In this document: piece by piece, positions 1 through 64,000 of the stretch
Layout: the number at the start of each line of letters is the position of its first letter
Numbering within the stretch: position 1 is the first letter of the stretch
Assembly: GCF_964204645.1 (NCBI RefSeq)
Contig: NC_134035.1
Span: 1,860,001-1,924,000, forward strand
DNA: 64,000 bases
Reading direction: 5' to 3'
Source of the DNA: Tubulanus polymorphus
Taxonomy: Eukaryota > Animalia > Nemertea
Notes under the pieces: model-generated
Database searches by the model: none
What the model was told of the DNA's origin: nothing
The model's input: only the letters and a program-made list of their open reading frames with translations
Position numbers and translations under genes: made by a program

Positions 1-177
1 AACTATAAGTTTTGATAAACAGAAAACTGAAACAAACTAGATTAACCTAAGTTAACCTATAAATTACTATCTGTATTGTTTTACTTATTTCCAATGTTTT
101 GCCTGTAGACCAAAAGGTTAACCGGTGAATACGTCAGAATCTCTGGCGATATCTAAATATGATTAATTTTCTTTTAG

Positions 178-3100
178 TTGTATAAACGTATCCAACAACA
201 AGCAGGATTTATCGAGTTTTGCGAGAGACATTTCGACGAAGCGACCGAACTATTCATCAGCGGTAAAATAGACGTTCGCGAGGTGAGTTCTATTTCTATT
301 GTTTGGACATGTTTCCGAGGGAGAGGCATTCGTTATGATTCAGCCAAGTTTTTGAGTGAAACTAAGAGCTTTTGAAAGTCGCCTCCTGCGCACGGTTTGT
401 ATCGATATGAATATTCTTCGGACCGAGTTCATCCTGGATGGTTGAAATCAGATGTGTTCAAAGAAAGTTACGTCGTATCTTTGGTTTAATTGTCTTCAAA
501 ATCATGTGATCTTAGCTTGAAGCCACATTTTAAGCGAAACTAAGAGCGTTTGAAAGTCGTCATTCAGAACACAGTTTATATCAATGTGAATATTCTTTAG
601 ACGGTTATGAACGATTGTAAGAAAGATGTGGAAAATGAAATTGGGAGACCCAAACAAACCCTTTGGGTGGCTCCAAGTGGACTTATCAGTTATAATGGAA
701 ATACAGTTGGTTGAATTTGTGTATTATTTCTCTCTTTTCAGATTATCACTCTGTATCCGGGCTTACTGCCGTTGAGTTCGAATTTCACGCGCGTCGTGCC
801 CGCGCTTCACGACATCGCCGACATCAATCAGTATTGCCGCGGCGACCAATCGATGATCAAAGAGTACAAACGATACGCGATGAATTTCCTCGAGAAAATC
901 CGCGCGCGCGACCTCGCCAAACACTGCCAGAAAGAGGTTGACTCGGCGCTGTTGAAGCTGTACGCCGAGATGGAGTCGCCCGAGTTGATCGCGTTGATCG
1001 CGACGGAGCACGCCTGCGATATGAAGGACTCGGAACAGTATCTGATCAGTTTCGGTCGGTTCAACGCGCTCGGGTTGATGTACCGGTTTCAAGGCAATTA
1101 CGACCGCGCGATGCAAGTTTGGGCGAAGTAAGTGCTGCGTTTATTGGGAAGTAAATATGAACTGAAAACGAAACGAAATGTAAGAAACGAGATGTAAGAA
1201 AAAAAATAACAGTTGTTTGTATTGATATTGCGGTTTCATCTCATCGATACTCAACTGGGTTCGGGGGCTAACTAAATTCATTATCAATTGAGTTAGCTAA
1301 ATTCATTATCAATTGAGTTAGCTAAATTCATTATCAATTGAGTTAGCCCACGGGTTTAAGGTAATACTGGTCTATAAAACCGGGCCCTGTTGTATAAATT
1401 GATATCGTGGGTTTCTCTCAATGATATTCGTCAAGACTGGAAATAGTCTCGACTATTTACAACAGTAAAACTAATTAAAACTGTAAACATTGCCTAATTT
1501 GGACATGGCCAACTTGGACTTTTGAATAATTTAGAGAAAAAAAATTTAGATTTAGATTTCTGATCTTATTTGTCTGAGGTTTACTGTTGTATTCCAAAAG
1601 TGTTTGTTTCCTATATAATAATGATATATATTGTTGTTGATCTGTTTTAGAATCGTGGATGGTGAATATTCTGACGAATCGTTCTTAGGTTTGGATTTTA
1701 TCATCGAATTCCTCGCAAAGTAAGCACTGCCAGGGGTCAGTAGTTGCTCAACAGTTAGTTAAAGATTACCGACGGATAATAACTGTAACCAGGAGTTACT
1801 ATATATATTGTATATTCTATTCCAGTGTTGTGTTTTGTATTTTGTTGTCGGTATTGGGAATTTAGATTTGGAGGACCCTACCACACGGTGGCCAATAACA
1901 TCTGGCAAGTGTGGGTTACATAACCATAGTACCAATGAAGTTTTAATTGTTATTATGTCAACTATCCACTGGTTAATTCTAACCAACTATCGAGCAACTG
2001 GCCCCAGTAGAATAACCTTACACCGGTATCAAAGCTTCTAACTACGTTTTTTTTTGCGGTGATTAGAATGTCCTGATATTAACTCGCTCGGTTACACGGT
2101 GATTGTCCGTTCTAATTTCAGTTTGGAAGATCATGAAGTTGTGTGGAAATACGCCGATTGGGTGCTGGATAAAGATGAGAACAAAGGCGTTAAAGTAAGC
2201 TTTATCCAATAAATCAAAGTTAGATCCTATGTGAGATTTGTGTTTATTATTTTTTTTTTTTTCTATTTTCAGATATTCACCGAGCGACCGGCCTCGGAAA
2301 CCGGCGGCGATAAATTACAACCAGACGCCGTCATTGATTATCTGCATCGTTTCCCGTCTGCCGTCATCGAGTATCTGGAATATCTAGTGTTCACTCAAAA
2401 ACTAGAGGTAAACTCTCGCCAGACCATTAAACTTTTTAGTGCGGCGTATAAATCGGTGGTGGACTTAGCTTGTACACAGTAGACTTTGCTAACGCAGTTG
2501 AATATTAGTAACTAATGATACATTGTACCGCGGTGTAGACACAACGCCTGTTGCTTATACACTGCGATGGAATTTGAAAAAAGATTTCAAATCATCTCAG
2601 CGCTTATAAGGGTATTAATTAGACAGCACTGAAAGGTTAAGAGCGTTTGAAAGTTGTCATTCAGTCCCAGTTGGTATCAGTGGGCATATCCATCAGGCCA
2701 AATTTGTTGATGATTAAAATCACTTGTGTTCGAAGAAAGTTATACTGTATCATTGGTTGAAATTGTCTTCGAAATCAATCATAGCGTATAAAAAGCCATG
2801 TTTGAATGTTTGATAATCATCATTTCATTGGTCGAATCGTTCCACTTTCTAATGAAAATCATACAACGATGTTTTTGTTTTTATATTCGCAGAAAGAGAA
2901 ATACCACACTCATTTAGCCGTGCTATATCTAGAACAGGTGCTCGAAATAATGAAAAATCCAAACCACAATAAACAGGACTTAGATTTTGCCAGGTATGAT
3001 GATTAATATCACTTAGTCGACAAGGTTTATATTGTTTTCTGTTTTTAACCGAAATGGCGTCAGATATGATTTTGAAGATGTTAACTCAATGACTGCGTTA

Positions 3101-6100
3101 AGCCGCTGTCAGCAGCTCGCCGGTATTTACTGTTGAATACGCAAAGCCGCTGAGAGCTTTCATGGCGTTACAAATGTAAACACTGCCCTACGTTTGAACT
3201 ACATGTGATTTTAACCAATCAGAATGCAAGTAAACAATATTATCATAAATTATGTGAGGGAATTCCATGGAATCCCGTCTGCAACGCGTCATAGACACTA
3301 TTGATCATGGGAAGTACCAGAGGGGGAATCGCTTGTTAACCAAAATGGCGGAAATTCCGTATGCTGTGCGCGATTTGAAATATGGTTATTCCGGAGTGAA
3401 TGAGTTAAAATCGCTTAGATGATTTGGAATTCAGGAAAAATGCTAAAAAAACATTGAATACACGTGTCTCGGGAAGCAAACGCATTCTTTAACGTACTGG
3501 TTGCTTTGATTTTGAGTATTTTTTTCTTGTTCCAGGTCCAAGTTACAACAAATGCTACAACGATCAAATCTATACCGCATTCAGCTACTGCTTGGTAAAG
3601 TGAAAGAGACCGAGATGTACGCGGAAATGGCTATTTTATACGGAAAAGTAAGTAGACCTCATCGCGCAGACGCCCAGCTGCGGATCCGGGGATGTCTTAT
3701 CAGATACTTACGCAAGATGCTCGAAAGTGGCCCTTTTAAAATAAAGGCAAATTTAGTTGTAAAGAAATCTAAAATTCCACAATAGTTCAGCCAAAGATGT
3801 AAAGCTCTTGAGAAGAAGTTTTTATATATTTGAGCAACGTTTAAAATATATGAAAAACATAATAGTAACTAAATCTGAGGCAATTAGAAATCTTCTCTTA
3901 GGCTATGACTAAATCCGTACTTTCCCGACCAAGATATTTTAGGTAGTGTCTAGGATAAAAATTGGGTAAGAAAACCAAAGAATAACCAAGATAAAATGTA
4001 CTGATTTATGAGGAGTCTACGGTAATTGGGATAAATTCAGAAGCTCAAAATCTGGAATTATCTCCTTTAAAATTGCTTATATCCAGGAGTAACAGATCTG
4101 TACCTGAGACCTTATTCGTATTTGATCTCTATTTCTCGCAGCTAGAAGAACACGATAAAGCCATACGTATTCTCGTGCATAAACTGAAAGATTACGCACG
4201 AGCCGAACGTTACTGCATCGTCAATTCCGACGGCAAAGATCATTCCTATCGGCGACGTTTATTCCAGATTCTACTCGGCGTCTACCTCGACCCTTCGTAC
4301 GAGTAAGTGATAGTTTTATACGTTCCTTGAAATACACGATCGGATCTATTGAACTGTGAGACTACAAGGAAACATTTCATAATAAGTACTTACACTTTCA
4401 TACCCTAGTGCTGGAGATAATTCCAACTCGGTGCGGTGTATAATCAGCATAACGATATAGTGTATCTACCTTAAAGTGCGGTGTATTGTCATGTCACTAA
4501 TATATGTAACTGGTGCTGTCATTTTTCATGAGATTTCAACTAACTGATAACTACATCGATACTGTACATCGCACCACCGGGTGAAAGCGATATAGAGTAG
4601 ATTATACATCGCATATCAGGGTGCGATCTAAGCACTTGTCCGATTGCCCGGGACAAGTATATTCTCATCAGGGCAAGTAGGTAATCATTATCACTCGTCC
4701 CCCGGGCTAGTGCAATTCTATGTCACAAAGCTTTTTTCCCACTCGATACAACGGATGATAGTGCCACCAATCGGCGGACTGCCTGTAAAGGGCAAGTATT
4801 TTTTGCAGGGGGCAAGCGAAATTTCAGCCCCCCCCCCAGGCAAGTGGCTTTCATTCCTTAGATCGGACCCTGGAAATACAGTTCCAAATGAAAACCGACT
4901 CGAAAAATCTCATGCACCATTTCTAACAGGGTGACTACATTTCTGGAAAACAGGACAAATGCAGGGAACTTATTTCTCTCTCTCTGGGGGATGCAGGGAA
5001 TTTGATAAATCTGTTTATTTTTTGCGAGCACGTTTTTTCGTGATTTATTTTTCGTTCCTGAATTATGTTCTACATCTCTATCATCAGAACATTACAACTT
5101 CGAAATCTTCATTTCATGTTGTTAAGGTTATATTCCTATAACAAATATATCGGAGCCAAAAGTCGAAATATTTACATAGTGTACATTGACTCACACAGAT
5201 CCACTTACATAAGGTGTACTAGGTATAAATGTATATGAAGATTATAAAAACAGTTTTTACCGCATGATAAAAAGATCAATCTGTGATAATAGGTTGTTGA
5301 TAGGTTCTCTAATCCCGGTGGTCGGTTATTTGTTTCAGACGTAGTGATCTACTCATATCTCCTGCCATTTCGCTGCTTAATAATTGCGAATCAGAATTCG
5401 ATTCTATTAAGGTAGTTATAACTTCTATTAAACTGAGCAAAAAACTGGTTCAGAACAGTTTATCCTATTCACCTTGGACCCAATTCCACAGTTCTGAAGA
5501 ACGGAGAACGGCTTTTCATTTTAGTATAATTATGAATCCTAATTCAAACTGATTATCATGTTTACTATAGTGAGCTGATATTAATCTCACTGTAGATAGA
5601 GTTAACAAATAAAAACCCACAGTGGGTATATAGAAAAGTTTTATTTTCTTACAGTTTCGGGTTACTTATTTAATTATCTTATTATTATTATTAATATTAA
5701 TTATTAGTTATTTATTATGTCGTTATGTTTCGTAGATTTTACAACTCTTGCCGGACGACTGGTCGGTCGGTTTGCTGTCGCAGTTTTTAACGCAGTCCGT
5801 GCGATTGAGTTTGAATCGATGTCGTACGACGCGCGTCGAACGAATGTTGGCGCGCGGTGAAAATCTACAAGTCAAACAGCAGACGTTAGAAATGTGCAAA
5901 GGACCAATCGTTCTCAAGGATGATCGGTACGTATAACAGCACAAATTTATCTATACTTATTACAGTGCGGAATAGGGTGACCACGATTCCCTAGGTACGA
6001 CATATCCAAAAAAATGCAATGTTAACTAATAATTTCAGAGTTCGAGCCTGAGCCATAGAACCGTTGTCGTCCATCGCTTGTTTAAACCTTTCAGTGCGTC

Positions 6101-6572
6101 TACACCGCAGTGCGGTGTATAAATCGGTGATGAATTTTGCTAGTACACCGCGCTGCAGTGTATTGATTTAATTAGTAATCAGTAATTATCTCTCTTGAAA
6201 GATGGTAGCACCTGTCAAACATAGTGAAATACTAGTAACTAAGGATACACGCACTATAGTGGCATTTCCGTTATTCAACGCACTAGGAAGGAATTTTCCA
6301 AAATTTTCACATTTTCTCAAGCACTATAGGGTATTAATTGGTCAGCACGCAAAGGGTTAATTAGTTGTTTTTGGTATTATTTCAGACGATGCGCTGTGTG
6401 CGGTCACGCGTTCAACGACTCTACGTTCGTACGTTATCCGAACGGAGTCATCGCTCATATTCACTGCGCTAAAAATCGATACGTCTGCCCGGTGACCGGG
6501 AGATTATTCAGCTCGCATCGACGAGATTCGTCCTCGTCGTCGTCATCTACGAGTAGTGACCACAAGACTTGA
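178..6572 (+). CDS. TGFBRAP1: TGF-beta receptor-associated protein 1 / Vps3-like CORVET subunit, 5'-truncated by the window edge
   Basis: Exons joined in frame at GT-AG sites: 178-282, 742-1127, 1651-1719, 2122-2194, 2273-2407, 2893-2993, 3536-3647, 4142-4302, 5339-5411, 5736-5926, 6386-6572 (TGA). Peptides DVREIITLYPGLLP, VDSALLKLYAE, VWKYADWVL, KEKYHTHLAVLYLE, LPDDWSVGLLSQFL and the C-terminal Zn finger CAVC...FVRYPNGVIAHIHC match the TGFBRAP1/Vps39 family. Confidence 0.93.
1258..1388. mobile_element. Palindromic MITE fragment with a 3x 25-bp internal tandem repeat
   Basis: Unit ctaaattcattatcaattgagttag occurs 3 times (1272-1346). A related palindromic copy with a single central unit is at about 26959-27069. 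Confidence 0.6.
1734..2004. mobile_element. PIF/Harbinger-like MITE (family A), interrupted by a solo-LTR-like insert
   Basis: Colinear with the intact copy at 7250-7376 and flanked by CAG on both sides (CWG TSD). A 137-bp insert lies at 1784-1920. Confidence 0.75.
1784..1920. mobile_element. Short solo LTR (Gypsy/TRIM-like)
   Basis: Termini TGTAACC...GGTTACA (TG..CA, 7-bp inverted) flanked by a 4-bp direct repeat TAAC. It splits a MITE. Confidence 0.65.
3081..3408. mobile_element. TTAA-flanked non-autonomous DNA transposon (piggyBac-like)
   Basis: Ends TTAActca...tgagTTAA, but only short terminal inverted repeats are visible. Confidence 0.4.
4618..4872. mobile_element. MITE family B (CAGGG termini, hAT-like), about 255 bp
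   Basis: TIR cagggtgcgatctaag...cttagatcggaccctg. A near-identical copy in the opposite orientation is at 19697-19951. Confidence 0.8.
6082..6360. mobile_element. piggyBac-like MITE family C (TTAA TSD)
   Basis: Consensus ends TTAA-ccctttcagtgc...gcactgaaaggg-TTAA. Related copies or fragments at about 2425-2640, 4400-4560, 10725-10988, 26265-26407 and 34303-34447. Confidence 0.75.
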
Positions 6573-7249
6573 TCTTACGCTCAGACAATAACTGACGATT
6601 ATAGATAGAAATGTGATTTTAATCGATAAAACCGCGTTGGCTTCGATGTCTTTCATTATATCGGTGAATTCAGGGGCGGATTTACGGGATGTGGTCTCGG
6701 CGGTCCACGGGCTGAAGTTGCTCAAAAGTTGGTTTAAGAGGGTGAATACCATAGTAACAATGAACTTTTAATTGTCACTATGTCAACTATCCACTGGTTA
6801 ACTCGAACCAGCTTTTGAGCAACTGGTCTCAGACCCGTTGCCCTTTTCGTTAAGACAGATTCTAAAACCCTGCAAACTTGGACACTCATTCTCTCGCAAA
6901 TTGCAGACCCGAGATGGAGGGAATCGGATCGTGGCCTATGACATGGATGCTTTTCCGAGAAATGCCTTTTGCTTTTATTCTAGACTTTTCCTGGTCTGTG
7001 CCTGGAATCCGGTGTTTTTATTGCGCTTTATTAACAGTCTGATAAACGACTAGTCTCAGTTTCACAGAGCCTGTCGTTCGAGATTGAATTAAAACACTGG
7101 AAATGAACGTATTCTAACTCTATATATGGTCGGAGTCAGATTAAACTGACACCTGTGAATCCAGATCCCGCATCAATGGTCTGTAGCAAGTCTACTAAGC
7201 GTTAAGATAAAATCCCACTATTTACAGATTAAAAGAATTTAAAAACCAG

Positions 7250-7376
7250 GGGCCAGTTGCTCAAAAGTTGGTTAAAGATAACCGGCCATTAAATACCATA
7301 GTAACAATGAAATTTTAATTGTCGCCATATCAACTATCCACTGGTTAACTCTAACCAACTTTTGAGCAACCGGCCC
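7250..7376. mobile_element. PIF/Harbinger-like palindromic MITE family A (~127 bp)
   Basis: TIR gggccagttgctcaaaagttggtta...taaccaacttttgagcaaccggccc with CAG TSD. Other copies at about 6712-6830, 12864-12990, 16841-16969, 29767-29880, 29892-30015 and 47745-47860. Confidence 0.85.
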
Positions 7377-7412
7377 CAGAATTTATTTATTAAATCTAAA
7401 ATATATAAAAGA

Positions 7413-7452
7413 CACGACGTTTCGATCTCACCCTAGAGATCATCGTCAGGTG
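7413..7452 (-). ncRNA. Minimal type I hammerhead ribozyme motif
   Basis: Minus strand reads CAC-CUGACGA-U-GAUCUC(UAGGGU)GAGAUC-GAAA-CG-UC-GUG. This gives an intact core, a 6-bp stem II, a 3-bp stem I and a palindromic ACGU in place of stem III. Confidence 0.7.
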
Positions 7453-7719
7453 ATTATATTATTTTTTTAAATTCTTTTAATCTGTAAATAGTGGGATTTT
7501 ATCTTATTATCCGTTCACCACGTTTGAGTGTGGTCATCGTTCTACTAAGCGTTAATTTTTGGGGAAACTTGTTTAGGCCCCGGTTTATGCTTAATTTTCA
7601 TAAATATGTCGATAATTGCTAAAAAGTGCTATTTATTGACTTATAAGTTATTTGAAATATTTTTGTTACAGCATTGATGATGGTGATACTAATCCTCAAA
7701 AACCAAGCCTACATCCAGT

Positions 7720-7800
7720 TCATTCAAGTACTAGGTAGGACATGTAAATTGTCCAGTGATTCACTGGACAATTTACATGTCCTACCTAGTACTTGAATGA
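7720..7800. repeat. Perfect palindrome with 40-bp arms and a 1-nt spacer
   Basis: 7720-7759 is the exact reverse complement of 7761-7800. Confidence 0.95.
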
Positions 7801-8873
7801 CCTATATGATTTGTCCATATGTTATTGTAATGGTTTGACAAAACATAAAGAGCAATGACAATGTCTATTATGGGAGCATTTCAATAAAGAGTACTATCTA
7901 TCCTGAACCATAAGTGCTGAAATGTCACATCTATTCATGAGCTGTGAACTAACTGTTAGGATATAATTGTATTAATTGTCAAACCCAGGGGTGAACATCC
8001 GATTTCTCAGTTAGTCAACTAGTGGTAGGAGCTAATGACATAACGCACTATAGTTCGGTCTTGTGTTATTATTAGAGGAGTACCTCATGAACTGTGTGTT
8101 ATCATGATTCAATTTTGGGAGTAATCAAGTACAGTTTTCACTTTAAGGGGGTTAAAAGTTGGAGCTATTAACTCGTTTATTGGTCAATAAATATCTGAAT
8201 GATGAAAAAGTTGTTATATGTTTTGCATTAAGCGAAATAACGTTTTGTTTTAGACGATTGAATAATGTATTATCCAGATATGTAATATATGATATCATAA
8301 TAAATAAATAAATAATGGATATTTTGATATATTGAAATTTTACTTTTACGTAGTATTTAATTTTTGCTTTGGATGGATACCTAAATCAAACAGGAGTAAA
8401 GAATCGGAATTTGCAATCCGGGCGCAGCGGTCTTGGAACATCATAGTCAGTAACCTGTCTGTGGTTTAGTTTCACGATCGCATATTTTCACAAACCACGT
8501 TGGTATAAGCCCATCCGATTATAAAAAGCTTACCACCAACGATTAGGTAACTAACTAGGAACATCAGAGAGGAGCCATGCCTAGAGTTTAACTTTGTGCC
8601 TAGACCATCCTTAGGGGATGGAAGTCAAGATTTTGTTACAATGGTTTTACAATCATAGGGAAACTGTTTATTTGATTATACAATTACCGGCCGTAGAATG
8701 AGGCCGGAAACGTGTTTTAGAACTTCACCGCAACCGAGTTTTAGAGGTAACCAGTAGACCAGCCGGCGCTACAGTCGAATGCGGAAGTACGTTCTAAATA
8801 TCAATAACAAAACTGCAAACTCCTCGCTCTAAATTATCGATGCGGCGGTGACGCTGAAAGCAGTTCAAACATC

Positions 8874-11800
8874 ATGACATTCTCGATAACTAATTTAGTT
8901 TTTATTCTGTTGATAATTATCGAGGTTCAGGGGACCACGCATTGGATAGTAACTGAAGATGGCAGATTACAAGCTCAGGTAGGTTAACCCTCTCCTCCAA
9001 CACACTCACTGACTGACAGTGACTACTTTCGATTACGTTTACGGCTCAATGTTCCAACAAAATTTTTGCCGATTTAATCTCATTCTTAACGTGTTCTATT
9101 GGGAATTTTTAAAGTTTGATTTTCAGAAAGTTCAGTGTGGGGATTGTGCAGCATTTTTGTGGCCACCAAAAGTTGCTAAAAAAGCTTGGTTGGTTGGTCA
9201 GCTAGTGAGTGGTGGTTTGGGATGAAAGAATATTCTAAACTTAGTGCAATCTATGGTTGAACCTCGTCAACATTAAAGCATTTCTTTTCCTAAATTAGAG
9301 GACCTAGGTCTAGAGTTAGGCTAGTTGCATGTAAAAGTTGACAATTGTTGGTTTGATTGCTATCGCACCTATTGGTAGTTCTTCATGATTTCATTGAGGA
9401 AGTAATTGAAATTTAAACTTTCGTAGGATCAGCTTCAACGCATCCATGAAATTTTACCCGGGGGGGCTGGCCAGTTTCACACAGCAAGATTATGATAAAT
9501 AACTTTGGCAACCTTCTCATTTTCATGACTTCAACAAAGTCATATAATTTTAATCGACTTTTTCTGTGTTGGTAACAATAATTTTTGTAGTTGTTGAATT
9601 TTGTACGAATAAAATCATTTGTTATTTTGATAATTGTTTTAAAGGTGCTGACTAGTAAAAAATGGTCGAATTGAGTGAATTCGATTTTGTGCAAATGAAC
9701 TTAGGGCCTATCTATTATAGATAGATTTTCTATGATAAAGTGTGGACAAAGATTAAATGGAAAAACTGTTTCAAGTCTTGTCTCGTTATAAGAGTCCTGT
9801 ATTATTTTCATGACACTTAAACTGCAAACTTTGTATTTTGGACAATTTATGGTGTGATAATTGATTCACTGGTTACTTCCTGGTTACTTCCTGGTTTCAG
9901 TTTAATAGATTGTAAACCAGGAAGTTATATTCATGGCCTATTCGATGAGAATGTTGGTACCGGTATTCACGGTTTATTGAATAGATTTATCCTGGACTCA
10001 TCTCTATTTGGCCTATAGGCCTACATGATGGCCTGCCTGATCTGAAAAGTCAAAAGATCCGACTTGAGCGGAGTCTACTGTACCATCCAACTCAGATATC
10101 ACTCTTGAGTCAAAAGATCAGACTTGAGTGGAGTCTACTGTACCATCCAACTCAGATATCACTCTCAAGTCAAAACATCAGACTTGAGCGGAGTCTACTG
10201 TACCATCCAACTCAGATATCACTATCAAGTCAAAACATCAGACTTGAGCCGAGTCTACTGTACCATCCAACTCAGATATCACTCTCAAGTCAAAACATCA
10301 GACTTGAGCCAAGTCTACTGTACCATCCAACACAGATATCACTCTCAAGTCAAAAGATCAGACTTAAGATCGTTTAGTGATAGGCCTAACAGTTTGATAA
10401 CACGTCATACACATGACTTGCACTGAATGGGCTCAGACGAGAATGTTCGCCGATATTTCATTGTTAGTTCTGAAAACATGTGTTTATATCAGACTATTAA
10501 TTTCTATTCTGTCTGCAAATCTTCCGGGGTCGTTGGTCTTTCTATTCGGCCCCAGTCACGTACCGTAAACGGAACGGTATTGAATTTGGTATATTTCGGT
10601 CTATCACGGTTTGCAAAGCCATAGAAAAACTAAACAACAGAAAATTCATGGACAGCGAAAAAATGAGTTAGCCTAAAAAAGCTAGTCATGGGTGCATTTT
10701 CATGTAAACATTTAAACTTATATCGGTGTATAAATCAGTGATGGATTTTGCTAGTACATCGCACTGTGGTGTATTTATATAATTAGTAATTAGTAATTAT
10801 CTCTCTTGAAAGATGGCAGTTCATGTCAAACATCATTAGTATCAGTAACTAATGATACACCGCACTGTAGTGTAGACGCACTATAGTGGTATTCCCGTTA
10901 TTCAACACACTAGGGTGGTATTATTCAAAATTTTCAAGTTATCTCCAGCACTTTAGGGGTATAAATAAATCAGCACTGAAAGGGTTAAGTTTGTATTATT
11001 TTCCTCATTGAAAACATGAAGTAACCAACATCAAGTCTGAACAACCAAACTAGAAAAACCTAAGAAAGATAAACGACGAAATTTAGAAAGTCTATTTCTT
11101 TTCCCCTATTTTTCACCGGTGTCAACGGTCGCGTTATAAAAGACCTTTACGTTTGTATCGGTTTGTTGAACTATGTATGGCTCCCGTGTATTGACGACTC
11201 TGTGGGGCACACATGTTCGAAATCTGGCACCACATGATCGCATGGTTTCTACTGCGGCTTCGAACTCTTTTCAGAAATGATCTCTCTGAATTGTTGTTAC
11301 TATATCTGGCAACGATTCAAATCCACGTGTCACTTAAGTGCAGTCATATGTGGCATTGTTTTATTGTGTTCAGACTTCTTGTGGACATGAACTGACTCAG
11401 ACGGCGTGTGGAAAATATAATTTGACGTGTGTAAAATGAGGTCGCGTTAATAAATTTTTCTTTCATGTCGTAATTTCATTATAGTTAAACTGTATGACAT
11501 GCCATTTTCTGAGACATTCTGTTTAATATAGAAACAATTCTAGCTGGTTCCCTATGACTCCTTGATTGACTCCTTCTAAATGGAAAAAAGCTTTTAATAA
11601 TTCTTGAAACTCCTTTAAATTGAGAAGAATGTCAGAAACTCCTTCAATTTTGAGAAGTAGGCAATTAGATGTCCTACTTAAGTAGTTGTACATAGGCTTC
11701 ATCTAAATTGGTACAGTTGATAGCGGGATCTTTACTTTACCCAATTAGGTGGTTACCTAATTAGGAACGGAGTTTAGCGGATGTTAGGGATAAAAATTTG

Positions 11801-14800
11801 CTTATAAAACCACCAAATTAACGTGTTTACTGAGATAAACAGTTCAGTAAGTTATTGATTTGTGATTACTGATTAATTTGAACAGAAATATGAAAGATGT
11901 TACTGAGAGTCTTACGGTTGACTACTGATTAATTTGAACAGAAATATGAAAGATGTTACTGAGGGTCTTACCCACTTGATTACTGATTAAATTGAACAGA
12001 AATATGAAAGATGTTACTGAGGGTCTTACTGTTGATTACTGATTAATTTGAACAGAAATATAAAAGATGTTACTGAGGGTCTTTCTGTTGATTACTGATT
12101 AATTTGAACAGAAATATGAAAGATGTTACTGAGGGTCCTACTGTTGATTACTTATTAATTTGAGCCTCATTGTTTTTAACACACAGATGATTACGGCTTG
12201 GTCCGATGTTTTTGGCACAAATTTAACCCGAGTCGAACAGGCACGGACCTATTGGCAGCAGTATGAACTGATGGCCCGGGTCAAAACGCTCGCGTGGCTT
12301 AAAAAACTTTGAAATGTTTTTCTGAGAGGTTGCTGAAGTTAGCAGAGCCGCGTAGGGTGCGGTATGTCCGTGTCAGGGGAAAGCCTGAGTAAAGCCTCAG
12401 TGATAAGCTGCTCATTGATGTTGTTTATGTTATTATTGTAGGTGGATTCATTGTTTAATCTACGTCGTCCGTACGATCTCGTAGCGCTGCTCAAACAGGA
12501 GGAACGAGCTGATCTTCTCGAACGACTGAAAGGTGAACTGATCACTCAAAAACAAGTCATCGATAAAAACGAAGATAAAGATGTCGGTACGTTAACGAAG
12601 ATAACGAAATTGTTATTGTTGCCATATATTGCATTACCATCCTCTTTGTCCCAGTAGACCCATTGTACGCTTAGTGAAGATTCAAACCTGATGGCATCAT
12701 GAAACTCTGCCACGATATAAACCTTGCAGTATGTGGTGGTTCCAATAGTCATGACTTCGGCTATATAGTCAATGTAACGAGTTAAGACCAGTCTAATGAT
12801 TTAAGGCCACTTTTGGACTCAACAATAGAAACGGCTTGTGGTTAACTTGCTTGTTTTCTCTGCAGCTGCTGTTTGTTCAAAAGTTGGTTAGAGTTAACCA
12901 ATGGATAGTTGACATAGTTACGATTAGAAGTTCGTCATGACTTTGGTATTTATCCGCCGGTTATCTTTAACCAGCTTTTTGACCTACTGCAGACCCTACC
13001 CATCGTCCTTCAATATTCCTTTAATATGTTTTTGACGTTATTACAAGACAATTTCAATTGATTCGCCTGATATTGTTGTTTTTTATTTGTAGGTTTGGAG
13101 CAGCGATTTTACAAGACGAACGTTGACTGTCAGCTGGCTGGTAAACCGCTGCCAGAATTCGATCTTTACATTTCTACCGTTTTACCTCTGGAAAATAAAG
13201 GCATCAGGTAATGATGTGTACCCCGTTCACTAGAGCCGCGTTGACACTATCGCTAGTTAGTCCCGTCGAATTTCAACGTATTTTTGACTCGGCTGTTATC
13301 ACTGGTCCAGGTGGACGTAACGCTGTGATTGACCAGCGATATAAGCAAAGTTTCTATTCACACGCATAGAATCGTCCATTCTAGAATTTTAGAACGTATC
13401 AGTATTTTAGTAGGTCTGAATTGGTAAATTCTAAAAATAGAATAGATTGACTTAGAATTGACGTATCAATTGTGCGACATTCATTCCATCCTAAATTGGA
13501 ACGGGCTATATTTTGAACGTTCTGAATTATGTGTAGGGTGAATGCGGCTTCCGGCAGACGCTTGTCATGATGTCCACGTTTGTGAGGTCATCAGCCTGGA
13601 ATCGCTACGCGAGTAGATGAGTCTACTACTAGGGCAGGAGTGTGTACTGCAACAGATTGAAACTTGAATTTGATCTTTTCTTTTTGCGTTACAGACCGGA
13701 AGAACATTTATCTTCGACGAAGAAATCTAGCGCCATTCCTCAATCGGGTTTTACTTCACCGAAATGTGTCGAGATTATTCCATTAGAATATAGCATTCAT
13801 TCATTCGAACATCTAGAGGTACAGTACAGAAACTATCATTTCGGTTTTCAAAGATAAGTGAATGTTTAGTATTTAGAAAACTGAAATATCATGCATTAAC
13901 AACAATACAAGGTTACCTATGTGATGCCTGTATCTACTAACTAGGATTCTGTGAGTGAGGAGTTGATTTTAGGGGGAGATACCTAGGTTAGAAATTATCA
14001 ACTCACTGTGAAATCATGCAGTTACAAAAAGGTTACTATGTGATGAGTGTATCTACTAGGATGCTGAGAGCGAGGAGTTGATTTTAGGGGGAGAAACCTA
14101 GGTTAGGATTAACTGCTGTGAAATCTGAGTTTTCAGAAATGATAGCCCACTCAATGTTGCAGTGTTTAAACAAATCAGAACAAAGGTAGATTGGTAATAG
14201 AAGATATGCCCGGTTTCAAATAGCCCTAGCACTCTTGTGGTTGTTATGTGTTACGCTGTTTTGTTGTAACTGTAATAAATCAATGTTTGAAAATAGCGAA
14301 TAGAATTGGGTTGAAAGGTCAAGACAACGTTAATTGAGAGAGATCATTCAGTATAATCGAGAACTGTGAAATTGTTTTACGGTGGTTATTTCTTCATCGA
14401 TCTGTGTACTGAATTTATATATTTTTTTCAGGGTATCAAAAATCGCCACAATCTAACGGGTAGCCCGGAGCTGGGCGTGAGGAGCGCGCTGACCTCGAAG
14501 GAAAAGGTCGATGAATACGGACACGCGATTAACGAAGCCCTTTTAAAAGTGAGTTTCACCGACACAATGTGCATTCAGAATTAATACCCCAACCCGGTAG
14601 AGATGATGCAAATAGCATAGATCATTAGTTTAAAACCAGCTATATACAAAGGTTAAAAGATTAAAAGATAAAATTAAAAGACATAATGTTTCAAACTCTC
14701 TTACTAACCGCTAATTACCTATTCATTCAGAAGTTCACCAAATTACAGTCAACCCCCGGATATACCGCCCACATCGGTGCAGAATGATTTTAGCGGTATA

Positions 14801-17800
14801 GAGAGTATGGCAGTATATCGGGGGTGTTATACTATTTATTTATATTGAGATGTACGTTGAGAAAACCTGGCAGGGGTGGCGGTATATAGGAGGGCGGTAT
14901 ATCGGGGGTGTTTAACTATGTATTTGTATAGAGATGTACATTGAGAATACCTGGCGGTAGGCGGGGGTGGCGGTATATGGGAGGGTGATATGGCGGGGGT
15001 GTTTTAATATTTATTTGTATCGACATGTACATTGAGAAATCCTGGCGGTAGGCGGGGGTGGCGGTATATGGGAGGGTGATATGGCGGGGGTGTTTTAATA
15101 TTTATTTGTATCGATGTGTACATTGAGAAAACCTGGCGGTAGGCGGGTGTGGTGGTATATGGGAGGGTGATATGGCGGGGGTGTTTTAATATTTATTTGT
15201 ATCGATGTGTACATTGAGAAAACCTGGCGGTAGGCGGGGGTGGTGGTATATGGGAGGGTGATATGGCGGGGGTGTTTTAATATTTATTTGTATCGATATG
15301 TACATTGAGAAAACCTGGCGGTAGGCGGGGGTGGCGGTATATGGGAGGGTGATATGGCGGGGGTGTTTTAATATTTATTTGTATCGATGTGTTCATTGAG
15401 AAAACCTGGCGGTAGGCGGGGGTGGCGGTATATGGGAGGGTGGTATAGCAGGGTTTGTCTGTTCACGTAATCAAAATTCTGATTTCTTCGCTTTATTTTC
15501 ACAGAATCGTACGTCGTGGGTTTTATACAATCTGGCCGCGTTTTATTGGCGATTTAAAGGCAACCCGTATCAGGTGGTCGAGTGTTTACGCCGAGCGCTG
15601 CACTACTCGCCGCAACACGAGAAAGACATCGCTCAGATCAGTCTCGCGAATATTCTACATCGCGCGCGTTATTCGACGGAGGCGGCCATCGTCGTGCACG
15701 CGGCGCTCGATATTTCGAAGGAACTGAACGTTAATCATTTCACGCTGGGGAATATATACGCGGTGAGTCCAAGGATCCCGGTTACACAGTTGGAAATCCC
15801 CTTTTACCTTTGATTTTAAAAAAATTCCTGTGGTTGGGTCCCCAGACCCCCTATTTCAATAGTATGTTATTGGAAAAAATTCAATTTTCTACTGATAGCA
15901 CTTTTCAGAGATTGGCAGCCCTGTCAATTTTCTACTCAAAACAATTTTCCTTGGGGTTTTTATTGAAAAAGTAGAAAAAATCAGGTGTGTGGTCAATTTT
16001 GGACTTCAGAATCTTGAGAAACAAATTATCTATTTTGAAATCTAACTGGATCATGGAGACAATCTGGTTAAGATTTCGTTGATGTATGTTCATCTATTCG
16101 GGTAATATGAATAGTATCCTAATTTAAACCGTAGGAACTCCGAATATTTAGCGAAACTTACTTGTTAGCTTTCGCCTGTTTCTACAGGCTTGATCACACT
16201 GATGATGTCACTGCTGACGTCATCCGGGATTCCGGTCTTCCCTCGAGAATCATGGTTAAGAATGGTTAAGATTTGCGTTTCAAGTAACCGAAAATGAACA
16301 GGTCAATTTGACTGAGAAACTGATGTTTAACTTTTGGTTGATACTGGAAGGAGTGGTCGTGTTGTTGGAATACGTCATTATCAAAATGAATCGTTTTATT
16401 TTTGTGATCTAGTTGTGATGTTTTTCGTCCAGGTTCTCGGTGATTATAACAAGTCGGTCGTCTGCTTCGAAAACACGTTGAAAATCCAGCCGGATTTCGA
16501 AGCGGCCGCGAAACGACGTCACGCCGTTTTATGCCACGCGCAATTAGAGGCGGCACTGGAGGCGCAACACGAGTGAGTATTCTAGTTAGAGACATTGATC
16601 ATAACTGTTCTTTGGACAATACAAGGGAGTGTGGCTGGTAGCCATACCCTGGAAAACCTGCAAAATGCAGGGTATCAGAAAAATCTAGATAAAATCTGTG
16701 TAAACTCAGGGAATTTGACAAATTTTATCCAAAAAAAAAACAGGAAACTCTGGGAATTCGCATATTACTATTACAGGTTGTCTGGTCTGTGAAATGTAAT
16801 TAAAGTGTGTTTGCTCCCTGTCTTATTATCTTATTTATCTTGGGCTGGTTGCTCAAAAGTTGGTTAGAGTTAACCAGTGGATAGTTGATATGGTGACAAT
16901 TGAAATTTCATGGTAACTATGGTATTTAACGGTCGGTTATCTTTAACCAACTTTTGAGCAACTGGCCCCTTATGGTTAGCTTTAATGAACTTCTGAGCAA
17001 CTGACCCTTTGTCATAGTTGTCCATTATTGAAGGGGGGCAAAATTACTGAATTATTCAGTAATTTTGCCCCGCTTCATACGAAACCGGATCCCCGTAAAT
17101 TCCGAAATAATTGTGCAAGTTTCGACCGATATTTTCTCATTTGCAGATCGTTGCAACGAACCCTCGAGGATTTACGTAATTACCAGGAGAAACACGAATA
17201 CTTCCAACGCGAACAGGATAAACTATTCTACGAACGAATGAGCGAGGACGTTAGACTCAATCAACACGTTTATTACGAACGTTATAAAAACAGGGAACAT
17301 CTAATGCGTGGTGGTAAATCTCATTTTCATTGACTTCGACCCTTTCCTAATTTCCGTTTTTGCCAATATTCTCAGAATTTGGATCAATCGATCAATGATT
17401 GTTCTCTACGAACCTGGGGAAGAGTGCGCTACACAATCCGAGGTGATACCCACCATTTTTTTCCCTGGCATTCTGATATGAACGCTTAGGATATATAACT
17501 CATCTTGTTTTTTTGGGGGGGGTTAGGAAGATATGAGAGACTTCTACGAGAGACTCTCTTAACGGTGATTCTGTTCTGTTTGGGGTCTTTCCCTCTGTTG
17601 TGTTAGTTGTACGGTAAACGTTGTTATCATACAGTTGACTATCCCGTTTTACTCCTTGGCTTCATGCCAACTGGGTGTGTTTTCTATTATAGTAAAAGTA
17701 TTGAATTGAAAAAGTATGTTTAATTGTATCTAATTTTATCTTGTATGATTCATGTAATGCTGTTCCCTGAGGACCAGCATCATAAATTACTATGCGTTCA

Positions 17801-20800
17801 ATAGCGTTCACCATTCCATCACAAATTGTTTTTGAAAAGGAGCGATTTTCACACCCGGATATAACTACAATAGTGTTGACTACTTTAAAAAAAGAAATTC
17901 ATCTACAATTAAATTACTGTCCTGTTGCCAGTGCATTACAACAATGAACTCGCCGAAAATAGCCCCGATCAATTTGGGTTGTTCATAGTCATTATAAGGA
18001 TAATAGTGTGCCAATTTTGTCTCGCAATTTCATGCTGGTATTTAAATTTTAGTAAGTGAGTGAAAATCCTCTTTTGTGGCAAAATTGAAGCAGTAAAATA
18101 GACCTTGGCTAAGCGACTGGGGGTATATGCTGAATTGAATTTCAAATGAGTATTTGAGAGAAAAATGGCGTTAATCAACTCAATTTTTGCCATCGAAATA
18201 CTTCAGAAATGGCCTCTAATCATGTGGTTAAGAATATGAACTATGTAATATATGATGCACCAACTCAATCTTATAAAAAAATACCAAAGTTTTATCCGGC
18301 GTTAAAACTTACGAATATCTAATCCTCCCTCACATAGTTGGGACACTATGCAATGTCAGTTCAATTTTTGATTTTGCCCTTTCAGGTCAAACGTGTCAAT
18401 TGGTGGAAAAAGACGGTCGTAATATATTGAAATGTTCGTGGGGGCGACGTGAAGAGACGGAACCTACGGATGACCTGGACGCCGTATCGTTTTACGAGGC
18501 TGAGAAAGAACGCAAAGAAACGTACAAAAAACAGGTAATTTGTGGCAGAGTCTTGTGTACAAAAAACAGGTAATTTGTGGCTGAGTCTTGTGTACAAAAA
18601 ACAGGTAATTTGTGGCTGAGTCTTGTGTTTTCGTCAGGTTCAAATCCCTGCAAGGTAGGAAGGTGACAGAGTCTCAATGATGCCATCATAGATGGCATCA
18701 GGTTCCTTGCGAGGTAGAAACATGACAGAGTCTCATGAGTCTCATGATGCCATCTGCCAAGGAAGAATGCCTACAATTTCTCTGTGTTAATTATATTTGA
18801 CTCTTTTTGCTTAATATCATTGGATTTCATACTAAAAACACAAAGCGGTTGTAACGAAATTGTAAAATGTGTTTTCATTAATGAAATTCTAGTTGGAAGA
18901 AGAGAAAGAGAAGGAGATGCAGGCGTCTGCTCCTTCAACTACTACGCAATCGATCACTGATTACGAGAAACCCATACGACCTCCTTTATACTATAAAAAA
19001 CATCCGGAACCACCGAGTGTAAGTTTAGGTTTACTTTTCGCAATTATTTCGTTTAGCATTTACCAGATTTATTGAAATTTTATTCGTTCGCTGTTGTTTA
19101 TTTTAGGCCACTAATTTGCCGTATAGAGCGCCTCATTGGCCGTTGCTTGACGACTGTAAATCGACGAAGTATCCGGCATGGACCGACTTTCCACCGGCGT
19201 ACCTACCAGCCGAAAATAAAGGCTTCGAGTAAGTGACTCATTTTCATGAAAAACCACCTCTAAATTTCCATCTAATCGCACCCTGTATTCGACAAATTTT
19301 CAAGAAAAACTAACCCCTAAATTTCCATTTTATCGCACCCTGTATTCGACACATTTTCAAGAAAAACCACTCCTTAATTTCCATTTTTTCTTTACACCCT
19401 GTATTTGTTTGTAGGGTGAAAGCGTTGTTGTCTTCGGTGCAAGGTCTCGGCTTACACGACGAACACCCGTTGCCGTGGTACCCGCCGTCGTGCGTCGATA
19501 TCGACGACATCACCGAGAGTCCGAATCAGTACGATCATTTTCAACCGATACAGGAACGCGCTAAAGAGTCCGCACATCAACCGGACACAGACGCCAAACA
19601 GGTACGACATTTATACATTCTGCTGGCAATGATAGCGTATAGCAGCTGGTGCGGTTTTATTTGAAGCGCATAGATCGTTAATCTAAAATGGCGTAACAGG
19701 GTCCGATCTAAGGAATGAAAGCCACTTACCCGGGGGCCAAGCATATCTGAAATTTCGCTTGCCCCCGCAAAAAATACTCGCCCTTCACAGGCAGTCCGAT
19801 TGGTGGCACTATCATCTGTTGTATCGAGTGGGAAAAGGCTTTGTGACATAAAATTGCACTAGCCCGGCGGACAAGTGATAATGATAACCTACTTGCCCTG
19901 ATGATGGTATACTTGTCCCGGGCAATCGGACGAGTGCTTAGATCGTACCCTGCGTTAGTGCGTGGATGAAGACCAGAAACATTTTTCATACTGCTTAGTT
20001 TTGTGTCGCATGCACGAACTATTTACATGGATTGTTTTGTTTTCTGTTCAGTGGTTGTTGCATCTTGTTGATAAACACGACACGGCCGAAGAGGACATCG
20101 GACAACGAATTCTCACAGCTCTTAGAAAGGTAAATTGAACGTTAAGGAAAAGTCGGTTAAGTCGGCCATCCGGACCCGATTCCATATTTCTCGGTTAAGA
20201 TTTGAATGTGAAGTTTGAAAAACAAGGAACAAAACTTATGTTAACTCTGGAGTCAAATCAAACCAACTATGTTTACTATGAACCACTTTCCGCGATCCGG
20301 TTACACAGTTCTGAATTAAATTTGACTCGCATTGAAAATGAACTGATTTACAAATTGAGTTAACTCTAACTCACATCTGCGGAACCGCACTCTGAAGTTT
20401 AAATACACCTCATAAAATACATATCATTTCACACTTTGCAGAAGATCGGAGCGAAGTGGATCATGTATAATCTGGCGGCTCTGTTCTGGCGCGTGCAGGG
20501 AAATTTCTTCCAGAGTATCGAATGTATTCGTCGATCTCTAGCGTTCGTTAAGGATCAGTATCGCGACGTTCCGCTCGTCAACCTCGCCAGCATTCTCTAC
20601 AAACACGGACACATTCCCGAAGCTTTACAAGTTGTCAACGACGTATTGAAAATTAATGATCTCGAGGTAAGTTATTGTATTGGTTTAACCTCATAGTGTG
20701 TCTACACCTTTTGCTTAACTCGGTCTAACTTCTCCAGTCCCACGTCCGAGTGAGGGCTTACTGATAAGTTAAAAAGGTGTTGAGAGAAGTTAAAATGTTT

Positions 20801-23800
20801 AAATAGGTTAAGAGTTGAAAAGGTTATCCAGGGTGAACTCTTACCTGGAAACCAAGGAAAAGTCAGGCAATTTCCTTTTCTTGAAAAAAAATGGGGAATC
20901 TTATGAAATTCAGGGTAAGTCAAGGAAATTTGTTTCAAACAGTATTTGACTGTGTTAATTGATTGGATTCTTAGCAGATCAAGTCATGGAAAACAACGTC
21001 CATGTCAGGGTAGAGTCAGGGAAAAACAAGTTGAATAGTATTCAGGGGAAAAGCATGTCAAATAAAGGTCACCTTATTATCATCAAAGGTATTACTATTT
21101 TTACACGATCGTTATTTCAGCCGGCGACGAACTTCATGATGGGACATCTGCTGTCGGTGAAAGGTAACTTCACCGGCGCGTTGTATCACTATCGCGAGGC
21201 GCTGCGACAAGATCCGTTCAACAAGGAAATCATCGAAATCTACACGACCGTCGCTTGTAAGGATAAGTTTCAGCCGCCGAAACCCGCCGAACAGCAACAA
21301 CAAGAACCGACGGTTTTCACGCCGAATATGGCGAGCTGCCAATATAACGATCACCAGACGGAGAGTCGCGTCGTGTGTAATACGGTGAGTTCAACTAATA
21401 TTCATTCATTTAATTCAACGAGATACTAGCTAATCTGATAGATTAGGGTCCCTACAACTCTTTGATTCCTTGAGAACTCCTTCTTAATGGCTTTGGAAGG
21501 TGCTTGGAACTCCTCTAAATTTAGAAAAATATTAGAAACTCCTTCGATTTTGAGAAATAGGCAATTAGGCGGTTACCGAATAAGAAACTGAGTGTAAAAG
21601 ATGATAATTTGCTTAAAAAACCATCGAACCAGATAAACAGTACCTATTAAGATTTTGGATTCATCAGGTCTATTTTCTATGAAAACTTCAGTCTGATGGG
21701 CTCGACAAGTCAAACTACTACGAAATTAAATGTCAAACTGAAAACGTATCATTACCTGTAAATGCTGTATGTATATTTTACTAGGATGGACCCCCTCCCG
21801 ATCGGATCCACCTTCGTATTTGTTATCTGGTATATTTTATATCTTAATCTCATATATTTATCCAAGAATAGTTTCACGAATCGTATCATATTCAAATGCC
21901 GATAACTCAGCTAAAACTGAAAGCCTGAATTCTGCAAATGTCAACTGGAATATATTGCTAGTCATTTTCAGTAGGCTTATAGATTACCTGACTCAATGGT
22001 AATCGTAATTCAACTGATTGTGCGCTTTCAGCGAAGTTTACTGCTGTCAGTTAAATTTAGTTCTCCAATCGGAGCTGCCGACTACTGTTCCTGATTTTCA
22101 GTATTACTATTCTATAACAAGAAATACAAGAACAAGAAAATTTGATTGAAACTAAAATGCAACTGCTTGGTTAACTTGTTTTCGTACTAATAAGAGACAA
22201 GCGTCGGCTTGGGTAACTCGGATAGATGGGTTTGAGTTTGGTTTGATCACGAGATCGACCGATGATTCCCGATTATCAGCGTTTAATTTTACCGTCGTTA
22301 TTCGATTATTCAGGATCAAGGTCGAGAGATTTGCGTCGTGGAAACTCGTACTCGTAGAAGCACCGGAAATACCCATCACTACGAACTGAAGGATCCGAAA
22401 TGTGGTGAGTTCTAATTGTTCAATCGTTAAACTCGTGCGCTCATGCCTGATCCCGATGATCTCTCGCTGAGAATTTGAAATGCAAGTCGGTAGCGTGAAG
22501 AATATACAAATTTTTGGAAATTTTTAATTGATCGAACTGAAAAGGGGGTCTATAGTGGCCGTGCCCCAGAAAAATCTGATCCTCAGGTACATCCTCCCTC
22601 GGCAGAAGTTAAAACCTGATGGCATCGCGAGAATTCTGATAGTTTCGAAGTTCAGACTAAACTCAATCCTCAGAGAAACAAAAATAACATAATAATCATA
22701 TGCAGTACGGTAATTTAGAATATAGAAAGTTACTTTAGGAAGGTTAGGGACAGAGACATTTATATTTCAAAAGAAAGTGTGCTCAATATCATTACTGATT
22801 ACATCATGTTTTCACGTTTCTCTGTTAATGAAGTTCAGTCAAAACTTCGAAACTGTCGGAATAAACTGTTATCATCATTAACTGTGGGTTTTGCTCATTA
22901 CCCTGAAATACTGAGTTTGATATCAGCAGTCTATCAGGGTGACACATGGAACTGGGTCCTGGTTACTAATGACACTTCCATTTATAATTGAAATACATAC
23001 AAACTCTATATATATCTATATTCATCAAATACAGGCATGCCTAAACCCGACGCGCGTGTTAATACCGTCCGTCATTGTTCGCGTCAATGTTGTTCCAAGT
23101 GCTCCGCAAAGCCTTCCTGTTCATCGTCGCCCGCATCTAGCAACAACAACAACAATATACGCGAGAATTCGCCGCCGCGACGACACGTACCTGTCGTTAA
23201 AAAAACCAATAATACACCGCAGCAACGAGAAGTACCGACTATGAAGGCTGCGGCGTCTGCTGATAATGCGCAACCGGTACGAACCGGTTCGAATGACAAG
23301 AAGAATGGTAAAGAAACAGTTTTCATGCGATGAAATGGTGGTGCTTTTTAAGCTGGTGATCGGGTTTTCAAACGGTTTTCCGCTGTTTTAATTTAGCTGC
23401 TGATTGTACTTACTGACCTTTAAGACCTTTTTCTTCAAATGGTGTTTGTTGTATAGAAGTGGTGTTAAAGGTGCTTTGTTAATTTCTCTTTTTTCAGGTG
23501 ACAAATAATTCCATTTTAGGACCTTATACCCTACAATTCATATACTAACTCCGCTTTGTTAAACAATGATTATCATGTGCAGAATAGTTAAAAATAATTA
23601 CCGGTATTCAAAACTTTCAATAGTATTCAATAGTAAGATTGCTAGATCGTAAAATCAAACAGTTTCCGTGTATACAGTATGTCACTGTGTTAAATGATTG
23701 GATTCTTAGCAGATCAAGTCAGGGAAAACAACGTCCACGTCAGGGAATAGTCTGGGAAAGCGAGTCGAATAAAAGTCATGCCCCTTTGTTAATCTTTCAT

Positions 23801-26800
23801 ACATAATTCAAGACAGCGGGGAACGTGTAAATAATCCGTATTGATTTATCTATTTAGATGTAGTCGGACCGGATGTCGATGTAGTCGTACCTGAAGACAA
23901 AAAAGTCGAAAGCGAACCGGACATTTCAACGATGAGTAAAACGCAAGAAAAACCCGAACAATTACCGGTTCCTACGGCGAATAACGACGTGAAAGGTCCG
24001 ACGGGTCCGAGTTCGTCTGCTAGTCCGTCTATCTCTATGAAACAATCGACGACAGTGATGAGCGTCGAAAAACTAGAATCTAGTCCGGGTAATTAACTAA
24101 TCGTAGGGAACTGAGTGATGTTATTTGTCAATACCACAAATAGAAGATGTTTGTAAAATTTGAATATTTTCAGTTGCAGCCCCGACTGTAGAGCCCGCAC
24201 CGTTCAAAATTATTGTCGGTAAGTTCCATCGCTGACTGGTATAATATGATAGCCTTCGCTCAATTGCTCAGAGTCTGATCAACTTGGATATCACTCTCAA
24301 GTCAAAAGGTCGGACTTGAGCGGAGTCTATTGTATCATCCAACTCATATATCACTCTTGAGTCAATAAATCAGACTTGAGCGGAGTCTACTGTACCATCC
24401 AACTCAGATACACTCTCAAGTTAACAGATCAGACTTGAGCGGAGTCTACTGTACCATCCAACTCAGATATCACTCTCAAGTCAAAAGATTTGACTTAAGC
24501 GGAGTCCACTTTACCATCCAACTCAGATATCACTCTCAAGTCAAAAGATCAGACTTGGGCGGAGTCTACTGTATCATCAAACTCAGATATCACTCTCAAG
24601 TCAAAAGATCCGACATGAGCAGAGTCTACTGTACCATCTAACTCAGATATCACTCTTGAGTCAAAAGATCCGACTTAAGCGGAGTCTACTTTACCATCCA
24701 ACTCGGATATTGTTCCCAAATCAGACAAGTTTTCAGGTTCTCGAGCAGAGTCTGCCGTGACTGCGTAATTAATAATTCGTTTTCGTAATCTCTCATTTCT
24801 AGATGGTAAACAGGTGATGCAATTGAAAAAACTACTGCGAAAATATTCGTATTGCAGCGGTATCGACTGCCAGACGATAATATTCCAGGTATTTGATGAA
24901 ATAACATTTCAACATTCAGGCGGCATTTTGAACGTTATATATTTCTTATCGTCGTCTCATTTCAGCACGGTATTATAATGCCGAATATAAAGATCAATTT
25001 CGTGAAGGGAAAACTTCAGCGTAAATTATCGTATCGTCTGCCGCCGGAGATTCAATATGGCGTGAACGATTGCGTGGTTTTCATTGACGGAGTCACGACG
25101 CCCGGCTGTGATACGATTAAAGAGTTCGAAAACGAGGTAATCTTTCTACGGTTATATTCATTACCGGAACTCGTGCCCGGTTTTCCCTTAGATCTAGATT
25201 CACATTAGAATTAGGTTAGATTAGATAGGTTATAGTACCACGATGAGCTTAAGACCGGTCCTAATCTGTTAGATATGTTTTATTACCGGTATGCGTGCCT
25301 GGTTTTCCTTTAGATCTAGATTTACATTAGAATTAGATTAGATTAGATCAGTAATAGTACCACGATGAGCGTAGGACCGGTCCTAATCTGTTAGATTTGT
25401 TTTTAAGAATCGAAATGAGGTCAGACGGTCCCGAGGTTTTTAGTGGAACGAAAATAATTCAGTCTTACGTTGTTAGATTCGCTATAGAAAGATAAGCACT
25501 TAGCTCGTTTAGACTGGTGTAAAGTTAGATTCACAAAATAATCAAAATGAGCGTAAAACTAGTCAGAAGTTGTTAGTAGAACCAAAATGAACTCAGTCTT
25601 ACGTTGTTAGATTTGCAATAGAAACAAAATCATTTAGCTCTTTTAGACTGGTGTTAATAAGTAAGATTCAGTAAAGAATCAAAATGAGCGTAAACTAGTC
25701 ATAAGTCGTAAGAACTAAAATATGGTCATAACTGGTATTTGTTCCAAGCTTTTACTATAAACACTGGCGCCTGTTTTGTGAAGCTGTCGTCAAGCCAAGC
25801 GAGACAAATACACTGAGTTTTCCGGCGATTGTTTTATTTTTTAGAAACAAGAAGCGATCAAATTCCGTGAAGAGTTTATGCAATTCGAGGTCGGGGTGAA
25901 ATCTCAGGTGAATAACGTGTGTCCGTTGTCGGATGCTCCGGGCGCTCCGGCTGTCACTCAGTGTATCACGCAGGTCACTCGGGTATTCTACGGTATCGAA
26001 ATGCCCGATATACTCGAAGCTGAACTTCCCGGTGAGTGAATTGTGCAACTAATTAATCATAGGCCCTTTTCACTTGTACTCTTACGCAAGAGGAACCGTC
26101 TGCTTTCGATTGCCGTGTTTAGAAGATGGTGGAAATCTTTTACCTTAGATTATATTATCTACCTAAACAGTCCAATCGAAAAGAGCCCTAGTCAGATCTT
26201 GAATGACTGGACCTAGTATGTAAACCTGATTAACTCATCCTAAATTGAGTTAACCATTTCATTGCTGACTAATTAATCCCCTAAAGTGCTTAAGATAATT
26301 AGCAAATCTTAGAAATTACCGGTACATCAAAATCACTGTGGTGCAGTGCACAAGCAAAGTCATCACTGTTTTAAACATAGTGGTGTAGATGCACTGAAAG
26401 GGTTAAGATAAACCAGATGAAGAAATTAAACTGATATGTTCAATCAAACTGGGCTTTCGGTGTCGAAGGAGGTAAAATTTCGGAATTGAAAATATTGATC
26501 TATTTTCAGATGCTATGGAACACATAGAAAGTCGTCTGCTGTTGTCGTGGCCGACGTGGGAAGAATGCCAACAAAATCCTCAGGGTGTTACGAAGATTAA
26601 TCAGTTTACGTCGACCTGGCTTTCAGTGACTACTAAATCTATCGAGTACGTATCAAATCATCCGTAGAAAAATCAGCTTGAATCCGGTTTATAGCGCTAG
26701 ACTCAGAGTGACGCCAATTACCACCCTGAAATCAGGGAAGAGTCGCGGAATTTTGTTTTCTTTAAAAATCAGGGAATAGTCAGGGAATTTTGTAAAAAAG

Positions 26801-29608
26801 TTGAAAATCAAGGAAAAGCCTTTGATTAGTTTACAATAGGCTTTTTGGGTACATGGTCATCTGGATTATACTTCCATGACTAGTACAGGGTGGCAACTTA
26901 TCAGGAAATCAAGGAATAGAATTTTGTAAAAAATAGAAACACTAAAACCTAATAATCAGGGGCCAGTTTAATAAACTGGTTTTACCTTTAACCCGGGGGC
27001 TAACTTAATCGATAATGAATTGAGTTAGCCCCCGGGTTAAAGGGAATACCAGTTTATAAAAACGGGCCAGGGAATCATCAGGGAAATTTTTGGATATTTC
27101 AAGATTGTGCGTAAATTCAAACAGTTTCTGTCTACGTCTTTACATATTTGACTGAATTAATTGATCGGATTCTTAGCTGATCAAGTCAGGGAAAAGTGAT
27201 CGCCCTGTAGTACCCAATGTAAAGTAAAGTATCCTCTGTGTTTCAAGGATTTCTGCACACGTCGATTTGAAGAGCGATTTGACGTCGATGAAACCGGGCG
27301 AACCGAGCTGCGATTCGTTCGTCAAGTTCGACCCGAGCATCGACACGATGGATCATCTACGCGGTGTTCAACAATGTGAGTCTCTGTCGTATTCCCCGGA
27401 GATCGGTTTGAAAGACGTTTTACAGCAATTAATGGGCGGCAACAATCGCGACCTCGACGATATCGGTACTATCATCGCTCATTCGATGCAACAGGTACGT
27501 CTGACTTCCTCAATCCTCCCTCGGCAGAGATTCGAACCTGATGACATTGCTAGACTCAGCCACAGCATTGAAACCCTGCCACACTAAACCAGGTGCACAG
27601 TTTGCCGCATGAAATCTTGCGGCACCAATCAGATTGCCCGTTGTATAATCGCTGAGGCGAATTTCAAGAAAAAACTATAACTGGAAAAACCTGGGCTGAA
27701 ATGAAACAAGATTGATATCATCTTAGCTCGGGTTTAATACCAGCTAATAACTGATGTGGATGTGTAGAATTTTATTGAGTCGAGATTTGTAGCTAAAAAT
27801 ACAGCTCTAATGTGAACTTTTTCGACTTACTAGGTGCACAGGTTTGCCGCATGAAAACTTGCGGCACCAATTAGATTGCTCCTTGTATAATCAATGAGGC
27901 AAATTTCACGAAAAGCTCTACCTGGATAAACCTAAGCTGCACATTCTGTCTAGTGTGGCAGGGTACTTGCTAATAGCTGATTTTGAAGTGTAGAATTTTA
28001 TTGAGTTGAGATTTGTAGCTGAAAATACAATTCTAATGTGATCTATTTCGATTTATCGCTTATAGAACGATCCGTCATGGGTTGTGGCTAATCTGGCAGC
28101 GCTGTACTGGAGAGTGAAGGGTCATGCGGCTAACGCAGTCAGTTGTATCCGTCTGGCGTTACATTTGAGTCCGTACAGTGTCAGCGTAAGTATTCTCATC
28201 AGGGCAAACTATCAAAAAATCTATTCATGTACTGGGATGAAATTTTAAATTTGTTCTTTTCGATAGATTCATACTGCAGGATCCCTATGACTCCTTATGA
28301 TTCCTTAAAAAACTTCTCTAAACAATGCTTTTGGAAATGCTTGAAATTCCTTTACCGGTAGTTTGAACAAAATGCCTGAAACTCCTTTAAAACTCTTTCA
28401 ATTTTGAGAAAAAGGCAATTAAAAATTTAAGAAGTTGTCTAGTAGACTGGGCCTAAATCGGTAAAGTTGGGAACAGGATTTGTTTTTGCCCAATTACCTT
28501 GGGAGGTTACTGAATTAGAAACTGCGTTTAGAAGTGTAAAGGATGAAAATTTGCTAATGAAACCAGTGAATTACTAGTTCACCGAGATAAACAGTACTGA
28601 TTTAGGAGGAATCAGTCTACTGTAAGTGATGCAGACGCTTCTTCAAAATTTGGAATTTTCTTCATTTCGGGTTCTATTGTATCTAAGTTTGTTGCAACCG
28701 AGTAGGTTCCGCTGTATTTTACGTGAATCGGTCGCAGCTCTGAAAATTTCAATTCGAATTCACTGCGAATTGATGACAATTATTCTATGTATATTCAGGA
28801 TATAGCGTTGGTGAGTTTAGCGAATGTTTTACACCGAGCTGGTCGAATCAACGACGCCATCATCGCTAACAGCATCGCGTTGGACATTTCACCCAAACTA
28901 GTCGTCATACACTTCACGATGGCGAATATCTACGCCGCGAAAAAGGTGAGTTTTATTTTCATTTATTGAGTTCCTTTATTTTTCGAGATCATTTCGCCCC
29001 AATTTTGATCATTTGATTTTAAGATGTACCGTAAAAACCGGCGTATAAGTCGAGTTTTTAACCCTTGATTTTACCACTAAATTATTGACCTCGACTTATA
29101 AGCCGAGTACAGTTTTCTACAAAGTATTTTCAGGTCACAAGAAATATTGATTCTACCAGACAAAAAAGACAGTGTTCATCTTCTCACTGCTATAACAGTT
29201 TCAATAATTATTCATGATAAATAAAGCTTATTAAGGATCCCTGACAAACAAATGATAAACTTTATGAAAATACTTTGCCGATGGTATTGATATCGGCACT
29301 TATTTACTTCAAATGGGCCTACATTGCCCGTTCTAGCTCAGCAATGTGTAGCTTAGGGACCGTATGGAAAGTTTATGGAGAATTAATTTGGGAAACCTGT
29401 AGGAACCTTGAAAGATTCACGTAAATAAAACCTGATGAATTTCCTATTCTGTGAACTTCAGAGCGATCTACAAAAAGCGATATTGTTCTACGAGTCGACG
29501 CTTGGTTTACAGTCGGGCTTCGAGCCGGCGAAGACGAGACTCCGCGCCGTGCAGTGTTTTAAAGTTCTCGCCAATCCGCACAAATATAAGAAGCAGCGAA
29601 ATCCGTAA
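8874..29608 (+). CDS. TTC17: Tetratricopeptide repeat protein 17
   Basis: 27 in-frame GT-AG exons: 8874-8978, 12442-12586, 13093-13207, 13695-13818, 14432-14548, 15505-15762, 16433-16572, 17147-17313, 18386-18534, 18893-19018, 19107-19228, 19415-19601, 20052-20129, 20442-20666, 21121-21384, 22314-22404, 23035-23307, 23858-24088, 24174-24218, 24803-24888, 24966-25136, 25845-26031, 26510-26645, 27248-27494, 28066-28185, 28799-28945, 29462-29608 (TAA). Diagnostic motifs TTHWIVTEDG, NEDKDVGLEQR, YSIHSFEHL, SWVLYNLAAFYWR and SLQRTLEDL, plus three TPR clusters. Confidence 0.93.
10046..10368 (+). repeat. 60-bp tandem repeat, ~5.4 copies (TTC17 intron 1)
   Basis: Unit gtcaaaagatcagacttgagcggagtctactgtaccatccaactcagatatcactctcaa, with an exact 60-nt period. 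Confidence 0.95.
11863..12163 (+). repeat. 56-bp tandem repeat, ~5 copies
   Basis: Unit gattactgattaatttgaacagaaatatgaaagatgttactgagggtcttactgtt. Confidence 0.9.
14746..15461. mobile_element. Tc1/mariner-type MITE carrying ~7 copies of a G-rich 91-bp tandem unit
   Basis: Left end ta|cagtcaacccccggatataccgcc; right end ggtatagcagggtttgtctg (a degenerate inverted copy). The 91-nt period is visible at 14910, 15001, 15092, 15183, 15274 and 15365. Confidence 0.7.
18522..18628 (+). repeat. 35-bp tandem triplication spanning the TTC17 exon 9 splice donor
   Basis: gtacaaaaaacag|gtaatttgtggc(a/t)gagtcttgt occurs 3 times. Confidence 0.95.
19697..19951. mobile_element. MITE family B, second copy
   Basis: Reverse-complement copy of 4618-4872. 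Confidence 0.8.
21465..21650. mobile_element. Dispersed repeat family F (transposon end fragment)
   Basis: Homologous blocks (...aaactccttcaattttgagaa..aggcaatta...gagataaacagt) at about 11543-11850, 21465-21650 and 28277-28600. Confidence 0.6.
24279..24710 (+). repeat. 60-bp tandem repeat, ~7 copies (same family as 10046-10368)
   Basis: Same unit and same orientation, in TTC17 intron 19. Confidence 0.93.
27588..28050 (+). repeat. Diverged ~240-bp tandem duplication in a TTC17 intron
   Basis: aggtgcacag.tttgccgcatgaaa.cttgcggcaccaat...tgtagaattttattgagt.gagatttgtagct occurs twice. Confidence 0.75.
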
Positions 29609-31410
29609 CCGCATCGACGACAATCGTTTCACTCGCAAATCATCACGTATTTCCGGGTCGTTTTGTCCAACGATAGTCTAGATGAAATTGAATACGACGA
29701 ATCTTGTTTTTTGAGAGAATGTTTGCATTTTTTTTTTCGAAGTACATGAACATGTATAATATCGCTGTAAAGTTGGTTAGAGTTTTAACCAGTGGATAGT
29801 TGACATAGCGACGATTAAAAGTTCATTGTAAGTATGCTCTTTATCAGCCGGTTATCTTGAACCAACTTTTGAGCAATTGAACTATTGAACAGGGGCTGCA
29901 GTTGCTCAAAAGTTGGTTAGAGTTTAACAGTGGAAAGTTGACAATTAAAAGTTCATCGTTACTATAGTATTTATCCACCGGTTATCTTTAATCAAGTTTT
30001 GAGCAACTGGCTCCAGGCCGGTTTTATAGACCAACTCTAACTTTTCTGAGAGGTATTTTAAAAACAAGTTGCTTCGAAAAACGCATCCCAGGACCCGTTT
30101 CCACGGTTGTTGGTTAAGCTGAACCGATGTCGCACTTAGAACTGCGATGTTTAGAACTGACCCCTGGTCTATAAAACCGTGGTTTATCCCACTTAGAACT
30201 CGAATACCGCTCACCGTGCCACGTGAACAAACAAAACCTTTTTTATAAAAACACCTAAAAACAACCTCTCAAAGTATGTCAGGAATTTTATGGGCTCTTA
30301 AAAAGTTGGTCAAACTTCTTATCGGCTATAAGGCTCCGTCTGCCTCTATGGTGCTGATCTCACGTAGATAAAGTTCAAATTTCTATTAGTATTTATACGA
30401 TGATGATGAAGAAAGAATTTGTTGATTCTGTGTATTGTTGATTACTCCTGATTGTGTCGTTTACTCGAGACGGGATTTTTACTACTTATTAGATTTTAAT
30501 TTTTTTCTCAATTCGGAATTCGCGTACTCAAGCCGACGTACGCGTTGTATTGTAAAGAAATGTCATTCGCTTATTTAACGTAGATGGATTTGTAAATAGT
30601 ACGTACAGATTTAGGTGTTTTTATTTCTAATATGGACAATTTTTTATTCCGATACTTATTTATTCGAGATACCGGTAATTTTCTGAATGTGTTTGAAATT
30701 TTCACGGAAACCATTTTAATTCGCTTTAAATCTGGTCGATTTCGATGATTTTTTTTTTTCAATTTGTAATTTTCCGTGTTTTTGGTGTTGGTTTGTATGA
30801 CACGAATGCTGCTGGGTTTTAGTTCATAGATGTCGGTGTTTATTTCGTAAGGTGTTTTTTAGTACACAACTGATATGCACAACTAGTTATGGTTTGAACT
30901 ATATTTGCTGGTATCAATCTGCAATCAGAGCCACCTCAGGGGCAGGTCCAGGGTCAATGGGTGTCCGAAATGTAGGGCCTGTTTCGACTAAGCATCAATT
31001 CATTGTTCACATACGCGATGATTTTTTAGATCTTCTAGAATTGGTTAAACAGCTAAGTGTTGCCACTACAGTATACTGACATTTTTTCAGTTGTTCAAGC
31101 TTAATTTCTTCGGAAAATATTAATTTTAGATATTTGAGGATGGACTTTTTAAGAGACCTCTCAGCATTTTAGGTCCGGACACCCCCTGGATCAGCTAATG
31201 CACCTCCTTCAGACGAAACATTCACTGATCATAGTTTGAAAGAGTGCTAATAAGATGTCTAATGTCTGGTGTTTTTATTTTATTTTAGATTAAAAATGTC
31301 GTGGGTTAAGTCCTGAACACATTTGAAGTCTGGACAATCAGTTTGTGAAATGTCTTATGTCTAATGTTAGTAGTTCATTTTCAACTAAAATTTTCTCAGT
31401 TGAAGTCCTG

Positions 31411-31511
31411 GGTCCAGTTCCACAGTTCCGTGTTAAGATTTAACTCTGAATTAACTCATTGGAAATGAACTAACTTCAACTCAGAGTTAACTCACCACTG
31501 TGAAACTGGGT
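31411..31511. mobile_element. Harbinger-like palindromic MITE family D
   Basis: ggtccagttccacag...ctgtgaaactgggtc flanked by CTG. Relatives at about 20290-20390, 46560-46670, 49294-49372 and 61819-62011; the last contains a nested MITE at 61880-61990. Confidence 0.75.
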
Positions 31512-34086
31512 CCTGAACACAATATGAAGTATGGACGATCACAAATTCTAAGAATGGTGATAAAATGTCGAATGTGAGAAGAGGTGCAGGTTACAGTATT
31601 GCAGTTTGATACCAGCGATATATCACTTGATTCGTAAGATTCATTAAGAATAACAATTTGAACGTTACTATTCAACGACGAATATCGAAACCCGGGTAAA
31701 AAATCATTCTGTCCATTTAGAACTGTGATATACATGTCTGATATAATATAGGCTTCTTCCCACTAACTCTTCATTTGCGCTTAGTACTTAAATAAATGAA
31801 CGAAGCCTCTTACACCGTGTGAGTTAAACTGTGCTAGCTTAATGCACCCGCGAACAGAAATCACAAAATCCAACGCAAAATGAAAGTATTTTCTGCAATA
31901 ACACAACCGATGCATGCTACAGAAATGAAACGCGTATTTTCTGGTTTCGAAAACTGGTTTCAGAATCCGTCGTTTGTTGAGATGAGTTAGTTGTATTCGA
32001 GAGAGAGAGATCATGTTTTAATGTTTCAAAATATTTCTACCGTTTGTGTGTTATTGTGAGTGTTTTTGTTTTTCCGAAAGTTTTCCACGCGATGCAAAAA
32101 TAATAATAATGGAACCATTAATGATATTGTTGTTGTCGTTGAAGACTATTTTTCATGTACTATTTGTATTCGAGAAAAGAATACATTGAAAACTGTAAAT
32201 ACCTCTACTTGAAATATGACTTGTTGATATTGATTTTACTGCATCGAGGTGCACGATTTTATGCAATGTTTTATGTACTCTGGCTTCCATTACGAGACCC
32301 TTGGCTTCGTATTGTCCGTCTTTTAGCTACTTACCTTCGTTAATAGTGGGTCGATTTTGATGAAACTTCCGTACAACATTAGCAAGGGGGTCTAGTCGTG
32401 CTGTGCAACGAATGGGCCCAGTGCACCACCTAACAGCAGAACTAGCCACTCAAAATTAAAAGTTGTCTCGACAAAATATGGCTTTGGTTTTTTGGCTATT
32501 CACTGATCAAAAATGCCCATGAACGTGTCACAAAAGACCTTCATAATAATTCCTTAGCCCCCGAGTTCCAATAAGCTCCAAAAAGACAAGAACTACTATT
32601 TTGCTTTATACATGTACAATGGTTTTTTATTTCATATTTTAATAGACGTTATAACGACCTTGCCCATGTCAATCGGTATATTTTATTCATACAGCACAAT
32701 AAGAGATATCTGTTATGGAATGAGAGTATTTTGCTAAGTTTTTATCGAAATGTAGGAATCGACCTATTTGAACCAAGTTTTGTAAGCCATTTATCGAGGC
32801 AAACTCAACTACCTGTTATATCTATCTATTCTCTTAAAATCTAAAATACATCATGTACGGCACCGATAAATACGAGGAAATAAACCTCGACAAACCATTC
32901 ACTTTTCACAAAGTATTTTCTAAATCTAATCTGGCTCATTCATAACATCCTCGCTTGCCAGGATTTGATTGCCTCCCACCAGCACAAACCCTGGATGCCA
33001 ACACACCCTTCATTGGTCTATTACACGCTTCGGCGGAAGGCAATCGAGCCCTGGCAAGCGATTTCACATATACGTAATGTTATCTATTTTGTATATTTTT
33101 GATTCATCTTTCAATATAATAACAGCGAGGAATCCACAATGACTAGTTTGATTTAAAATGTAACAATTTTCTAGCACACAACGTATTGCCTTAGTTGTTG
33201 TAGTTACACACACTAAATATTCAAATACACTTTCACTACAGAACCAAAATCCAAACCCTCGAAAAAAAAAAACTCAAAACGAATTCTATTTTATCCAATA
33301 TATAGTAATGCTTCATAGGCGTCTTCAAAGGGATTTTGCAAGTGTTTCAGATTATCTTGCTCAGCAGGGAGAAACCATTTTGTATAGATGTCCGAAACCT
33401 AACCAGGTCATTTTGCTTTGTTAGCATCAAACACAAATTCAGTCTTGTTCTCGCCCTAATAATCTTTGAATTTAATTGGGCCTTTCTATATGTTTATATG
33501 ACTCAGTGCATTCGCATTGGACAGACTTATACAGAGATGGTTCTTCTAGTTGTAAGTAGAATTTATTCACGTATAAATCAAACAGATTCTGCATAAACTC
33601 ACCCTCCGCAGCGACGCCTTTGTAGCTTACTTTAGTTTGAATCTTATCAATTTTAGGCATAAAAACCCGGCGCAAATAAGCATAAGAAAATAATGATATT
33701 TTCACGTGTTCTGAACATTGTCAACGTTTTCTACTACATGTTGTACAGTAAACCTCGCCTATCTTAAAATTAAAATAGGCAAAATTGGTCCCAGGTAAAA
33801 GAATCCCGAGTTCAAGCTGGGAACTTACGCAAGGATAACTGATTTTCCCACGTATATTTACGCCGGGCTTCAATACACTAAACACAGCACTAGACAATTA
33901 AACCTAGACCTGACTTTATTCAACAATACATCATATATCTATCTATCTATATATATATACAGTTGTCTATACATGATGAATATTTGTTTGTACAGTATTT
34001 TAAATCTGACCGATCTAACAGTACACGTACGTACACACACACACACACACACGTGTGCAGGAAGGGAATCAATAATTTAAACCTAA

Positions 34087-37000
34087 CTATACTTTAACCG
34101 TCGATTCTAACATGTCGATATTTAACTTATAATATACGTAGGGATAGTATTCGCCTTGATGTAAATTCAATCCCGGAATGTCCATACCCGGCTGAAAAAA
34201 AACAAACGCAAACGAGAAGGATATTATTAATCGTCAGTTTTGTTGGTGAAATGCCAGGTTTAATTCATGAATTACAGAAAACTTCTTATAAACTTTTCTT
34301 TCTTTCAGTGCTGACTAATTAATACTCTATCGTGCTGGAGATAATTTGAAAATTTTGAAAAATTTCACCCTAGTGTGTTGAATAATGGGCATACTGCTAC
34401 AGTGTGTCATACACCGCACTGCAGTGTAGACGCACTGAAAGGGTTAATGGGACCATACATAAGTATGTATGCATCCATTGGGCTTTTTGAAATTTTTTTA
34501 AAAAGAAAGCACTTTATAAGGGCCTTACTGCAAAATATGCACTTTTATCCACTTAGGAGAGTTGTCGCTACGATAGAAGTGGCTTACCTCGTGTCGGCCT
34601 AAATTAGCTGTGTCGAGGTGGGCGTAATGTGAATTCAATACTTCGCGCAGTTTTTTGATCGATTTTCGATGAGGTCGCAACAACACGGCTTGGAAATTCA
34701 CCGGTAAACCGTACCTACAAAACAACAACAACGCGTTCATTATTCCTGTCAGAATTAGATCGACTCTGAAGGAATTCGGAGATAATTCTACGTACCTCAG
34801 AACAGATTCTACGAATACCCTTAACGCTTTAACGTGGATCCAGGCTGTGAAAGCCTCGCTGAAATTCACTTTCAACCAACGCACCAATGGACCCTACAAT
34901 TATAACATAGCATCCTACGTACAGCAGGGTGGTGCTACTGACCTGGAGAAAACTAGGGGATGCAGAAAAATCGGGGAAAATTTGGATTGGAATTGGAAAT
35001 TGGAATTTTGATTATTTCGTTATCATTAAATCATCATAATGAATAAATTGTAAAATATTAATCCAAGACATTTCATCAATCACCGGATGCAAATTCACTC
35101 GGGGAATTTGTAAATGGGGTGAAACAGTGTCCACCCTTGTCTAAGCCTTAAAATACTGGAATGGAAATATTTTCACGTCTGTTCGACCGACTTTGAATGG
35201 AATGCTTCAGTTATGACTATTACTAGAGCTCAACAGTAAATTGAATCAGTAGATTGAAAATTTAAACTTACAAATTGTTTCTTTTTGTCAGTAGCCAGTT
35301 TGGTGAGTTCAGTTTTGCCGGCGGCGAGCTCGGTTTCATTGTATACAAAATCTCTGACAATAAATCTACAATATAATCATAATAATAGCATTGACATTGC
35401 ATTAACCGTGTAACATACATTTAGTAAAATATAACTCTAACTCTGCGTTTTCCACGAGAGCTTTCAGAGAGGGATGACCACCGCTGTCATATTTACAGCA
35501 ACCTCTTATTGAAAATCAGAGCCACCCCTATCGAAAACTGCCGCCCATAATGTCACTGTTCTATCAGTACTGATTATTGCTTTGTCCAGTATAGTAAACC
35601 TCGCCTTACACAGACATGGCCAACTCGGACTTTGGGACTAATTCGGACAAAAACGTTATCGTTTTCCTGACTTGCTAACATATTTTCCTATCCTACCTCA
35701 GACCAATTTTGCCAGTCCCAGTTTGTTCAAGTTAACCGAGGCTTACTATAGTAAATAACTGTGACGGATAACAGCAAAAAATAAGCTAAACTTTCAATAT
35801 TTAGGAGGAGACCGAAACCCCTGACCAAAAGCTTTGTATGATGTACTTTAGTATCAGGCGCCGGCAATGTTACTCATGATAAACAATGAATGCAGCCCTT
35901 CTGAAAACCAGCCTATGGAGAACACTGTGAACTGTGTTTATCATCAATCGATGACTTACTTGTTCTCTCTGCATTTATGTTTATATTCGTCGACAGCTCG
36001 TTTGAATAAACTCACGGTGAACAAACCGTGTTCATTGTCTTCGTATAACATCCTGAAAAATCAGATAATAAAACCGATCGAAGGTGACTTTAAACTCCAC
36101 CCACTTTCGCCTTAAAAATCTCTCTAAAAGACACCGACCTGCTCGATCTGGGAACGACCATGTCAGTCAGTTCTTCGTACGTCGACGCCCATTCTTTATA
36201 CATCACCCTGGAAAATCAGAAATTAATAGTTCATCTCTAAATCATGGGAGTTTCCGAAACGAACTCCACGGAATAATCAAAGACGCACTTCGGAATAACG
36301 ACGAGTAACGTCTCGAGATATTCGGATTCCATCACGAAATCTTCTTTCTTCACCAGATCACCGATATTCCTCGTCAGAAGACTTCCGCTATAAATAACAA
36401 TGATTATAGATATGAAAACAATGTCAGAATCAGTGCCAAATCTTCAAACATTAAATTCAGTATCATTGGATGTAAAGGAGGGATGCGGGTGAGTGGTTAG
36501 AGCGCTCGACTCCGGGATACCAGGTCGTGGGTTCAAACCACGTACATTACCATACTGTATCCCCGGGTAAGACTCTTGTAGTCATTGCGTTTTTTCTACA
36601 CTGGAGACAAAATAGGTACCTGACAAATCACTCCTGAGCGCAGAGTAGAGTTTCTCTGATGTCACTTTTCCCCAGGGGGATACATGGGTAAAGTTTAAGG
36701 TATAATCATACCAGTTGATAGAAGCATATCTGTAAAGTGCTCATGAACAGCCCCGTTATTATTAGTATGATCATATATTTACGTTTGTTTTCGCTCTAGG
36801 GACATCAAGTTGCCTTTCAGGTTGTTGTACGCAGTCGCTTTCACTTTCAAATCGGAATCTATTTGACCTACTTGCTGTAAAATATAAAATACCATTCAAT
36901 TCCATTGAGTTCAAGAATATCAATATACTAACCGACCGAACCTCGCGAAGCGCAATTACTCACCTTGCTAACTATGTCACATATATTCTGCAGCGATTGT

Positions 37001-38023
37001 TTCACCGGATATTTGGCCATATCCCACTGAAACCTGGTGATGTACGTGCCCAAATCCACTGAAATATCAACAACATAACGTTAACATAAAGTTTAAATTT
37101 CTTGTTTACCAAATTCAACAGTACTTGGTTCCATTTAACTCTATTTCAATGCTTTATTCTCCAGAGTCAAATATAATCAGGGTGGCCACTTCTAGTTCAT
37201 TTTCAATGATTAATGGCTGAGTCAAACTCTTCTTACGACGACGATGATATCGAAATACTTACTTCCATTCGCGAGAAGGTTCTCCTGCAGTTTGTCGCGT
37301 TGCTCCTCTAAAACCTCAGCGAGATATTGCGCCACTTTGTGAGCGATCATTTCGCAATACGCGTCTAGTTTACCCAGATCATCGGAGAGTCCGACCAGTA
37401 CGTCTAATGTACCAACCTATAGATATTAAAAAACAATCAGTCAATATTTGTGAACCTGATCCATTCACTCACCATACAGGTGAGAGATAATTCCTTAGAA
37501 TACATGCCTGATTTCCCCAAAATTCCCTGATCAAATCCATAGATATCCTTAACAGTGGCTACTTAATATCAGGAGTTTCCTTATGCCACTCTCATCACCA
37601 AAAAATTCAAATTTTACGATTTTCAACAAAAGTCAGGATTCCCTGACTTTCACAGCAAGCAAAAGATAATTAGGAATTCCCTGATTTTCGACATCTTTAA
37701 GAATCCGGTGAGCACTGGGTAACTCTGAAGTTATCTTGACCCCTCTCTAGCCCATCAATTGCTGTGCAGTATCTGGTCCGAAGGATTCCCTCTGAATCTA
37801 ATCTACACCTAACGTTTTATGTGACAGTAACAAAATTGTTCTAATTAACTAATCTAGACCTAAGCCAAGCGCGGTAGGATGCATACTATACCTTTAAGTC
37901 TGGAATATGGAACTTCCAGTTGACAGAGAGATTATTTTGTTTGGTCGTTATTCGTACCAAATTCTCCCATGTTTGCTGGCAGGTTTTTTCTCCTGGCGAA
38001 GAAATCAGCCAAAACTCTGTCAT
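34087..38023 (-). CDS. ATP6V1C1: V-type proton ATPase subunit C
   Basis: Minus-strand exons 38023-37892, 37416-37263, 37058-36964, 36874-36783, 36387-36289, 36207-36139, 36052-35960, 35365-35272, 34893-34796, 34714-34588, 34191-34087 (TAG). Motifs [80 protein letters not shown] and EYYPYVYYK. Confidence 0.96.
35593..35751. mobile_element. Tc1/mariner-type MITE (TA-flanked, TAGTAAACCTCG termini)
   Basis: ta|tagtaaacctcg...cgaggcttacta|ta. Relatives at about 1461-1587 and 33745. Confidence 0.6.
36480..36765 (+). mobile_element. tRNA-derived SINE, antisense in an ATP6V1C intron
   Basis: A-box (gagtggttagagc) and B-box (ggttcaaacc). The central block ccccgggtaagact...aaataggtacc resembles conserved SINE central domains. 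The tail tgtaaagtgct...ttattatta resembles L2-type 3' ends. Confidence 0.65.
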
Positions 38024-38339
38024 CCTAAAAAACAGATCAGGCAAAAAGTTTGAAATAAATTCCATTAAAGAAGGGGAAAGTAGGTGGGCGCTACAGGCGA
38101 GTTTCGAGGGCACAGTATACAAATCTGGTGGCGAGCTCATTTTAATAGTTTCAGATATGTAGTTATTTCCTGGAATAAACCTGCCGCGAATCAGATCACC
38201 ATAGTTAAGTAGGCCTTCTTGGCAAAAAATTGTTCGATCAAGTCTACCGTTTTTTTTTTGACAGTCATTTTTGTCAACGGTTTTAGGTATAAATTTACAT
38301 AGAATTCAACATATCATAAGTACTAAATAATCTATTTAC

Positions 38340-38476
38340 CTGAATGTATACGATGTGTCGATTGGAGGCCCGAAAATCTCAACAGATGACGTCGATTTCT
38401 TGAAAAGATCAGTGAAAAACTCGATTATTCTAAAATTTATGAAATTATGACATTCGCCATTTTGTACTCACGTGAC
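38340..38476 (-). promoter_or_regulatory. ATP6V1C non-coding first exon and promoter with CLEAR/E-box and YY1-type motifs
   Basis: Minus strand reads GTCACGTGAG (38476-38467) followed by tacAAAATGGCG. Donor CAG|GTAAAT at 38340; acceptor TTTTAG|G ATG at 38024. Confidence 0.6.
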
Positions 38477-39062
38477 ACGGGCTGACGACGAGCTATTTAC
38501 CGACAGAATCCGTTCCGATCAATCCTAAACTAGGTAGCAGCACCGTACAGTCCTCTGGTGTAATTTCTCCCACCTGCGGGCTCGAGATTGTCCGTAAGGG
38601 TCGCATAAGTAATTTTCACATTTGAGTAAATATTCCATCAGTTAATAGAAATTATATGGTTCAGTAACGGGGAAATTCCGCTAAGAGAACGTACGGCGGT
38701 TATCTCACGGGGAAATTATCTAAAGCATATTATTTATCCAGCAAATTTTTATTGTGCCGTAACGACTATATTTAAACATTATTGAATTTTAGGAGCAAAT
38801 AGTAGGCTTATCATTAGCTTGTTCGATATCAGGATTTTACTTTATAGATAAAGTTTACTAGTTTCGTATTCAATAACCAAAGGCAATCTTTTTCTAAAAA
38901 TCATTTCTCCCTGGGGTGTGAAAGATTGTGATCGCCATCAGTTGCTTGATTGGCCGGTCTTGTTGTTTTCAATAACCGTCTTACATTGCGATAAAAAAAG
39001 GAATGAAAACCTCAATTTTGTTCTGAAATTCACATCTATTTATTTCTTACTCAATTGATAAG

Positions 39063-40613
39063 TCAATCCGTCTTGATTTTCGCTTTTTTATTTGTGCACC
39101 TTTTAATTCGAACGCAGATACTCGATGTTAGAATGACGCATACCGCCGTTAACAGCACTCCTAATACGACAATATCAACCATCAATATTTCAAACATAGA
39201 CAATTCATCTTGCGAAAATTCGAATTGTTTCGGGCCGTATTTCACGATCTGTTCTATAACGTGTACGATTCGATTTACCGGTTCGACTAGAAAATCTTTG
39301 CGTATTTTCGAAGCCGTTTCGATGTTTTGTTCGTAAGATTTATCGCCCAGGACGCTTCTGATTTTATTGACAATATCGTAAACGGCTCCCGGTCGTCGAA
39401 TATCGACGGTTAGGCCGAATTTTTTATGATGTAGACGCTGGCAGTTGTACGGTTGGTCGCCGGTTATCGGGTTTCCTATCATCGGTACCCCGTGGTACAG
39501 TGCCTCGTACATACCGTTATTGCCGCAGTGTGTTACGAAAAGCTTTACGTTAGGATGCCCCAATAGATCGTTCTGTCCGATCCACGTATCGTTGTATACG
39601 TTTTCCGACAATCTAACCAACGACGCCGACATGTCGACCTTCCAAACGAACGATAGCTCCTTCATTCGTACGAAAACGGCCGCGAAATCTCTCGCCAGAT
39701 TCTCCGGTAAACGGTCGATTTTCGTACCGAACGACACGAGCACGACGCCCCGTTCGGCGGCCTCGACGAATCGGCGCAGACGGTCGGGTAACGGTCGCGC
39801 CGGTCGAGGCGTCAGTCCCCCAATCCAGAAAACATTCGGCGTGCGAATGCGTTTCGCGTCTAAAAGTCCATCGGCCTCGATAAACCAAACCTTGGTCACT
39901 CTACGCGCTATATCCATCGATTCTCGATCGTAAAACAACCACGAAAATATCTGAATCATGAAGTATTCGGATAGATTCTTTATCCGTTCGCGAAAATTCC
40001 ACCGGTCGCTGCCGCCTGACATGAAAGTTTTAGTAATCGATGGCAGACGCGTAACTGGCGGCATCCAGGGCCAGGTCTGAACGGAGGTCAGACCGGCCAC
40101 GGGCGCGCCCAGTTTTTCGGCAATTTTGTACAGGCATAACGACGGCCCGAACGAATCTAACAAAATCGCGTCGAAGCGAATGGCTTCCAATCGTTTCAAC
40201 AACGAATCGCCGCTCGCTTCTAAATCTCTGCATTGCGGTGAACTGACCTCTCGGAATAGTTTAACCTCCTCATCAGTACCGGCGAAATTGACGTAATTCT
40301 CGACCGTTTTTCTTCTCAAATACGTATCGTTAAACGGATTATTACAACTCGATTCGTATCGGATGAAAGTGGTGACCGAATCGCGTATAATGCTCGGTAT
40401 AGGAACGGCTGTTTCTGGTAATACCATATACACGCTGTGACCACGTCGAGTTAACTCTGCAGCTATAGGCTCCATTTCTATTATATGACTGTACCATAGC
40501 GACGGTAGCAAGAGAATCTTACCGCTTCCATCGCCGTGAAGAGCGTGGCCGTATCGCGATACTATAGACACGCTGAGTATTACCCAAACTGGTAAAGCTA
40601 ATTTGAGAAACAT
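39063..40613 (-). CDS. UDP-glycosyltransferase (UGT family 1, ER membrane type), intronless
   Basis: First ATG at 40613 (MFLKLALP..., signal peptide). Catalytic His in WYSH; UGT signature WIGQNDLLGHPNVKLFVTHCGNNGMYEALYHGVPMIGNPITGDQ; C-terminal TM helix and KxKxx ER-retrieval tail (KIKTD); AATAAA about 20 nt after the stop. Confidence 0.95.
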   Translation of the reverse strand: MFLKLALPVWVILSVSIVSRYGHALHGDGSGKILLLPSLWYSHIIEMEPIAAELTRRGHSVYMVLPETAVPIPSIIRDSVTTFIRYESSCNNPFNDTYLRRKTVENYVNFAGTDEEVKLFREVSSPQCRDLEASGDSLLKRLEAIRFDAILLDSFGPSLCLYKIAEKLGAPVAGLTSVQTWPWMPPVTRLPSITKTFMSGGSDRWNFRERIKNLSEYFMIQIFSWLFYDRESMDIARRVTKVWFIEADGLLDAKRIRTPNVFWIGGLTPRPARPLPDRLRRFVEAAERGVVLVSFGTKIDRLPENLARDFAAVFVRMKELSFVWKVDMSASLVRLSENVYNDTWIGQNDLLGHPNVKLFVTHCGNNGMYEALYHGVPMIGNPITGDQPYNCQRLHHKKFGLTVDIRRPGAVYDIVNKIRSVLGDKSYEQNIETASKIRKDFLVEPVNRIVHVIEQIVKYGPKQFEFSQDELSMFEILMVDIVVLGVLLTAVCVILTSSICVRIKRCTNKKAKIKTD

Positions 40614-42203
40614 TTTCTTTGCGCAATCTAGCCAACTACAAATACCTAGAAAACGGAACAATGAACAGATTATGATCCTAGATGACGTATAGAATAGTTT
40701 AGCTTTTTTAAAAGAATACCTGCCAATTCAATATCTTAAAACTATTAAAGAAAAGATACAATTCAGATATTATCCGTAAAATGTCCGGTTTGTGATTCCA
40801 AATTACCTTTGTAGCCAATTGATTCCTACGTTCATACGATTCAATTAGCGTTAACCGCAATATATCTACGCACAATTATATATACAACTTGTGTATAATG
40901 TTTCTTACTTATAGATATTTCAGTTACTGTGTTTTAATGATAATGAACTGAGTTGTTGTTGAAATTGACAATGTTCAAGTACGTCCGTATATCATACGCC
41001 CGTATAAATGTACCAAAATAATGACCCGATCTGCCGACCTTTTATCAAAAACGTTATCGCAATTCGTGCGCACTTAATTTACTTCAAACGAATAAAAACT
41101 ACTTTTGATTTTGTTTTATATTATGTTACGCGCAGACGTAGGTCCGGAAGAGGTCTTCACCTGGTTTTTTGTTTCTTTTGTGAACATCAATGAATCATAT
41201 GGAGAAATTGCAGCTACAACAAACGTTGATAAACGAACGTAACATAGATTTATTTTTTTAACGTTTCCGGATTTTTACTAAACCGCATTGGCAGAGAAAC
41301 GATTGTAATCTCTGTAATTAGTAGATTTAGTTCAAATCGCTGACAATTCCCTCGTTAACCTCGACGCGTGGACCTCGCCTTCATCAACTGCACCAGGACT
41401 GTCAACGTGTGCCGTGAAAAGTTCCCTAAACACGCGTTACATTTGAAACTCTTACAATTCTACAACAGACCATGTACCATGAAACGATTTAGAGTCCACG
41501 AACGGACACATCTTCAATAGACGACAATATGAACTTCATCGCGATACCGTCCTGCTGCCACCTGAACAGCAACCCACCAGCTACTTCAGTCTACCTAAAC
41601 CGAAAGTGGGAACAATAAATTTACATATTATCAATTGTGGGCTCATTTATCGACTTCAGGAATCGAGCAGTATACCTCAGTCTCTATCGTACCAGTCATA
41701 TATATTCTAAACGGTATTCGCATCCCCGACTTATATACACAATTCGCTAACGCGGCGATACGAGAAATCTCCGGCTTGAAACGGCTCGTAAAAAACCGGG
41801 CGCAGATTTCCTCGAATTCAACGCGAATTGTTTATCTAACTTTTCAGCCGCTACTGTGTTGGCTAATTAAGATGAAAAAATAACATTGATCGAATTTTTG
41901 GCGCTTATCATCTGGGTGATAAGACGGCTAATGAAATCATGTCGTGCGCGCGCGCGGCGCTACTATACACACACCACACACACTAACACTGTTCTAAAAC
42001 AAGGACGATCGAACCGAAGACATCGAGTTGACCTAAAGAATGGCGTTTGATAACGGGCCGAAATTCGATATAAGCGTTTATAATTAATCACTGATCGAAT
42101 TGTGCGCAGTGTCGTATGATTTCATGTGTAAACTCTGACAGTCGGAATGAGTTTTATATGCGCGTACGCGTCATAAACAGATCATTGCGCAATCGTTTTG
42201 CGG

Positions 42204-52024
<9,821 letters not shown>

Positions 52025-52111
52025 ACGATGGTAACGCGACGGTCGGTCGGTCGGCACGTTTCCATTGGACGTATTCCTGTTTTCGGAATATAGAAATTCT
52101 ATATTTCAAAC

Positions 52112-52362
52112 TCTCTACTGGGGCCGCTTCTATCAGGTTTACGGACTATGCTATTCCGGAATAGGTATCGTATTCTGGTCGAAACAAACGCGCCGCCAGA
52201 AAAGTATTCCGGAATCGGTAGACACCACCAGTCGAAAACACTAAACTCTACTGGCCACTTCTATCTGGTTTAGAGATAATGCTATTCCGCAATAAGCAGA
52301 GCGTGATTCTGGTCGAAAAGAACAACGCGCTCGAAAAGAATTCCAAAATCGGTAAAGACCAA
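52112..52362 (+). repeat. Diverged ~130-bp tandem duplication in the MYRF 3' UTR
   Basis: ctctactgg..cttctatc.ggttta...tgctattccg...attctggtcgaaa...aacgcgc...attcc..aatcggta occurs twice. Confidence 0.65.
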
Positions 52363-53210
52363 TCGAAATCTGTCTAAACAACATATCAAGGGGCCGTCTC
52401 ACAGAACTATACTTCAACAAATGAAATTAATTGCCTTTGAAATGAAATGTGAAATTCTGAAGTTCTAGTACTGTGAAATGGCCCCCGGTTCTAACAAACC
52501 CTTGTTTATATCTAACGAATCGTATTTTCTTGTACATATTCTAATGAATAATTAAAGAACACGTTAAGCTAGAAAATAACCACACGGCTTTGGGTTTTCA
52601 TCTGATTATGAGTCTTCACTACAATGGCTTTTGTTTTCCTTGGTCTTTCCCTAGAATATTTTGAAAGATTGATGCATTTAGATGGAATTTCCTGCATCCA
52701 GAAAAAAAGAGTTCTTGTGTTATTTCTGACATTTTCCTAATTTTTGCTGATTCTATCAACCAGTTGTTTTCAGCACAACCTCAAATTTCTTTCTAATCAA
52801 TTCGCAACTCTGTAGCCTGAATCAACTATAAGTAGTACTATTCAGAGTCGTATTTGAGTTTGAATAACTGATATATACCTAATATATATATATCGCCCAT
52901 TGATCGAATTAGAGTGGATACTACGATGCCACGAATAAACAAAGTTTCAATATTACTTGAATAATCGACGCTTGAATTAGAAATCCAATAGGAAATTGCC
53001 TCTATTACGATTAGATTTTCTCAAGACGAAATCTTTCCGTTTCGAATGTACCAAAATATCTCCAGTTATTGGATCGATTTTGAAGGCAATTTCGTCCGAA
53101 ACGAATCCGAATAAGAAATAATCGATTGCACAATTTCCATATCATAATAACCGGTAAAAAGATGTTTCCCCACAACACAGTCTGGTGGTGTCGTCGAAGC
53201 TTAGAAAACG

Positions 53211-54170
53211 ATGGACAACGGATCCGAAAGTTTGACCATCGATTTGGTGAAATCTTACAGCGCCGGGTTCGTCAGCTCGATGACGTCGACGTCGACTCTA
53301 AATCGCCGGCTTTATTTCTATTTGTACGTCGTATTTTTACCGCTCGGTTTCGCCGGTAATTTTCTATCGTTCGTCTTGATGGTTCTGTCGAAACAGATGC
53401 GCGCCACGTCCTATTCGATATACCTGGCCCAGTTGGCCGTATTCGATACGATATCTTTATCGTACTATCTACTCGGCTGGTTGAACGTTCTCGGTTACTA
53501 TCTATCGCTGGACGAAGCCATCGTGACGTTCGAGTCGTCGATACGGTGCAAACTCGTGGAGATATTTCACGATATGGGCGTCGAAGGCGGTCACTTCACC
53601 GTGGTCATCATTGCCATCGAACGAGTGTTCGTCGTCGGGTTCCCCTTTCGCGCCAAACGACTCTGCACCAGAAAACATTCGAAAGTCGTCTGCGGATGTT
53701 GTACGACTTACGTCATCGGCGAATCGATATGGCGCGGAACGGTGCCCAAATATCGGCCGGATTTCGGTTGTTATTTCAACGCGGAAGACGTTCCCTTGGA
53801 TTACTTTCACGGCCTGACGATGTATATGCTGTTACCGGTGGCGATCGTTTTTATTTGTAACGCCATAATCGCTAAAATCACGTTCCTCAGCAGTAACGCG
53901 TTCGACGCTGCTAGCGATCACAAACGCGCCCAAACGATGAAAGTAACGCTGACTTTATTCGTTATTTCGATGACGTTTTTACTATTCAGCGTACCGTTGT
54001 GCGTCCCGTTGATTATTCTGGGTGCGGGTCTGGGTGACAAGCAGCAACTGTACGCCCTATCCGACACAACTACAATCATACTCGGCCTCAACTACGGGGT
54101 CAACTTTTATTTGTACATTCTTACGGGAAAACAAATCCGCGCCGCCTTATCACAACTTTTCTGCGGTTAG
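53211..54170 (+). CDS. Orphan rhodopsin-family (class A) GPCR, intronless, peptide-receptor-like
   Basis: 319 aa with seven hydrophobic segments. TM1 GN, TM2 LAVFD, TM3 Cys and IERV, PF in ICL2, TM5 LP, TM6 FSVP, TM7 NFYLY, and an N-terminal NGS sequon. Confidence 0.9.
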   Translation: MDNGSESLTIDLVKSYSAGFVSSMTSTSTLNRRLYFYLYVVFLPLGFAGNFLSFVLMVLSKQMRATSYSIYLAQLAVFDTISLSYYLLGWLNVLGYYLSLDEAIVTFESSIRCKLVEIFHDMGVEGGHFTVVIIAIERVFVVGFPFRAKRLCTRKHSKVVCGCCTTYVIGESIWRGTVPKYRPDFGCYFNAEDVPLDYFHGLTMYMLLPVAIVFICNAIIAKITFLSSNAFDAASDHKRAQTMKVTLTLFVISMTFLLFSVPLCVPLIILGAGLGDKQQLYALSDTTTIILGLNYGVNFYLYILTGKQIRAALSQLFCG

Positions 54171-54503
54171 TTCTTTTCTTAAATGGAAAAATATTTTTCG
54201 GCGCGCAAAATTTTTCAGAAGGTTCGAATAGAAATCCCCAGAAATTCCATTAAAGGTCGTCGACAAAAATTGGCTTCGATTTCTGACGAAACAACTAAGT
54301 GTAGAGCAAAAATAGAATCACGTGAATAACATTACACTACACGGCTAAGAGGTTTTTGAAATGAATTTTCTCTGAACTGAATGACACTCGAATAGTCTGT
54401 CTGGAACATAACAAAATCCTATAGCGAACTTTATATACTCTCTAACTAAAAACGGTGTAACGCACAAGTCCAAAGTTGTGGCATCTTACGCCAGCGAGCG
54501 AAT

Positions 54504-56430
54504 ATGCGACGCCAACATCTCTGTGTCGTAATTGGCTTGATAGTCGTTACAATCTCATCACTTGGGAATTTCAAAAAAGGTACGTCCGCTTTCGGATCCA
54601 TATTGCCACGATGGAAGAAAGTTTTAACAAAGCGTAAAAGTTCTGTTGAAATAGTAAAGAATATCATCAAGCTAATGACTACCACAAAACTCAATCAGTT
54701 GATTCGGAACTGTGTGCATATACGTAATCTATGTAATTTCAACGAGTTCAATTCTTATTCATTAATGTATGAATTTTCTACATATATCTGAAGCTATAGA
54801 GATTGTGATCACCAAAACGAACAAAAAGTGTTTCCTGCCGTTTAGATACAACGGTACGTTATACACTGATTGTATACCAGGGGGCGCTGGTAATCTGTCT
54901 TGGTGCAGTTGGACTCCTTTCTATTCCGACACTACGTGGGACTACTGCCCACCAACGCGTTCCAGTAAGTGTGCAAAATATTGCCAATGAAATTTTCCTG
55001 CTTACATTTTCATAGAAAAAAAAACTGTGGGAAATCGCTACTCCACCCCTCCTATTTTAAAAGATTTTCTGAACGAGCCCCTAAGCTTATACACCGAGTA
55101 AGCCACGACCGACCCCCCCCCCTTCTAATCCTGGATCCATCGCTGTTAAATGTTAACTTGTGTGTACAGTTTTAATGCTCAAGTTTCAAAGTTTATTTTG
55201 CTCCATATCTTACAAAAGAAATTGAGCACAGACAATTCTGTCATAGAACACACATTACAAGGTGGCCAAAAGTCAGTGATGAATATATTCTTTTGAAAAT
55301 TGACTAAATTATGACGTTCAAATTTTTCAATTGCAGACGAAAAGGTGATGACGAATCGGCGGAAGCTGTGTTATTTACCGTTTCACTATCGCGGACGAAT
55401 ACGTCACAAGTGCGTGCCGGGTAACGGCCGTTTCCCGTGGTGCAGTTTTCAGCCGTTTTTCGTCGACGGTTCGAAAAACTGGGGTTACTGTTGGAAAAAA
55501 CGTAATGGTCAGTATTGAAAAAAGAAACAAAGGCGATTTTCTGATACCGCAGGTTGAAACGGCTCGTGAAAATGTCTCTGATCTGGTCGGAATCAGGATT
55601 GATCAAAGCTACGCATAAACATATAAACATCTTTTTTTATTTCTGTCCAATTTTTAGGTAGAATCATCGAAACGGACAAAGGAATTAATTGTTATTTGCC
55701 ATTTTACTACGAAGGAGTTTATTACGAGCAATGCACGAGTTTTCGTCACGATCGACCCTGGTGCGGTATTGATGGAGTCGTAGGAAGGTGGGCAAACTGT
55801 CTGTATAAAAAAAACAATTCTACAAATAATACCCAAGCTGGAGATAATGGTCAAGCCGGCAATAATGGTGCAAATAATGGTCAAGCCGGCAACAATGGTG
55901 CAAATAATGGTCAAGTCGGCAACAATGGTGCAAATAATGGTCAAGCCGGCAACAATGGTGCAAATAATGGTCAAGCCGGCAACAATGGTGCAAATAATGG
56001 TCAAGCCGGCAACAATGGTGCAAATAATGGTCAAGCCGGCAATAATGGTGCAAATAATGGTCAAGCCGGCAACAATGGTGCAAATAATGGTCAAGCCGGC
56101 AACAATGGTGCAAATAATGGTCAAGCCGGCAACAATGGTGCAAATAATGGTCAAGCCGGCAACAATGGTGCAAATAATGGTCAAGCCGGCAATAATGGTG
56201 CAAATATTGGTCAAGCCAGCAACAATGGTGCAAATAATGGTCAAGCTGGTAACAAGGGTGCAAATAATGGTCAAGCCACCAATAATGGTGCAAATAATGG
56301 TCAAACTGGTAACAATGGTGCAAATAATGGTCAAGCCGTCAATAATGGTGCAAATAATGGTCAAACAACAAGGGGAAATGGCGGTAGAGCCTGGATTCCA
56401 GGAGGGTTTTCCGGGAAAGTTGTTGGCTAG
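54504..56430 (+). CDS. Secreted protein: signal peptide + 3 fibronectin type II domains + (NNGANNGQAG)17, ~396 aa
   Basis: Exons 54504-54579, 54794-54964, 55337-55507 and 55658-56430, with all introns phase 1. Each module fits C-x2-PF-x-Y-x-G-x2-(Y/R)-x2-C...WC...W-x2-C: CFLPFRYNGTLYTDC..WC..WDYC, CYLPFHYRGRIRHKC..WC..WGYC, CYLPFYYEGVYYEQC..WC..WANC. Confidence 0.85.
55861..56370 (+). repeat. Coding 30-bp tandem repeat, 17 copies
   Basis: Unit aa(c/t)aatggtgcaaataatggtcaagccggc. Confidence 0.97.
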
Positions 56431-58479
56431 AAACCGTTCGTGAAAACACTAGCCTCAGTACCTTCCACTAATTTGTAAAGGGTCTTAAGGCACTGTAAAT
56501 ACTGATCCAAATTAAAAACGATACAGGTATACTGATTCAAAACGCCAATCAATAGAAATTACTTCGCTGTCTTCCAATGCCCAACATGGTCCAATGAAAG
56601 GTCCTTAAATCTCATCCCACGATTCGAATCAGTAGAATCCGAGGTGACGGTCGAATGAGCGAAAAAGGGGTAGCTCCGATAATATTTAAATCGCCAGCAC
56701 TGTAAATTGTATTTCATTTTATAGACTGGTTTACCGGTCTCTATCTTCGCATATTGAATGGGACAGGCAACCAGTCTAATCATTTTACATAAAAATAGGC
56801 TGATGCATTCCACTATTTCTCCACCTCTGATCGTATACATTTTCCTGAGGCTTTAGGTACCAAAAATGTACGGTGTGGGGGAAATATTTTCGAGTTAAAG
56901 ACAGTAATCATATTCAATAAAACGAATCTTTGGTACAGTTAAAGCAGACGGTGATTTGACTCGCGAATATATTATGCGTTGATCGGAGAATGTCTGACTG
57001 TCGTCGTTTCCACACCAGTCTCGATAAAATTTTCCACTTACAGCGTCCACAACTCTCATGTTCGTTATCTTATCAAATACAGGTAGTGATTTACATGCAT
57101 ACCAAACTGTATACGTGTCGCCACGATTTATTAATAGTCGCATTATGAACAATAATGCGCGCGATTCAAGTTGTTGAACTTCGTTCAAATATTTCCGATT
57201 TCGCACTTAATAATTTTTGTTACTGGTTCGATAAACTAAGGTTGTTATATTTCATTTTTTTGGTACAAGTATCTCTTCCACATTTCTGATCAAAACCAGG
57301 TCATAATGATAGATAATCAAGCATCGTTTGGTTCATTAACGAGGCTGCCAGTACTCAATGACATTGTTTGCTGTAACTTCTGAAAAATATGAAAGTTTAT
57401 GTCTATACTATTATGTACATTGTAGCTTATTATAGATTATCGAATTATTAATCTATTATCATTTAGTTCATTAACTAGGCTGTTGCATTGTAGTCGTTTT
57501 CTTCAAGTATGTCCCTTTTTTCAAAGCCTGAACTATAAATTCATACCTAGATACTTCTGTTCTTGCGATACCCCGATGTAAATAACCTATACATAACCTT
57601 CTCTGTTCTAGTGGTGAAACTTTGCTCAATCTGGCGCGATATTCATCAAAAAAGGTATCAAATCATTTACATATAACACCATAAATGACTGTTGTGTATT
57701 GTTGCTGTTTGTTCTATAACTGATCAGATCTCGATGCTACGATTCCGCTATATTGTACTTCATTGTAATTTTTGGGTTTTTTGTTCTGTGTAATAAAATA
57801 TACTGACTGAGACAGGACGCTGCAAATTATTTGACATTTTTAGTTTGTTCGTATATATTTCATTATGTATATATCAAGTGTATGTCCTCGATCTATGCAA
57901 CTGAATTGTGATTATCCGACCGCTTCACGCCGGTATCCCACGCCGGTGTTGAGACTCGATGATCACATGTCCCCGCGTTAAATCTTCACCTGTTGACGCG
58001 TTTTTCAGTCATTTAAAAATGTGTTATAACATTCATACACTCATTTTGACACCCAGCCAATTGCGACGAATAAAACAGGTAATGATATAATACGATATTT
58101 TCCCCCTACGCACTTGGCTTACGAAATCACACACACACGAAATTTCCCGGCGACAGAAACTCAAAATCGAACGCGTTCGGTTTCAGTTCTAAAAAATCAG
58201 TTTTAAAGCGATATTTCTTTTTAACATCAACCGTGTGATCGACAACTGCGTGTAAAACCTCACGTAAAACTGCGACAGTCGATACTGAAGTTTATCAAGT
58301 GTTAGATAGCGAACTCGACAACGCGCCACGCACGTAGACTGATATAGAAATTAATGTCCAACGCCGACTGTGCTAATACTAAAACTAATCCGACGACAAC
58401 GTGGTTCTCTGTGTTGTGTATTGTGCAGCGTTCATGGTTTCTCTGTTCGACGCGTGTAGCGTTCTCAGCATCATTATCT

Positions 58480-58772
58480 ATGCAGGAGCTAGAACTGAGT
58501 GGAGAGAGAGAGAAGATGGCCGATGATACGGGTATATTCTGTCAGTTAGGATGGATGTCAGCTTTGTATATAGTCGCGATGAATACCGGCGAACTTTACG
58601 TTCTTCCTCGGCACTGACGAAAATCTACGTCTTCCAAACATGTTGACTATGAACGGATTAATAAACCGTCTGCTGGGATTGTTGGAAATGCCGTTTTCCG
58701 AAAGACACATCATAATAACCCTGGTTTTACAGGGGGAAAAGACCTACGTTCGCGTTGACCTTGAGGAAAATG
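58480..58772 (+). other. Putative first exon of an unidentified downstream gene, uORF-rich
   Basis: CpG-richer region at 57900-58450, a YY1-like AAGATGGC at 58513, several short ATG ORFs, and a strong donor ATG|GTAAGT at 58772. No downstream coding exon was recognised in the window. Confidence 0.35.
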
Positions 58773-61700
58773 GTAAGTTTTATTTACGATGTAAATATTA
58801 TGTATATATGTGTGTACAACAACGGTGTCGTGTAATAAAACAAGTTTCGAGAAAAGATGCTTTAGGAGTTAATAATAGATTTGCCCCAGAGCGAAAATGG
58901 TTGATACCCGATCATAACAATGTTGAATCGTACGCGATGGATCACTCTCAGTCAGTGGCTGACTGACTGACTCACAATGGCTCCGTCTAGAGCTTCGTAA
59001 ATGAAGTGGAATCGAGTATATGTTTATTTTCGGATTCCTATCTCTGGGGCAATAGAATGAATAGGTTCCCACCTTGTTTCACAAACGAAAGTATTCTATT
59101 AACAGATCAGCCTTTTTTCTATTTAGAAAAATTCACCTCAGGTTTTTAACACGAGTGATAATACCTGAGTATCCATTGAATAGCGAACAGAGACATTTTT
59201 ATACAATTATATATATACATAGGCCTATGATTTGTATATGTTCGAACATTATGCCATATGTGGCTCATTACTGACACAGACGACACAACGTGCCGACATC
59301 GGCATGTATGGCAAAATGCCAGTGGGGACTCGTTAAATAAGGGTCGCCTTATCGTTAATTAAACCCACTCGAATTACGTATAAAACGTATATATGTACAG
59401 CTGCAGCAATTTGACCAAGTATTATATCGAAAATAACGTTGAGTTTGAAAAAGGAATCACGTTGAATTACTTTGAAAATTAAAAAAAAAACAAATGTTGT
59501 TGAGAATGGTTTTATTTTTGTCTCTTAAAACGTGTTTGTTTTGATCCGTGAGGCCGTTTGTAGAAGGGATATTTATCCTATTTGTTGCTTTCGAAGATAG
59601 TGGCAATTTCCGTCAATCGATACGCTGACCGTTGTTGACCGTTATTCGCGACACAATACATGAGTGCTCTAGGACGGTAAACAATCTTAGGGTACAAATA
59701 CACTTTTCACTGTACTGCACTTAGATCAACTATAGAGAAAAATGAATAAACTAAAAAAACAGGAAGAAAGAACGGGTCTGTTTTGGTTTTATTTTCCACG
59801 CATGTATGCTTGAATTTTTAACTATAGAAAATAGAACAATGTGGCAATAAATTATAATTGTGTTGAATTTGTCCGTCCTGTGGTCCGCACGAACGCGCGC
59901 ATTGAAGTGTGGAGCCGTAGTGAACCAGGAAGTGAAAAACTTTGAAAATTCACGTTTTATCAAATTTTACCGGGTTTTAATCATATATCAAGGCGTGAAC
60001 GGGCATGCTTTTTGTTTTGTAGATCAGGTGAGATATTATAAGGCGATAATCTGTCGTTTGAACGAGTGTTTTACTTCCTGAACTCGCCCGTAACCTCCTG
60101 GTGTAGTTAGTCTGTGTATTGTCTGTTAAGTTACCTAGAGACATAAAATGTTGATTCATAGGAATGCTTTTCGTAGCGTTTCGTTTCACACCGAGATACT
60201 AAACTAGTCGTAGTCTCTCCACTTGATACACGGTAATTCTAATATTATTGGCCTAATCTTACATCATGATTGCCTTGTTCCTTACCGTAAAACCATATGG
60301 AACATCAGTGTGCAAAAATGTAACACGGTATGTTGATATTTTACTTTTAATCGGATAGGTGAATAGATTTGTTTTATCAGGTCAGGTCAGTGCTTTAAAA
60401 GTGGGAAATAGGTGTCATCAGTGTCAGGAATAGAATCTAAAGACAGATTTATGTTTAAGCTAATGAGGCCTTATAGTTGCCGGAGTTGCTCTTCCAGAAA
60501 TTTTGGAAGTCCTTTTTTTGATAGAGCATATAAGAAGAATGGTTATATCAGTATTTTTTCAAGGTAACGGCCCTTTTTGGATTTTTCTGCCTCCAATATT
60601 CAAATACTAGAGGTACGCTACGGCCCTGGATAATGGTTACATTTCATGGAACCATTGCATCAGAAGTTAAATCTACCAGTTTTTAAGCGCACTCCCTGAA
60701 ATCATTGGGACGGAAGAAGCATAAGTAGATTAACCTTGCTGAAATGTAACCTTTTAGTCGTGGGTAGTCGTCGCGGAAATATACAGGTTGATATCCTACT
60801 CTACAATCGCGAGTGCGCCCTCAATTGCCACGAGTAGAATTCTAACTTGTCGTCGCATCTTCAAGTAGGTAGCTGAATGGAGTCGGTGATTGGCGCCGAA
60901 TATGATTATTTTACTGATCCGATATAGCTGCGAGCCCTCTCTCCGGCGCGCTCTCCGTCCTGTGTCACGAGAATGCTTGATTTTTATTTTCACTCTATAA
61001 ATGATGCGATGATGATGATGATTTCGTTGCAGCGTTGTTTTTCCGGTGGCTAGTCGCTTGCATTAACCGCAAAATCATGAGCGTTCAACGTTCTTGTATG
61101 TATAATAGCTATCATACATAATATATACATCATATATATATATATAAAAAACATATTTATCGAAGCTTCATTGATTATGAAAATCATGCTTTTTCTGAAA
61201 TTTAATAATAAGTGCTATACATCATTCCCCATGCTGAGAAAAAAAATTTTTTTGTTTGCGACGCGATCGGTCGAGGTTGGTCACGGCGCATTGCAGGAAA
61301 GATTAAATGTGCGACGCTTTGTGACTGACATCGCTGGGCATATAGGTCAAATGGCCATTGCTACCCAATTGTCTCTGGTTGTTACAGAGAATCTAGGAGC
61401 CGGCAATCGCGAGGCCAACCTACTTCCGACTTTGAAAGTGATCACTCACTGTGCTACAATGTCTTCCAGTCAAGTAATGATGCCATATTGAAACCGGTCA
61501 AATGCAAAATGTGATCTTCTACATGCCTGTATTTGGCTTGTTGCCAACTGTGATGGTCAATTATATTATGATTCACATGTACAGCCTAGCTTATTCCAAA
61601 TATATACCATCCGCGATATATCTATCTATCTATTCAAACATTCTAGTAGTTCGATCCATTTTGTGAAGCCTCATACAGCCTCATCATGGTACCAGTATTT

Positions 61701-64000
61701 ACCTTTCATTGCATGTAGAAATACGAAAAATTGTCAGTTACGCATGAATAGAGTCTGATTATTGTTTTGCTCTTTCGATTTGATATTTATTTCTTATCAG
61801 CGCGGTTTACAAATAAAACAGGATCCACAGTTGTGAGTTTAAGGTCAACCCTCGAGTTAGTGGGTCAAATCTAAACTCGGGGTCCAGTTTCACAAAAAGG
61901 TTTATCTCTTAAATCGATTTAATTTCTTCATTAATTCAGTTTATCTCTTAAATCGGTTTAGGCTTTAATCCTTTTTGTGAAACTGGGCCCAGAACTGTGG
62001 AACTGAGTCCAGGGCTATAACGGCGCTATAGTCGAATCGTGTTTACTTTTCATGTAGTTTTTTTTTAAAACAATTATGTTCATTGCGTACTGTGTTAATC
62101 GATATAACTGCACTCAGTTATTTCCGTTAAATGTCATAAGTGTCGTCGAATATAGTTTACAGAGCTTTCATTGCGTGAAATCAGAGTCGCACGTACCATG
62201 GTAGGTACATTATTCTGAAAACAATCGGAATCTGTTTCAAAACGCTTTCAAAATTCGATCCGTTCTTTGCTGACGGGTTTTTATTTTCTAAACTCATCGA
62301 ATGACATCGATTCGATTCTTGCTCGGGTCGTTAGCCGTACAATGCTGATAATTTGTCACAGTGCTGGAGGGTGAAGGGAAAATGTTAAAGGTATAATATC
62401 TCTATAGCCTTTTCACTATTTGTTGACCGCGTTATTCATTCAATGATTACCATAATGAAATTAGGATGTAATTAGGCCTACGGCCGAACAACTAATCAAT
62501 CTAACAACTAATCAATCTATCTATATACTGGTAATGGATACATTTCAATTCACCGCTCTAGTAGTTCTCTGATTTATTGCGATGTGAGCTTTTTACTGAA
62601 CGATCGAAACGCGATAAATCTGTGCTCGTGGTCATCAACTTTTTCCGGTGAAGCCCAAACTCATTTTAATGATTTTCTGACAAATATGACTGTTAAAACC
62701 GATAGTTCATTAAATCTAGCTGCTTTATAAGTCGAATTTAAACTCGCTAATGTAGAACTGGGTCCAAATATTTTTCATTTGGGTTAAAAGTTAAAAGGTT
62801 CCAAGAAATAACAAAAATATTTTTTTTATGTGGAAAGTGTGCGACCCCTGTAACACTACTTCGCTGATAGTGACACATCACGAACACCTGGACACCAGAG
62901 TTCAGCATTCGGCATTGTTATTAGCACACGCACAGCACAGTGTATTATCATATCACAATGTACACAGAGAATACATTTATAATGCAAAAATTAAAAGATG
63001 GCGATCATCAGTTTATTTAGGAAATGTAGGTTATTACGATTGCGTTGGAATACATTGTACATAGCCTGTATATAGCGCGTACGTCGATGTTCCTGGATGT
63101 TATCTAAAAAAAGCCGTGTAGAAGTGCCTTGTAAACTTCCGGTTTGATGTTATTATGGAGAATGGTGGCAATGATTTCAGGTTAGAGCGAGGAGGTTTTC
63201 GATGATGTGTGTTCTTAAAAAACTCGGGATATTTTGACGAAACGCGGCGACGATTTCGGGATATCAATGACATTAATCGTTGGGTGCATATTGAATAAAG
63301 CACCTGGAGCTGTAGTTGTAGTATTAGATAGGTTAACATCGACACCGAATCAATATGTTATATACCGCCGCGATATAACACAACTACATTTCTAGTATCG
63401 TTTTTAGTAAGGTATATAGGTAATGTTTGGACATGGATTGTCACCGTTTTTGAGTCCGTGGTGTTCGAACGTAAAGCTATGTCACGTTCTAATTGTAGCT
63501 CATCCGGCGTATTAGTTTGTCGAAGAGAGATTTAGGGGCTTATTTTTAAACATAAAATCCTGCAATTGCCGAATGACTTTAAAAGGTAAAATTCGAAAAT
63601 ATTCGAAGTTCCTACCATCATTCTTTAGTTTATGATGATATGACTCTTAAGACTGATATATCATTCGCAACTGAAGAAGGGTAAATTGTAAGTTAGCCGA
63701 AATTTTTCAAAAAGTTTTGAAAAATAAGTCATTCAACAATTGTGGGATTTTACGGTTATCGTTTTATCACTGATATTGTGATCTACACTGATTCTGATCA
63801 GGCGTTATTCGTCGCGAAGACTTTATCCACCGTAGAGACTCCAGATCATAACTTAGCAAATGTGGAAACAGTTGTTCTCTATGGGCGATATATTATAATA
63901 GTAAGTGCGCCCGTCTGCTGCTGCGGTGATGTTCAGTATAGTTTAGTTCTATTGTTATTTTAAACCCGTAGACAACGGTTTCGTAGAGAGATCAACATTC

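Follow-up and report, generated by a model that had tools for sequence, protein, structure and literature searches.

The BSP proteins and ELSPBP1 are vertebrate reproductive-tract proteins built of two to four FN2 modules, and any N-terminal extension in them is short. The protein predicted from the locus described here, which lies in a 64,000-nucleotide stretch of DNA from the ribbon worm Tubulanus polymorphus (the window), resembles these PDC-109-type proteins in that its FN2 modules stand in tandem, that it appears to be secreted and that it has no catalytic domain. Among solved structures, PDC-109 is also the nearest to two of its modules (modules 2 and 3). However, whereas BSP proteins and ELSPBP1 have no long C-terminal repeat, here module 3 is followed, within the same exon, by a repeat and tail of about 200 residues.

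Three FN2 modules in a row, with the same cysteine and aromatic signature kept, are also present in the collagen-binding domain of MMP-2 and MMP-9 and in the gelatin-binding region of fibronectin, but the protease and FN1 contexts of those proteins are absent here, and FN2 is the only globular part. FN2 modules bind either collagen and gelatin (MMP-2/9, fibronectin and the mannose receptor) or choline lipids and heparin (BSP proteins) (PMC6211748 and established knowledge).

For the repeat that follows the modules, a preliminary description of this DNA had pointed to the mollusc shell proteins nacrein and N66. These carry Asn/Gly repeats with calcium-binding roles, in the form of Gly-Xaa-Asn triplets that have Asp, Glu or Asn at Xaa and lie inside a carbonic anhydrase (PMC6599672). 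Like the predicted protein, they are secreted and have a tandem repeat rich in Asn and Gly. However, the unit here, NNGANNGQAG, is a neutral decapeptide that contains Ala and Gln, it is mounted on FN2 and its core has a single acidic residue; no Pfam domain other than fn2 was found in the gene. With the acidic triplets and the carbonic anhydrase both lacking, the analogy does not hold.

Gene model and FN2 modules

A four-exon intact reading runs along the + strand of the window from 54504 to 56430, beginning with an ATG at 54504 and ending with a TAG stop at 56428-56430. The predicted protein is about 390 residues long. The features of the locus are:

54432-54437, + strand: TATA-like hexamer, 72 nt 5' of the ATG (pattern scan, consensus match only)
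54504-54579, + strand: exon 1, signal-peptide-like leader (25 codons plus 1 nt; aag followed by the donor GTACGT)
54794-54964, + strand: exon 2, FN2 module 1 (domain 54829-54948; cca followed by the donor GTAAGT)
55337-55501, + strand: exon 3, FN2 module 2 (domain 55369-55491)
55658-56430, + strand: exon 4, FN2 module 3, repeat and stop (domain 55690-55800)
55831-56370, + strand: coding minisatellite, one degenerate unit and then 17 units of 30 bp, (NNGANNGQAG)17
56511-56516, + strand: polyadenylation-type signal ATTAAA, 81 nt 3' of the stop (consensus match only)

All introns are of the GT..AG type, all are in phase 1 and all are sited at module borders. Phase-1 borders are the exon-shuffling class known for FN2 modules, and the introns here fit that class. 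Between the TATA-like hexamer and the ATG there is an in-frame stop (54447), after which 54504 is the first ATG. The leader encoded by exon 1 has a basic n-region followed by a hydrophobic core of about 15 residues (9-residue Kyte-Doolittle peak of 3.5) and is a putative signal peptide. Exon 2 has an alternative in-frame acceptor, with a start at 54800, and encodes two N-x-S/T sequons; exon 3 has an alternative phase-1 donor after 55507. In exon 4, a short N-glycosylation-type linker joins module 3 to the repeat, after which come 19 unique residues and the stop; the frame is open, with no earlier stop codon, all the way from module 3 to the TAG. A pattern scan of the interval from module 3 to the stop revealed no strong donor-like site, so the tail would be translated if exon 4 is used as read. 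A second polyadenylation-type signal, AATAAA, is located at 56916.

The three modules all score above the curated cut-off of Pfam fn2 (PF00040; 22.2 bits), with 40.2 bits for exon 2, 33.2 bits for exon 3 and 28.4 bits for exon 4. Searching the whole genome in six frames recovered the same three FN2 sites, collinear and on one strand. Each module has four cysteines, and all twelve are kept. In a multiple alignment, the signature C-x2-PF-x-Y-x-G ... C ... WC ... W-x2-C is invariant in the three modules, and positions C12, P15, F16, Y18, G20, C26, W36, C37, W48 and C51 remain invariant when FN2 modules from outside the gene are included. Pairwise identity among the three modules is only 27-42%; because the signature is invariant despite this divergence, the modules look like maintained folds and not like a decayed relic. 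They are also mutual closest relatives, modules 1 and 2 being reciprocal best genome matches at 43-46% identity. The alignment thus points to an old internal triplication, after which the folds would have been maintained.

In comparisons with solved structures, the closest to module 1 are the FN2 modules of MMP-2, MMP-9 and fibronectin (E 9e-12). Module 2 is nearest to the FnII domain of factor XII and to PDC-109, and module 3 to domain a of PDC-109, with which it has in common a short loop between the third and fourth cysteines. A feature of module 2 is its strongly basic character (pI 10.1, with 12 Lys/Arg versus 2 Asp/Glu). On this reading of the sequence, the gene is real and intact.

Composition and predicted state of the repeat

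Tandem Repeats Finder places the array at 55844-56364, with a period of 30, 17.4 copies, 93% matches, 0% indels and a score of 923. Read in the frame of module 3, the array gives one degenerate leading unit and then 17 NNGANNGQAG units, after which the protein ends in 19 unique residues (...RAWIPGGFSGKVVG). The 180-residue core consists of 37% Asn, 28% Gly, 18% Ala and 11% Gln. It is not of the mucin PTS type, with 2.8% Thr, 0.6% Ser and no Pro. Two of its residues are charged, one Lys and one Asp, for a net charge of zero. Exon 4 as a whole encodes 34 Asn-Gly pairs. The anatomy set out in the preliminary description, a leader followed by three FN2 modules and a long polar repeat, is thus borne out by the exon model, the Pfam scores and Tandem Repeats Finder, and its accounts of a strongly basic second module and of an almost uncharged Asn/Gly/Ala/Gln repeat were also correct.

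The tail is likely to be disordered, flexible and hydrated. In a charge-hydropathy analysis it falls on the disordered side (mean hydropathy of 0.339, against a boundary of 0.413). An AlphaFold2 single-sequence model of exon 4, which is weak evidence, has a mean pLDDT of 35.7, with values of 31-34 throughout the tail, and shows no confident fold. The units do not match the ordered repeats with which they might be compared. Gly occupies unit positions 3, 7 and 10, a spacing of 4, 3 and 3, and not every third position as in collagen-like, polyproline-II and snow-flea antifreeze repeats. Leu and Phe are absent from the units, and no position could serve as the hydrophobic core of a pentapeptide-repeat or other beta-solenoid. 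A beta-solenoid had been put forward for the tail, and both the lack of such a position and the pLDDT of 31-34 argue against one, although the tail has a marginal periodic match to the designed beta-solenoid 4yfo (E 0.0011). By composition only, the core is of the prion-like or polar-zipper kind, with 37% Asn plus 11% Gln, no net charge and low hydropathy; Asn/Gln-rich composition is typical of prion-like, amyloid-prone sequences.

Searches for relatives

Similarity searches were run exon by exon, with each exon as a separate query. A word search of 5.8 billion proteins returned no match for exon 4, and the best 150 matches of an exhaustive search against 1.84 billion representatives included no protein that combines FN2 with such a tail. 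The matches of exon 4 in the exhaustive search form two separate classes, multi-FN2 proteins on the one hand and low-complexity proteins on the other. The nearest matches on the FN2 side, most of them auto-named ELSPBP1-like, belong to corals, an anemone, amphioxus, a shrimp and a sponge; small secreted proteins made of FN2 only are widespread, occurring in corals, anemones, amphioxus and a sponge.

On the tail side, the nearest matches are uncharacterised Pro-containing decapeptide proteins with 54-58% identity over the tail. The krill protein CAL4125238.1, (PNFQNNGQPG)n, and the proteins P0137 and P0018 are, like the tail, made of ten-residue units with NNGQ-G, but they contain Pro and Phe and have neither FN2 nor any Pfam domain. 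The similarity of the decapeptide proteins to the tail is most likely compositional and not due to homology.

Within the T. polymorphus genome, a protein search with exon 4 gave 149 matches. As candidate paralogues, those inspected were rejected, being unrelated minisatellites with a ten-residue period, many of them with stops. A genome search with the repeat DNA found no match elsewhere. An ESM Atlas feature search gave no usable match, and an exact look-up of the neighbouring GPCR in the window retrieved no record. In the literature, two studies of nemertean mucus proteomes do not mention fibronectin, mucin or collagen, searches for FN2 in marine adhesives matched only fibronectin type III, and searches for decapeptide Asn/Gly repeats led to reviews only.

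The genome contains at least 65 FN2 modules by six-frame search. A scan of FN2 clusters for fused repeats covered part of the genome's loci, and the genes described here were the only ones found there. Two of them, besides the present one, fuse FN2 to a very long tandem repeat. The first (G000:C1:30617021-30625372) has an exon of 1345 residues that comprises a hydrophobic anchor, dozens of Thr-rich, basic 12-residue units and an FN2 module. Its mucin-like Thr-rich repeat is more than 1000 residues long, and about eleven further FN2 exons lie downstream. In the second (G000:C10:10606171-10608595), an exon of 652 residues consists of dozens of acidic Ser/Glu 9-residue units and then FN2. Both genes thus have a long tandem repeat and FN2 within one exon, as here. 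However, their repeats precede FN2, whereas the Asn/Gly repeat follows it, and the three repeats (Thr-rich and basic on C1, acidic Ser/Glu on C10 and neutral Asn/Gly here) have no sequence relationship. The proposed design of an anchor plus a polymer fits, by analogy, with the two fusion genes.

Interpretation of the locus

The reading that we favour, and in which we have moderate confidence, is that of an intact, lineage-specific T. polymorphus gene for a secreted matrix or mucus protein, in which an FN2 anchor carries a disordered polar tail derived from a young minisatellite. We infer the secretion of the protein, its ligand, its tissue and its role. The three FN2 modules, produced by internal duplication, would form the ligand-binding end and would hold the protein on a collagen-type matrix, by analogy with MMP-2/9, fibronectin, the mannose receptor and the BSP proteins. 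The very basic module 2 may additionally bind acidic glycans. The (NNGANNGQAG)17 array would be a young in-frame minisatellite, translated as an uncharged, flexible and strongly hydrated polar chain, and this chain may serve as a spacer or a cohesive polymer in mucus, a tube lining or basement matrix.

It is rather unlikely, though it has to be weighed seriously, that the gene is real and its tail functionless. The protein would then be an ordinary small three-FN2 protein, ELSPBP1-like or BSP-like, in which a neutral minisatellite has expanded in frame and is tolerated, its copy number probably varying between individuals. The widespread occurrence of small secreted FN2-only proteins in invertebrates is consistent with this, as is the fact that none of the relatives found shares the tail. 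The array itself is also consistent with it: nine of its central units are identical in DNA or one synonymous base apart, with decay confined to the 3' end. So close an identity implies that the tail is very young, and it may be neutral variation in length. Moreover, 30-bp minisatellites are frequent in the genome, and because such arrays are common, the 30-bp period is uninformative on coding. However, the C1 and C10 genes carry far longer repeats fused to FN2, which suggests that the repeat-plus-FN2 design is used and not accidental, and the 17 units here have neither an indel nor a stop. The substitutions argue weakly in the same direction. In the NNGANNGQAG frame, 11 of the 22 differences between units are synonymous, compared with 22% expected, the highest share of any frame; when each distinct change is counted once, the excess is not significant (p 0.11), and as a sign of the coding frame it is only suggestive.

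More doubtful still is a silent or mis-modelled gene, that is, a dead or unexpressed FN2 duplicate, or a transcript that ends or splices before the repeat, so that the tail is not protein. What speaks for it is first that the exon 4 protein is absent from the public protein set although T. polymorphus has an NCBI annotation. A single-exon UDP-glycosyltransferase of the window (39063-40661, - strand) does have a 100% identical public protein. Because exon 4 is absent publicly while this enzyme is present, the gene seems to be unannotated; presumably the NCBI annotation did not call it, or the entry was withheld. Second, the array can also be read without a stop in two of the three forward frames and in two reverse frames, and the substitution test did not reach significance. 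Annotation pipelines routinely mask such repeats, however, and a dead duplicate would be hard to reconcile with four intact exons that have phase-matched canonical splice sites, a leader, a TATA-like site and a polyadenylation-type signal, or with twelve cysteines and an aromatic signature kept at the low identity noted above. An early end by splicing is countered by the lack of a strong donor from module 3 to the stop.

Asn-Gly is the most deamidation-prone dipeptide known. A bolder proposal, which we regard as improbable, is that the tail is a chemical timer whose Asn-Gly pairs deamidate, so that a fluid, collagen-anchored film hardens or swells on schedule. Within days in alkaline sea water, the chain, neutral at first, would become an Asp/isoAsp polyanion, which could bind divalent cations or the basic module 2 of neighbouring molecules. 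FN2 would then be the anchor shared by all members of a modular kit of ribbon-worm materials, the Thr-rich and acidic proteins among them.

Finally, a specialised material tail, whether a nacrein/N66-type crystal modulator, an ice-binding, polyproline-II or beta-solenoid array or an amyloid polar zipper, is very improbable: Asn and Gln do make up 48% of the core, and the nacrein/N66 repeats and the 4yfo match are the other points in its favour, but the Gly positions, the single acidic residue and missing carbonic anhydrase, the lack of a hydrophobic core position and the low pLDDT all tell against it, as does the host, a palaeonemertean. We know of no shell, stylet or mineralised parts in palaeonemerteans, and the shell role suggested earlier is out of place in such a host.

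If expressed, the protein would be a chemically unusual addition, with its neutral, Pro-free and Asn-Gly-rich tail, to the secreted proteins of ribbon-worm mucus, tubes and matrix, of whose molecular make-up, to our knowledge, almost nothing is known. Taken alone, the gene would represent a modest case of lineage-restricted domain shuffling and minisatellite expansion. Taken together with the Thr-rich and acidic fusions, it suggests that this lineage uses FN2 as a general means of anchoring widely differing payloads to matrix, an idea that is testable and relevant to bio-inspired adhesives and hydrogels.

The combination of domains had been described as unfamiliar. This stands in so far as the searches found no such protein, and does not stand for the broader design, since FN2 recurs next to low-complexity sequence of other chemistries. 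In a nidovirus of planarian secretory cells, FN2 modules are predicted alongside disordered regions and have been discussed in relation to the accumulation of the virus in mucus-secreting cells (PMC6211748); there, however, single and very divergent modules form part of a viral polyprotein, and there is no tandem decapeptide repeat. FN2 joined to a low-complexity polymer is thus recurrent, and the novelty here lies in the chemistry and position of the polymer. The predicted product is a secreted-type protein of tandem FN2 modules plus a low-complexity polymer, and its Asn/Gly tail was seen nowhere else among the sets searched. Unnamed proteins of metagenomic and run-derived origin likewise pair FN2 with a low-complexity region; one of the run-derived ones joins collagen triplets to three FN2 modules and a tail rich in Ser.

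Neighbours of the FN2 gene in the window

Three genes or gene parts neighbour the four-exon gene that encodes the three FN2 modules and the (NNGANNGQAG)17 tail:

53211-54170, + strand: rhodopsin-family GPCR, a single exon of 319 residues (Pfam 7tm_1, 53.7 bits)
47415-47735, + strand: exon for an intramolecular chaperone domain, Peptidase_S74 (E 5e-11)
39063-40661, - strand: single-exon UDP-glycosyltransferase (Pfam UDPGT, 209 bits)

The GPCR ends approximately 330 bp upstream of the start codon of the FN2 gene, and a search for identical sequences returned no public entry for its product. In animals, the Peptidase_S74 domain is typical of transcription factors of the myelin regulatory factor type. 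The UDP-glycosyltransferase belongs to a set of several paralogues within the Tubulanus polymorphus genome.

Minisatellites with a ten-residue period

Minisatellites with units of approximately 30 bp, the translated period of which is ten residues, are abundant in this genome (for example, contig C9:1954750-1955331, locus L032; C7:16139826-16140341, L036; and C9:12756897-12757418, L037), and some have several open frames. They give rise to misleading periodic protein matches for any decapeptide repeat.

FN2 modules and repeats in other genes

The closest relative outside the genome of module 3, the FN2 module in exon 4, is locus L050 (54% identity), which lies on a 633 kb eukaryotic contig of ENA assembly ERZ26692762. 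There, near-identical FN2 exons form a tandem array, split into 200-residue pieces by prokaryote-style gene calling. An example of FN2 joined to a polymer tail outside the T. polymorphus genome is P0163, a 650-aa protein from a public sequencing run, in which three FN2 modules occur together with a stretch of collagen Gly-X-Y triplets and a low-complexity tail rich in Ser.

Within the T. polymorphus assembly (G000), a gene on contig C1 (30617021-30625372; loci L052 and L025) has an open exon of 1345 residues, comprising an N-terminal hydrophobic anchor, dozens of basic, Thr-rich, mucin-like 12-residue units and an FN2 module, with approximately 11 more FN2 exons downstream. The gene product looks like an FN2 mucin, either secreted or membrane-anchored. 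On contig C10 (10606171-10608595; locus L051), dozens of acidic 9-residue Ser/Glu units precede an FN2 module in an open exon of 652 residues, and a second FN2 module lies close downstream.
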